Assembly (NCBI GenBank): GCA_904063045.1
Contig: CAJFCJ010000005.1
Coordinates: 945,988 to 1,009,987, forward strand
Length of the DNA stretch: 64,000 nucleotides
Direction: 5' to 3'
Origin: Dimorphilus gyrociliatus
Taxonomy: Eukaryota > Animalia > Annelida
Shown here one piece after another: positions 1 to 64,000 of this stretch. Numbering within the stretch: the stretch's first letter is position 1; every line of letters starts with the position of its first letter. The translations under genes and the position numbers were made by a program. Under the pieces are notes generated by a model that worked only from the letters and a program-made list of their open reading frames with translations, was not told where the DNA came from and ran no database searches.

Positions 1-3000
1 GTTGCCGCTTTTGACAATTATGTCAGATTAATGCAATCTAAATTTGTGGAGATGAACTCGAGATATACGAACTTGATGAAAATCTTCAAAAATTTCACGA
101 TAGGGAGCCTGCAACAAGTTGATTTACATAAAATTGACGACGAGTTACCCGACTTTGAAGAGGAGAGTCCCATTTTGGATACGAATCGAATTATATTCGA
201 TAGGTTTTCTGATGCTGAACTCAGGGAGAAGAAGGCTGTATTAGAAAAAGAGGCTTTCGAGTTATCTTCCTACTGTAAACTCAATCAGGAAGTCATTTCT
301 ACGTTGATGACCATTTGCCAAAGGTGAGTAAGATTTCTTTAGTCTCTCTATCGGATTAGAATTTTAGAAAAGAGAATTTACTAGCTGAGTAATTAGCTCT
401 GTTACGGAAAATTAATTAAATAATTTCTCCTTGTCTAAATAGAACACAAAAAGGATAAATGTGTCTTTTTTTTGAGGTAGAAGAAACATTTCATATATTT
501 ATACTAATTACGAAATAATTGCAAAAAAGTAAAATGTCACGAGACATTCGCCTTCGACAATCAAAGGCAAAGAATAGAGATATATGTCATTTAAAAGCCA
601 TATCTATGGTATACTGAACTAAATATTGTACATGTATAATTTTCTGGTTAAGATGTATACATTACGTATAATACGGTCTATTGGTAAGAGAAAAAGTTTT
701 TATGGTAGCACTATTAAACGGTTCCCTCTCATCAAACGCAAACCTAAAATCGACCGAGTACAACTAGGGGTGCGGGGAATATTGAATAACCATTGAACTT
801 AATTTTTATTAATAGCAGAAAGCCACCTGTAAAAATTGCTTTCTGTTTCATTTATAAGCTTTTCTACAATGAAACAACAATTGCTATAGGTTAAAAATGC
901 AACAGACAATAATCCGATACGAGTCTTTAATGGTTTCAGACCACTCGTTCTAATGGTTGGAAGAACTTTTTAGTAAGCCTTTGAATTTTTGTTAGACAGT
1001 CGATCCTTATCTTACAGCCTATTAGAAAGATATACACGCAGAGCATTCGTCTAATTTAATCGATTATTTTTTCCATTCGTCTTTTCAATTCTAGGCTTTA
1101 TTAATTTAATTTTAAGCCAACAATTTCTTTATTTTTTTCACTCCTTGACCTTCTTGTCCCAGTTGAATTAACAATTTTCTATCAACTATTTAACAGTTTT
1201 TCTCCTACACATTGTATACAAAAAATTTTCATGAGTATAGATAAAAGAGTAGCTTCTTAAATATTTATCCTGATCTTCATTTTCTAGTGGATATTAAAGA
1301 GCGTAACACAAATTTACATGATTCATAAATGTTTATCTAAATAATGACAATCTAAATTATTGTGCAGGCCTACAAGGCCAAAGGAAAAAAAAATACTAAT
1401 TAAAACAAAGCACCCTAAAGCCGATTGAATTGGCAGTAAAGATGCTTTTCTATAGTTTCTTGAGTTTTGTTTGAAGATTCTGTAAGTTTAAATTTAGGAG
1501 TTTAAAATTACTTTTTTCCTTTTTTTAGTAGTTTTGTTTTTTAATTTTTTTAATTTAAACTAAAAAAAATAAAAGCTAATTAAAAGAGAGAAAAGGAGGA
1601 GAAGATAGTAGAAAGGTTACTCTTTAAACATCAATAGAAAACTTACGTAATAGTATATAGTAAAGATTATTGTTTTCCTTTCATTCTTCGATTACTTTCA
1701 TAATAATCTATTGATTAATCCTTAGTAGTATACAATTTAACTATTTTACACTCTCCAACTATCTTCATACATGTATGCTATCATATTTTTCCCTTTGCAT
1801 ATATTTACCTGGACCACGATACATATAATTTACATTTAGTTTACTGTACTGATTTGTCTTACAAACAAGTAAGCCTGGATCATCGACAGAAGCAATTAGT
1901 CAATGGTGTAGGTGTATTTATATAAAAATCAGTAAAGCCAACAGATTGTTAGGCAGATTGTGACAATTATTGGTTTAACAAGTAATTTATTCTTATTGGA
2001 TTTTTTTCACAAAGATGAACCTGAATAGGAGAAATGATTGATGATTTATTAAATTTTTTCAAACAAATGCATTATCCATCCTGATTTCCTTAATACGTAC
2101 TATTATAGTATTATTATTATAACAGTATTACGTTGTTTTCTATTATATTCCTTTGAAATAATCAATATTCGAATATGTGTTGTACTAATTAAGAATGTTG
2201 GGAGAGAGGGAGAGAGAGAGAGTAGAGAAAAAGAGAGAAGAGAAGACAGATAGATAGACAGCTAGAGATGATAGGTATAAACCGCAACAGATTCAGTAAG
2301 GTGTATCACGTACACAATTGTAAGTCTATATTCAAATGCTTACGATAAAGGAAGATAGAGACAAAGAATAAAGGATAAATCTAGGCGAAATATTTCAATT
2401 CATTAAAAGAATCTAAAAAAGAAAAAAAATTTATTTTCGTTAAGTCTTATAAAAGAAATTTTCTTATTGATTAAAATATAATGCTTTATACATCGATCTG
2501 CAAATTATACTCCTTTCATACTCATCAGTTTCTAGGTGCAATTCATGTGTTTACTTCTTTGAAGTTTAGGTAAAAGCGTTCGCTTCTTGGGGCTAAAGGG
2601 AAATAGTTTCTTGACATTCGGTTTAACAGTAATGGATAGATAATAGGTCGATGCAAACCTTTATTAAAACAAACGATATACTTTATGAAAATATCATGTT
2701 ATTTTTTTGTAACGGATAAAGGAATACTTTTAAATGTCTCCTATCTTATTACTTATGACTTGAAAGATTAAAATTATCAACTTTAATCATATTCCACCGA
2801 GATTAGCCTTTGAAAGAAAAACTCTACGCTAACAACAACGAAAAGGAGCTTATTTTTTTTTCTTTCCATTCTTTGCCTTTGTCTGAAAAATAGATTAGTG
2901 GTATATATATATATATATATGTATGTATAAGAAAACCATGCCTCTCTCTTATTCTTTCCTCCTCTTACATCTCATATAGCTAATTCCAATACAGATGATT

Positions 3001-6000
3001 ATAGTAGCAGGGTAGTTCATATTTATGAGGGGGAGGGGAAAGGATGAGGACTAGATTCAATTATCAAATCAACTTAACAATTTATAGGCCTAAAGTATTT
3101 TACAATGCACATGAGAAACATGTGTATAGGAGCGCACCAATTTAAAGTGCGGAGTATATAAATCGTATGTTAGGTACATACCCATCGTCAATACCTGTAA
3201 ATCGTTGTCACCAACAGAAATCTCTCAAATCAATTGTACAGTAAAGTCTATGAAACTCAGGAGGATTTGTGTAGAAAGCGGAACGAAGTTCGATTTGCTG
3301 AAATTCAATTAGCAGTTGTAAAAGATCAAGTTGAACGTCTATCTTTGGATAGGAGGGACGGAGGTGAATCAGACGGTTCTAGTGCATCAAGCGGAAGTGG
3401 GATGGATAAACAACGAAAGCAAAGCATCACTGCTATGTGGAAAAAAGCTATAAAATCTTTAGGAAAATCTGATAAAATCGGTAGAAAACAATCGTTGACT
3501 ACCGTTTTAAAGAGGGTTAAATCGATCGAAAGGAGAGACAGTAAAGATAATGAAAATATTGGTAAGTAAATACTAATGAAATAGGAGTCGAGTTAATAAA
3601 ATAGACAGTTATTAGGTCAATATATAGGTTTGAACTTATTGACCCAGTTTCCATTCGTTCCATAAGATTATTATGAATAATTAATAATCGTATGTTTTAC
3701 TTATACTTTTAGCGATTAGGTTAAGGGAAATTGCAATTATTTTAGATAATTAATAGAATCGAATAAAGAAAAAAAAACAGTTGTTTTAATAGTCAATGCA
3801 TGTACAGTATCGATAACAATAATTCTAATTATATTATGATTTATGATTATAATTAAAAAACAAGCCTTAGATCTAGAACAAACAACTTGTTTGTTTAGGG
3901 TTTTCTATATAATATTCTTTTTTTTTTATTATTTATTAGTGTTTTTTTGTTGTTGATTCTATTCCTCCTTTTCTTTCTCTCTCTCTCTCTCTTTTTGGTT
4001 CTTCTATCCGCTTCTTCTCTCCTTTTATAATATGTAATACTTTTTTGTCCTTTATTTATTGAATTATAAAAGTTTTGCGGTTTTTTGCAGAAGATCCAGT
4101 TTATACACTCCTTAAATCGGCTTCTGAGATTCCGAAACAATCTAGGGAATCTGAATCACCTGTTTCAGGTAAGTATAGTCGTCCAATTCTTTTTATTTGT
4201 TTACTGTATACTGTTCATATATAATGTAGTATATAGTATTTAGTAACGCCTTTTTTAACCCGGCCGCGACCATTCTCGATCGGACCAGTTCAATAGTGGC
4301 ACAAACGGTGCGTGTCAATAATTTATGCATGTAGGGCGTCGTCTGCTATATAGTATCGTTTTCGATAATCAAATTAATCGAACTCGATCATTTTTTACAT
4401 TTCTTTTCTTTCACTTATATATTTTATTTAATCATTTTTTTTATGTTTCTTTTTTTTTTCATTTTCTAAGTTTGTTGTATTCTCAATGTCCATAATTATC
4501 AGTCTGATTGTAAAGGTGTGCAGTGATTGGCCAAAGTTAGCCCTTTTCAAAATTTATATCTTTCCGTTTTCTCTTTACGTATTAACTAATTAGTTATTAA
4601 GAAGTTTAATACGTACCTGAAAAACCTAACCATCGCTAGAGTATCAAATTTACATGGTGTATGGTTAATAATTGTATAGAATATATGGTATATATATGTA
4701 CATTGCGTAAAAATGTATACAAATGGCAATAGTGGGAGTGGGAGGGCGAGGGTGGAAGAATGTACTTAATAAAAATACATAATTTATACTTAATATACTC
4801 TATATATACATATATATATTGATATATCAGCCAATTGATATAAATTTTCAAAAGTGTCTTATTATTCTGTCTGGGAAAAAAGATAAGAAACACAAGAAAT
4901 ATTACCTAATGAATATTCATGATAATCAATACTTGTTACCAGAAATTTGTTTTTTTTTCCTCATTATCAAACGTAGAAAAGAATGATGTAAATTATCTGA
5001 CAATTATATATTTATACAGCGAGGAGGAAGAGTATAAATTAGGATTTCTCTTCTTTCCTTTCAGTTGAATTCATTTTTAAAAAGAAGGAAAAAAGAAAAG
5101 TTAAAATAGTTTACTAAATAATTAGCATATTTATTCATTCAAATGACAAGTTTCTGTTTTGTATCAGCTATTTAATTTAGTACTGCAATTTCCTTACCTT
5201 ATTGAAGAAATGACAATATCGCTCCAGGCAAATTTTATTTGAATTGACATGGTACACAATGCAAAGCATTATTGAAAGAATAATTTACTAGCAACAATAT
5301 AGGCTAAAGGCGCTATTATGATTATTATGATTATTATTATTATTATTATTATTTTAATATTTTTTTCTTAATCTTTAGTATTGACATTATTGCTTTAGTT
5401 TGTAGGTCATAAAGTCAGATAAATTTATATCACAACGCCAAATGTACAAACAAATTACAAACATTAATAGTTAATATATGAAAATTAAATCATTTTGTAT
5501 TAAAGAGCCATTTATTGTTCAAATTTCATGCGTATTCAAGTATTTTTAATGAGATTAGACAATTGTTTGAGTCTTTTTTTCATATTATTATTAGTCCTTA
5601 TCTATCTCTAACTATCTCTATATCTGTGTTTGGTCACACTCTGTTTCTATCTCTATCACTTTCTCTTTCACTTTCTGAATATCCAAGTATACAAGCAACA
5701 ATCAAAATAAATTCACATCAGATATCATTCTTTAATTAAAAAATAAAATATAGCATTAAAAGAAACAACTTAAACTAATAGATTTGTATTTTAAGGTATT
5801 CACTGGAAATGATGTATTGAATAGCTATGTGATTTAATATATGTATGTCATGTCTATCATACTTTTCAATTAATAAATATTAGGTATATATAGGAACAAT
5901 GAATAGCTTATATAGAAATATGTGTGATAAATGTTTGTCAGTGCGCGTGTGTATGTATGTATGTATGTATGTATGTTTATACGAGGCTATATTTGTTCGC

Positions 6001-8692
6001 AAGAAAATGTATAATACGTGTTATAGCTCTATTGCAGATTGAGTAAATAAAGTTTGCAGATACTGAATAGTCTGGATGAGTTTTTACAAAAGTATATAAT
6101 ATGAATCAATAATAGAATGAAGGAAAAACAGATACGAATGTATAGCTGTACAAAAGGAGAAAAAGATTCTCTATCTATATAAAAACTTTTTCTCTCATTT
6201 ATCTTTAAAGATTGATTTACCTTTAAGAAAAATCGATTTAACTCTTTCTCCCTCCCTATTTTTACACTTATCTATTAGATATTTTTGATTTATATAAATA
6301 GATTACAGCCAGTGAATTCCTTAAAAAGAAATCAATAATTTCAGTATAAATCTATTAAGTTTTACAAAAGTAACAATTTATCATTTAAAATCCAGAAAGT
6401 ACTAAGCATAGAAAGCTATAAACAAATACATATATATATATATATATATATATGTATTTTCCAGAAATAGAAATATTTATCAATAATATCCACATATAAA
6501 AAAAGCACATCATTCACAATTGTCTACAACAACAAACGCATCACAAGCACAACACACGCAAGAAAAAGCATCTTGTAACACGCAGAAACCAAAGAACTGC
6601 GTGATAATCAAAAATAAAAAAGAAAAAAATCCACTTTTCTTTTCTATAAGCTTATGAAAATTTGTTTATATCTTTTCTTTTATTATTTTCACAGATGCCA
6701 ACCGATCGAATAAGGAATCAAGACCTACTTAATCTTTTATAAACAAACAAAACTTCTTAAAAATACCAAAAAAACAAAAAACAAAACCAAAAACCACAAA
6801 CAAATATTATTTAATTAATAAAGTGAAAAGATTTTCCAAAATCTTCCAAACAAAACAAACAATCAATCAATAAAAACAAAAAACAAAAAAACAAAAAAAA
6901 AAACACCAATGATATCTTTTTCCAAAACATTCTTTTTTTTCAAAATATAAAGTTCTGGCCGAAAAACGAGCGAGATTGAAATCCAGTGGACAGCATAGCA
7001 GATCTTTGGAGAGTCCCAGACATCTTACCATTCGGGACGAAAGACCTAAACGGCATTCGGATCCGTCTCTTTCTCCTTTACAGCAAGGTCAAGGTCATGG
7101 CCATAGAGCCGCCTATTTGAAGCGTTGCTTTAGACTATCGCCTTTGCTGCATGACACTCTCGTTTCTGAAGGCAAACTTTTTTTTATTTATCTATTAGTT
7201 ATTCTATTCTTTACTGCAAAACATGTGTATTGAATTTCAACTCTAGTTTTCATCTTTATGTTTTCTCTTTTACTAAAACGAAGAGAGACGCTTTGTCCCC
7301 TAAAAAAAAGAACAAAAAGAGCTGCACGAAAAGTTTTGCTAACCTCTTTAACCTTCTTAAGTAACTTATTTCTAAAATCTAACATTAGAAAAGGCATTGT
7401 TTAACGTATGAATTTCAAATTTTCTCCCAGTTTTCAACGCTTATTGGTTCGCTTTTTGATTGAAAAAAAAGGAACAAACAACTGAACTTTTAGATAGAAA
7501 AACTTTATTTGAAGTGTCTTTTCTTTTCTGTTTCTGAAATATTTTTGAAAATATTTCTTTTTTTTATAAAAAAAAAGAAGAAAAGAAAAGAAAAGAAGGA
7601 ATAAAACGTAAATGTTCTTTTTTGCTGTTTCTTTTTTTTTAATTAAGAAATGAAAAAAATGAATAAAAAAACAAAAAAAAAAACATAACTTAAGTTATCC
7701 TTCTCTTTAGTATTCAATAACAAATTCATAGAACGCAGCAGATTTAAGGAAATATCTCTATATTTCAATATTAAGAATAGGTTTTCAATCACATATACGT
7801 TTTTAAATGGAGAAAAGAATCTATACACTTGTTTTTGCAGTTTATAGTTGTTTTCTTCTTATTTTTCTTTCTCTTCTCTCTCTTTCTCTTTCTCTCTACT
7901 TGTTTGTTATTATGTTATATTTATAGTTGTTTTTTTCTTCATGATTTAAATTTCAGCTTTTTTTATTATTTAGAATATGAATATGGTTAAGAATGTCATA
8001 ATCCTCCCCTTTTCCTTTTCAAAATCAGGGCAATATCTCAAAGCTAAAAGGATAAGCGAGCTAGGCAAACGCATATTCATTTCGTATAAATGTTATGTAA
8101 TTCTCTCTCTCTTTCCCTCTCTCTTTTTCACATTATCATTAATTTTTTCAACATCTCAAATATATTGAATATGAAATGAAAAAAGATAGGATCATAGAAA
8201 TCCATTTATCTTTTTTCATTCTATCATTAAAAATTCTTTCTTTCTGTCTTTCCCGTTTCAGCAAAGATATTAAGTCTTAACTTTAATTTTTCCATACACG
8301 AAACTTTTTTAATCTATCCTTCTTTATGGAATATCATCAAAATAATAACATTCTCGAGTTTCAGTAGAAATTTCTACCATTTTTCAAAGTTTTTACTTTT
8401 GAAAAAAAAACTACAGAAAAAAGTTTGTTAAATAAAAGAATAGCAAAAAAGTCATCTAAAAAGCTATCTACAATCGATTACTATTGTCAGCTTTGAATAC
8501 ATGAAAAACTATCATGTTCTAAAGATTTTATAGGCCTTTATGCAACCCAGCTATTTCATTAAGAAAAATAATCAGGATTGATGTATAGAAGGCACGAAGA
8601 GTAGAATAAAGTCTACTTTTTTCATTTTTATATTAATGAATGAGAGCAGATAGACAGAAAGTTTTAGGACTAATAATAATACATCATTGCAT

Positions 8693-8729
<37 letters not shown>

Positions 8730-11700
8730 AAATTATCTCTGATAACTGATCAGTGAAATCAATCAACAAATCTCTCTTTCTCCTACTTCTTCTTCCTCTT
8801 CTTCTTCTTTTTCAGACTTTTTCTTACTATTGTCAGCGCTCTTTCTTTTTGGCTTTTACAAGATTTTTTTGTTTTTTTGTAGAGGATTGGAACTTTTTTT
8901 TTTGTTTTTATTCTTCTTCACAAACAATTTTTCCACAATAGAAATTTATGTTTCTATTTATAAATTACATGAAGAGCACGATAGTTTTTGTCTTAAAAGG
9001 AAATATTTAGGAGAAATAGGGTCTTAAAACAATCATTTTAAATCATGTCCATTTTCATTATTTTCAGTGGGGGAAGGTCATCAGAATAGAAGACAACCGG
9101 TTCTCAGGAATCTACATTCTAGTGCTACCAAAAATCTGAGGGATCAGTTGAGATCATATGGCTTAAGCGTAGATGAATATAGTGAGATTGATGATACAGA
9201 TACTGCGGCATCGACAACTTCAAGATCACTTTTATCATTATCAACAAGAACAGCATCTACAGAATCTAAGGATAGTGGTAGAAATTCTGGTAGCATTCTC
9301 TCAACTGGTAATGTGGATAGACGCCAATTGAATATTATAAGTAAGTTTGCTATTTTTTGTTTTCTTTTTTAATATAAAAATCGAATAAGAAGAAAAGAGA
9401 AATATTCGATTACTTAATCAGTTAATCTCTAATTCAAAATTTAGGCCTACTAATTCGTTTTAGTGAATTTCTCTTGAAAATTTTTAATGAATTTTTAAAG
9501 AAAAAAATAAAAATACTATAAGGAAATGAGAAATTTCTTACAACCTCATACAAATTTTCATAATTGTCATATATCATTTTTTTATATGACCTTTGCAACA
9601 GCAATAGCAACAACAACAACAACAGCAATTATAATGATAATAATAGTAATAGTAATTTTAATAGTAATAAGAAAATTTCTAATAGCTATATTGATACTCT
9701 TTTCCTTCTCAGTTCAAAATGCGTTATGCATTGATATTATGATGTAAATAAGAAAGAAAGATTATTTATATTTTATCAATGTACACTATTATTTATTGTT
9801 TTTCATTATTCTGTTGTATTCTTTATCTCTCTCTTCTTTTTTATAACTTTTCTCTCTCTCTCTCTCTCTCTCTCTCATTCTATCTCTCTGTCTTTTCTTT
9901 CTCCCACTCCCACTCATTTTTTTTTTCAATCTAACTTTTTTCATTTACTTTATCTATATTCCTCTATCCACTTTGTTTTCTCTTCTTCTTTTCTTTTCTG
10001 TTTATAATGTACATATTTACACCAATACGTGTTTTTCTTAATTAAACAAAAAAGAGAATGGTTGATATAACATATTTTTCTATATTCACTAATTACTCAA
10101 CTTTAACTGTATAGTGCTTTGCTTATTTTACAATCTTATTTCAGGTGAGATTTACGAAAATTTCTCTGCAGAATTTTTCTAGATAAGCTTAATTAGCTTT
10201 TAGTAAACTTTTTCTAGACAATTCAGCCGATAAACGCTATCAACAACACTCGCATAATAAACGTAATTAACAATTCCTCTCTCTTCTTCCCTGTAGGAGC
10301 ATCGAGTAGAAGTAGAAGAGTGAGGTTTATGAAGGAGAGTAAAAGCCAATCACTTGATATGCCTTCCCAATCGCAAAAGGAACAATTTGAAATCACAGAC
10401 ATTCTATCAAACAGCTACCCAACAATTCCCTGCTCCCAAGGTAAGAAAGAACCTTCTCATTTCCAATATATACCCTTCTTCGTTAATTAAAACTAATGAA
10501 CTTTCAACCATTATCATCGATGTATTGAAACGTATGTCAACTATAACTAATTAGAAAAGAAAGTAAAGATGAAGAAACTTTTCCCTAATTTGCATTATCT
10601 ATACATTATCTATAATAATTTAAATATATATATAAACTGTATATATGTATTTTATGTCCGACGTCTATATGAAAAAAAAATATAGATTAACAGAACATTA
10701 CTCTATTACATTCCCTAATTATTCGTCTGTTGCCACAACAAGGAAGCGCCTGGGGGAATACGCTGCTTAACAATTTATACAGCTAATTATAACCTTAAAC
10801 ATAGAGATACAATTCTAAATTAGTTTTATTTTCATACCCAAACAACATTTTACTATTTTTTTCTTTTGAAACTTGAAACACGAATCCTAAATTATTCGAT
10901 TTTATCCTTTAAAATTGAAATAAAATGATACTATTGCCATACTTAGGAACTTTTAAAACATTTACAAAGAACATCCTGTGCTCGTCATAACTAGTTCATG
11001 CCTCTGTAAAGTCTCATATATATATACAGTATACAAGTATAGATAAATATACGATGATGCAAATTCAACGTAATCCATATAACAATAGGCTTATGTTTTG
11101 CTCTAGTTTGTTTGCAGTAAGATACTTCTTCTGTCGTTCCGTAATAAATTCTATTGTAAATGCTACGTTGAAAAAAAAAAACTATCAATTAATCCCTGGG
11201 ATAGATATAAGTAATATGGGGAGGGGGTGGAGGAGAATAGCCTTCTGTTCTAGACATTAAGAGCATAGTGGTCACACACATTGGTCCATTACACTCTTAA
11301 AGGTTGATATTTTTGGAAAATGACCCCTTATTCTATCGCATAAAGAAAGATAAAAAAAAGATATAAAACTAATGAATAAATGAAAAGTATAGATCAAGAG
11401 GAAGGGGAAAAAAATAAGCAAGAGTGTAAAATTTCCAATAATTAGATTTTATTCAAAAGAAAAGAGAGATGATTGAAAATAAATTGTTAATAAAAAAAAA
11501 CTATTTAACCCAGTTAAATGTTAAATATTTCATGAATAAAATATGTTAGTATGTATATATATAAATATATATACTGTATATACTGTATACCGTATATTTG
11601 TATTCATCCTCTCTTCTTTTTTATAATTATCTAACACTGTTGCTCTATAAGACCAGAATTTCAGAATAATATGTATACATATACAATGCTGCGTATGTCA

Positions 11701-14159
11701 ACAAAACGTTATTATCCCGATTCCACATGGAAGGAAATCTGTAATAAGATTCTAATAGATAAATGACAGTATATACCTAATTAAGCTGTCGTATAGATTA
11801 TAATTATCTAGCTTCTCTATTCTATCTATATAGAAATCTATATTTAAAAAATGGCGGTAAACACTTTTCACTTTATATGTATAGAGTAAAGTATTACAGC
11901 AATTCGATGACAATCGAAAGCTGTTAACTAGCATTAGGTTTTTATTCAACATTGCTTTTCGTATTTCCTCTACGTAATTGAGATTTTTTAACTTGTTGCT
12001 CCACCTACAGTAGTTTTTTTCTCTTTTTTTCTTGAATATATCATTCAATTCTTTATTATTAATTTAATTTTATCAATTTTAATTTCCTCTCCTTATCCGC
12101 ATTAGCCCGATTAAGCTAATATAAGGTACAGAAGGAAAGTAAACTATAGAGAGAGAGAGAGAGAGAGAGAGATAGTAGTAAAATAATAATAAATCAGCAA
12201 TTAAAATAATATTAATCTCATATTTTATTTGGAGAAAATAGATGTTCTATACAAAATTTTCGAGAAGAGAAATGGAGAGATGTGAATATTAAAGATAAAC
12301 GTTAGATAAAAGGATACGAAAGAAAAGAAAAGTTTTTTTAGTAAGAGCATTAATAGTTATAAGGAATGTATAGGGAGATACAAGTTAATCGATTATGATA
12401 AAGATATACTTTGGAGAGAAGGAGAATTCTTTATAATTCAATGATAAAAGTGTTACTAATTTATTTATTAGGTTTTTTGGCATTCTCTACCCAAATTCCA
12501 ACTAAATTTTACCTAAATATAGATTACAGTTAAATTTTTCATAGAAACAACCGTTCACTAACTACGAGACTAAAACAATGAACTATCCATTAATGTTCAT
12601 CATAAATAATTCATCAATCTCTATTGCAAGCTCAGCACTCTAGAAATAGTTTACTAGAAATACGCCAGATGGCATGGCTTAAATAAAAATATCTTTTAAT
12701 AGGTTTGAATGGTTTGCTCTTTTAATAAGTTGCGGTTTTTTGTTTAACACTTGAACAGATTGCGATAACTATTCAAATCGTAAAAAGTCAAGAAAACTAC
12801 AACGTGATAACCGAGTAACCTCTTTGGATTATTCTGAATTATCTGATTTATCACCAGACGCTCATCAATCACCATTCGATTATACAGCAACAACACACCA
12901 ACAAGATATTTGCCGCCAATTGCCGAGAATGGGCCACGTCTACCAATCAAAGTTGGAGACAATTTACTCATGGAGTACAACAGAAAGTATAGACAGCGTA
13001 GAGCACGAATCGCTTAAGGCGGGAACCCGTTATAGAAAATTGGGCTCTTCCAATACAGCTGAACCAAAACAATCAATAATGAAATCGCTACAAAACTATT
13101 TTACTGGTTTCTTTGCCAAACCAATAAGCCAAGATACGATTAATAGAAAGGATTCCATCTCAAATATTGACCCTCCAGAAAATCCCTTTCAGAGAACTAT
13201 ACCTGTTCCCTCCCGTCCAGAGAATAACTTTAGAAGAGAATCTCTTCACACTCCCGCCGTAACTATAACAGAGCCTGTTAACCCTTCTCCCCAAGAAGTT
13301 TTTCGCAGGAATCGGTCCGTTTCTAGTCCAAGAATTATTTTTCCAGGTGCTACATCCGCCAATCCAGGAGAGCTTCAGAGGAGAGAAATATCTACTGAAA
13401 GCGTAGAAAATGCACATAAAAAGGACGCAGTGAGTCAGTTGCGATCGAAAAAGGAGCCTAACTTAGATAGCTTCCAACTACAGAAAGCGCAATCGAACGT
13501 TCAAGCGAAGAAAAATCAAACTCCCGAAAGAGAATCACAAAAGAAAAGAGATGTTTTTAGTCGAGAAGAGAGGCTAGCAATGCGCGAATATTATGAAAAT
13601 GAAATGAAAAAAGAAACGAGACATAGACGTCAAAATTTCAGGAGTGGAAGGTCGTTTAGCGTAGAAATACCACCGCCAGAAGTTCACATTATCGAATTAG
13701 ATCCTAACGATCGTCACGCAAGCAATAGGCGTCGAGCATTTTCATCCAGAAAATCAGTCAGCCTCGAAGACCCGCCAAATCGTAAAATAAGTCGAATGCC
13801 GATATTAGATATATCACCGACCGAGGCTAAGAGAGTGCCTTCACACGGTCACAGAGAACGTAGACAGCGTTTCCGATCTCAACGAAGTAGGAGTGTCGAT
13901 GGTCAATTATCACCCAACACATCACCTAGTAGACCAACTACTCTTGAATTAAAACCAGGTCAAAAACAAACAAGATCAAGAAGTAATTAAAGTTTATATA
14001 CAAAAAACACTAACTAACATAACTAATTAATTTTCACTTTTTATTAAAGATCGCCAAAATAATAGAAAATGGGATAGGAATAAAAAACTGCTTGAATTGC
14101 ATGGAAGACGAAGCCAGTCTTTGGATTTACCTGATCCTGATCACTTTAAAGAAGGTTAA
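1..14159 (+). CDS. 5'-partial multi-exon gene: helical coiled-coil (F-BAR-extension/HR1-like) region followed by a long Ser/Arg-rich disordered tail
   Basis: Phase-consistent exons: <1-323 (donor gtgagt), 3218-3561, 4091-4168, 6953-7171 (GC donor), 9068-9340, 10297-10440, 12759-13958, 14050-14159 (TAA). The first two read ...LREKKAVLEKEAFELSSYCKLNQEVISTLMTICQR/NLSNQLYSKVYETQEDLCRKRNEVRFAEIQLAVVKDQVERL. The last exon (DRQNNRKW...RRSQSLDLPDPDHFKEG*) follows a 91-nt intron containing ctaac branch-like motifs. The family assignment is uncertain. Confidence 0.8.
6695..6732 (+). other. Candidate alternative terminal exon of gene 1 (DANRSNKESRPT*)
   Basis: Good acceptor ttttcacag at 6694, phase 1 matching the 4168 donor, 12 codons to TAA, AATAAA at about 6817. 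Confidence 0.4.
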
Positions 14160-14854
14160 AAACAGTAAAGAATAAAGAAAGAAAGAAGGAAATTTTACTA
14201 AAATGTTTTTTCGATTATTGTCTTTTCTTTTATTTTGATAAGCTTGTTAAAATTCCATACAAAAAGAATAATCTATATATATATATAAAGCGTGTAGATA
14301 TATGTACAATATGTATATAATGTATATCTATACGTTTGTTTATGTATTAAAAAAAACCTTGTATTTACTACGGTATGCTGTATACTGCACATAGCTGTAC
14401 GTATAATATACATTAATTATTTGTATAAAAATTGATGTTTTATTTATATATTAGTGCGAAAAGAACAAAAAAAAGAAAGTTATAAACTTTTTTGTATAGA
14501 GAGAGAGAGAGAGAGAGAGAGAGACAAAGAGAGAGAGAGGGAAAGAAAGAAAAAGTCAGAAGCTTTGATAAAATACTTTTTGTTTTGTTTTGTTTTTTTT
14601 TCCTTTTTAATTATTTAGAAAACTTTTTTTTTTTAATAAAAAAAAGAATCAAAAATATAAAATAAATACGACGTCAAAACGAAAAAATTATCTCTTTTAG
14701 AATTTTACAAAAAGAAAAACCATTTTTTATTATCTTTTAAAGCAAGGAAGCCAATTTTTTTCGACAACAAAGAAAATCTCCGATTTCTAAATATCTAAAA
14801 CATTGAACAATTCATTAGTTTCATAGTATTATATGCTTTTTCTTTGTTTAAATA

Positions 14855-15335
14855 TTAACCACGACGATCAGCATTATAAATCAATAGGCATTGTAAGCGT
14901 TTGCTTCCAATATTCTGGACACATTCATTGTAAAGGTTCGGCCCATAGATGGCGCAATGTTCGCAAATTTCCGTTATCAAATTCCTTGGCCACAGTCCAG
15001 ATGATCTCCTGCAACATGAAACCTATGTTAGAATAGTTTTATTGTTATTATAACTATGACAAAGTACTCTTAAATTCCTCGTCTATTCTTTCCTAGACCT
15101 ATTGATATTTCCATACAAATGAATATATATAGATATAGGTAGCATTTCCAGAAAAAATCACCTTCCCTAGGTTACTAAAGGGTAAATATTATGTTCTTTG
15201 AAAAAAAAGGGTTACTCTTCGCTTAAGGAAAAATGATTAAATCACACTTGTGATCTAAATATAAATACGTATATCGTAAATGATATTCTATCAATTCTGT
15301 ATTCTAAATTGATATACAATCATAATCTTATTTCA

Positions 15336-15401
<66 letters not shown>

Positions 15402-17113
15402 ACTAACTACTTAGTTTTTCAATTTTGCAAGAAAGTTACAGAGAAAGACAAATTTGTAATTAAAACAAATTGAAAGCTGCTTGCGTTAAAAACTATGTCT
15501 GGACTTTCTTTTTGCAATTACTTTTAAAATCCAGAGCTTAAACAAAGGTCATCTGTAAGCCGAACAATAAAGTATCTTTTGAGGGATGAAGGAATGTTAG
15601 ATTATCCTTCACACAATTACTAATAATTGGTAACTCTTTGTAATATGAGAGATATTCTTAAAGACTTGTTGAAAGGAATATTCGCAAAGTGGTCCATACG
15701 ATTTTAAATTTTATTCATAGTCAACTAACTACTTTCCTACTAGTCTTACAGAGTACACGCTATCATTTTATAGTCATCTTCCCTGATACAATCTATTTTT
15801 CCTCTATAAAACGATACTATATATTGATACCCGTTATGTTATATATAATACATGATTATAGCTAAAAAAAAAAAAGAAACGCCATCTATTGTATTATGTA
15901 CTTCCGGAGTAAACTTTATGACATTCAACGGTTGAGAGAATTTATGAAAAAAGCTAAAAGCCATGGGAATAATAAAGTGTTTAATGAAAATTTATGAGTC
16001 ACTCTGGCCAGTTGGGAAATTCTTTGTTTACTAATTTTTTACTACATTATTACTAAAGGTTTTCATTAATTCACCTTGACGCTAAAACGTTAAAGGTGAG
16101 TGATTATGAACTTTTTGAACAATTAACTTTATTCGTAAAACTTGGCTTGATTATGTAATTCCGGAGGAAGTAAGCCTAGACAGGTGAGAGATGTAGTACC
16201 TTTTATATATTGAGTAAACATTCGTTTATAGACGGGCACTTGTCTCATCTTTTTATGGAAAGATAACTTTTTATATTGATTATAAACGCCAAATTGAATA
16301 AACTATTTGATTAGAAGAGAGGAGAATTAAAGTAAGAGAGAGCCTACTTAATAGAGAATGGATAGATTCGAGAAAGTACTGAATCAACGTGGTTGAAAAG
16401 TGATATACAGTATATATTAAAGATATTATAAAGCTATTTCATTTACTAAACAATAAACGGATTTAGCTATTAAAAAGTTACAAAAAGCTTTACGATTCCT
16501 TTGGGAACATTATCAGATTTTTTCGTACATGCTTTAAGACTAGGGGGGGGGGGGAAGGGAAAGAACTGCCAGGTAATTTTGCCAATGTCACTGTAATAAA
16601 TATACAATAAAGTATAAGTCAACACATAAAAATAGTTTTCCTGTTTCTTACTTTGTATCTTAAGATAATAACTAACAAACAGCTTATCTCCCATTAAATG
16701 GCATATATATTTCAAGAGATAAACTTTATTTGTCTAAATTCTATGAATAGACCTCTTTAAATAGAAATTAGAGAAGATAATAGGAAAATTTTTTGCCCTG
16801 TACAAAACTTTTTTTCATGCTTTTCCCCTCTCCTGCAAATTTTATCATTAGAGGAGAGGAAAAACAACAATTAACATTCAGTAGGCCATTAAGGCAAGAA
16901 AGTCGGAATAATTAATATTTTTCCGGTTTTAAGGAGAATGTCTGCACATTAATATATCCGAAAACCCCATCACAAAACACTAACATATATATATATGCTG
17001 TTAACAGCAATCGAATAGAAATCTTACCCATTTCTGAAATACTCTGGTGGTAAAGCAGCCGAAATTTGCAGCAGACTAACAATTAGTAAAACAATCTTGA
17101 CTTTTTCATTCAT
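14855..17113 (-). CDS. Secreted neuropeptide-like precursor, 79 aa: MNEKVKIVLLIVSLLQISAA-LPPEYFRN-GR-SSGLWPRNLITEICEHCAIYGPNLYNECVQNIGSKRLQCLLIYNADRRG*
   Basis: Coding exons 17113-17028 (ttttag|ATG ... AATGG|gtaaga) and 15008-14855 (ttgcag|G ... TAA) join in phase 2. The product has a signal peptide, a G-R amidation/cleavage site and 4 Cys. A probable 5'-UTR exon ends at 19066 (cag|gtaaga). Confidence 0.85.
15339..15401. repeat. Compound microsatellite (CT)n-(ATCT)n
   Basis: Read directly; one of many (GA)n/(TA)n tracts in the window (e.g. 8697, 12148, 14498, 31845, 50506). Confidence 0.9.
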
Positions 17114-17527
17114 CTAAAAAGTGGAAGGAAAATTGAATAAACAAAAAACACAAGTTCTCTATTTAATTTATAGGAAAAAAACAAATCCTTCTATTATTTC
17201 CCTTTTTTTTCTAACTTAAACAGAACAGACTGGGGGACAAAACTTCACTATCATTCTCTGATGATTAAACTTTTTTCCCGTTATTTTTTTTTGTTTAACC
17301 TTGAAAAAAATTGAAAAGAAGGAGAAAGAGAGGATGAACTAAGAGTATTATTTCAATAAGAAAGTATCAAATTAAAACCTCTTAAAAAGTACATTTTAAG
17401 AAAACAGATTTGTGTCGATGACATTTGCTTCTTAAAAAGCTATCATAGTATCAAGGATCAAAAACTAGTGAGAAGAAAAAACAAAAAAAAAAACAAAAGG
17501 GAATGAAATCTACATTCTTTCTTTCTC

Positions 17528-17560
<33 letters not shown>

Positions 17561-20500
17561 GGATCCCTTAAACAAGTAGTTAGGTAAATAGAACTGTTTA
17601 CAATATATGTTAAAAAAGCTATTATAACTTTTCATTAAAACTATGAGAAGAGCAAGTAAATAAATCTTTAATGATACATTGACAGATAGTTTATTGAATG
17701 GTAAATGGGTGGATATTTTGAATACTATATAGTTCATTTAAATATAAAATATACTATAATATACACACAATTTCCATAAAAGCATATACATATATTCTAA
17801 TTAAGATAAAATTTATATTGCTTTAAAATCAATCGGAATATTTTATATATACAAAGAAATATTAGAAAGATTTAAGGATAAGTTTCAATATAATATAAAA
17901 GAAATCATCAAATAGAAAAGAATTACCACGAAGAATATATGCAGAGCTTCCTATGCACTGACACTATGAGAGGTTCTGCGGTTTGCAACTCGTTATATAC
18001 GTGACGTATGTTTATATGCATGGCTTGGTGGGCGTCTAAAATGGCTATAAAAATTTTTTTCGTTTATAAAATACATTTATTTTATTAAATGAAATTTCTT
18101 TTACATTGTTTTAGAATTTTCTTATTGGTTTAACAATCTTCAATTGACTTTTAGGTGAATTATATGTTAACTATGTATATAACGTATTTAATATAGTAAT
18201 ATTACTATATTTCTATATTTACCGTATATTTATGTATGCGAACTATTTTAGCATTTTATATCTCTGTTTAATATAAATAACATGTTTCTTCAAAGTTTGA
18301 GTGTTAACACCATTTGAATCGAATAGCTTTATTCTGATGGATAATTTATCTTTGCTTCCGGTCAATATAAGGGTCGACTTAAATTAGCATAACTAAAAAC
18401 GGTATATGAATTTTATATTCTAAAATAGCTATATAATTATTAATAGAAAGTTCATTAAAATAGACTTTATGATTCTCTTCCAAAGGAATCTTCAAGATAA
18501 ATATACTGTATATATATACAGTATATATAAGTATGTATTGTCTATGTACCAGTTGAGTAAAGTTACGAAATCTTTTTAGGAATTTTCATTAAATTCTTTC
18601 ATTCGTCCTTCCGTATCATTGAGATAGGAGATGAGTGTCAATTTTTTATATATTTTTTTTGCAGAATTCCAGTAATACGCACTGTAAAATGATCTAAAAA
18701 TTGATGAAAAATTATTATCATTATATATATAAATGTCAAATATGTGCAAGTTATGTTTTTATAAACTATTGATATTATTGATAAAACTTTAGTATTCTAT
18801 TTATAAAAATTAACCGATAAATAGGTATGTTCTAATTACTAGGTTTAAAACTGTTTGAACGTAAACGAGGCCAGTATAAATAAGTCGCAAAAATCTTTAT
18901 GAAAAGATATAAATAAATATGTACACTGTATTGTAGGCTAACCAAAGATACGGTTGGATGAAGTAAGAGAAAGAATAGTAGAAGGAGAACGAGGAGGATA
19001 GGAGGATATAATCTAGACGCACTTGGCATTATAAAGCGCGTTTATCTTTCTTACGACTATCTTACCTGCTTAATTTTTTTCCTTTTGCATTTGCTTTTTT
19101 TAAAAGGAAAAACAAATGTATTTCTAGGGAATTTATCTACTTCCTGTAAGATATAAGGCAAGTGCTTTTATTGGAGTATTTCCAAAGCAAAGTCAATCTT
19201 ACTAAATAAATATGAGGGCGTCCGTTTTCTTTAAAGTTTTTTTAGTACAGTCATTAGGCATCGGTAAGTTGGAATAAATTTTACTAATGGATTTTGCAAA
19301 ACCTCTTGAATACTCTACTAGCCGATTCCTAAGTAATTACCAACAATCGCATAATTTTCCCATTCGTTCAATGAGATGTTTTGTTGGTTAAATCTTTGCT
19401 GTCAAGGGATTTGTTCGATGGAAACCCAACAGGAGATCGCAGTTATTCCGTTTAAATAAAGTCGGATTGCAATAACCCTTGAATCGGAAAGGTAAACAAG
19501 GTCGAAATTTTTAGTAAATGATGATTAGAATAAGCCGTATTTTTTACGTTTCTCTCTTTTAATTACTGATACTTGATTGTTTTTTAACTTCTTCTTGGAA
19601 ATTTTATTCCAACATCAATAGAAATTTATTGACTAAACACTTAAAACAAGGTTAAAATATGCATTTTATTAAATGATAGCTTAATAAAGAAAAGCGATGA
19701 ATGCAAAGTATTATATAGTATAATTACCAGTTTTGTTTGTAAATATTGTGCATAAATATACATAGAATACCCTTTAAAACTCTTAAATTTGCAGTTGACT
19801 TTTATTTACGATAGTTAATAAGCTCAATCAACGTAAAATGTAACTATAACGCTAACGTTAAATTATACTTGTTTTCAACGGATAACATCTAAAGATAATT
19901 TACCGGAAATGTATTCCGTTGATAATGACTCGAATCAAGTAAAAATAATTACTGCAATAACAAATATTGATAATCATTAATTGTCTATAGATTTAAAATT
20001 AACGACCGTATTGAACCATCTATTCCTAACCGTCAGACATTAAAGCATTTTTCTATAGATTGTTGTTGTGTTATCTATTTTTGATGATAATTAATAAGTT
20101 ATGAAATAGACCTTTGGAGATGTAATCATTGGATAGCGGCAATAAACTACGGCAATAAATTTGCTTTTAATAGATATATATATTCTATCATTAATTGAAA
20201 TAAAACAATCGGCCTCTTTCGAGTACATAGTATCTCTTCAATAGTCTACTTTTCAAGAAAATTGTAATTATAGAATAGTCTACCAAGTTTAAGTATTCTC
20301 TCAACAGAATATGTTTATCTTTAATGGGTGATATTTTCTTTCTAATGAATTTTTTTTATCATCCACTCTTCCTCAATTTATCCATCTTCCACCCCCTCTT
20401 GTCGACATTTTGTAAGTAGTATACTGAAAATTAGGCCTCCTGTAAATATATACATATTTTTAAATACATATATCGTTCCAATTTGCTGGTGAAATTCAAA

Positions 20501-23500
20501 TAGGTCATACTATGACCTTTTATTTCACCCATATATTAAATTTTGTAATGTAATACAGCATTATTCACCAATTTGTCGAAAGAGTCGTCCCTTATTTTCA
20601 TAATTACCCTACACTTTAAATTACAAAGGGGAAGGAGCATCCAGTCATTATCGATATAATCCTTATCATCTTAATAATTTTAACACCCTCCTTAAGTATT
20701 TGCAACGCCGTATTATGAATTTCTTATATCCCTGCCTTTCAACATCTCTCTCCCTCTTCCGCTCTGTTTGTCTATCTGTCTGTCTTTCTTTCTTGACTCT
20801 TTGACTCTTTCTTTCTATCTGTTTCTGTCTATCTGTCTCTCTGTCTGTCTCTGCCTGTCTTTCTTTCTTTCTTTCTCTTTACACGTCCCCCGCGCGCTCT
20901 CTCACTCTCACTCTCTCTCTCTTTGTCTCACTCTTCATGAGGTATTCAATATGCGTATATATATCTATTTTCAACACTTCTTCTCTTCTCTATCTCTTTT
21001 ATAATTAATTTTTTTACTAAGTAGGAGAAAATTTTATCCAAAATACAAAGTATCCTTAATCATCTTTTTTTGATTGACCAAGGCCTATGATTCTCATTAA
21101 TTATTTGTTCTGCTTGCTAGTTAACTATCCATCGAAAATTACTTTCATAAGCTATGTCTCTTCCTTTTCATATTTATCAACTTTTTGATATTTATCCCTC
21201 TTTTCTTTTCTTGAAATAATGAACGTTTACAGTTAATTTTCTTGTCTATTGTTATATGTTTAATTCTAATTGAACTATTTTAAGTATGGGGAGAGAAAAT
21301 AAATGGCAAAAGAGAACATTTTCCCCTTTCTTGTAGCTAGTTGTGAGGAGCATGATAAAATCAACTGTAAAGTCACGTATTAGAATTTTTTTGCAGCTTT
21401 TAGACACGCTAATGGACACTGTATATTTCATCTATGAGGCCCTCAACAAGTATAGTAATTAAAATACTTAACAACACTGACTATTTTTGTCTCCTTCATT
21501 ACGAGATATTTGTATGGAAATTATTGACTTAATCCCTACAAACAAAACTATTGAAAAAGTATTAAGAGAAAACAAGCGGAAATAATAGTGTTACTTGAAA
21601 AGTCGTTTATCAAGTTTGTCAAAAAAAAGAAAGTTAACCAATTTTGGTGTTATCAGTGTATATAATTCTCTATAATCTAGTAAGCCCCGTTAATCATGTA
21701 TCTTTTGACAACAATCACTCATTTGGGAAATTTTACATACGTGTTTGGCAATCTTTTTATCAAATTATTGACTTTTTGTCAAATTTTTTTTTTTAAAGAT
21801 TCGCCTTAAGTGCAGTTATCCATAATTTGACGTTTGCTTTAGGTATATATATATATATATATATATATGTGTATTCTATAGGCTGTTTTACTTCGCAATT
21901 CGACGTTTAGACGCATTTAAATTTGTACATGTAATTTTTTCTCTTTCAAGCTTTACTTTGTCCTAATTGATCCCAGACAGAAAGGGAGAGAGAGAGAGAG
22001 AGAGAAAACTACGTCAGGCGTATAATGTCAAACTTCCTTTAGGATAATAATTTCAGATAAATTTTATCAAGTGAAGAGATTTGAAGAACACTTAACGAAT
22101 CCCAAAGAGAACTTTAACTAATTTTCTCCATAAGTCATCGATTAACTTCAACCCAAAGCGAAAAAAAGAAAAAAAAACCCTAATCTCTTCCATCACTTTG
22201 AGTTTTCGGTTAGAGGATAAAAGAAAAATCTACGAATGAGAGTTATGATTTTCGAAACGGCTGAATGCAAAAATCTCTTTAGCCAAAACTAACTTTTATC
22301 TTTCAATGCTTAACAAGGCAATAGAGTGTGACAAACAAACAAAAAAACCTACATGAAGCGCAATGTTAGAAGTCTGCTTTGAAAAATTATAAGGAGATAT
22401 AGAACTTCCGTTTTGGTAAGAAATGGACAGGAATAACAAAACAGATAAATGAGGGAGGTAGGGAGAGAGAATAAGAGAGGGAGGGAGGGAAGAAAATTGA
22501 GTGAAAGAAATAACGAAAAGAAAGAGCATTCATTAGTCATTTTTGTGCCACGTTAACAAACTGACAATAGAGCAAACAACTTTAAAAAAAAAACTCCCTT
22601 AGTTGCATAATCAGTCTAGGTGTCCTATCAGCTTGAGAGTAGAGGTAGCTATAAGGAAATTTCTTTCCATTTTTACCACTGACACGCTTATTAAATTATA
22701 TTTGTTAGTAATATAATACATAGATTATAGCACAGATTTCCCTTTTGGCAAGTGATAATTATTCATAAAATGTATTACTACAGTATATATTGTATATATA
22801 TATATATATATATTATGTATTTGATAATTATTATCCCTTACGTACTCTTCCATTTCATTCATTTTCCTTCGACTTGTTTTCATCTCCGAATGGAATAATA
22901 TGCAAATTTCTCTTTTCTAAAATTCGTCTGTTCTAAATATCATTATTCTGCAGGAAAAGCGTTCTGGTTTCTCTCATTCCCTAATGAAATTTTCTTGTCC
23001 CTTATCGCCGAATTGATTACGAGATACATATTAAAGTTCAATCATTTGTCTTTCCACCTCGTTGTTATTTCTTCTTGACACTTATACACTTATCTTTCTT
23101 TTTCTATTCTTCCCTTTTCATGTATGACATAAACGTTAAATCAACCTCATCGTTTCCCTGTATTTTAAATTATCCATTTCCGACTTTTCATCTTGATAGA
23201 CTAGCTTTTCCGTTGTCTGAATATAAGACGTTGCTCAATAGAGATAAATTGATAAAGATTCTTAAATAAATTGAGCTTTATGCTCTTTCAAATTTTCGTC
23301 CCTCTTTTTAGTTGAATAGAGAAATTGATAGATTATTTCTAAGGACACCATAAATTCATTCTCTTTATAACAACTACCAGAGTCTTTTCTAATTTGAAAT
23401 TTTATCTCCAATTTTTAATTTACTTCTTTAAAAGAGAAAGAGAGAGAGAGAAGGTCTTCTTTGCGAAAAGTTGACTATTTCGTATAGTGTTTCTCTTCAA

Positions 23501-24560
23501 AATTTTCTAGACGTTTAGTTTAATTTTATTTAATAAAAATTGAAATAAAGAAAAAGATTGCATAACCAAAAGTTGAGTAGTTTTTCATTTAAAAGGCAAA
23601 GTCTAGCCTTTCAAACCATATTGCACTTGACACTTATCAGGTTTATCAAACTATATTTATAGTTATTTTGAGAACGTTTCGTAGTTTTATATATGTAATA
23701 TATATTCTTTGTTGACAGTATATAGAGAGGTCTTGAAGTTAACTTGTCTACCCTATTGAAGAATACGAAACAAATTTTCTCTCTCTTTCTCTCTTTCTCT
23801 CTTCCACCCATCCCCTTCATTTCTCTTCCTGGTTTTTTTTTAAGTTAAGTATTACTTCTCTTACTGTTCAAATATCATCCAAAAAGGAGATAAAAGAAGT
23901 GGAATGATTGTAAATGAGTTATCGTAGGAGAATAACAGAAATAAGAGAATTCGAATATCTATTATATTTCAATTGTTGCTATGTTACAAAAAAAAACAAT
24001 ATATATATACAATTATAATGAAAAAAAGGCAACATTCTCCAACTTTTCAAAAGGTAAACTTACAGTTAATAACCTCTACTTTACTAGAGACATCTTCAGG
24101 TTGATCATGAAACAATAATTGACTCGTTATAAAAAGTAAAAGCTTGACGTACATTATTCAAGTAATCAATGCTCCTTAATTGTTAATTTTCCAGTATTTT
24201 CCAAAAAGCTAAAAATAAATAACCATATAGTTTTTGTCATTTTACCAATTTAAGTACAAATATTTTAATTCTGCCTTATTAGAGCCTTAAATGAGTCAGA
24301 CAAACGCTTAGATTAGGGTAAATAAAATGACTAACGCAAGAAAGTTCTATGAATTATCTATATCCAAAAGTACAGATTCTATTCATCTTGCCAATATTAT
24401 CTCTGAAAAATGTTGAATTTTGCATTAATATGAGAGAATTATGTTAATTTATTCATGACCGTGTAAAGGTAACACATGGTTATTTCCACTCGTTATTCAA
24501 ATGACTTCTTTTAAAGAGCACATTCTTTTAGAGACATTCTCAGTCCAACTTCAAAATCCA

Positions 24561-27500
24561 ATGACGAAAGCAACTTTTCTAATTTTGAGCGTTTGTCTCA
24601 TTATTCTTTCTGCGGTATATGAAATATCCCTTTTTTAATAAGAAAAATACCACATTACCATATTTCTATTCTTATTTTTTTAAGTTTTCAAAAATTTCAG
24701 CCTAGTTGTGCAAATGGAAATGGAAAAACTAGCAGTTCCACAAGCTGCATGTTAAATAATTTCAAAACTATTCAACAGACGTTAAAGAACAATATCGACA
24801 ATTTATTCGGTGAGAGTATCTTTCTTCTATAAATAGTTTGATTATAACATATCTTGAAATTATAGAAATAATAACTGATCATGAAGATTCTCCAACAAGT
24901 ATTTTCTTTCATTTTGTTAAATTGAAATATTTAACTTTTATGTACTTTTCCAATTCAGAAACGATATATTGTCACAAACAACAAACGATATATGAAGATT
25001 TTAGGAGTTTTAACTCTAAATTCGCTATCTCTTCAAGCAATCGAAGACCAAATACATGTACAATAATTATAAACATTGACAGAACTTTCAAATCGGTTTG
25101 TTTCATTATTTTATTAATTTCTCATGGATAATTACTCTCTCTCTCTCTCTCTCTCTTATCTCTTATCTCTATCTATACCATTTTCAATTTAGATCATAGA
25201 ACTACAATTTTATGATATCAACATCCAAAATACGCCAGGATGTACCAGTGAAAAATTGACATTTACGGACGATAGCAATTCTGTTTCTTTCTGTCAATAT
25301 GAAGAATCAAATAGTAAGTTTCTTACAAAGTAATATATAATTCATTATGCGTAATCTGACCTTATCGTCTCTTCAAATAGATAACAATGACAATCTTGTA
25401 CCAACAAATTTGTTCTCCATTCAGAAACCAAAGCTTAATAAAATTTATGAGATAAAGCCAAATGGATCATTGGTTATTCAATTCATCACTAGAGAATTTA
25501 CTCAGTCGAACTTCTCTCTACTAGCTAAATTCAAAACTCCAGCGTTTGAATGTGAAAAATCACCAGATATCTCTCCAATTGTAAAATGCCAGGACCATTC
25601 AAGAGAAACGATTAATTTTGACTGCACTGGTCAAGTCTACGTTATATCGACTAATGGTACATATAGATCCGATGAAAACTGTAAAGTATTATTAAATACT
25701 CAATGCGTACAAACTGGGGTAAATACAATTTTAAGTTGATTGTAAAAGAAAATGATCCTTTCGTTTGTTTATTTAGACGTTTTTCTTCGCGTTTGAATCT
25801 TTCGATGTAGAAGGGAACCGTATTTGTTCATATGATAAATTAATTATTGAAAGCGAAAATATAGATCACATTTTTTGTGGCAAAGGAGGAAACGGTAAGA
25901 ACTTTATATTCTAAAGACTAATGAACTGAATTATAATATTGCAGAGGATATTTCTTTTGAAAGAAACGGCACAATAACCCATCATTCGGTTCGGCTCAAT
26001 AGCCCTTATTCAATAAAATCTGTCAAGTCTGTTTCTGTAAACTTCATTTCTGATTCAAACGTTGAAAAGAGGGGAATAGTTATGAAAACATGGTTCCAAG
26101 CGGGCGGGACAGAAGAAGATACTACTACTTCCACGGTGCCTACTACTACTTCCACGGTGCCTACTACTACTTCCACGGTGCCTACTACTACATCAGAAAA
26201 TTTGGTAACTACTCAACAAAACAATAACAATTCTCCACTGTTGCATTGTCGCTGGGGTTCAAGACACAATATCAAGTTGGATTGCAGTGGTATAAACTAC
26301 ACACTATCGTCAAATGGTATATACAAACCCTACGAGTTGTGTGACTATAATTTCATACTTGAAAATAATTTAAAAGGCGTCAGTATACCAAAGTTTATTA
26401 ATAAAGGCTTTTATTCGAAAGTTCTTTTCTTTTCATTTAGAGATTTTCATTGAAATATAAAACAGTGCATATAGAGTACCACAGCAAATGTCGTTACGAT
26501 TATTTGGGTATTGAATATAACAATCAAACCACTTTTATTTGTGGTTCTGGACGAAGCAGTTGAGAAGTTTAAAATAAACAAATTAAACTAATAACCGTAT
26601 TACTTTCTATGACATTCAACAGCTTCTTACACCTATCCAAGGAGGTTGTTGATGCCACATACATATGTCGGAGTGAACCTCGATACTGAATACTATCTAG
26701 ACATAGATCGGACGCTAACTATTTTCTTTAAAACTGATGGAAGCTATCATTTCAGAGGATTTGAAATTCAAGCAAATTTTAATTGCGACAAAGCAGTACC
26801 CTCCACAGTGAAACCAAAGGCAGAAACCACAGTATCGGAAGTAGAATCAAGTACAAGCAAATATTACCATTAATATCTTTGTACAACTCTATTATTTTTA
26901 CAGAAAAGATATCCTGTTATGATAAAGTTCAAATTTTCATGGACGATAATTGGCAAATCGACCAATACATAATTACAACACCCGATTATCCATCATACTA
27001 TAGAACCTCTGATTACAACTGTTCAGTTTCCCTACATACTTCTTTTCTTTCTTCGGTACAGTGTTTGATTAAATTTTCCTAACTGTAAACATATAACTGT
27101 CAATATGTCTATTAAACATTTGCAGTTCGTCTACATTATATTTGACGAGTTATTCTTTCCGAGCAGCAACTGTGATGAAAATAGATTAAGCTTTTCTAAC
27201 GGATTTGCAAAAACCACATTTTGTTCTTTAGGTTTGTTACAAATTAGTAATCTCCTCTCAAAGATAATGTTACATTTCTCCATCATTTTAAAGCAAGGAC
27301 CAATAATTTTTTGGAAGATATAAAGATTTTTTATAATACTGAATTTCTTACAAATAAAATATATAAAATAAGATATGATGAACTTCTCAAAATCCAAATT
27401 ATGCTGCCATATTCTCCATACTATAAACGTTTTAAACTGCGCATTTTTAAAAATCTTCGTAATATACCTGGAATTGAATCGTCAGCTAAACCTGAAGAAA

Positions 27501-28362
27501 TGACGACTGAATATATAACTAGAGCCAACAGAGAAACTAGAGGTAATAGAGAAAGATCAACTAGAGGTAATAGAGAAAGATCAACTGGAGCTCCATGGAA
27601 GACAACAAATCAGAGATATTTCAAAAGTTCACCAAAAGCTACCACTTCTATTAACGATTATACAACAATGCCAAATTATCCAACAACATCGGTAAAAACA
27701 ACTAAACCTACCCGAGACAATGACAGTAAAGTTTGAATATACATATATACTATATTATTATAATAATAATGCTGAAATCCAATTATCTTCTATTCAAAAG
27801 CTGTAATAGAATGCAAGAGAGATATGGTTTTGGATAGATCAACCTTATGCAATAAGTCAATATCGATTGTATCAATGAATTATCCAAACAATCATCCATC
27901 TGGTTACAGTTGTCGTGTTTATTTTGATACACAAATGGAAAATCCAGAGGTTCATTTACTTAGCTAATCTAAAAGTTTATAAATCTTCGATAATACAATC
28001 CCTTTTTGAACAGGAAGCTTATATAAAGTTTACTGAACTTTATGCGGATTCAGGTTCTTCTAGACTTTTCATATCATTTAATGCCGAATTGGACTCAATT
28101 TATTATAATATGAGAAGTAAATAAATTCATATATTTAAATATTATAATATAGATATCTATAAATATTTTATGCTGAAAAATTTCGGATACAGCATCTAGA
28201 TCTAGTTGGAATTCTTTTTCACGCATGAGCTTTAATGAAAAGACTCTTTTTGACGGAACGAGGTATAAACTGGACCTCAGGAAACAGTTAACCTTCCGTT
28301 TTGGGTCATTTAGCCAAAGGCGTATACGACGTTTCAGACTCGAAGTTGAATACACATGCTAA
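24561..28362 (+). CDS. Secreted protein with five divergent CUB domains and Thr-rich linkers (paralogue A)
   Basis: Exons 24561-24614 (signal MTKATFLILSVCLIILSA), 24701-24809, 24959-25095, 25193-25313, 25381-25718, 25777-25894, 25945-26378, 26441-26558, 26623-26850, 26904-27055, 27126-27231, 27318-27725, 27801-27949, 28014-28116, 28193-28362. CUB motifs include FESFDVEGNRICSYDKL, CRYDYL, TTPDYP, SMNYPNNHP, FKTDGSYHFRGF. No TM segment. Confidence 0.85.
26121..26191 (+). repeat. Perfect 21-bp coding tandem repeat x3.4 (TTTSTVP)
   Basis: ACTACTACTTCCACGGTGCCT repeated exactly three times plus a partial copy. Confidence 0.95.
27536..27583 (+). repeat. Perfect 24-bp coding tandem repeat x2 (TRGNRERS)
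   Basis: ACTAGAGGTAATAGAGAAAGATCA x2, preceded by a degenerate copy at 27518. Confidence 0.9.
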
Positions 28363-29648
28363 TGTCTTGGCAAAATTCGACAATTTCACTGAATTATTGC
28401 CATATACCTGCACATGCTTATATTGATATGCAATATTATCCAAATGATATACTTTTCCTTCGATTCACTTGCAACTCTCACAATGAAAAATGATATGAAA
28501 AATATATTAATATAGTTACGTATACAAAAGTTTAATATCCTTGTTTCCTGTAAAACTATAATTTCATGTCATTTGGATAATTAGATAAAAACTGGTAGAA
28601 TATCTTATTAATACAATATCAAGTGCAATTAAGAGAAAATTTTTAATCTCTTTAATCCGGTTAGTTTGTTTCTCAAAACAGTCAGAAAGCTTAATAAAGC
28701 TTAATATCAATGAGCAAAATGATAAAATCCAACATGACATGTGGTGCCATCTCCATTTTTCATGGATGAAAGAAATGAAACAAAAGAATAGAAAGATAGC
28801 TGTGAAATTAACATCTGAACGTTAATAATCTTATCAATATACAATGTAATTAAATTAAAACTTGAATCTCAAACCTCAAAAGTATTACAATCATGAAGAT
28901 TCCAACTTAATTAACTAGTTTCATGAAAGTTTAGAGTATGTTTGACAAACTTATTAAGGCAATTGCTAAAATTGTTAATATAAGAGCTTTAAAATATTAA
29001 ATATTATTTATTATGAACTGTATTAAGATGATTGAATTCAGAATAGTTATCATTTACATTAAAGTCCTTATTTATTGAAATAAATAAGCTAATTTTATAT
29101 AGGAATTCCCTGTTAATTCTTTGTTGGAATAAAATACAAGTTTTTTGTCTTTTTTATATTAAATGAACTCTTTTGAATCAAGTTTCTCACGCGCAGTTGA
29201 TAGGTGAGACAGCAAATCGTGATTTTTGTTTTTTTTTCTTTTCTTTCGTTTTTAACTGTTCAAAAGTTATGGAAGAAGAGAATTCATTTCAAGAGTAATT
29301 TTCTCTATAAAAGACTATGTAATTAACATAGAAAACAGCTTTTACTAGTATCGAGTATCCGCAATCTTTGAACGAGGTGAAAAAATCTTTTCTTTTTCAA
29401 TATTTGATCATGAATCCAGTCTAAACTAACTTTCGTGTCAATTAAATAGAACACATCATATACTGATAGTTTAAAAGAGATGAAAAAATTGAAATAGAAT
29501 TGAGTTTCCAATAATTCTCTCTCAAGTATTCAATATAAAGCAATAATCTAAAGTGTTCAAGTGAGAAAATCTATTTCATTTTCAAGGATATACTCGGAAA
29601 AAGAAAAGATGAATGGCCTAGCTACTGTTATATATATTTAGCGGGAAA

Positions 29649-31268
29649 ATGAACGGCTTTGGTGGAGTTCTCCCTCTTCCATTCGATACAATATGGATTC
29701 TATTCTTGTGCTCTTATTCGGCGGCTTTGGTTTGTAGTTTTCTTGTATTTTTTTTAAAGATAACCTCTCGTAAAACTTTAATCCTTTAGGCAATAAAGCA
29801 TAATAGCAATTCAGGAAAAAGTGTACAATTTAGCAAATTCAACTCAATTCAAGATATTTCAGGTTTACCTTTTATTTTAAATTTTACGAATAATTTCAAT
29901 TCATTACGTCATTAGGTGGAAAAGATATCTCCAGTTCAGGTATGAATTTAGTCCCATTATTAAAATTTATCTCAAAGTCTTCTCTCCTCGTTCGAATCAA
30001 TTAACTGTAAAAGAAACTATCGAATGCATTCATCAGTGGACGATTAATCAGAAATCTAATTGCGCCAATCCTCACTATGTCATTTATTCAAAGAATTTCC
30101 CAAATAACTATCCAAACAATATGATTTGTCATATTATTTTTAATATTGATGCAACATCAAACGCGGTTTGTCACTCAAAAATTTCAAACTAACCACAATT
30201 GTTCCACTTTAAAATGTACTTTTGAATAGAGAATAGAGCTGAGATTCGAGGAATTTGACGTTGAATTCGAAAGAAGTTGCTCCTATGACCGTCTAATTTT
30301 CACTGATGACTACAATTCAACCGCATTTTGCGGATACGGTTTACCTTTGAGTATGTGCAATTTTAAATTTGATTGTATTAGATTTCATTGACTAACTAAC
30401 AATGTATTTATTCTTTTTATCTTTGGAACAGAATCATCCGACAATCGACAATCAAACTTATTCTCGTTTCAGGCAACACAGCCAACTATTAATAGAACGT
30501 ATATAGTCTCTCCCCAAGGATCCTTGACTATTCAATTCATAACCGATATTGCGTATATGGAAAGAGGATTTATACTGCATGCAGATGTTAAATGTTCCAA
30601 ATCTCAGATTGAAAGTAAGACGAATCCAGAAGTTCAAAGCAGTAAATTTCGCTTAGAAGCAAGAATTTATGAAGCTTAACCTTTTGTAGATTCTCTTATG
30701 AATGAAAAATTGTTCTGCGCAAATAAGATTAAGAAGATAATTCGTGCGGATTGTAGCGGTAAAAACTATATACTATCATCAGGATACCCCTACAGTAATC
30801 ATGAACATTGTTCTATTACATTTAAACCATTCAAAGGGAGAAGAGCAGTAAACGATATTACTTATTTCATAAAAGTTATTGTCCTTAAATATATCTCTCT
30901 TCCCCCAAAGGTATTTTCTGTCACTATTATATACTTTGAATTGGAAGAGGGTGCTTATTGTAAACGCGATAAACTTGAAATTCTTGATGGGAATGAAAGA
31001 AACATTCTATGTGGATTTATATCAAAATGTCGGAACTTATTTAATATTCTTTTATAGTTTTTATTATACGTATTCACGCTTTTCAATAGATGGTCGAAAA
31101 GGAGTGAAATTTTTTGGAAATGTAACAAATCTCTATCTTAAAAAACCATATACTACATCAACTGGTAAAGACTTAATATTCAAGTTCCGGTCGGACAACT
31201 CGCAATTCCATAGAGGATTTAGATTTCACGTGAAAATGCTATGTTCATCCGACGCAGACAATAGATAG
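29649..31268 (+). CDS. Secreted protein with two CUB domains (paralogue B)
   Basis: Exons 29649-29729, 29790-29862, 29916-29939 (24-nt microexon), 29978-30165, 30230-30350, 30432-30614, 30690-30847, 30911-31028, 31090-31268. Motifs SKNFPNNYPNNMIC, FEEFDVEFERSCSYDRL, FELEEGAYCKRDKL, FRSDNSQFHRGF. The start codon is less certain. Confidence 0.85.
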
Positions 31269-31542
31269 ATCATCCATAAGAAACTCTATACAGACAATTA
31301 TCTATCTATTTTAATTAACGTCAACTATTCATGTAATACTGTAATGGGAACGAAAGAGATACACCTATAATACGATTAAACATATCCTTATCTCTTCAAT
31401 AAGACACTAGATATGATATTAATTTTATTGAATTGAAAAAAAAAAGGTCTAAACACGATTAACAATGCAGCTTCAAACAATGCGCTAATTAAAGCATCTA
31501 TCTACTTTAACTCTAATCCTTTGATAATAACAAAAATAACAA

Positions 31543-31662
31543 AAGAATACGGCACCCAGTGTTCCCAGGCGGTCTCCCATCCAAGTACTGACTGGGCCGT
31601 ACGTCATTTAACTTCGGTGATCGGACGAGAACCGGTGCTTGTAACGTCGTATGGCCGTATAC
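31543..31662 (-). rRNA. 5S rRNA gene, single dispersed copy
   Basis: Minus strand GTATACGGCCATACGACGTTACAAGCACCGGTTCTCGTCCGATCACCGAAGTTAAATGACGTACGGCCCAGTCAGTACTTGGATGGGAGACCGCCTGGGAACACTGGGTGCCGTATTC followed by TTTT. This gives about 120 nt with internal Pol III control boxes and a T-run terminator. Confidence 0.97.
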
Positions 31663-31844
31663 AATAGAATGTAGAAAATACTGTGTACTTAAAGCTATTA
31701 AAGCAATTGATAAAAGATGAAAGCCGTGTCTAAATGTCTACGCTTTAAAAGAAGAGAATGGTCCTTTTACAAGATGATTTTAATAAATTTTCCTTTTAGA
31801 TTTCCAAAATCGATTTTAAACGTACGTTGTTGTGTTCGACTGTT

Positions 31845-31880
<36 letters not shown>

Positions 31881-32559
31881 GCTATCTATCTCCTCAATAT
31901 CTCTTGCGAAGAGACTCCAAACTTAAACTAGACAATACACGATGATAATCAGCATTAGTTGGTAAACTGAGGAGATCATTATTTTTTATTAAAATCTATA
32001 ATTAAAGATGTTATTAAATCGATATTTTCTAGTTAAAGAAAAAATAACAAAAAACAACCAAAATCGCATAAGCTATTCATTCTTTTCTATGGGGAAATCT
32101 TGCTAAGCGGCTATAATGAAAATGCTACGGTTAGATTGAGATTTATTCAAATACACCTACTTGCGCTCCTACTCATTCGTTTCACTGCTAATCCTATTGG
32201 ATGGAAAAAGCTATACTTACAAAGTGTAATATTCTCTCCCTGTTAGTCATATTATAAACCCCGATTAGCTGGCTCCTTTTTGATTGATTATATGACGTAC
32301 GTAGATGATAGTAATCAGTATATTTATCTAAAGAAGAGGGAGAAAAGGCTTTAAATAGTTTTACTCTTAAAGATAATCTTTGAGTGTCTATTTTCTATAA
32401 TTCGGATCCATAAGTAATCTATTATTTATGTGCTGAATTGTTTTTGATGTTAAGGTTGCAATGTTGAAAAAGTGTTGAAAACCTTCGACTATTATATAAC
32501 ATTAATAATTTAAATAATATGATATCAGAGAGTGAATACAATTACATAAAAGATTAGGT

Positions 32560-32900
32560 TGAACAGGAGCTTAGAGTCGAAATTCTCTAAGAGGTTTAGT
32601 GTCACATTTCAAGCAAACAATTCTCCCGTCCGATGAGTAAAGTTTTAGGGATTATTGTCCCTAATAAAAAGATCATAATCAAAATATAGCCCTAAAATAG
32701 TGTGATTCTTTTTTCCCATGAAAAATATGCTAACCTTTGCAAAACCTGGAAAGTCTATTTTTAAACTGATTGCTAACCCTAAAGATCGTAGCTATAGTTA
32801 AATGGAAAGAATTAAGGCTTACAAAGTATTTGTTAGGGTCTGAAAGAAGAGGTATTTTTGAATAGATATCTTTCGTATTTAGGGTCTATTTGTATTTTGT
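32560..32900 (-). mobile_element. Possible degenerate DNA-transposon relic
   Basis: Clustered TTAGGG/CCCTAA-type motifs in both orientations (32645, 32658, 32688, 32775, 32833, 32879) and a stop-bounded minus-strand peptide YSSDGRIVCLKCDTK resembling zinc-finger starts of hAT-like transposases. No TIR or TSD found. Confidence 0.25.
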
Positions 32901-34127
32901 ATACAAAGTTTCTATTTATAAAAAAAAGAAAGTTGTGCATTTTTATGATTTATCAACTTTATTTTTGAAGTAATGAATCATTTGTTTGCAAATTATTTAA
33001 TGCTAAAAATTTAAAATTCAAGTAGAAATTGTAGTAAAAGTTCCGATTGAAAATGATGTAGTATTTAACGATTGAAAGAACTTTTTTAAAATTAGCAATG
33101 TTATTTTTATACTAATTATAGAGAATAATACATAATGAATCATTATGTTAAAATTAAAAGTAACAATTTAGGATGAAGATGGTTTGATCCTAATGGATGC
33201 TGAACGTGAAATTTCTATCATTTCAGAACAAATACTTTTCATTTATTTTGCATGATAAAACTTGAATATGCAGCAATCATCTTCCTCTTATAATACTATA
33301 TATATACATTATCCATTTTGTCTCGTATTTTAGCGGTTAACTATGAAAAGAACATAACTAGATCATTATCTCTATTTGTTGTATGCAATTAGTTTTTTGC
33401 AGATATTTTAAAATTTCTGCGAGTTTTTTTTCCCTTATAATGAGATAGATTATGTCTATATTTTCCATTTGCAAGGTTTATATATGTTATTTTTGCAGCG
33501 TAAGAACAGAAAAAGAGTTTCGTCGTAGATTAACAAATATGGCGCTGAAACATTGCCCATAAATGAGAATGGCGTATTGTAATGTACTTTCACCTCTGGT
33601 CTGGTGTGCCGTCGTCAATCTCTAGTCATTAATTTATTAATTGAAATGAATGAGTGATTGTGGGAATGCTATTAATTGCTAATAGCTGATTGAAAAGAAA
33701 TTATTCATTATTCTCCCCAACTTCAAAATGTCCAAAATTGATTGGTATTTGATAGCTAAATAGAACGTCAAAATAAAAGATGTCCCAGCGGGAAGACTCA
33801 TTTAATATTTCTAAAGAATAAAGCTTGCCGACTCAGCAGAAATTTGTTACTTTATCTGACCTAGTGAGTAATAGGGTCAAATTCTGTTTAGCATAATCGA
33901 GTTTCACAATACAATGCGTCATATATCAAATAAAATTGATGATTACGTAAGTCGACTCTTACTGAACTGTTGCATTAAATTCTCCTTTTGAAAAACTCTC
34001 AACGAAATTCTATGGTCGTCGTTTCAATACAATAGGATCTTAGGAGGAGAACAATTACCGTTACACTGAAAGTAGCTATTTATACGCTTCAAGAGTTGAA
34101 GCAATTACACCTGAAAATGCTAAGAAC

Positions 34128-34136
34128 TATATAAAG
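34128..34136 (+). promoter_or_regulatory. TATA box of CUB paralogue C
   Basis: TATATAAAG 145 bp upstream of the ATG at 34273, with Inr-like TCAAGT/TCAGT 25-40 bp downstream. Confidence 0.5.
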
Positions 34137-34272
34137 GGACAGGCGGAGAGAATTCAAGTCTTATGCGTCAGTATAACAGGTTGAGCACTATCCTCAACTC
34201 ATTTTGTTGTTCAAAGACTTTTTTTTGACTTTTTGAAAACTTTTACAGTCATCTCTACTTAATCAAAACAAT

Positions 34273-35565
34273 ATGAAAGTTATTCTATTGCTCCCTGCAA
34301 TTCTTGCAGTTCTTAGGGTCAGAAGAGCTTTAAATTTATCTCTTTTTTCTTATTTTTTTGTTTTTTTTTATATATGCAACTATCATCTCTTTCTTTTCAA
34401 TTTTCTGCAGGCTGAAACAATTCCAGAATGTGTTAAGACAGAATCGATTGAACAGTGTGTTGAAAATCGATTGGTTTGGTTTGAAATGAGCATTAGATCT
34501 AATTTAACGAAGATTGAAAGTCGTTTAAGTAAGTACAACAAAATAAAATATAGCTAAATCAATATGATCAATTGTTATTTTTTTGCGAAGGTGAATTAGA
34601 AAATAAATACAATGATGAAAGTAACATGGAAAATGGATTGGGGGATGAAATCAGACAAACTACTTTAAAACCTGAGAACTATAAAGTGAAAACAAGTACA
34701 AAGAAACTTCACACAACTAAAATGACAGAAAAGCCTACCGAAAAAAAAGAAGAGCACACTCAGCCAATGACAACAAAAACAATTGCTGATAAAATAACAA
34801 CAAAGGTAGATGAAATGAAGACAACAATGAGAGAAACACCTGAAATAGATATGACTACAGTAACCCCATCAACAGTAATGACAAAATCATCAACACCTGT
34901 AAAAGTGCCCTTAACCCGTAAATATATTTATAAAATAGGCATTAAAATTTATAATTAGCCCCTTACAAGAAAAAATGTATAATTGAATATCTTTTTTTTT
35001 TAAAAAGAAAAACTTATGTGTGATAAAACGCAAACGATAAATCAACTACCAAATTGCAATAACCCCAAGTATATTATCACCTCTCTCAACTATCCTCAGA
35101 GCTATCCATTTAATTATCAATGCAAAATTATTCTGGATGAAATAGATAATTCGGTAAGAAACTTGTAAAAATAATACCGTTAATCAGTCATTAAAAAAGA
35201 AATGCTTGTTTCAAAGGTAATCCATATCAAATTTCTGGATTTCCATGTTGAACAAGGCCAAAGTTGCCCTTTCGACAAGCTCACTTTCAAAGAAGGGAGT
35301 AATTCAGCTACTCTCTGCGGTAGAGGTTCGTAAAAAATATAAACTGCTAAATTATTTCGTTATCAACACTTTTTTATAAACAGGTCATATAATCCCGGAC
35401 GATAACGAAGTGGACCTATTCCAATCGAATATTGCTATTCCAAAGTTAAATACCACCTACACCATTGACCCGAATGGTCCAGTAGAAATATCATTCTTAT
35501 CTGATAATATTGTCAGAGAGAAAGGATTTGTCATGCATCTTGAATTCAAATGCGTCGACAATTAA
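34273..35565 (+). CDS. Secreted protein: short Cys-pair helix, Thr/Lys/Glu-rich mucin-like stalk, single CUB domain (paralogue C)
   Basis: Exons 34273-34317 (MKVILLLPAILAVLR), 34411-34528, 34591-34917, 35008-35153, 35217-35325, 35384-35565. Motifs TSLNYPQSYPFNYQC, FLDFHVEQGQSCPFDKL, FLSDNIVREKGF. Confidence 0.88.
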
Positions 35566-36843
35566 GCGAAAGAGGATGTTTGAATCTACAATTGGAAGAT
35601 TTTAATTTGTTCCTAATTTTAGTAATAAACTTACTTAAGCAAAAGAAAATAAAAACACTTTGTTTTATATTTCACATTCGAAGATGATCAAATTAGACGG
35701 TAACCTTAACCTTAACCCTAAGGAAGCGGTAAAAGATGATATCGATCATACGTCGCTGATTCTAGGAAAACCATTTTATATGCCTTGGAAAAAAGCTAAA
35801 AAAAAAAAACAGATATTCTTTCCAACATTAACAAAAATAGAAATGAAAGCACTTTGATCTAATTTAAGAATTAATATCGCTTAGGATCTTGTATATCGGT
35901 AGAGGTCTATTAACAGGTAACCTTGTGCTGGAATTTTACTAAATATAATCAATAAATTCCATTAAAAACAAAGACAAAAATGCAGAATTTGCAGAATTTG
36001 TTTATTTATGATTGAAATAACAACATTTCTGTAGTAGGGAGAAATAAGAGTATGAGAAGAGGGGAGATGATATTGATTTGTCTTAACAATATCCTTTTCG
36101 TCCATTCAAAATATTCTCTCTTGATTTACAATTCATTTTTTTCGTCAGTTTCCCTGTCTCTATCATTATATATAAAATTTTTACTTTTTCGGAAAATGGC
36201 CTCATTTCTAGACGAATCTCAACGAATTGAAAAGGAGCAATAAACAATGAAATTGAGGATTTATCATACAACACATTAGCATTTTGGTTACGTAATCCAA
36301 TCTTGCATAATTAACCTATCGATTCTAAAATGCCATATTTTCAATAGTCAAATAAAGGTAGATACTGTATATTAGGAAAGAAAGCAACAAAAAAAAAACA
36401 ATTAATTAAGTAAGCAGTCATATTGGGACGAGAAAAGAAAAAGTGAGTGGAGTAAAAGAAAGGCAATTGTTATTCTTTGGACTTAATCCTTATGAATAAA
36501 TGAGTATTTAGTGGAAGAAAAGATGAATTGGACTAGAAATAAGTAAATGGTTTTAGACATAGTATAAGCCTTAAAACTGAACTTCTATGTTGAAGAGTGA
36601 AGTAATAAAACATCTTTTAAGGGAATTCGTCGATTTTTCTTCTTGTTCTTTGTTACTAATCTTTGTTCCTCCCCCATTTTTAATATTTGCAACAATATTG
36701 CAGTTACTGCAGATCGCTACTATTAATTAATTGTAAAGATAATAAAAAGGATTTTCGATAAGAAATTTAAACATCTTTGTAAAATTGTGTGCCAAGAAGA
36801 ATTTTTCAATAATTCTAAATTTCGTTGATAATGTGTATTTACT

Positions 36844-38424
36844 TTATAATATTCGACAAGTTGCGCTAATTTGGCTCTTTTTATCACACGCTGAGTTAAT
36901 TTGGTACTTTTCCCCTTGTCTTTTAGGAGTATCTTTTGTAATTGTCTTTAAATCGATAGATTTACGTTTTTTATCCACATGATTTTCCATTTGATGGACG
37001 CTTTTTAATGAACCTCGTTTTAGACTATTTCCACGAAATCTATTGAAAATTAATTCGGAATCATCGATTTCGTCCAGTTCGTCTATTACGTCGAGTCTGG
37101 AACAGGTATCTATAACGGAACTTCTTCTACGCATTTTTCTCTCAAGTTCCTGAAATTGACTATTCGAACTCAAATCGCTGTCGGATAGGAAACTCTCAAA
37201 GTCATCTCTGTTATCGGAGGCTTGCGTGTCGATTGAGTCGGTTTGTTCAATATTTTTGAATAATGCATAATCTAACGAATTATCGGTATAGTCGCTCAAT
37301 ACAGTTCTGATTTGTTCCACCTTTTCAATGAAAACAACAGCGTAGCTAGATTCGAAAGTTGACAAGGTGTTAATATGCCTGTGGAAGGGATGAGGACAAT
37401 TTCCTGATTTGGCAGTTTCGTCGTACATTTTTAAAATTCGCAAAAATATCCTGAAGATATCGGAAGAGTTGGAAAGATATTTTTTCGCTATTCGAATCTT
37501 CATAGCGTTTAGGGAATATTCGGAGAGGACTTGACCGAATTTTTCATTTAGAATATCTATTAGATCAAATGCTAAACTCATACCAGTGTTTAATTCCCTT
37601 ATACCTTTTATGAGATGGTCTTCAATTGCACAGAAGCTAATATTCCATACGTTAAAATTTAATTCACCGTCTTTAGGGCAATTCTTTGTTAAAGACGTGC
37701 AATTTTTAGCTTCTAAGGACCATAGATGATCACCGTTGTCAATCTTATTTTTCACCGAATCGCCTACTGTCAGATAGGCAGAAAAATTTGGAATTGTCAA
37801 ATGAGCTGGCCATTTATTCATTTTGATTGCTGGAAATAGGTTCAAGTGCAATATGGTGCTTTCAATTCTACTCAGAGAAACAGTAATTGAAAGTAAAATA
37901 CTTGGAAAGATATTTTCTATTTTTAGATCTTCTATATAAGTCAAATTAAACCTTTTAACATTCTTTATGAGGACTGAAAGAGCAGCAGTAAGACCTTTAG
38001 TAAACCAATCATTAATTTCGACGGCTGTAAGACTATTTGAGGAATTCTTAAGGCAGGGTTTCCAAAATTTCTCTTCAATTCTACCTTCATCTTTACTAAG
38101 GCTACTTGATAATCTGCATTCCATTATAGACGGATTCAAATTCTTATGTAATACCTTGGCTTCAAAAGCAGCGCAGTGAATAGGTTTAGCTAAGAATATT
38201 CTCACATCGTAAATTCTACGATTCTCCTCTGTGATATCGAATTTATCAAATCTTAACCATTCAGCCGTTGATTTAATTCTTAGATATTGTATTGTCGTCT
38301 TAATAAAATGTTCAACTAATAAATTAATCCTTTCCCTTTTCTTTCGTTCAATTTCACGTTGTCTTCTCCATTTTTCGATTATACGTCTGAGGCATTGACT
38401 AATTATCTCGTCCTTATTTTCCAT
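36844..38424 (-). CDS. Mab-21/cGAS-like (cGLR-fold) protein, 526 aa, intronless, predicted catalytically inactive
   Basis: One long ORF. Mab-21 hallmarks are an N-terminal spine helix, LHLNLFPAI..NKWP, WNISFCAIEDHLI, LSEYSLNAM and CPHPFHRHINTL. The C-terminal ~140 aa are acidic/Ser-rich with RRRSS, RGNS and RKS motifs. Confidence 0.8.
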   Translation of the reverse strand: MENKDEIISQCLRRIIEKWRRQREIERKKRERINLLVEHFIKTTIQYLRIKSTAEWLRFDKFDITEENRRIYDVRIFLAKPIHCAAFEAKVLHKNLNPSIMECRLSSSLSKDEGRIEEKFWKPCLKNSSNSLTAVEINDWFTKGLTAALSVLIKNVKRFNLTYIEDLKIENIFPSILLSITVSLSRIESTILHLNLFPAIKMNKWPAHLTIPNFSAYLTVGDSVKNKIDNGDHLWSLEAKNCTSLTKNCPKDGELNFNVWNISFCAIEDHLIKGIRELNTGMSLAFDLIDILNEKFGQVLSEYSLNAMKIRIAKKYLSNSSDIFRIFLRILKMYDETAKSGNCPHPFHRHINTLSTFESSYAVVFIEKVEQIRTVLSDYTDNSLDYALFKNIEQTDSIDTQASDNRDDFESFLSDSDLSSNSQFQELERKMRRRSSVIDTCSRLDVIDELDEIDDSELIFNRFRGNSLKRGSLKSVHQMENHVDKKRKSIDLKTITKDTPKRQGEKYQINSACDKKSQISATCRIL

Positions 38425-39938
38425 AGCGGGCTCAATTTAATTTTACTTTATAACTATTAATTTAATAATATCTTGTATAGCTAAACTTTTGATTGGAGTA
38501 AAATATCAGTTTAATAAAGCTTCGAGTTACTTAAACAACATGCTAGGCTTAAACGAATATTGAATATTTTTCGGAAACATAACGTTCTCCAAGTATTATA
38601 GAACCAATGAACAGTTATTATAATGTATATATACTGTATAAGATACTAATATCTACAATATACTGGTTTTTTTTCAAATTAAGAGTCTTTGTGAGTTTAA
38701 TTTTCAGGTAACCTGGAAAAAAAAATCAATTTGCTATAGAAATTACGCGATCTCAATATATAAAGTATTTTTTTGCAACCACCTTTTATTACTATGGCAA
38801 CAATATATGAGAATTAGTTGCAGTAATATATATTTTATCTTTTTACTAATAGATTACAAGTAATTAATGAAGAAAAGTGTTTGGAATTTATTCTCTCACC
38901 TCTTTCTAATAATCTATTTAAATAGAAACGGAAGAAATTACAAGGCTTTTAATATCAAGTAACCAGCCAGGGTACTAAATTTTGGACAATCTTTTATATC
39001 TCTTTTCCATTATTGTCTACTTCTTTTTCGTTCATTTGAGTATATCTTTTAGTTCTCTTCCCGTCTCGTTTGAGAATTAGCTTATAAAAGTATCTTTAAT
39101 ATACGGCTGAAACGAGTACTATATTATTTCTAGCATGAATATATCATACCTCCAGCTAGAGAGGAGAGAGAGAGAGAGAGAGAAAGAGAGTGGAAAAAGA
39201 AGGTAATAACAAAAGTAAACAAACTATCTGCGGAGTAGTCAACCACTTTTTTTTTTTTTTTTTTAATTAATAATGGTCTGCAGAGAATAAGAAAATCTGT
39301 ATCGATTGTATTCCCTCAATCAAGTTAGACCACACCCCTTAATTCCGTGCGTTACTGTCTAACCTTTCTACCTATCTCTCTACTTGGAATTACATCAATT
39401 TTTTTTTACATATAAACAGCCTACATATTTACAAAATAATCCTATTTTCTTCTAGATCTTTTCCCCTCCGCTATCATTTTCCTTTAAACTAATATCAGTT
39501 TTTTCCTTTCATGTATAATTTTTTGGTTTTTGCATGCAAAATAATACTCTTTGAACGTTGATAGAAAAGACATCCTACATTTTTCATTCTCCTTCTCCTC
39601 GTATCTTGCCTCCTCATTTTCTTTGCTTTTGCTAATATTTTTTACCTAACGATAATTCTATTCTATTCTCTCGGAGAATAACAATAATCCTAGCTTAATC
39701 CATTTCTCAAGTTAAAATACGAGATTGAAGAATAAATGCATATTTTATATATATCTATATATTGTATATAAATAGTATTTACTATACGTTACGTCAGTTT
39801 AGCTATTATGTTAAATTACCTGTTGAGAGTACTTTTCGAGTTTATGCCAAATGCATCGCACACATCTCCAACCAATTATGTTTTGTTTTTGCGCTAGTAT
39901 TCTAAATTCTATTCCGACTGTATGGACATCGTATAGTT

Positions 39939-40770
39939 ATGGCACCTACCGCAATATGGAGAAGTATAACAACAACTATTGCTAGCATATTTAAATCATC
40001 GTCACATATCAAGAACTTTACAATACTTATTATCTTATACACTTTTACGGGTCTAATAGCTGATACAAATATTCAACGTTTGTATTATCTAGAATTAAGC
40101 GTTAACATTCTTAAAAAACCCATTTATCGCTCAGGCTCCTTTCTTTGTCGGCAATGCGGTCATACAGTTGTATTTGCCAATGATCTTACTAGGGTTGCTA
40201 GCGACATGTCGCTGAGACAGAGAAACGATAGTCTTCTGGGAAGGAAGGGAACATTGATACAACTCTTACAAAACCCTGCCGGGGCTAGATTCGAGGTGAT
40301 TACATCAAAGAGAGCTCATGTAACCAAATCTACGGTGGTAAATATATTGTTTTTAACCTCTTAACCTAATTTATAATAAGCATATAATCTCATAAATACA
40401 TACGTTTATCATTCTTTCTAGACTGTAAGCTCAGACACTTGGTTTACTGGTTTTTCGTGGAGAATTGCAACTTGCCCAAAGTGCCATTTTCATTTAGGAT
40501 GGTATAAATACGGTTAAATACATTTATTAAACATTGTTTTATTCAAGTATTTCTATCCATTTGTAGGAGCTACGAACCTCTCTTCTATAAAGGTGGATTA
40601 GCCGATTCCAAAGATACTTTTTATGCCTTAATCTTAGATAATTTATTGGATGAAACTTGTACGTTAATCCTTATTTACATAATGCTTATATTCTAATATG
40701 AAATGTATTTTAAATTCAATTAACAGATGCCGATAATCTAATTATAACTCCAAAAGTTTATCAGAGTTGA
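39939..40770 (+). CDS. Stand-alone CULT (cereblon thalidomide-binding) domain protein with N-terminal signal/anchor
   Basis: Exons 39939-40077, 40135-40337, 40422-40501, 40567-40658, 40727-40770 (TGA). Motifs CRQC ... NPAGARFEVI ... DTWFTGFSWRIATCPKCHFHLGW give both CxxC pairs and three Trp. Hydrophobic stretch FTILIILYTFTGLIA; no LON domain. Confidence 0.9.
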
Positions 40771-42154
40771 AAAAAAGGTGAATTTTGAATAATCTACAAT
40801 TGAACTGCAAAATTACAGTATACAATATATGATGAGAATGCCAAAATAGTAATTTATTTCTCTTGTTACATCCCAATTCAATTAAATAATACAAGATATT
40901 TAAAAGGATGAAAACGTTACTATAGAAACAGAGAAAAGAAAATGATAAAAAAAAACAGTTATCTTCCATCAAATTAATTAGCTGGCTTTACAGGTTTCTG
41001 CTTCTTTTCTTTTTTTTTAAAAAAACAAAGGTTTTCGGAAAGCATTTGTACATTTTTAAGAAATTTCAATATTATTTCGATATAAAAATCATAATAAAAG
41101 CATAAACATTTCTTATTAAAGTATTGTATTACTTTTTTTTGTTATATAGCAAATAGAATGTAACAATAAATAAATGCAATATTACATATAAAGGAAGGTA
41201 TTAAGACAATCATTCTCTGCTTTAAACTTTGCTATAAATATCTATAAGTAAACGACCTTAACCGAAATCTAGATCAAAATTCTTAGTGTTCGCTTTACTG
41301 AGTTCGAACTTAACTAAAAAAGAATTTGAATGTAATTAAAAGCTAAAAAAGTGAAGAAAAGTTTGTATAGATCTCTATCATGTTGTTCTGATGCGAAATG
41401 GATATAGTAGTGTCTACTAATTTTAGTTAAATAGAAGACTCCTACATTTTGTGATGAAAGGTTCACTCTGTTAAAAAAAGGTGTTGAACTCTTAGTCAGA
41501 GGAATACTTCCACTTCATCTTACAAATGGAAACAGATGTTATCGGAAAATTCAAAGCGAATGGAATGATAAATAGAGATTTTATAATGAATTGACAAACT
41601 TTTCAATGATGTAATTGTTTGAAGATTTACCAGTTTGATTAAAATTCATTTCAGATCATTCCTAGTTTAATTAACGACAATCTTATTATATCTTTTAATC
41701 AGTAATTTCTCTGATTTGTTTGTTCACCTATAACCAATTTGGCAAGAAAGTTCAAAGCCTTCATTTTCTATAGCCAAGATATTGGCAAATATTCTTTTGA
41801 AATAGCCAAGGTGAAGACGTTAAATTATACAGGTTTAGGGTGTATGTACTGAAAATCTGTTGGAAGTGTAATAAGTATCGATTACGTCCTTGCCGTACAT
41901 GTTATTTACCTTCTAGTCTGTTGAGAGAAGAAGAGCTATTTTAATATTATTGAATTTTAGGATAAGTCTCTCATTGATGTTTCATTACTCTACAATCTCT
42001 ATTCCTACGCTCTCTATTCCTACTTTGACGAAGAAGACCATAGTCGTGATGGACTTTTTTTCAATTTATTAAGTCAAATTTTATTTTAATAGTGCTAAAG
42101 TTCATCTTGTGTTCCAAAAGAGAAAATGTGATATTAACATATGATTTTTAATGT

Positions 42155-44457
42155 TCACTTGTCTAATTTACATAAACCGTCTACGTTTCTTCTATCAGAA
42201 CAGCATTCCAGACAGGATCTTCAAAGAAAAGGTTTTAAAATTAGCAAATATATTTAGATGCTAATCTGAATATAGAAAAAAATACTTCAAGGTCAATCTT
42301 CCATTAGTATTAATCAAGTATTTATCATATTTCGAACAAGGTCGTTCGTCCCTAGCGCATGACTCTGTTTTTGTTTTATTTTCGCCTCCAACACATCGGA
42401 TCAGACGGTTTCTGACAAAAAAATATAGATTACTATTATTGGCTAGAGTATAATAGACAAATACAACTTACAACTGATTAGGGCATAGACTATATTTAGA
42501 CTTCAATCCGCAACCTCCACACTTACACTTCCTAAATTGACAACTAGTCCATTCAGTGTATGCTTCCTTAGCATTTGGTAGGTTTTCACTTTCTTTATGC
42601 TTCTTAGCACCATCTGCAACAAACGTTAAACTTTTAAATGATAACGTTTTGTATAGAAAAAGTTGTAAAAGTCCATTACCGACTGATACTATTGCTTTAA
42701 AAAATCCTTGATACTTTTTAACATTGGTCCATACCATATTAGGTCTAAAAGTGACAATCATTACATTCGATTCGGATATTATATCCTCTGGAATCTCGTT
42801 GCAGCACAATCTAAATGTTAATATGTAAAATTCTTTAAAAAAACGCTTTATTCCATTCCATTACTCTTTACCTATAACCGTTCTCTCTCATATCTTTTTT
42901 GAACTTGACCTCCACCCATTGTTCAACGCATTGGTGAAGCATATAACAGGCATCTTTGTTTATATTAAAGTCTTTGAATGTTATTCTTATCCTAGTATTT
43001 TCAGGGCTCTTTAAAAATAGAGTTTAAATAGATAAAACTCATAGGTTTGTTAATATAGACTAACGGTAAATTTCCAATTACAATTATGACCAACTTCGTA
43101 ACGTTTCGCTTTATAGTTAGGAGAAGTAATCACTTTTTCTTCCCCAACTTTCATAAATATGTCGCCAGCCGTTTTACAACCTGTTAAAAAACAAAAGAGT
43201 TTTTATTTGTTCTATTCTAATGATAATACGTAGGAGTTTAATACTTGAATGGCTTAATTCAACATTTTCGCAGTAATCTCCTCCTAACCCGTCAGGACAT
43301 TTACACTTTGAACAATCTTTTGGATGAGGATAACCTCCATTCTGGCATTTTATTGATACGCCTTTACATTGGCAGTATATTTGATTCATAAGGAATCCGT
43401 CCAGAAATGAAATTTCAACCCTCTGCCCCAAGTTTGCCTGATAGCGTTTATCTTTTGTAATTATTGTCGGTTGTTTACAAATGTGTTTTTCCCTTTTGCA
43501 ACTGTAACACAGAATCTATTCGTGATTATAATTCTCAATTAATTAAAAGAATTCGTACAATGCCTGACTATTGTATTGCATAAGAGAGTTATAATCATAC
43601 GGAATTCCATATGTGACCAGATTATCATCCAGACGAAAATTTTTTTCCAATCCTCCCCTAACGAAATCCCAATTAATTTTAACATACTCATCTCTATCAG
43701 GCCTACATTGCTCATGAGAAAAACCCACAGTATGGAAAAATTCGTGAATAGGTGTACCCTAAAAATTTGTTTTCAGAATAATATTATGAGTATACTGTAT
43801 ACTTTTTATTGACCAATACAAACTAGAGCGAAGCAATTATCTCCTAAGTTTATATCCAAGTCTTTGGGCAATTCTTTCGTAAAGCCAATCAACGCAAAGC
43901 AACTAGAATTAAAATAGTAAATAGAATCATTGACTATCATTGCTCTAACTAAGAGCTTATTATAATTGATAATATGTAATATACTATCTATTTACCCATT
44001 CGCCTTCTTCTGTATATTTATATAGTAGTCTTTTTTTGGTTCAGCTTTGGTTAATTGTCTAAATTTAAGGCAAGTATGCTCCTCTATCATCTTTAAACTA
44101 CTATTTAATTTCTCCAAGAGATGCTTATCTGAAAAATAGAAGCAAAGAATCCAACGATAAATTGGAATATGTTTATATAAATACTACCGTAATTTCCATC
44201 TATAACGTAGCCAATCGGTTTGTTAACATTAAACTTTTCGTACTGATAATTCTCAAAGTCAACTACATTTCTTTTGGATATTTTATGAATTTTTGTGACG
44301 TAATTCCCTTTAAGAATCTTAGCTGCAAGACTAGCATTTCCCTTTTCAAGGGTTAAAAAGAACTAAAAAGAGATGATAAGAAAGACAAATAAGAGGGTAA
44401 GATTTATGGTTTAAATTATATAACTACCAATAATCCAATCAGGGTTATTGAGAACAT
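42155..44457 (-). CDS. Astacin (M12A) metalloprotease, SP-pro-astacin-EGF-CUB-TSP1-Cys tail (DPY-31/NAS-36-like architecture)
   Basis: Signal MFSITLIGLL/FFLTLEKGNA, KR before the mature N-terminus, HEFFHTVGFSHEQCRPDRD, Met-turn SLMQY, EGF CQNGGYPHPKDCSKCKCPDGLGGDYC, CUB (ITSPNY; WVEVKF..GYRLCC), TSP1 AYTEWTSCQFRKCKCGGCG, terminal SCLECCSDRRNVDGLCKLDK*. About 10 phase-consistent exons. Confidence 0.92.
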
Positions 44458-44800
44458 GTTACACTTCAAAATCATAATTTTCAATAACGAATGTTTGCAA
44501 TTGCAAATCTTTTTTAAGCTGTTTGAACAAAACACCTGTAACGTGTAACGTGAATGATATTACAAAAAAATTAAAGTACTGTAAAGAGAGAGAGAGGCGG
44601 GAAGGGGGCGGAGAATCGAGAGCTACAGAGAGAGAGAGAGAGAGACTGGTGGAAAAGAAACAAAAAACAGTAAACTTTGTTTTTTATTCGCCAAACAGTA
44701 AATAGTTCAATTTATTAATGTTAAACACGAAAATAAAGCAATGTTCATCAAAAAAAAACTCTTGTGGCATAGTTCAGAAAATCTTTGTTGTTTTTAATAC

Positions 44801-45770
44801 TTAAATACAATACTTTCCAACTTCATCGAACATCGTATGAACATCGTAATCTCTGGCTCTTCTTGAGGAATTAAAGCGTGATTTTCTTTGGTTACTGTTT
44901 TTCAGATTGAAAATATCATTCTTCTCTTCAACACTTAATAAAGTTTTGTAGCAATTGAATATACTATTCAACTCAAGAGCCGACATTGTTGGAAATCTAA
45001 TGTCGTATAAAAGATCTCCCAATATTTCCCGCGCTTCTCCCTTCTCGTTCTTTGTCCATTCCATAAGAAAGCAAAAGAGATCGTATTCCGTGCAAGATAT
45101 CTCTTCTAAAAGTAATATATCTTTAAAGCTCTCTCTTCCGAGATAATCTAATCCGTTTTCCAAACATTGAGCTGTTTGAACAGAAATTAAGCAAAGACAT
45201 TTGACTTTGATCTCATCATCTTTCAACCATTTTGACGCTTGTAGATAGAGGCAGACGTCTTGAATACTTTCAGACATATTTGATAGGATTTTCTGTCTGC
45301 AGAGGCTTTTCATTTGAGGTAGAATGTATTTTTCAGCCAAATATAATAACTCGACAAGAACATCTCCAGAATTATTTAAAAGCTTTGAATCCTTCGAATA
45401 AATGTACCTATATGTTTAGATCATAGCGTTTATTAGTTGTTTGTTATGAATAACAATTTAAAGCAAAGAGAAATAAGACTGTGAAACATATTGTGCCTGG
45501 AAGAAGGAAATACCTTAAAAATAATTTAAAGGCTTCCGGAGTTGTATCTTCAATAAGTATGGGATCTTGTTGCGACCATGTATTGGATAACATGGTTCGG
45601 AAAACCATACTTTCGCAGAACAATAACACACGATGAGCCTTGATTATTACCTCTTTACCATTATCAACAATCTTGAATGATATATCAGCAAATAGTCCAT
45701 TCTCGACTAACTGACACATTTGAACACATCGATTAAAGTCTTTATGCGAAATTGTATCTATATCTTCCAT
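44801..45770 (-). CDS. BTB/POZ-BACK domain protein
   Basis: Exons 45770-45514 and 45407-44801. Motifs FADISFKI..IKAHRVLLFCESMVFRTML, IEDTTPEAFKLFLRYIYS, LLYLAEKYILPQMKSLC, EISCTEYDLF, IRFPTM. The 3' end could splice further. Confidence 0.88.
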
Positions 45771-45998
45771 ATCAAATTAAAAAATGTGCAGTTTGTAAGA
45801 AGTTTGTGCAAAATTTAACTTATTTTGGTCAAAGCTAATGTCAACTCCGCACCTCGATTTCGTAATATTAACCACTCTACCATTTGAAAACCACGTTTCA
45901 ATAACAGTGTTTATTATAAATAGAGTAAAACTTTTTTCCTTTATGAATAATCCTGAATAATAATCTATTGGTCTATCTCTGATTCATTTTTTTATTTT

Positions 45999-46013
45999 GG
46001 CGCCATCTACCGG
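45999..46013 (-). promoter_or_regulatory. CTCF-like motif (CCGGTAGATGGCGCC)
   Basis: Matches the CTCF core CC.(C/T)AG(A/G)(T/G)GGCGC; about 230 bp upstream of the BTB ATG. Confidence 0.6.
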
Positions 46014-47082
46014 CTTCTAAAAATTTTTTGAACGTAACTCAAAAATTGGCTTTATACAGTATATGTCATGGCCGTCTAGTCAAGATTGAAAAAATACCAA
46101 TTAACCTGTCGTGTTTGCGGTTGAAAAAAATCAACGAAATCTTAATAAGATGAATAAGTCATTTCGTGATTTTTTTTCGGTTAAGTACAGCACTTAATTT
46201 TCGACACTTCAAAGCTCCATTTATTTTCCTTTTACTAGGAGAGTCCATATATATTTTGGGGCAAGTAAGCTATCGGAGTGACTCTATTCTAGATAGAATA
46301 ACACAAATGCACATCAATGTCAAAAGTTTTAAAAAAATCTTTCTCTCTTCCTTTTAATCTAACCTTTTCAACCTTTTTCTTTCAATATTACATTCAAATT
46401 GAATTAAACTTTAATAAGCTTGTTCAACGGATTATCGACTTAATCTAATCTCTCCTATTCATAAGCGGATTATTGATAAAAAAAGTTATTGGTGGCGGGA
46501 TGAACAGAGTGTTAGGCATCAATCAAAAATTATAATCATTTTAACAAACCACTGATAATTTAGTTATTTATGAATGTAAAGTGAAAAACACACCCTTTCT
46601 AATAATTTGCTGACGTCATTGTCATCTTAAGTGGAAATAAATGGCTAATGTAATAAAGAGAGTAAGAAGGAAATTTATGAATGATGCATTTCATAGAGTT
46701 ATTAATTATGCAAAATAAAAAACAGTAACACCTCTTACAGCTGTTCTTTAGTTTAAATTCTATAATTGTGTTATTCCTCTTGTATAGAGAGAGAGAGAGA
46801 GAAAGTATATAAATTTATCCTTATAATATTTATTTATATACGGATATTACAATGCAATATATAAAGAATACGTTGTGTTGTATATAATAGATGCGCATAT
46901 TTATTTACATAGCTAATTCAATGAACATTTTTTTATAATAAACTATGATATGAAGAGAATTGTTTATATTAAAGAATATCTTATGCAAAAGTTCATACGT
47001 AGAATATGAAAGTATGTTCGTGATATCTATACGAAAAGCGGTTTCCATTAAGAGTAATCGAGACGCTCATTCAAATCAGACG

Positions 47083-47134
47083 GTCCGCTCTCAGTTTGTT
47101 CGTTTGTCCTAAACAAATTAGAATGAGAGCGGAC
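47083..47134. other. Stem-loop with perfect 11-bp GC-rich outer stem
   Basis: GTCCGCTCTCA (47083-93) and TGAGAGCGGAC (47124-34) are exact reverse complements with a 30-nt, partly pairable interior. Confidence 0.5.
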
Positions 47135-48204
47135 TAAGAGGAAAAGATCTTGCTAAGGGAGTGCTTAGTTTAAATCGTAAACGAATGAACAAAGAGCGCT
47201 ACTGCTACTCATTTGGATATTGGAAAAAAACTCTTCCTCTTTTTTTAAACTTGTATTATGTTACCCTTAGCTACCAAAAACGTGAAATTAAATATCAGTG
47301 AGAAATATGCTTCTGATATTGTCTATACGAAGATTTTATCCTGTATATTATTTGTATTAGCGCTGCATTGACAAACAGATGTTTATATTATCGGTGTATT
47401 ATTGTATGTTTTTATAGTTTTATCTTTCCAATCAATTCTATTATATGCTATACAAATTCTATACTTTTTTACTATATAATATTAGATTTAAAAGGAAAAC
47501 AGGCTACAAACTACACGACAAACATCAATAATCAGTAATTTATATTGTATAGTCCTGACTGAAATCTATTTGTCTGGTATGTTCCAATTTAAGTAGAATT
47601 TCTTTTTCTTCTATATAAGGTTGGTGAGAAAGAGAGGAGGAAGAAGCCTATGAAAGATGACGTTTCAAAGACAAACTTTCTCATCTCGATGCAAAAGAGA
47701 GAAAGAGAAAGAGAGAAAGTGTATGTGTGTGTGTGTGTTTGTGTGTTACTTATTTTTTCCTCGTCAATTTCATTCTCCAGCGAATAAGGAGAAGATTAGG
47801 AAAAAGGTCTCTTCCATAGAGGAAATATAAAAATGTGATTGAGTTACATAAAGCCTTAGATAAAGTGTTTTCTCCTTGATTTTTTTCTTAGAAAATTCTA
47901 ACTGATCTACAATCTACAATAATATAAATAGCCCCCTATAAATTAAGGAGAATATTCCCTAAAAGCTATTAAGAGCAATTTCTAAATTACGCAATAATAG
48001 AGCAAATAAGATGACATTATTAAATTACAGATGATAACTTTACACTTTTTAAAAACATAAATTTAAATTAGTCTTTGCTTTTATCTTATAGAATTTTTTT
48101 CTTCAGTAATCTTACTATTATATAAAGATTTAATATCTTGGCAATCTTATTTCATTATCCTAGGTGGTTATTCATTATACTATTTCCTATTATATCTTGT
48201 TATT

Positions 48205-48219
48205 CAGCGCCATCTGGTG
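48205..48219 (-). promoter_or_regulatory. CTCF-like motif (CACCAGATGGCGCTG)
   Basis: Near-perfect CTCF core about 370 bp upstream of the lectin-CUB receptor ATG. Confidence 0.65.
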
Positions 48220-48590
48220 ATAGCTCTTTGCCAAAGACTTTTCGGCCTATCAATTCGCTATAAACTCTCGAAGAGCGAAGACTTCGTTTTCCCTCTATAC
48301 ATAAATATATATACTGTATATACAATAGGAAAAAAAGAGAAAGATAGGAAGATAATAATTAAGAAAAGACTCTACTTTATTCGAATCTCTTTTTATATGT
48401 GGATTATACTTGAGACAAGTTCTTAAAGAGCGATTGGATAATTACTACTTTTAGTTTGTGTTCTAACTGTTATGGTTAGATAAAGAGGTATCACTGCCAA
48501 ATTATATAGAAAGCATTCCAGTCGCAGCTGCGTTTGACGAAAAACGCTTAAAACAGGTAAAAAGGAGTATTAGGGCCGTTGGCAAAAAGT

Positions 48591-50500
48591 ATGCTAGAAA
48601 GGAAATACTGCAGTTTCTTTATCATCTTAACGATTATCCAACTAGTTAGCGGACGGCTTAACCAAATACAGATTGGACAACCCGGTAAGAAAGGCCTTTT
48701 TATCTTAATAACGAATTTAATAGAAGAGAAATGTGCTAGCTTTTATAATTTACGAAGAGTTTAATAGTATTTTCTCTTATATATAGTAGTTCATTTAGAT
48801 TATCATCCTGGTAAAGGAAATAGAAGTGTTGTAACACATCCTTTGCTATCTGCTAAAAGCCACTCTTCCATTCCCCTTACACTTGCCATTGTGCCATCTT
48901 CTCTCTTCTCTTTATTTCTCGAATTTCATTGGATTTACTTCTAAAATGAAAAAAGATCGCCTTATCTGTTTCAGCTCTTTTAAACCAATAGGTTTCGACA
49001 GGCAAGCTCTTTTTTTTTTTTAACTATATTAAGTAGTCTCTTCCAATCCGTCTTCGTTCTTTATCTATTTACGGCTATAAACTACTAATTACTACATATT
49101 ATTATCAATTAATGTGGCAACTGAATGATTTATTAAATCGTTCATTAAATCTATTATTATCACAAAAGAGTGAGAGAAAGAGAGGAGGAGAGAGAAGGAG
49201 AGAGAGAGAGAGGTATTAAACAAACGCTAAAGTTTATTTTTCTGATTGAAGAAGACGCGTTATAATAGCTGCCCCTTGCCAAGATGGTGACATCAATAGA
49301 TTATCTTGATATTCCATTTCAATAATCTATCTGATGAATTTGATAATAAAGTAATTTTTCAACTTTTGGGTTCAATATATAAAGTATTTAGAAATAGGCT
49401 GATTTGAAAAATCCTGACCTAAATGTATCAATACCAATAAGCAGTTATAAAACGTCTAGGAAAACAGTTTATTAGATCTAGAGAATTTTTAGACGCCCGA
49501 TCGGATTATATTCGGATTAAAGGCTTAGTATATAAAAAAAACAGGGTCGAGTATCGGATCGATAGCAGCCCCTATTGAAAAAAGCCTGCTCGAAAAACGC
49601 TTAAGAGTCGGCGTACATCAAAGAGACGCTCGAAACAAACGTGGATAGATAGGGATTCCCGAAGGGAAACGCTTATGCAGCTTATCTCGCCATCTTATCT
49701 CTCCCCTTTTTCATTGCAAAGCAGTATACTTTGTCAATTAATTGCTTATTTAGCAACACTTTTATAATATTTATACGAAGATTACAATACCAAAAAAAAA
49801 ATCAAAGATTCCAGCATATGCTTTTTCCGTTTTTACAGTTTTTCTATTAATTCGAAATTGTACCAGCTATAATTAAACTCTTTAATAACAATTTTCATTA
49901 TATAGCCAAGTACCGAATTTAACTTGTATTAAACATTAGTAACAAAAAACGAAAATCAGCCTATCGAATACCTTTTTTTGATAACATAAAAAAGAATGAG
50001 TAGGCGGATGGGTGGATGGGCGAATGATTTTCCAATTTAATGGCAAAAGAACACGAACAGATAAATAAATAGAGTTAAGAATAAAAAAGTGAGGCTATAA
50101 AATAAAACAATGGACTATTAACTTATTATCCGAATAGGGAGAGAAGGATAGAAATTTTATCTTATGCTTGCATTTTTACATTGTATAAAATAGAGGAAAA
50201 AACCAAAAATTTGTCATAAAAGTAAAGAGATAAACTATTATCGGATCATCTTTCTTTCGTCATCAGTGAATTTCGTTGTCTAGAAGTTTCTTAAGGCTTT
50301 TCTCAAACCCTTCTCCTCCCTAGTCAAAACATTAATCAAGATACACTTTAGAAATCGTTTTTTCCTCCCCTCTGAAGCGATGTCATATAGAGATTGCACT
50401 TATAGCAGTTAACAATTATCGAGAAAATTCTTTTCCCAATTGTTATTTTCCGGTATTTCGTTTCAATAGACCGACAGTAGTTGTGCATCGTACACAATCT

Positions 50501-50536
<36 letters not shown>

Positions 50537-53500
50537 CTTTGTTCAGAAAATTAGTCATATAGATATTATTATCGGAAGACAAAAAGCATAAAAATAGGGT
50601 TTAAGCCTATTGCTTAACTGAATAAAATTAAGATAATAAATAGTTTTTATGTTTTCACTTTGTCTCTATTCATTTAACCTTAAAATGAGTTTGTAAACTT
50701 ATAGGAAAGTAGTTTCTTTTGTGTCTATTATCGATTATTGGAAAGTAAATAAGGTTTTTTTTTGTATTGATAGATCAATGAAATAATAATTCCCATGCAC
50801 GTAATAATTAATTTTATATTATTTCCTATTCATAACTGTTTATTATTAAGGGGTTCTTTTTTTTCATTATTACTTTATTTCATCTCCATTTCTCTTTCTC
50901 TCTTTCTCACATTCTTCTCTCTCTCTCTCCCGTTATTGAATCGGATGGAGGGTAGGGGGGAGATTCAATTTTCTTATACGATTTTATTGATAGTTTTCTT
51001 TGGGTGGGAAAATCTTGAGTAGAATAGTTCTTAATCAGCGAACGTAAGGAGAAAGATATCATCTCTTCCTCTGTCTTGTTTGTTTGAACTAATAAACTTC
51101 TTTAGTTCATCATCGTTCAGGGTAAACAAAAAAGATTTATTAGAATCTAATAGACGTTGGACAAAGTAAACAGGCGTAAATGCGAATAATATAGGTATAC
51201 ATTATTCTAGATGTAGACTATCTACGCTTTCTTTACAATGCAAACAAATTTTTCTCCGTCGTGATCTTTGGACTGGAACTAATGCATTAATTTAATAATC
51301 TATACAATCATTTAACTGCTTATGTATACAAAACGGAAGGTTACACGTAGCAAGCGATTAATTTTTATGATCTATTACCCGTACATAATATATCATGGTG
51401 GTGTATAATAGCTTGATTCTCTCTTGGGTATCATAATATTCATCTTAGGGAAAGCCAATTCATTTACGGTTTTTATAGAAGGAGAGTCGCTTGATAAAGT
51501 TTCCTTTACCGATTGCATGTCCTCGATTTCCCCCAAAATTAAAAAGTTTTCTCAACTTTAGAAAAGATAGCTCAAGGAACTTCCCTATTCCTCCTTACAA
51601 CTTTTCCTCTTTCTATTTACTCCCAAAGGCAAAATCTTTATTTTTCCTTTCCCTTTCATTACAACTACTGGCCAGACAATTTCTCTATAGATTGAGAATT
51701 CAATACCTGCATACATCCCTATAAAAAAGAACCATTTATTACTCTTCTGTATGCTAAATACTAATATAATAAAGTCATTTCAGTCGTTTACCTTTTTCTT
51801 ACGAAATCAGGTTCGGTTTTGGAGTTTTGCGGAAATTCGGCAGAGGAACACCAATTGCAATGTTCGCCGAACGAAGTAATTATAATAGAGATGGCCGATT
51901 ATGGAGATTTCAAAGATGGAGGTTGTGATGTATCAAGGTAAAGACAAAGCGACTATAACAGAAGCTCAATATAAATATTAAACACTATATACAGTATAGT
52001 ATATACGATAAAATGTATTTAATGCTTTTGTGCATATTCTATATATATATATATATATATATTGATATAAAATCTTCTTTCTATAATGATTAGTTCGGTT
52101 TTAAACAACTTGGAGTGTATTTCCATTTTTTTTATTTGAATACGTCACATCAATGAATCTGCTGTTTGTCTACATCGAATTGATTGTTTATCCACAACAT
52201 ACAACTACTTGTATATCCTTTTTTTTTTACACGTCTTATGAATCATTACGAAAATAGAATTGTATAAGAAATTTTTTATTAATAAGCTAACTTAATTGCA
52301 TCGGATATGTTGGTTTTTTTTTCTTCTTTATGACTAATCTCGTAGAGAAGATATACTACTGATATTCCGTTTTCCGTATCCCATGTAACACTTTATTATA
52401 ATCTTCTAAAATTGTCTATTTACTATACTGTATATATATATATATATTAGTATATCCATATTTACTAAGAAAAATATTGAAATAATTGAAATTCTTTTAT
52501 TTATACACACAGTATCAATAGAAAGAAGGAGAGATGTGTTGTAAGTGTAATAGATAAACTGGATAAAATTTGTTCCGGGAAGCAGATTTGCCGCTTTATC
52601 CCCCCTACAACGGATGTTATTCAGGCCTATGAATCGCGAAACAATTGTCCTGACGAGTTGAAGGCTTTCCGAAAGGATTTACGAGTAATTTTCCGTTGTT
52701 TGTCAGGTAATGTTTGACGACAAAACAATTGTAATGCTTTAATGTTTGTATTGTATAGTTGTAGAGACGCCGTGCTCTCCCTGTAGGGATTCACCATTTA
52801 TGGTAGATACTAAACGCTTCGGAGATTCGGCTAGTTTATCAGCATTCTGTGAAGATTCGTGTCCAACCTCAGTCCATTTAGTGACATCTCAGAGACGGCA
52901 ATTCAATTTAACGTTGCTCGACTTTGGCTGGGATTCAGATAATTCCGGAGAATGCGATCAACCATTTTCACAAGTCAGAGACGGGGTGAGTACACTCTCT
53001 TACAAGGTCAAACACTTATAAATTTGATATCAGGGCATCTAACAACTTATATCGAATTCTTGTCCCTTTTCTCTAAATTAAGAGTAAATTGCCATGGCTA
53101 ATAAATGAAGAGAGAAAGAAAGAAAGAGAAAGAAAGAGAGAGAGAGAGAGATAGTCATAAAAGAAAAAGAATCTTTCAGAACTATGAACTTTGTCTGGCT
53201 TTAAAACTTTACCTAAATAGCTTTTAATGTGTTTTAAATAAATAGGAGCCACGTGTTAAGATATTTTATAGTTTTAGTAACGAAAAATTTGGAGAAAAAC
53301 AGACGGAACAGCGTGAATATTTAAAAATAATACAACTTGTTTGCTAACGTCCTTAACCTTATCATCAGTTTGTCTTAGCAGTTTAAAACTAATTTAAATG
53401 ACATATTAGATAAACTCGTGCAGTTTGTAAATTGAATATATATTGAAAATAGAGTGTTTTTATATATATTTTCTATTCAATAGTCAATTTTCTTAAAGTA

Positions 53501-55733
53501 ATTAAACATTTCTTTTTGTAGCAACGCAAAATATCTGTTTGCCAGGGCGGTAATCGCCGTCGGCATCATATAATTACGTCGTCGGCAAACTCACTACATA
53601 TAGAGATAATTAAGAGGAAAACGCCCTATCGTTTTCTATTCGAATATCATGGTTTGTACTTGATAAACTTTTTAATTAATGATCTCATTAGTACACTAAC
53701 ATAAATTTTTCTTATCTAAAAATTTAATTATCTTTTAAACCAGTGTTTGGCTGCAAACTTCCTCCGATGCCAGCCAATAGCCGCGTAAAAACAACAAAGG
53801 ACGGCATAGTTATTGAATGTTTAACAAGCGATCATAAGTTTGAATTAATTTGTGTGGGATCAAGTTGGGTTGGAATGTTGGGCGATTGTCGAGGTGCAGT
53901 ATAATTTCATTCTATATTCATCTTATATAGGCGAAGAATAAACAATCGACCGTATACAGTTTTCCCTACTTTTTACCGTTCTGTATATTCATAGTCATGA
54001 ATTATTTATAGTCAAAGGTTAAATGCAAAAGTGCATAATTTATAATAAATCAATTAAACCTTTCTCTCTTCTTCTTCCTGTCGTGTTGAATATCAACGGA
54101 GCTTTGAAAAATATTCCCTATCACCTATTTGCGTTAAAGAGAGAAGAAGAAGAAGAAAAAGAAAAAGAGGATATTTATATTTCAATCCGTTTAAAATATA
54201 ATGAAAGAATAGCAAAGAACTTTACAAAGAACATCTCTTTTTTGTAAATAGAAAAATAACAAACTAAAGTGATGTTTTGTTGTTACTGAAATTTGAGATT
54301 GTTTTCTCTTTTTAGCTTTAGAAGAGGGGAAAAGTTTGTCTATCAGGCAAATAGACGTACTGTTGGCTCTTAGTAAAAATTCAATGTCTATTTATATAAG
54401 GTTATTTTACAAGTACTTTTCAATTATTGACAGATATAAAATTATATTGAAAGCCGTTACCTAACTTTTCGTTCCCCTTTTCAACGAAAGAAAATTGATA
54501 TAGTTCTTTAATTTTACTAAATAGGGTGTTAGACTATTCATGAAGAGAAAAAGAGAGGTATAGAGAGTGATAGAGAGAGAGGGAGAAGGTGCTAGTGTGT
54601 AAGAATCTTACAGTTGTCAGTTGCAATCATTCGTGATTTAATAAGCTCTCCTATATATATAGGAGTATATATCTTCTTTTTCATAAATAAAGCTCATAAT
54701 ATTCACTTAAGTAGAACGTATGCAATATATATTTATATTCATTGTAAAAGAGACGTCAAAAGCGTCTATAAGCGATTGTTTTTAAAGTGAAATGATTAAA
54801 GGACTAAAAAAGGGCATCAAATACTTTGCTGATATTTAGCTATACAAACGACTAAATTCTAATACGTCATAAGCGCAAATAGTTGACGAAATGAAGCATC
54901 TATTTGTATATAAAGTAGTTTTTCAGTTGAATGATTTGCAGTTGGTAGTTAACGCCCGGTGACGCGTTAAAACGCTCCCACGCATTTCGTCTCTTTTTTT
55001 TTTTTTTTTTTACCATATTCTAAATATTTCTCTATACAACTTAACGAAATTAGACGCCAAAGCGTTTATTTTTTTTCCCCCCCTCTCTCTCTCTCTCCTC
55101 AGTTATCCGTTTTTAGTATGTTTATTTATAAAAAAACAAATAATCTTCTCCAATTTACAAACATTTCTCATCTTTAATTTGCTATAGACGTTTATATTTC
55201 TGCTTGCAGATGATAGATAAAAAAATCCGTTTATTTTTTATTTATACAGCAGAACCGAAATCTCAGACGAGCAGCAGCAAACCGATATCGACTAGTAAGT
55301 TAAAGGACAAACATTCCATCTCGTAGATTTAAACTGCAAAAAAAGTTATCCTTAATTTTGTATTTTTCCAACAGCTGCCACTATCATTTTAGTAATCTGC
55401 GCGGCTATTATTATTGCTTTCGTTATACCTACCTCCGTCTTGTACGTCGTAAACAGGTAAATAATTAGCTACCGGCAATTTGCCAACCTACATGTAATTA
55501 TTAAGTTCCATAATTACGTATGGTCACGTGACAGGCGGATGCGACGCAGTTTGCAAAAAGAGTATGCTTTTGCACAGCCGTGTCCATCTAACTACACAAA
55601 AAGTACCACAATCTATACTACAAGGCCTGCACCTTGCGATCGAATGGATCATAATAATCATATATACGAGATGCCCAACTACGACGTAATTGATGTTCCC
55701 TACGATCACCAGAGGAGGAGTGTAATGACTTAA
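48591..55733 (+). CDS. Type I membrane protein: SP - SUEL/Gal-lectin - CUB - CCP/sushi-like - TM - Tyr-containing tail
   Basis: Exons 48591-48684 (MLERKYCSFFIILTIIQLVSG), 51811-51937, 52513-52706, 52759-52985, 53522-53651, 53744-53893, 55250-55294, 55375-55456 (TM IILVICAAIIIAFVIPTSVLYVV), 55535-55733. Lectin motifs LQCSPNEVIIIEMADYG and CSGKQIC; CUB motifs QFNLTLLDF and FLFEY. Confidence 0.88.
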
Positions 55734-57483
55734 AAGGAGATGAAAAGGGAATACTTCCAAGATTCCTTCGATACTCTATCGATATTTTATAAATTCTATA
55801 TAAAGCTATATTCATATATTAGCAAACAAATTTTTACATCAAATTAAGAATGGAAAAGGAAACATTTCATTAGTTGAAAAAACAAAATTTGCCTTCAAAC
55901 CATATTTAACCTTTTACATTTAAGAAGAGAAACTTTCTCATCAAAATATCCTCCAAATTTTGTTCTCAATCTTATTCATTAAGTTATCTTTTACATATTA
56001 AAATATTACGAGAATTAAAGGGAAAAATAACCTTAATCTTATCTAATATAGTATTACATTCTAACCTTTAGTTGCTATTGAGTCTATATCTAACGTTACC
56101 TTGAACCGTCTAATTAATGTGTATCATTTCTTGTATACTATTATTTATATACGGTATATATACTGTATATAGCTATAGCTTAAATATTGTCAAGTAATCA
56201 TTATTACTGAAATGTGTCATTGTAAAACGTTTAGAAGAAGTTTGAATGTCTGTTATCATACAAAATTTTCTTTTTCTCTCTTCTCCATACTCTTCTCTTT
56301 TTTTTATTCTTCTCTTCTTTTTCTTCCATTCTTTTTCCTTTTATTATTGTTCTTATTTTTTCTATAATAAAACTAAGTAAAATTGACTCTAGCCATTGGC
56401 TTAAAAGCATCTATCGAACGTTTCACTAGACGCCTCGTCTTACCTTTAATGAAGCTATCAATTACAAGAAAGGATCAACTAGCAATAAGATTTCTTATTA
56501 AAAGAGCCTCAGGCGTCAGATTTACGACATTATTAGCTTTACAATTGTAAATAACTCTATAAAGGTATATTTAATTATTTGCGGAAACGATTATTTCGAT
56601 TGTTTACTAAACAAAATGTAAACAATTTTTAGGGCAAAGAGGCAGTGTGGGGCGGAGAAGAAGAAGAAAAAGAAGAAGGCATAAGAATATATTGTTTAGT
56701 TTAAAAGAGCGGCGAAAAGCTAATTAAAATTAGAAAGAAATAAAGATTCGAAGAAGAAGGGGTCGTACACAGAGAGAGTGAGAGAGGAAAAGAGAGAGAG
56801 AGAGAGAGAGAGAGAGTGGGAAAGCGGAAAGTTTATCCATTCTAACTACAGCTAAGAATTTCCATTAGCTTTATAATAAATTTGGTCTGCGGGCTATAAA
56901 GCCATTTACCGTAATAAAATTAGGGAAATTCACGAAAAGGGTCATTAATAATATTTCTTTTCTTTTTAATTTTTACTCAGCATGCCTTTGCGAAACATAT
57001 CTTTGATTTACATAAAGGGAAAACGCCTATTAACACCTACCGCCCCCCTCCTCTTTGCCACCTTTTATTAGCAGTTATACAAGCTGTTTTTAATAGATTA
57101 TCTCTTTTAAATTTGTATTCAAATTATTGATGATATCACAATTTACAAATTTTTAGTATAATTTTAAATTTGATTATCACAGTGCGAAAAGATCGTGCAT
57201 GTTTTTCAAAAGCAGGACAAAAAAAAGGACATATAGTAAAAGTTTATACAAGGTTCTCTTCTTACCCATTCAATGGAGCAGCTTTCGACTTCATTGTTTG
57301 TTCTCCTGAAATAAATAGAATTTATTATCACGCTGCCTTTTTAGTATGTAAATATTAGTATTTAGTTATCAAATAAGGAAAAGAAAGGATATGAGAGGAA
57401 TTAAAAGCGCGAGAATTAATCTCTAGTCTTTTTTTTCTTAGCGAATCGACAAGTAATCAATTATTGCTTTCGCTCTACTATAA

Positions 57484-60400
57484 TCATTCAACCTTATCTA
57501 TATCATTATCTTTGACATCAACTTCGGCCCCGTCATCTCTTTCATTTGTTTCTACATCATCATGTTGTTCTACCTCATTTTCTTCGTCCTCGTCTATATT
57601 ATCATCTTCTTGTTCAGCTACCTCGTTGGTTGCTTCTGCTTCTGCTTCTTCTTTTTCTTCTTCATTAGAATTCTCTACCAAGTCATTATTTCCCCCCATA
57701 TCAACTACATCTCCCCCGTCTACAGTCTCATCCGAATTCTCTAACAACTTGTGTCTATTTTCTTGATCCGCAGCTAAGTTATCTATTGCATTAGTTTGAA
57801 GATATTCATCCTGTTCTACATCATTCAGATGGGTTTCTAAATGTCTCTCTTGTTCGTCTTCCGTCCTTTCTTCCATATTATCCGGTTCGTTTATTTCTTG
57901 ACTATTATCGACTAGACTCGATTCACCATTTTCTTCTGTTTGTATCGTCTCGTCATTTTTGTGTATTTCATCCCCTTCGGCTACAGCCTCATTAATTCCC
58001 TTTGTAGATAAATTATCTTTTTCGTCAACTGTAGCATTTTTGTCAGCTGCAACATCGTTTTTACGTAATTTTAGGTCATCTTCATTCTCTTGTCCTTGGG
58101 CCAAATTTTCAATAATTCCTCCTATTACATAACCTGCTTCCGCGACACTCTCAACTAAATTGAGTACTTGTTCTCCGTCTAAATTTTCCTTCTTTTCTAC
58201 ATTTTCTAAATCTTTCTTAACCTTAACATTTTCCTCATTAACCCTCTCTTCTTTCCCCTTTTCCTCAATTTCCTTACTATCTTCCTCATACGTCTGGTTA
58301 GTTACATAGTTTAAACGAAAGGGATTAAAAGAAAAGCTAAATTGTTAAAGGAGTTTTTAACGTATTTGTTAATCAGAGTTAAGTTACCGCAGAAACAAAT
58401 ATAAGTTAGGGAATATGCCCGGGAAAAGATACAAGACGCGTGTTTATCGCTTATTTACAACATTTCAACAAACAAACCTCTGAATTTTCTTTACTATTCT
58501 TTAAGCTTTTCCTCGTTGCGTGGCCTCGATAAGTACTTTGAATTTTTATTGCAGCTTCATTCTTTAAGTTTGTTATTCAATTATTAGCTAATATACAATT
58601 GTATTTTTCGTATTTTATACTTTTGTCTTATCATCTTCGTCATTTGCTTCGGTTTCTTTTTCTTCCTTCTTTTCTGTTTCTGCAGTTTCTGCCTCTGGCT
58701 CTACCGCCGCTTCTGCTTCTGCTTTTGATTCTTCCTGCTGCTCATCTTTAGCGACCTAATCCACAATAATTTCAAATGTATAAGTAAGAACGTTCTCGAA
58801 AGAAGCTTTGCATGAGATTTACTTACTTCACTCTCTTGATTTTCATTAGTTTTTTCGGCCTGCTCTGGAGGGGATTCTTCAGTTTCATTTGATTCTTCTG
58901 GCTTGTCTGCAGTTTGTTCCTAAATATAAGGAGAATTTAGAATATTTTGCTCAAAGATACTAATTTAAAGGGGTATTCTAGAAGCTTATTTTGCAAATAA
59001 GCGAATAGATCAAACTTACTTTGTTTCTTCCATCAACATCGTCGATATCGTCCTTTTGTTCTCTAGCGTTGTCATTCCTAGAAGCTTGCCTCTGTTCTTC
59101 CACTTGCTCATCCTGTTAAATGATTTTATTAATAAAATTAATTAAAAAGAAGAAAATATCAAAGAACAGTACAACTTTTTAAGTCTCAGAGAAAGATAGA
59201 AGTATTAGAGTCAGAGAGATGAAGAAAGACAGAAAAGAAAAAAATGGGAAAGAGAAGGATGGGGTACAGTAACAATAACGCAGAGGGAACAAAAAGATTG
59301 AATATTTTCCTAATTCCAATATTGAATATACTGTATAAAGTATATGTATAAATGATATAAGATAAAAAACAGTTGTTTTTTTTTTCTTTTGTTTTGTTTT
59401 CGAACAAAGAAAAGGAGCTTATATTTGCAAAATATCTAAGATAGCCCCATTGATGAGATAGATAACAACAAGTACAACAAAAATAATCCCACACGTATCG
59501 TTTCTTTTACCTCTTTCTTTTTCCTCTATTTCATGGAATTTTCAAACATATTTATTTGAATGATTAATAAATAATCTAAATATATAGGGCAAAATATAAA
59601 CAATTGGAGAATTGATTGATTCAAAATTGAATAGATTGTTTGGTAGAGCTATTAAGTTTTAATATCAATATACTTCAACTCTACGCCAATTCAACCATTA
59701 CCAATATCTATTGATATTATTGGATATAAATATCTCAATTTTCCGTTCAATTTGTAATTGAAATAAACAATCTATATTTTTAGGGTGAACAAAGTTCGAA
59801 GAGGGAGGAATTAAGAGGGCGAATAGAACGATTAGGGTACTTCAATGTAAGGGATCAATATTCTTTATCTATATACTTAAAAATCTATCTTTCCTTTTTG
59901 TTTTATAAAACACGATATAAACTGCTTAAATATAAAAAAAATGCATCTCTCACTCTCTTCACTAGTACAATTTTCATCTATCCTCTTCGAGAATAATTAA
60001 GCCAGCAGTAAGCCTATTTTAAGAGATATAATTTTATCGAATCGGAAGCGATAAAAGAGACCGAATTATAGGAATTAAAACCGATAATTATCAATCACTG
60101 TATGACAACTACAAAAAAAAAGAAACGGTTACATAAGGTAAACTTCTTTCTTCTTCTTCTTCTTCTCTCTCTCTCTCTTTTTGCAGGTGTCATTTAAAGC
60201 CACAGAAGTATTATTATATTTTTTTCTTATATATTCTTGAGAAGGTAAACAGAGAATTACTTTATTATTATTATAAATACTATTATGCTTATTTAAACGA
60301 GACCTAATAATCGAAGATTTAGCGTATAGTCACGAACTGGCATGCTCATATGTGAGCTAAACATACAGTATATAAATTTATATATACAGTATATATATAT

Positions 60401-63043
60401 ATATATATTTCTTTTTATATATAAACATATGTATATTTAGGAGGAAAAGGGATAAATAACTTTTGAAAAAAGAGCGGAATAATTAGGATTTTCTTCTATA
60501 ATCTATAGAATGTATAACCTTAAATTTCATATTGATATTTTATTAATTAAAAAAGATAATCCTATAATGAATAGTTGACGGTTTCTATAGGAATTTGTCA
60601 AAATCATCTTCTAAATATCGGGCTTATTTGCAATTGTATAGTCATATTAAACTGAAAAAAGGCCGTTTTGCTTTAAACAGGAAAACCTTTTAGTACCTTT
60701 GCTGGAGTACAGATTTTTTGGACTCAAGTGGTGTGAAGAGTGTTTTTGTAAGTAATATGCACTGGCGCGACAAATGATTTATTGAACGACGCAAAGCGTC
60801 ACTTGTAAGCTATGTAGAGATATTTATAAGGATACTTTTTCAGAAAAAAGCCATCACCTAAAAATACATTCTATAGTCTATGTTTTGTGAGAACAACACT
60901 CCAATTCCTTGTTCCTTTGCAACGAGAAAGGAATAAAAAAAAAGCATCAAACGACCTTGAAATAGGTCTTTTTCGTTCGAAATTTGGTATTTTGATGAAC
61001 TTGCCAAGAGCAAAACTAGATTCTAAGGAAGAGTATGAAACCGGAAACAGGAAGAACTAGAAATAAATGCACTGTATACTTCAGCTGGCAAAAAGAGAGA
61101 AGTTCGCTTTTTGCTTGATCTATTTTGTTCAGACGAGTATGTATATTTTGTAAATTATTTGAAATTTACACCTTTAAAAGGCGTATTGAGGAGAAATTCT
61201 GATATTGGAGACGGCGCTCTCTCTTTTTTTTGCATAAAAATTTCATATAACGCCGCTTTACAAAGGCAGTTTGTCATCGGATGATGGAAGAATCGACGTG
61301 AAACTCATATTTTAACATGTTTCGTATATTGACTATCTATAGTTTGTTGTAACATTAACAGGTTGAATCAATCTCGTACATTGGAAAGCTTGCAATTACG
61401 CCTATACCTACAGATGTCGCTACTGAATAGTTTACACGAAATTTTTAAATTATCTCCCTTTTATCCTAGTTAAAAAACAATTATTTTTCTTTTTTATATA
61501 CTTTTATACAAGATATTAGCAATTTTCTACTGGTACTTTGGCTCAATTATAGTCCTATAAAGAGATATATAGGCTAAAATAGAATTTACTACTATTTGTA
61601 GAAGGGAAAATTGTCTAAGGTAACTACGTTATCAATCAAACTACCTCTCTTCTTTCTCAAGTATTTCAAGAATTGTTAATTGCTTATGGTTAGTATTGTA
61701 GTATAGCTAACAAACCTCAACTTCTTCAGCCGTCTGCTGATCTACCGGAACTTCCGTTCTAGTTTCATCATTCTCTTCTATGGCATTAGCATTTTCCTGT
61801 TCATTATCCGAAGTCTTAGCTTTAAACACTCCTCCCTCATCTAATATGTTTTATTGTTTGGTGAAAAAGGAATAGACGTAAAATTAGAATTTAAAAAGAC
61901 AAACGATTTCTCAAGAGAGAAAAAACTGTACCTTTGTCATAATCAGTCTCCCTAACCTTTTCAGGGCTTCTTTTTGGTCTGACAGGTTTCGAATGGAAAA
62001 GGTCATCTTCAGGTCGTTTTTGTCTATTTTAGTTTGTAAGATATAACAAATTTACTAAAGAAAAGTATATAAAATTTATACAGTATAGTTTAATAAGAAG
62101 GCATGTTGGCATGTTTATATAAATTTTATGAAAGGATAAAATATCTACCTTGGTTTTCTCGATCCTTTATTGTTATTATTGCGATCATAAGGGGGTTCTG
62201 ATTGGGTTGTTCTTTGAGTTTCTTCTGTTTGATTAGACGCGGCCGAATTATCAGACGTTCTAGCTCTCCTCGAATTAATGGGTGGTAGTTTTCTTAAAGA
62301 AAGGAAAAAGGAAGAAATTAATTACGTTCACCAATATTAATATTTAAAGATATGAAACATTTAATCCTCGTTAAATTATTCTCTATAGAATAAAAAATTA
62401 ATACGTTAATTAAACAATAAGGTATAATAAAAAACCTTTTTTGAAGTCTGGGAGATGTCGTAAACGGTGCGCTATCATGACTGCCATAATTGGCCATTTT
62501 AAAGCCTTCTCTTCCAACAGCAACATATTTTTCGTTCATTTCTAGTTCCTGCATACCGTGTATAACAGATCCGTCTGTTCTGCATAATTTTAATACGGCT
62601 CCTAAATTTAAAAAAAAAAATAAAAGAAAACAATAACAAATTATTAGAATATTAGAATAGTTCAAAGGAAATTACATAGATTCAACACTTCGTTGGTTCA
62701 ATAATAATTAATTAGCCATAAAGCGATAGATGGCTCCAGTATCGTTTAAGCACGATAACAAGCTAATTTTATTACCTGTAACCAAATCGATTCTATCCGT
62801 TATTTCACTCAAAACTGAAGTAAAATTACGCTTTAAATGCGAATTTACGTTGATTCTCTTCGCCGGTCTCCAGTCTTGACCATTCGTATAAACACTGTTG
62901 TTAAAATCAAAAAAAAAAGCTATTGATTAGGATAACTAAGTCGATTTAAGCCATAATACAAACTATATAACGAGAATATCTATTGGTACTTTCCGACATC
63001 TTCCTGATACTTGTATCGAACGATTGTGTTCTACAGGCCTCAC
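57484..63043 (-). CDS. DCDC2: DCDC2-like doublecortin-domain protein (5'-partial) with IQ motif and long acidic tail
   Basis: Exons from 63043 (VRPVEHNRSIQVSGR), 62894-62776 and 62601-62436 (GAVLKLCRTDG..YVAVGREGFK, DCX domain), then PEDDLFHSKP and DEGGVFKA...EVPVDQQTAEE (matching my recollection of the DCDC2 C-terminal motif), 58561-58478 (AAIKIQSTYRGHATRK) and the final exon 58293-57484. The first DCX domain is expected beyond the window. Confidence 0.82.
59784..61202 (+). CDS. Candidate nested antisense gene inside a DCDC2-like intron (5'-incomplete, unknown product)
   Basis: Phase-compatible exons 59784-59846, 59966-60007, 60072-60137, 60187-60207, 60681-60747, 61085-61136, 61181-61202 with donors gtaagg, gtaagc, gtaaac, gtatta, gtaagt, gtatgt. 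No domain recognised and no start codon found. Confidence 0.35.
61407..61422 (+). promoter_or_regulatory. CTCF-like motif (CCTACAGATGTCGCTA)
   Basis: One to two mismatches from the CTCF core; intronic. Confidence 0.4.
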
Positions 63044-64000
63044 CTGTTTAATTAAAATATTAAATTAATGATGAAACTTTGGCTGTTCATCACGCTACTT
63101 GCGTTTGTTTGTGAGTAAAAACTGCATTACTTTACTCATAGATAATATATATCTTACATCCGGTTTTCCTTGGAAGTATATCCCACCCCATTGAAAGAAA
63201 AAAAATTAAAGTAATTCCCAATTTCCAGTAAAATGAACCAATCAGATCATAATTAAACCTTGACACAATCACATAAATAAATACAAATCATGTATATAAG
63301 AATGAACAGCAAATAAAAATCAAAAACAAAATAATGAAAAGAGATGACAAAAATCGACGAAAACAATGAGGTGTTAAAGAACAAAATGAACAAATGAACA
63401 AGAGAGAATCTGGTCAAGTTAAAAACACTTCTCCCTTTTAAAACGATTTGAAAATTGTTAAAAAAAAAATAAAATCAATCGTTTCGAAAACTTGGCTTTC
63501 AATAAATCGATAGACAATGAAACAACCTATAGGGAAGGAGGTTACAGCGTTTTTTTTTGTTTTTGTTTTTGTTGTTGTTATTGTTTAATACTAGTTTTAT
63601 AACAAATGAAAGCATTGGCTTTATTGATACAATTGTAAAAATGAATTTGGCCTTAGAAACTTGCGGGGCAATAACCCAACAGATTTACTCAATACAGGTT
63701 AAATTTGTTGTAAAACAAGATATGTTTTGAGTATTCAGTACGCCTCTTAATAGATCTCTCTTTCTCTCTCTCTCCTTCTTTCTTTCTTTTTTTCTTTCTA
63801 TCCTTCTCTTCTGTTATTTATGAACAGCTCTCTACATATTGGTTATTTTTAAAATTCTAGTAAATCACCTTTAAAAATAGAAAATATACTAAAGTTTGTT
63901 AAACTATTGACTTTAGGCTTATTTTGTTTTTAAATATTATCTATACTGTTTATATAAAATTTGTGAATAGAGGAGATAACAGCGACTGAGAGAGAAAGTT

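What the first reader, a model, noticed from the sequence alone, without database searches (positions are those of the whole stretch)
14855..15008. Precursor C-terminal domain resembles a CHH/ITP/eclosion-hormone fold missing one disulfide pair
Seen: ICEHCAIYGPNLYNECVQNIGSKRLQC (C-x2-C-x10-C-x10-C). Known: CHH/ITP and EH have six Cys paired C1-C5, C2-C4, C3-C6; recalled cores are ITP ICEDCYNLFREPQLHSLCRSDC and EH CAQCKKMFGPWFEGSLC. Inference: the four Cys align with C2, C3, C4 and C6, so the two missing Cys are those that pair with each other. An internal KR between the third and fourth Cys could give a two-chain disulfide-linked product. CHH/ITP is generally regarded as ecdysozoan, so a lophotrochozoan relative would bear on the superfamily's origin. 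The alignment is short and could be convergent.
Basis: inference. Interest (0 to 1): 0.75.

Follow-up and report, generated by a model that had tools for sequence, protein, structure and literature searches.

The report
CHH-like tail of annelid "sCAP" precursor
What may be new is that the literature files this gene under another name (sCAP).

Summary
The peptide and its C-x2-C-x10-C-x10-C spacing are there, on the minus strand, in exon 2 (15008..14860) of a three-exon gene.

The genome is Dimorphilus gyrociliatus. This exact 80-aa precursor is already published twice as "sCAP-like". Its Platynereis orthologue yields LPPDFFRN-amide, seen by mass spectrometry, and has the same Cys spacing.

Pfam, PDB and 1.8-billion-protein sequence searches gave no CHH, ITP or eclosion-hormone hit. 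An AlphaFold model of the one homologue found (P0007) has three helices. Its structural neighbours include three CHH/ITP-type centipede and spider toxins: kappa-Ssm1a, Ssm6a and Ta1a, at ranks 2, 4 and 9 of 48,161 chains.

Koch et al. 2023 (PMC10501145) describe "CHH DREPs", spiralian four-Cys peptides with two of the three CHH disulfides and a phase-2 intron. By eye, the window tail matches them in spacing, motifs, intron phase and position, and C-terminal dibasic site.

The verdict is a new member of a known family. The internal KR cleavage and the eclosion-hormone link are unsupported. The "sCAP" label for the annelid genes looks wrong. The scan noted this same gene once before, on this window (s1-080716).

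The parts
17028..17113 (-). Exon 1, coding part. It holds Met, a 20-residue signal peptide (17113-17054), the octapeptide LPPEYFRN (17053-17030), and the first two bases of the amidation-donor Gly codon.
   Evidence: It matches the published transcript protein. The Platynereis orthologue's LPPDFFRN-amide was seen by mass spectrometry.
15009..17027 (-). Intron 1, 2019 nt, phase 2, with GTAAGA donor and TTGCAG acceptor.
   Evidence: The junction is confirmed by the published protein reading ...FRNGRSSG.... Mollusc CHH DREP genes have the same phase and the same distance, 14 residues, to the first Cys.
14860..15008 (-). Exon 2. It holds the last base of the Gly codon, the cleavage Arg, the four-Cys domain, an RR site and the first base of the Asp codon.
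14888..14965 (-). Cysteine core, C-x2-C-x10-C-x10-C. The Cys codons are at 14965-63, 14956-54, 14923-21 and 14890-88.
   Evidence: The spacing is shared with Platynereis and Lumbricus. It is x2/x9/x10 in P0007 and x2/x11/x11 in molluscs.
14897..14902 (-). Internal Lys-Arg between the third and fourth Cys.
   Evidence: It is not conserved across the family.
14861..14866 (-). Arg-Arg seven residues after the last Cys, the likely C-terminal processing site of the domain.
   Evidence: Scallop, Octopus, Sepia and caenogastropod family members, Conus among them, have a basic cluster 6-8 residues after the last Cys; many heterobranch members and Dreissena have none.
14795..14859 (-). Intron 2, 65 nt, phase 1, running from GTTAAT to TTTTAG.
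   Evidence: It explains the published ...RRDI end. The size fits the genome's 66-bp median intron.
14787..14794 (-). Exon 3, coding part. It holds the last two bases of Asp, then Ile and the TAG stop. An AATAAA lies at 14731-14726 in the 3' UTR.

Best explanation
This is the Dimorphilus gyrociliatus member of the spiralian 'CHH DREP' peptide family (Koch et al. 2023). It is encoded by a three-exon, 80-codon gene that the literature lists as 'sCAP-like'.

Proposed processing (all steps inferred):
- The signal peptide is removed.
- Cleavage after the Gly-Arg at the exon 1/2 junction frees LPPEYFRN, which is amidated.
- The remainder, trimmed at the C-terminal Arg-Arg, is released as a separate peptide of about 46 residues.
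- That peptide folds into a small three-helix unit held by two disulfides. In exon-2 numbering these are Cys15-Cys29 and Cys18-Cys40, the counterparts of C2-C4 and C3-C6 of CHH/ITP. It acts as a secreted hormone-like ligand.

Shown: the gene model and transcript; conservation of the four Cys; the phase and position of intron 1; a homologue with two tandem copies flanked by dibasic sites.

Inferred: the cleavage pattern of the tail, the disulfide pairing, the fold, and any signalling role.
For: Gene and transcript:
- Exon-by-exon translation equals the published protein of transcript Locus_4026.0_Transcript_1.

Orthologues and homologues:
- Platynereis has LPPDFFRN-G-R followed by a C-x2-C-x10-C-x10-C tail, and the amidated octapeptide was seen by MS.
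- P0007 matches at E 3.3e-4 against 1.84 billion proteins. Pairwise BLASTP gives 4e-07 for each of its two copies. Both copies are flanked by KR/KRK.
- The predicted acceptor of the P0007 exon is also phase 2.

Match to CHH DREPs, compared by eye from the paper's supplement:
- Lumbricus has ICDAC, FYG and NEC motifs with x2/x10/x10 spacing.
- Scallop has EICESCG with x2/x11/x11 spacing, a phase-2 intron 14 residues before the first Cys, and an RRR tail. The window gene has EICEHC, a phase-2 intron 14 residues before the first Cys, and an RR tail.

Fold:
- The P0007-domain model has pLDDT 81.8 and pTM 0.62, with helices at 5-20, 23-28 and 30-45 that carry the Cys.
- Its only Foldseek PDB hit is Ssm6a (2mun, E 8.7, TM 0.46/0.49).
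- These toxins have the 1-5, 2-4, 3-6 disulfide pattern (kappa-Ssm1a, Ssm6a). Ssm6a and Ta1a are the HAND toxins placed in the CHH superfamily; kappa-Ssm1a shares Ssm6a's SLPTX3 family name.
Against: - No sequence search reaches CHH, ITP, EH or the mollusc DREPs.
- The link to the DREP family rests on alignment by eye, because the paper's sequences have no reference and were not put into tools.
- The five P0007 models range from pLDDT 82 down to 46, from a three-sequence alignment.
- AlphaFold may simply be echoing the Cys framework of toxins it was trained on.
- The window peptide's own model (pLDDT 69.7) is a two-helix hairpin with no CHH-like neighbours.
- MIH and CHH themselves are not among the 50 rows shown.
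- The aromatic core residues cited for CHH peptides are not evident in the annelid tail.
- No peptide-level evidence exists for the tail.
Confidence: 0.7

Rival explanations
1. The tail does belong with the spiralian four-Cys DREP peptides, but the likeness to ecdysozoan CHH/ITP and the derived toxins is convergence. On this reading it is a short disulfide-stapled helical peptide with no common ancestry with CHH/ITP.
For: - No profile or pairwise sequence signal to CHH/ITP.
- It has four Cys, not six.
- Cys spacing alone matches by chance about one time in three.
- Structural scores are low.
- The domain has no internal intron, whereas CHH and CHH-L diverge after residue 40.
Against: - Three CHH/ITP-type toxins sit in the top nine of 48,161 chains for a hypothesis stated in advance.
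- Koch et al. obtained overlapping neighbours, plus a prawn CHH, for Aplysia.
- The two retained disulfides would be the nested C2-C4 and C3-C6 pair.
Confidence: 0.3
2. The gene is a true sCAP (pyrokinin/neuromedin-U type) precursor, as annotated. On this reading the tail is only a diverged version of the cysteine-rich tail of mollusc sCAP precursors, serving folding or sorting and having no signalling role.
For: - It is annotated as sCAP in three papers.
- The octapeptide ends in F-R-N-amide, loosely like F-P-R-M-amide.
- Mollusc sCAP precursors also carry a Cys-rich tail.
Against: - Mollusc and nemertean sCAP tails have six Cys in a CC...C...CC...C pattern, quite unlike this one.
- The scallop has both a true sCAP and a separate CHH DREP, and the window tail resembles the DREP.
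- The Pro of the PRX-amide motif is missing.
- The Lumbricus family member has no such amidated peptide at all.
- P0007 repeats the tail, not the short peptide, between dibasic sites.
Confidence: 0.1
3. The tail is an eclosion-hormone relative rather than a CHH/ITP-type peptide.
For: - EH shares the 1-5, 2-4, 3-6 disulfide topology (established knowledge, recalled).
- EH-like peptides exist in molluscs.
- Other first-stage notes report EH-like genes elsewhere in this genome (untested).
Against: - No hit to the EH Pfam profile.
- EH spacing did not fit within 3 residues in the subset test.
- Published lophotrochozoan EHs keep six Cys.
- No EH structure appears among the structural neighbours.
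Confidence: 0.04
4. Cleavage at the internal Lys-Arg yields a two-chain, disulfide-linked product, as in insulin.
For: There is a dibasic pair between Cys3 and Cys4 in Dimorphilus, in Platynereis and in one P0007 copy.
Against: - The second P0007 copy has KQ there.
- Lumbricus and all molluscs listed have no basic pair there.
- The site lies inside a predicted helix.
Confidence: 0.05

Closest known systems
CHH DREP family (Koch et al. 2023, PMC10501145): mollusc and Lumbricus peptides mimicked by cone-snail toxins
   Same: - A signal peptide and short N-terminal propeptide ending at the exon 1/2 junction.
- A phase-2 intron 14 residues before the first Cys.
- Four Cys, at x2/x10/x10 in Lumbricus and x2/x11/x11 in molluscs.
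- [IT]-C-[ED]-x-C and YG motifs.
- A basic cluster after the last Cys.
- A predicted three-helix fold with overlapping PDB neighbours.
   Different: - Here, and in Platynereis, the N-terminal propeptide is an amidated octapeptide.
- An internal KR is present.
- Sequence searches did not connect the two, so the link was made by eye.
Platynereis dumerilii 'sCAP' precursor (Conzelmann et al. 2013, PMC3890597)
   Same: Clear orthologue. It has LPPDFFRN-G-R against LPPEYFRN-G-R, and the same C-x2-C-x10-C-x10-C tail.
   Different: Platynereis has an extra KR-bounded spacer before the domain and a longer C-terminal extension.
HAND toxins Ta1a and Ssm6a, and kappa-Ssm1a (CHH/ITP-derived arthropod venom peptides)
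   Same: - Size of about 46-51 residues and an all-helical core.
- C-x2-C at the end of the first long helix.
- Nearest PDB neighbours of the P0007-domain model.
   Different: - The toxins have six Cys and three disulfides.
- Only about 18-26% identity over the structural alignment.
- They are arthropod venom proteins, not endogenous spiralian peptides.
CHH/ITP/MIH hormones (Pfam PF01147)
   Same: A possible shared three-helix core and the C2-C4 and C3-C6 disulfides. The precursor layout of signal, short peptide, basic site, then hormone resembles type-I CHH precursors.
   Different: - No C1-C5 disulfide.
- About 46 residues rather than about 72.
- No alpha-5 helix.
- No Pfam hit.
- The aromatic core is not evident.
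Mollusc and nemertean sCAP precursors
   Same: A short amidated peptide or peptides next to the signal peptide, followed by a Cys-rich tail.
   Different: Their tail has six Cys as CC...C...CC...C. Their peptides end in P-R-x-amide.

Membership tests
CHH DREP (Koch et al. 2023) | Four Cys forming C-x2-C-x10/11-C-x10/11-C in a peptide of about 50-70 residues downstream of a signal peptide | tested here: met
   Window x2/x10/x10; Lumbricus x2/x10/x10; molluscs x2/x11/x11.
CHH DREP (Koch et al. 2023) | Phase-2 intron just upstream of the mature peptide | tested here: met
   The window's intron 1 splits the Gly codon after base 2, 14 residues before the first Cys. Scallop has the same phase and the same 14-residue distance, and Octopus and Conus have the same phase.
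CHH DREP (Koch et al. 2023) | Detectable sequence similarity to family members | tested here: inconclusive
   By eye there are about 26-28% identical positions with Lumbricus and Dreissena across the Cys core, with shared EIC-E-x-C, YG and NEC motifs. No tool alignment was run because those sequences have no reference. phmmer against 1.84 billion proteins did not list them.
CHH DREP (Koch et al. 2023) | Predicted three-helix fold with CHH-type toxins as structural neighbours | tested here: inconclusive
   Met for the homologue P0007. Not met for the window peptide's own, weaker model.
CHH superfamily (PF01147) | Six invariant Cys paired C1-C5, C2-C4, C3-C6 | tested here: not met
   Only four Cys are present. 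Their pairing was not testable.
CHH superfamily (PF01147) | Match to the family profile | tested here: not met
   No Pfam family at E up to 10 for the window tail or either P0007 copy. No CHH-family chain in PDB sequence searches.
CHH superfamily (PF01147) | [quoted passage not shown] | tested here: inconclusive
Eclosion hormone (PF04736) | Six Cys and a profile match | tested here: not met
   Four Cys; no Pfam hit; spacing does not fit within 3 residues.
sCAP / PRX-amide precursors | Peptide ending in [FY]-P-R-x-amide | tested here: not met
   The window peptide ends Y-F-R-N before Gly. Mollusc sCAPs end in PRM, PRL or PRG.
sCAP / PRX-amide precursors | Six-Cys tail, CC...C...CC...C, conserved in molluscs and nemerteans | tested here: not met
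   Read. The window tail has a different number and pattern of Cys.

The most novel reading that the evidence does not exclude
The annelid genes called 'sCAP' (Platynereis, Dimorphilus) are not sCAP orthologues. They are the annelid orthologues of the mollusc CHH DREP genes. On this reading one small precursor yields two secreted products: an amidated octapeptide, cut from the position that the precursor-related peptide occupies in type-I CHH precursors, and a two-disulfide CHH-type hormone. A true sCAP may then be missing from these annelids. A two-disulfide CHH-like peptide would also date back at least to the common ancestor of annelids and molluscs.
Probability: 0.45. Interest if true: 0.5.

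Novelty: new member of a known kind. Interest (0 to 1): 0.36.

Why it matters
- It turns a guess made by eye into a placement. The tail is a conserved peptide of a family already proposed as the spiralian branch of the CHH superfamily.
- It adds at least two annelids, Dimorphilus and Platynereis, to the one annelid sequence in that paper.
- It flags a probable misannotation that bears on which neuropeptide families annelids have. If 'annelid sCAP' is really a CHH DREP precursor, reconstructions of pyrokinin/sCAP evolution and receptor-ligand pairing in Platynereis need a second look.
- It points to a testable second product of a gene whose short peptide is already known by mass spectrometry.
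- It is not a discovery of a new kind of molecule.

Tried and rejected
Searches that gave nothing useful:
- Word-index protein search with exon 2, with P0007 and with their alignment found nothing beyond P0007 itself.
- Seven of the eight phmmer hits are long repeat proteins whose Pfam 'hits' are repeat noise.
- Pfam scans found nothing.
- PDB sequence searches gave only a zinc finger at E 0.84.
- tblastn of both exons against the window found no paralogue.
- The ESM Atlas shape search returned generic helices.
- The pdb_via second look only re-scored Ssm6a.

Other dead ends:
- The first exon of the P0007 gene was not found within 10 kb upstream, and its organism stays unidentified.
- The model of the window peptide gave saposin-like and other non-significant hits.

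- The protein-atlas search.
- The look-up of sequencing runs. Read laying therefore could not be used, and expression rests on the published transcript.

Full report
**The observation**

A TTGCAG acceptor ends at 15009.

The Cys codons sit at 14965-63, 14956-54, 14923-21 and 14890-88, which gives C-x2-C-x10-C-x10-C.

The exon ends at 14860 at a G|GTTAAT donor. A 65-nt intron follows. A third exon at 14794-14787 completes Asp and adds Ile and TAG.

**The gene**

A sibling first-stage note (s1-080716) pointed to an upstream exon. That exon runs 17113..17028 and encodes a 20-residue signal peptide, LPPEYFRN, and two bases of a Gly codon, before a GTAAGA donor. Intron 1 is therefore 2019 nt and phase 2.

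Notes by other agents named the genome as Dimorphilus gyrociliatus. The supplement of that genome paper holds exactly this 80-residue protein, from transcript Locus_4026.0_Transcript_1, labelled 'sCAP/small cardioactive peptide like' and ending ...RRDI. This confirms the organism, both junctions and transcription. The same sequence is reused in the sCAP set of Thiel et al. 2021.

The match to the published protein was read exon by exon.

**Orthologues and homologues**

The Platynereis 'sCAP' precursor reads signal, LPPDFFRN-G-R, a short spacer, then a tail with C-x2-C-x10-C-x10-C. LPPDFFRN-amide was detected there by mass spectrometry.

A phmmer search of 1.84 billion proteins gave eight hits. 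Seven are repeat-protein noise. The eighth, P0007, comes from an unidentified eukaryotic ENA assembly. It carries two tandem copies of the domain (x2/x9/x10), each flanked by KR or KRK. Its exon appears to begin after an acceptor in the same phase.

Repetition between dibasic sites suggests a released bioactive peptide rather than a spacer.

**Direct tests of the CHH/ITP/EH idea**

Sequence tests were all negative:
- No Pfam family at E up to 10 for the tail or for either P0007 copy.
- No CHH-family chain in PDB, by phmmer or by profile.
- No CHH, ITP or EH protein among the phmmer hits.

Spacing alone is weak evidence. About 32% of random four-Cys spacings fit some four-of-six subset of the CHH, EH or Ssm6a templates within two residues. 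The EH positions in that test were recalled from memory. The CHH and Ssm6a positions are confirmed.

**Structure**

The window peptide's AlphaFold model is weak, with pLDDT 69.7 and two helices. It has no informative neighbours.

The P0007-domain model is better, with pLDDT 81.8 and pTM 0.62, although the five models range from 82 down to 46. It has three helices, with two Cys on the first and one on each of the others.

- Its only Foldseek hit in PDB is the centipede toxin Ssm6a (E 8.7, TM 0.46/0.49, 26% identity).
- These toxins have the 1-5, 2-4, 3-6 disulfide pattern (kappa-Ssm1a, Ssm6a). Ssm6a and Ta1a are the HAND toxins placed in the CHH superfamily; kappa-Ssm1a shares Ssm6a's SLPTX3 family name.

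The absolute scores are low, and AlphaFold may be echoing a remembered Cys framework. Even so, three members of one tiny family in the top nine, for a hypothesis stated in advance, is not a random outcome.

**The literature already holds the answer**

Koch et al. 2023 (PMC10501145) describe 'CHH DREPs', secreted peptides of molluscs and one annelid that cone-snail toxins mimic. They report:
- two exons split by a phase-2 intron;
- that this is the first CHH-family peptide outside Ecdysozoa.

Their supplement lets the window gene be placed by eye:
- Scallop exon 2 starts 14 residues before the first Cys, as here. It reads EICESCG where the window has EICEHC, and it ends in RRR where the window has RR.
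- Lumbricus has ICDAC, FYG and NEC motifs with exactly x2/x10/x10 spacing.
- Molluscs have x2/x11/x11.

I count about 26-28% identical positions across the core. These sequences have no reference, so no tool alignment was made. That is the main weakness of the placement.

**Consequences**

It is no longer novel.
- The eclosion-hormone branch has no support. EH-like six-Cys peptides are separately known in molluscs.
- The internal KR is not conserved in the family, so a two-chain product is unlikely.
- The 'sCAP' label is doubtful. Mollusc and nemertean sCAP tails are six-Cys CC...C...CC...C. The scallop has both a true sCAP and a DREP. The octapeptide also lacks the Pro of the PRX-amide motif.
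- No paper in the searchable library links LPPDFFRN to the DREPs, and Koch's supplements do not contain the Platynereis motifs. The re-annotation therefore seems unpublished, within the limits of that library.

**Verdict**

The feature is real and is a new member of a known kind. I put about 0.7 on membership of the DREP family and separate release of the tail. I put about 0.4-0.5 on true common ancestry with ecdysozoan CHH/ITP. Interest is moderate to low.

Noticed in passing
window 15009-17027: Intron 1 of this gene is about 2 kb, in a genome whose median intron is 66 bp. It holds (CT)n and (CTAT)n microsatellites near 15340-15400. The paper notes that unusually long introns often carry open-chromatin peaks.
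   Followed up: no
L001-L004 (ENA ERZ24900295, contigs ctg5277l and ctg6672l), gene at L004:10001-10393: P0007 carries two tandem copies of the four-Cys domain between dibasic sites. It lies on two near-identical contigs, probably haplotypes, of an unidentified AT-rich eukaryote. No signal-peptide exon was found within 10 kb upstream.
   Followed up: partly
window 12824-13990 (+): A 388-codon open frame rich in Ser, Arg and Pro lies convergent to this gene and ends about 800 bp from its stop codon. Its identity was not examined.
   Followed up: no
Thiel et al. 2021 supplement: Nemertean 'sCAP' precursors were evidently recognised by the mollusc-type six-Cys tail and show no obvious PRX-amide peptide next to the signal peptide. 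The tail may be the better family marker, which makes the odd annelid tail stand out more.
   Followed up: no
same genome, other windows (notes s1-081100, s1-082069, s1-082926, s1-083064, s1-083101): First-stage notes report eclosion-hormone-like six-Cys genes elsewhere in this genome. The published Dimorphilus neuropeptide list holds no entry with that name.
   Followed up: no
window 14480-14545: A (GA)n microsatellite lies about 250-300 bp downstream of the stop codon, beyond the first AATAAA at 14731-14726.
   Followed up: no

Follow-up and report, generated by a model that had tools for sequence, protein, structure and literature searches.

A diverged, apparently inactive Mab-21-fold protein from the annelid Dimorphilus gyrociliatus: probably not an enzyme but a tethered scaffold

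Results

The gene and its transcript

The window analysed here is a stretch of 64,000 nucleotides of the Dimorphilus gyrociliatus genome, and all coordinates are positions within it. A single open reading frame on its minus strand runs from ATG to TAA at 36844-38424 and encodes a protein of 526 amino acids. A spliced transcript contig of 2,222 nt spans the gene with 0 mismatches, and an in-frame TAA lies 15 nt 5' of the ATG in the same exon; the ORF is a real, transcribed and spliced gene. The expression evidence is one run of unrecorded type, which was taken as RNA on the sole ground that its contigs are spliced. The gene is laid out as follows.

38900-39153, minus strand: 5'-UTR exon 1, minimum extent (the transcript contig stops at a skipped repeat)
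38713-38899, minus strand: 5'-UTR intron of 187 nt, GT..AG, reading GTGAGA...TTTCCAG (spliced contig)
38425-38712, minus strand: 5'-UTR portion of exon 2 (transcript contig and sequence)
36844-38424, minus strand: coding sequence, 526 codons plus TAA stop, uninterrupted (ORF listing and transcript contig)
36781-36843, minus strand: 3' UTR within the transcript contig, with an AGTAAA variant signal

For the 187-nt intron the alignment itself gives a skip at 38711-38897 with a cut of +2. The long 5' UTR holds six upstream ATGs in total, with four ATG triplets in exon 1 and two short upstream ORFs in exon 2, both of which end at the TAA that precedes the main ATG by 15 nt. No genomic A-tract was found in the flanking sequence after the 3' end of the gene. 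The original prediction had described an intronless gene among intron-rich neighbours; the adjoining genes indeed have several short introns each (57-90 nt) and the coding sequence is uninterrupted, but the transcript is interrupted in its 5' UTR. Genome searches indicate that the gene is single-copy in D. gyrociliatus, and the coding region is also single-exon in three further Mab-21-like genes of this genome.

Fold and family assignment

The core of the protein is assigned to the Mab-21/cGAS-type fold, with a long N-terminal spine helix, a degenerate nucleotidyltransferase (NTase) lobe and a helical C-lobe.

37240-38424, minus strand: Mab-21/cGAS-type fold core, residues 1-395 (Pfam, family profile against PDB, Atlas model)

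The profile search bears out a Mab-21 relationship only in part: PF03281 matches with 24.1 bits, which is exactly its cut-off, over profile positions 36-197 only, whereas PF20266 (Mab-21_C) stays under its cut-off with an E-value of 0.04. A relative from Owenia fusiformis clears both cut-offs. Since the Pfam support is borderline, the fold call leans mainly on profile and structure evidence. A family profile built from the clade described below matched 7LT2 (E 6e-11), 8GJY (2e-9) and the MB21D2 entry 7LT1 (0.005) in the PDB, the first two mainly in the helical C-lobe, and reached E 0.17 with MiD51, and phmmer with the single protein found no match among PDB sequences. The W-x-I-S-F and C-P-H-x-F...I-N motifs of the helical lobe, reported as intact in the original prediction, are present and align with those of the true mab-21 of D. 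gyrociliatus and with those of the Owenia relative.

In the ESM Atlas, the model of the protein ranked the MB21D2 cluster first (TM 0.54/0.63), with the MiD49/51 clusters at about 0.50/0.56, in a structural comparison that spans residues 21-417, about 320-400 residues. The clusters closest to it in the Atlas represent large radiations of Mab-21 proteins in molluscs, and a feature search scored a TMEM102 cluster at 0.90, which is to be read as a lead only. An AF2 model from a 6-sequence alignment reached a pLDDT of 41 and a pTM of 0.27, with pLDDT below 35 from residue 380 onward; the top Foldseek rows for this model were all Mab-21-family chains, with a best E-value of 0.012 and a TM of about 0.2, and given these values we regard the model as unfit for inspection of the active site. 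Together, the evidence supports the assignment of the protein as a very diverged member of the Mab-21/cGAS superfamily that has kept the bilobed fold.

Degeneration of the catalytic site

Two segments of the core correspond to the places where catalytic residues would be expected.

38185-38265, minus strand: residues 54-80 (AEWLRFDKFDITEENRRIYDVRIFLAK), expected place of the G[GS] loop and the [DE]h[DE] strand (alignments, motif scan)
37807-37860, minus strand: residues 189-206 (STILHLNLFPAIKMNKWP), the strand that bears the third catalytic Asp in cGAS (alignment, acidic-residue scan)

The original prediction had noted a core, FDKFDITEENRRIYDVRIF (residues 59-77), without a GS motif and with I-Y-D in place of E/D-h-D, and both observations are confirmed by the alignments and a motif scan. 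Residues 1-113 are free of glycine, and the sole G[GS] of the protein falls in the tail, at residue 471. The second-strand position reads I71-Y72-D73, or K61-F62-D63 under an alternative alignment; [DE]h[DE] is missing from the core strands, its occurrences being confined to the N-terminal spine helix and the tail. The substitution claimed for the third catalytic Asp was also correct, as LHLNLFPAI (residues 192-200) places Asn195 there within L-N-L, and a scan of residues 189-215 found no acidic residue. Thus, of the three catalytic carboxylates only D73 is kept, and the G[GS] loop is gone as well, with D60, D63, E66, E67, D73 and E88 as possible alternative acidic residues. As the site is absent under any alignment register, the claim that the protein is catalytically dead is well supported at the sequence level.

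The published definition of a cGLR comprises a G[S/G] activation loop and an [E/D]h[E/D]...[E/D] triad (Li et al. 2023, PMC9980059). The 526-residue protein lacks the activation loop, has a second strand devoid of [E/D]h[E/D], and carries Asn195 in place of the third [E/D], for which the definition requires an h[DE]h strand 50-90 residues further on. By this standard the protein does not qualify as a cGLR, and the label given in the original prediction has to be dropped.

Relatives and age of the loss

The only true relatives found were the D. gyrociliatus paralogue DgyrCDS1078 (P0008) and Owenia fusiformis CAH1786134/5 (P0002 and P0007), to which the protein is 22-27% identical, the nearest paralogue being only about 22% identical. 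Outside the genome, the Owenia protein was the one genuine relative to emerge from an exhaustive HMMER search against 1.84 billion representatives. Four long proteins from the same search (P0003-P0006) were rejected as chance matches: they match only residues of about 216-259 through a DNGDGxWTL...LTxxPPxD unit, their scores are inflated by the presence of 4-7 repeats per protein, and their best single pairwise E-value, 3e-6, falls short of significance for a database of this size. When the protein, the clade alignment and the Owenia relative were used as queries in word-index protein searches, only the genome's own two genes came back, and the limited sensitivity of such searches means that they carry little information on the true distribution. 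A search for a contig record encoding the Owenia protein found none.

The protein, P0008 and Owenia form a clade with support 85/94 in a tree of 6 rows, from which tails and P0007, a near-duplicate of P0002, were left out; the D. gyrociliatus branches in it are long. These proteins share 26 invariant columns that include the core motifs. Both relatives have the N-I/L-x-P-x-I...W-P strand, W-x-x-S/N-F and P-x...I-N, and Asn195 is invariant in the protein, P0008 and both Owenia sequences. P0008 likewise carries a long tail that is acidic and rich in Ser, but it has kept the GG loop and the first Glu (GG-x8-E-F-N), has intron(s) in its coding sequence and ends without a CaaX box, whereas Owenia reads E-I-Q at the second strand and has almost no tail. 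The sequences thus place the protein in a small, old clade in which the other active-site positions have drifted differently in each member. Because Asn195 is invariant in the only relatives found, the loss of the third carboxylate is probably old and seemingly selected. We take the Owenia and Dimorphilus lineages to span the base of the annelid tree.

A bipartite tail with a terminal CaaX box

Downstream of the core, the protein carries a tail of two halves with opposite charge, closed by a tetrapeptide.

37060-37239, minus strand: acidic, Ser-rich tail half, residues 396-455, net charge -11 (composition, motif counts)
36859-37059, minus strand: basic tail half, residues 456-522, with RFRGNS, KRGS and KKRKS motifs of the basophilic-kinase type
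36847-36858, minus strand: CaaX box C523-R-I-L526, TGT CGA ATA TTA followed by TAA (sequence, transcript contig)

An acidic, Ser-rich tail with RRRSS, RGNS, KRGS and RKS had been predicted; all of these motifs are present (at 432-436, 464-467, 469-472 and 487-489, respectively), but only the first half of the tail is acidic, the net charge of residues 456-526 being +10. The dibasic-x-S/T pattern occurs four times in the tail versus 0.79 expected from tail shuffles, with P about 0.006 in a post-hoc test. KKRK (485-488) is also NLS-like. Comparison with the tail of the paralogue gave no conserved motif (best E 0.33).

The C-terminal box was missed by the original prediction. It follows the CaaX pattern with Cys at -4, Ile at -2 and a terminal Leu, and its a1 residue is Arg, which is non-aliphatic. 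In Ras and Rho tails, membrane targeting classically relies on a basic stretch placed before a CaaX box. Terminal Leu favours GGTase-I (PMC8357416), which makes CRIL a possible, candidate geranylgeranylation signal. Neither the CaaX box nor the phospho-motifs are conserved in paralogue P0008 or Owenia P0002. We know of no earlier account from the Mab-21 branch of a protein in which a soluble Mab-21 body is followed by a disordered tail of two halves and a CaaX box.

Mab-21-like genes and STING in the genome

Six-frame searches of the D. gyrociliatus genome returned only five Mab-21-like loci, none of which (0/5) has a complete motif set, so the expanded cGLR family evoked for animals by the original prediction is not seen in this genome. 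The STING ligand-binding domain PF15009 was not found in a six-frame genome search run without a positive control.

Discussion

Comparison with known systems

Among solved structures, the best profile matches are Tribolium Tc-cGLR (7LT2) and Stylophora Sp-cGLR1 (8GJY), with which the protein would share the bilobed Mab-21 fold. Invertebrate cGLRs carry the G[S/G] loop and the triad, whereas the protein described here has neither and would not be expected to make a cyclic dinucleotide product. Inactive proteins of the Mab-21 fold are already known, namely MiD49/51, ITPRIP, TMEM102 and the shrimp Mab21 proteins, and a dead cGAS relative is therefore unsurprising as such. MiD49 and MiD51 are inactive Mab-21-fold adaptors for Drp1 that are anchored by an N-terminal transmembrane helix; they have the same fold and illustrate how a dead NTase fold can serve as a membrane-tethered receptor or scaffold, but our protein has no transmembrane helix and any anchor would be a C-terminal lipid. 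Such an anchor is found in human OAS1 p46, an NTase-fold protein of innate immunity whose CTIL box, with the same Ile-Leu ending as CRIL, is necessary and sufficient for geranylgeranylation (PMC8357416), although OAS1 belongs to the OAS branch and not to Mab-21, is catalytically active and acquires its CaaX box by alternative splicing. That a Mab-21 protein can serve as a non-enzymatic adaptor has a working precedent in shrimp, in which LvMab21-1/2/3 bind and activate IKK-epsilon, do not bind nucleic acid and do not make cGAMP (PMC12928593), but these proteins have no detectable close sequence relation to ours.

Proposed working and alternatives

We consider the protein to be probably a tethered scaffold and not an enzyme. 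The original prediction had offered a role as decoy, scaffold or regulator, and from its range we infer the second. In the proposed working, the protein would act as a non-enzymatic adaptor, with the folded Mab-21 body engaging a partner or ligand and the tail of roughly 130 residues, presumably disordered, setting the place and time of its action: membrane attachment would come from geranylgeranylation together with the basic stretch, and could be tuned by phosphorylation of the PKA/AGC-type sites. Taken as a whole, an expressed, highly diverged, non-nucleotidyltransferase Mab-21 protein acting as a lipid-tethered adaptor is the explanation that we favour, with somewhat better than even confidence. 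We are far more hesitant about its boldest form, in which annelids hold an old clade of cGLR-derived pseudo-enzymes with the third Asp fixed as Asn, and one Dimorphilus member, in a genome where neither a STING domain nor a Mab-21 protein with an intact active site was detected, has become a geranylgeranyl-anchored, phosphorylation-gated signalling adaptor; this is an unlikely, speculative extension.

The alternative that deserves most attention, although we think it rather unlikely, is that of an inactive Mab-21 fold that is soluble or nuclear and regulates something in the nucleus or cytosol, CRIL being fortuitous and KKRK and the basic N-terminal helix being NLS or nucleic-acid-binding elements. 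The paralogue and Owenia have no CaaX box, about 1-2% of proteins end in such a box according to PMC10541624, and the protein does have both KKRK and a strongly basic helix at its N-terminus (KWRRQREIERKKRER); yet the a2 Ile and X Leu match those of the proven GGTase-I substrate box CTIL, and the basic stretch stands where classical membrane targeting would have it. That the protein is simply a fast-diverged orthologue of MB21D2, MiD49/51, ITPRIP/ITPRIPL or TMEM102 is suggested by the long D. gyrociliatus branches and the Atlas results, in which MB21D2 came first by structure and TMEM102 scored 0.90 by feature. The exhaustive HMMER search, however, retrieved none of these families at E <= 0.001, and the profile E-values of 0.005 to MB21D2 and 0.17 to MiD51 are weaker than those to the invertebrate cGLRs. 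Moreover, an N-terminal transmembrane or signal segment is absent (the maximum 19-residue hydropathy is 1.34 and is not N-terminal), PF21297 (MID51-like_C) gives no match, and the active site of MB21D2 is complete (PMC9980059), whereas that of our protein is not. On sequence grounds, plain orthology to MB21D2, MiD or ITPRIP/TMEM102 therefore appears very unlikely.

A decaying or neutral retrocopy without function, transcribed incidentally, would fit the single-exon coding sequence, the very long branch, the single relative outside the genome and the long 5' UTR with its six upstream ATGs, but we find it hard to reconcile with an open frame of 526 codons, far beyond chance at 30% GC, with a properly spliced 5'-UTR intron in a clean transcript, or with the 26 columns kept invariant with Owenia and the paralogue, and we hold it to be highly improbable. 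For the retrocopy origin entertained in the original prediction we see no support: a poly(A) remnant is absent, and so is any close parent with introns, the paralogue being about 22% identical, the gene has its 5'-UTR intron, and other Mab-21-like genes here are single-exon as well; an ancient retroposition may nevertheless have occurred. Least credible of all is an active nucleotidyltransferase with non-canonical residues. D73 is kept, D60, D63, E66 and E67 lie in the preceding loop, and Asn is able to ligate metal weakly, but the activation loop is devoid of glycine, there is no second i/i+2 carboxylate and none on the third strand, and the same positions vary among clade members, which is not as expected of a working site.

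Implications

The compact genome of D. gyrociliatus seems to hold only degenerate Mab-21-like genes and no detectable STING. If so, the animal would resemble nematodes and flatworms, in which loss of cGLR signalling has been reported by Li et al. (PMC9980059). The finding is of modest interest, which lies in a loss that looks old, in a degenerate gene set without STING and in a tail and CaaX architecture that echoes prenylated OAS1. If the boldest form of the proposal, with its old annelid clade of cGLR-derived pseudo-enzymes, is true, Mab-21 signalling would persist here with no nucleotide second messenger involved, as a counterpart to the shrimp Mab21-IKK-epsilon system and to prenylated OAS1. 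Should the tether and the phospho-switch both prove real, the protein would offer a compact model for signalling by the pseudo-enzymes of this family.

Gene structure and expression

The open reading frame of the Mab-21/cGAS-like protein spans 526 codons from ATG to TAA on the minus strand (36844-38424) and is much longer than any other of the 14 ORFs with at least 110 aa in the 64-kb window; since G+C is only about 30% across the whole window, a chance origin of a frame of this length is ruled out. The assembly used here comprises 77.9 Mb in 349 contigs, and the published D. gyrociliatus genome 73.8 Mb (PMC7854359). Transcript evidence was taken from one public run, X1 (2017), whose type is unrecorded and which was treated as RNA because its contigs carry GT..AG joints. 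A contig of 2,222 nt covers 36781-38710 and 38898-39153 without mismatches and omits 187 nt, the minus-strand ends of which are GT..AG:

38713-38899, minus strand: 5'-UTR intron of 187 nt, GTGAGA...TTTCCAG, placed by the GT-AG rule

Although the coding sequence of this expressed gene lies within one exon, the gene has a 5'-UTR intron and hence is not intronless. The original prediction of an uninterrupted coding region among intron-rich neighbours is right for the coding sequence and for the plus-strand neighbours, which carry several introns of 57-90 nt (at 34600-35645 and from 39919 to beyond 40500), but not for the gene as a whole. The spliced intron is nearly three times the genome median of 66 bp (PMC7854359). 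An in-frame TAA precedes the ATG by 15 nt in the same exon, so exon 1 adds nothing to the protein. At 542 nt or more the 5' UTR is unusually long, and it contains six ATG triplets (38425-39153, minus strand, the two UTR exons inspected separately), a layout that could allow translational control; two of the upstream ATGs open short uORFs in the frame of the main ORF, ended by the same TAA.

Elsewhere in the window, the plus-strand neighbour at 39919-40500, with introns of 57 and 84 nt, has by far the highest contig depth in the stretch compared with the contigs, and the 141-aa ORF at 39939-40364 (plus strand) has no Pfam match. Two exon-sized minus-strand ORFs, at 44804-45340 (BACK domain, E 6e-6) and 62321-62665 (doublecortin domain, E 1e-7), probably belong to multi-exon genes that have nothing to do with the gene studied here.

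Family membership

Pfam support taken alone is borderline: the Mab-21 nucleotidyltransferase profile matches over its positions 36-197 only and, with 24.1 bits, exactly equals its gathering score, and Mab-21_C gives an E-value of 0.04. An exhaustive HMMER scan of 1.84 billion representatives returned one true relative, an Owenia fusiformis protein (P0002; 27% identity, E 2e-10) that lies above both Pfam cut-offs, and six-frame searches of the worm's own genome returned one paralogue, P0008. A profile of these clade sequences matched the solved cGLRs of Tribolium (Tc-cGLR, 7LT2, 6e-11) and Stylophora (Sp-cGLR1, 8GJY, 2e-9) far better than MB21D2 (7LT1, 0.005), MiD51 (0.17) or MAB21L1 (0.55). 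The ESM Atlas model of the exact protein (pTM 0.61) aligned over about 320-400 residues with the MB21D2 cluster (TM 0.54/0.63) and with the MiD49/51 clusters (TM about 0.50/0.56), and the closest atlas clusters by sequence features were large molluscan Mab-21 groups (0.91; 0.96 for P0002, 200/256 features). Mainly through the profile and structure evidence, membership of the Mab-21/cGAS superfamily, as originally assigned, is well supported, and the protein seems to lie closer to the invertebrate cGLR/MB21D2 side than to MiD or ITPRIP. In a small tree of this protein, P0008, P0002, the worm's true mab-21 (L003) and two other Mab-21-like loci, L004 and L006, the first three grouped together (support 85/94), separate from the rest, with every branch very long.

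Four very long proteins (843-4775 aa) also match residues 216-259 (37648-37779, minus strand) through a repeated unit, DNGDGxWTL...LTxxPPxD, which inflates the score. This similarity was judged to be chance, since in the relatives the counterpart of residues 216-259 is ordinary Mab-21 core.

Absence of the catalytic motifs

A cGLR is defined by a cGAS-like fold, a G[S/G] activation loop and an [E/D]h[E/D] X50-90 [E/D] triad (PMC9980059). Catalytic motifs were scanned over the whole protein by a test independent of alignment register. Glycine is absent from residues 1-113, and G[GS] occurs just once, in the tail (residue 471); apart from the tail, [DE]h[DE] triplets are confined to the N-terminal spine helix (E24-I-E26). 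In active enzymes the third catalytic Asp is carried on the strand matching T-I-L-H-L-N-L-F-P-A-I, and the scan found no acidic residue in the region covering it, 189-215. In the alignment, I71-Y72-D73-V-R-I-F-L corresponds to E-F-E-V-V-L-F-L of worm mab-21 and E-I-Q-C-R-V-L-M of Owenia, and an alternative MAFFT register places K61-F62-D63 there; one of the first two carboxylates is kept in either register.

At the level of sequence the dead-enzyme reading is sound, whereas the label cGLR, also applied originally, does not suit a protein lacking both loop and triad. We consider it very probable that the protein is expressed, has the Mab-21 fold and is catalytically inactive. Asn195 is unchanged in all clade members while other active-site positions vary, P0008 keeping GG-x8-E-F-N and Owenia having E-I-Q without GG, which is consistent with catalysis having been lost long ago and the positions no longer constrained having drifted since, the Asn being kept for structure or ligand binding. 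An AlphaFold model from six sequences reached a pLDDT of 41, and its Foldseek matches were all to the Mab-21 family, none significant.

Mab-21-like genes of the genome and the question of a retrocopy

The single-exon coding region had raised the idea of a retrocopy. No close parent gene was found in searches of the worm genome, no A-tract follows the 3' end and the UTR is spliced; uninterrupted coding regions are also found in the true mab-21 (387 aa), L004 (348 aa) and L006 (503 aa), P0008 has a 505-aa terminal exon with its intron(s) confined to the first ~170 residues, and many introns have been lost in D. gyrociliatus overall (PMC7854359). The idea is for these reasons unsupported, though a retroposition long ago is conceivable.

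In six-frame searches of the genome, PF03281, PF20266 and the clade profile between them picked up just five Mab-21-like loci. None of these has the full G[GS]...[DE]h[DE]h...h[DE]h set, so the expanded cGLR family invoked earlier does not apply here. PF15009 (STING ligand-binding domain) had no match in a six-frame search of the assembly, made exon by exon with no positive control; this does no more than suggest that STING is absent, and the cGLR-STING pathway may have been lost in this compact genome.

The paralogue P0008 (DgyrCDS1078 in NCBI/UniRef; L005/L008, G000:C2:736343-740257) has 664 aa, a GG loop, E-F-N at the E-h-D position of cGAS, Asn at the third site and an acidic, Ser-rich tail of ~230 residues with poly-Ser runs. 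L004 (G000:C8:1329288-1332572, ORF 826-1872, plus strand) encodes a single-exon protein with a Mab-21_C match (E 1e-10), a weak MTPAP-like palm match and a C-G-S loop, but its carboxylate positions read just I-A-D and I-Y-F; judged by these residues it is probably an inactive family member. L006 (G000:C27:253506-256646, ORF 1432-2943, minus strand), a single exon, matches Mab-21_C weakly (E 0.13) and contains a hydrophobic stretch around residue 108.

The tail and a proposed mode of action

Beyond about residue 396 no homology was detected, and the model shows disorder there. The tail had been described as acidic, which holds for residues 396-455 (net charge -11) but not for 456-526 (+10). The basic motifs pointed out originally are all present: RRRSS (432-436), RFRGNS (462-467), KRGS (469-472) and KKRKS (485-489). 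Dibasic-x-Ser/Thr sites number four, two of them overlapping, where composition-matched shuffles lead one to expect 0.79 (P 0.006, post hoc test); the tail shows no enrichment of CK2-type or looser basic motifs. A further element had been overlooked:

36847-36858, minus strand: C-terminal CaaX box C-R-I-L directly before the stop codon (a2 = Ile, X = Leu)

A basic stretch before a CaaX box is the classical membrane-targeting layout of small GTPases. The box is absent from P0008 and from the Owenia relative, and 1-2% of proteins end in CaaX (PMC10541624). Leu at X favours GGTase-I, and the CTIL box ending the related OAS1 p46 is necessary and sufficient for its geranylgeranylation (PMC8357416). 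Genuine prenylation of the CRIL box is possible but rather doubtful.

We propose that the folded Mab-21 body would most probably serve, without catalysis, as a binding module, with the disordered tail most probably setting location and regulation. A geranylgeranyl group and the basic half of the tail could attach the protein to membrane, an attachment that the adjacent acidic half and phosphorylation of the basophilic sites could tune. Lipid tether and phospho-switch taken jointly are a tentative suggestion; the whole proposal, inactive fold and tail combined, is moderately likely as worded. Parallels are known: MiD49/51 are membrane receptors with a dead fold, OAS1 p46 is prenylated, and in shrimp, Mab21 proteins that make no cGAMP activate IKK-epsilon (PMC12928593). 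Inactive Mab-21-fold proteins are a class already known, and this protein belongs to it.
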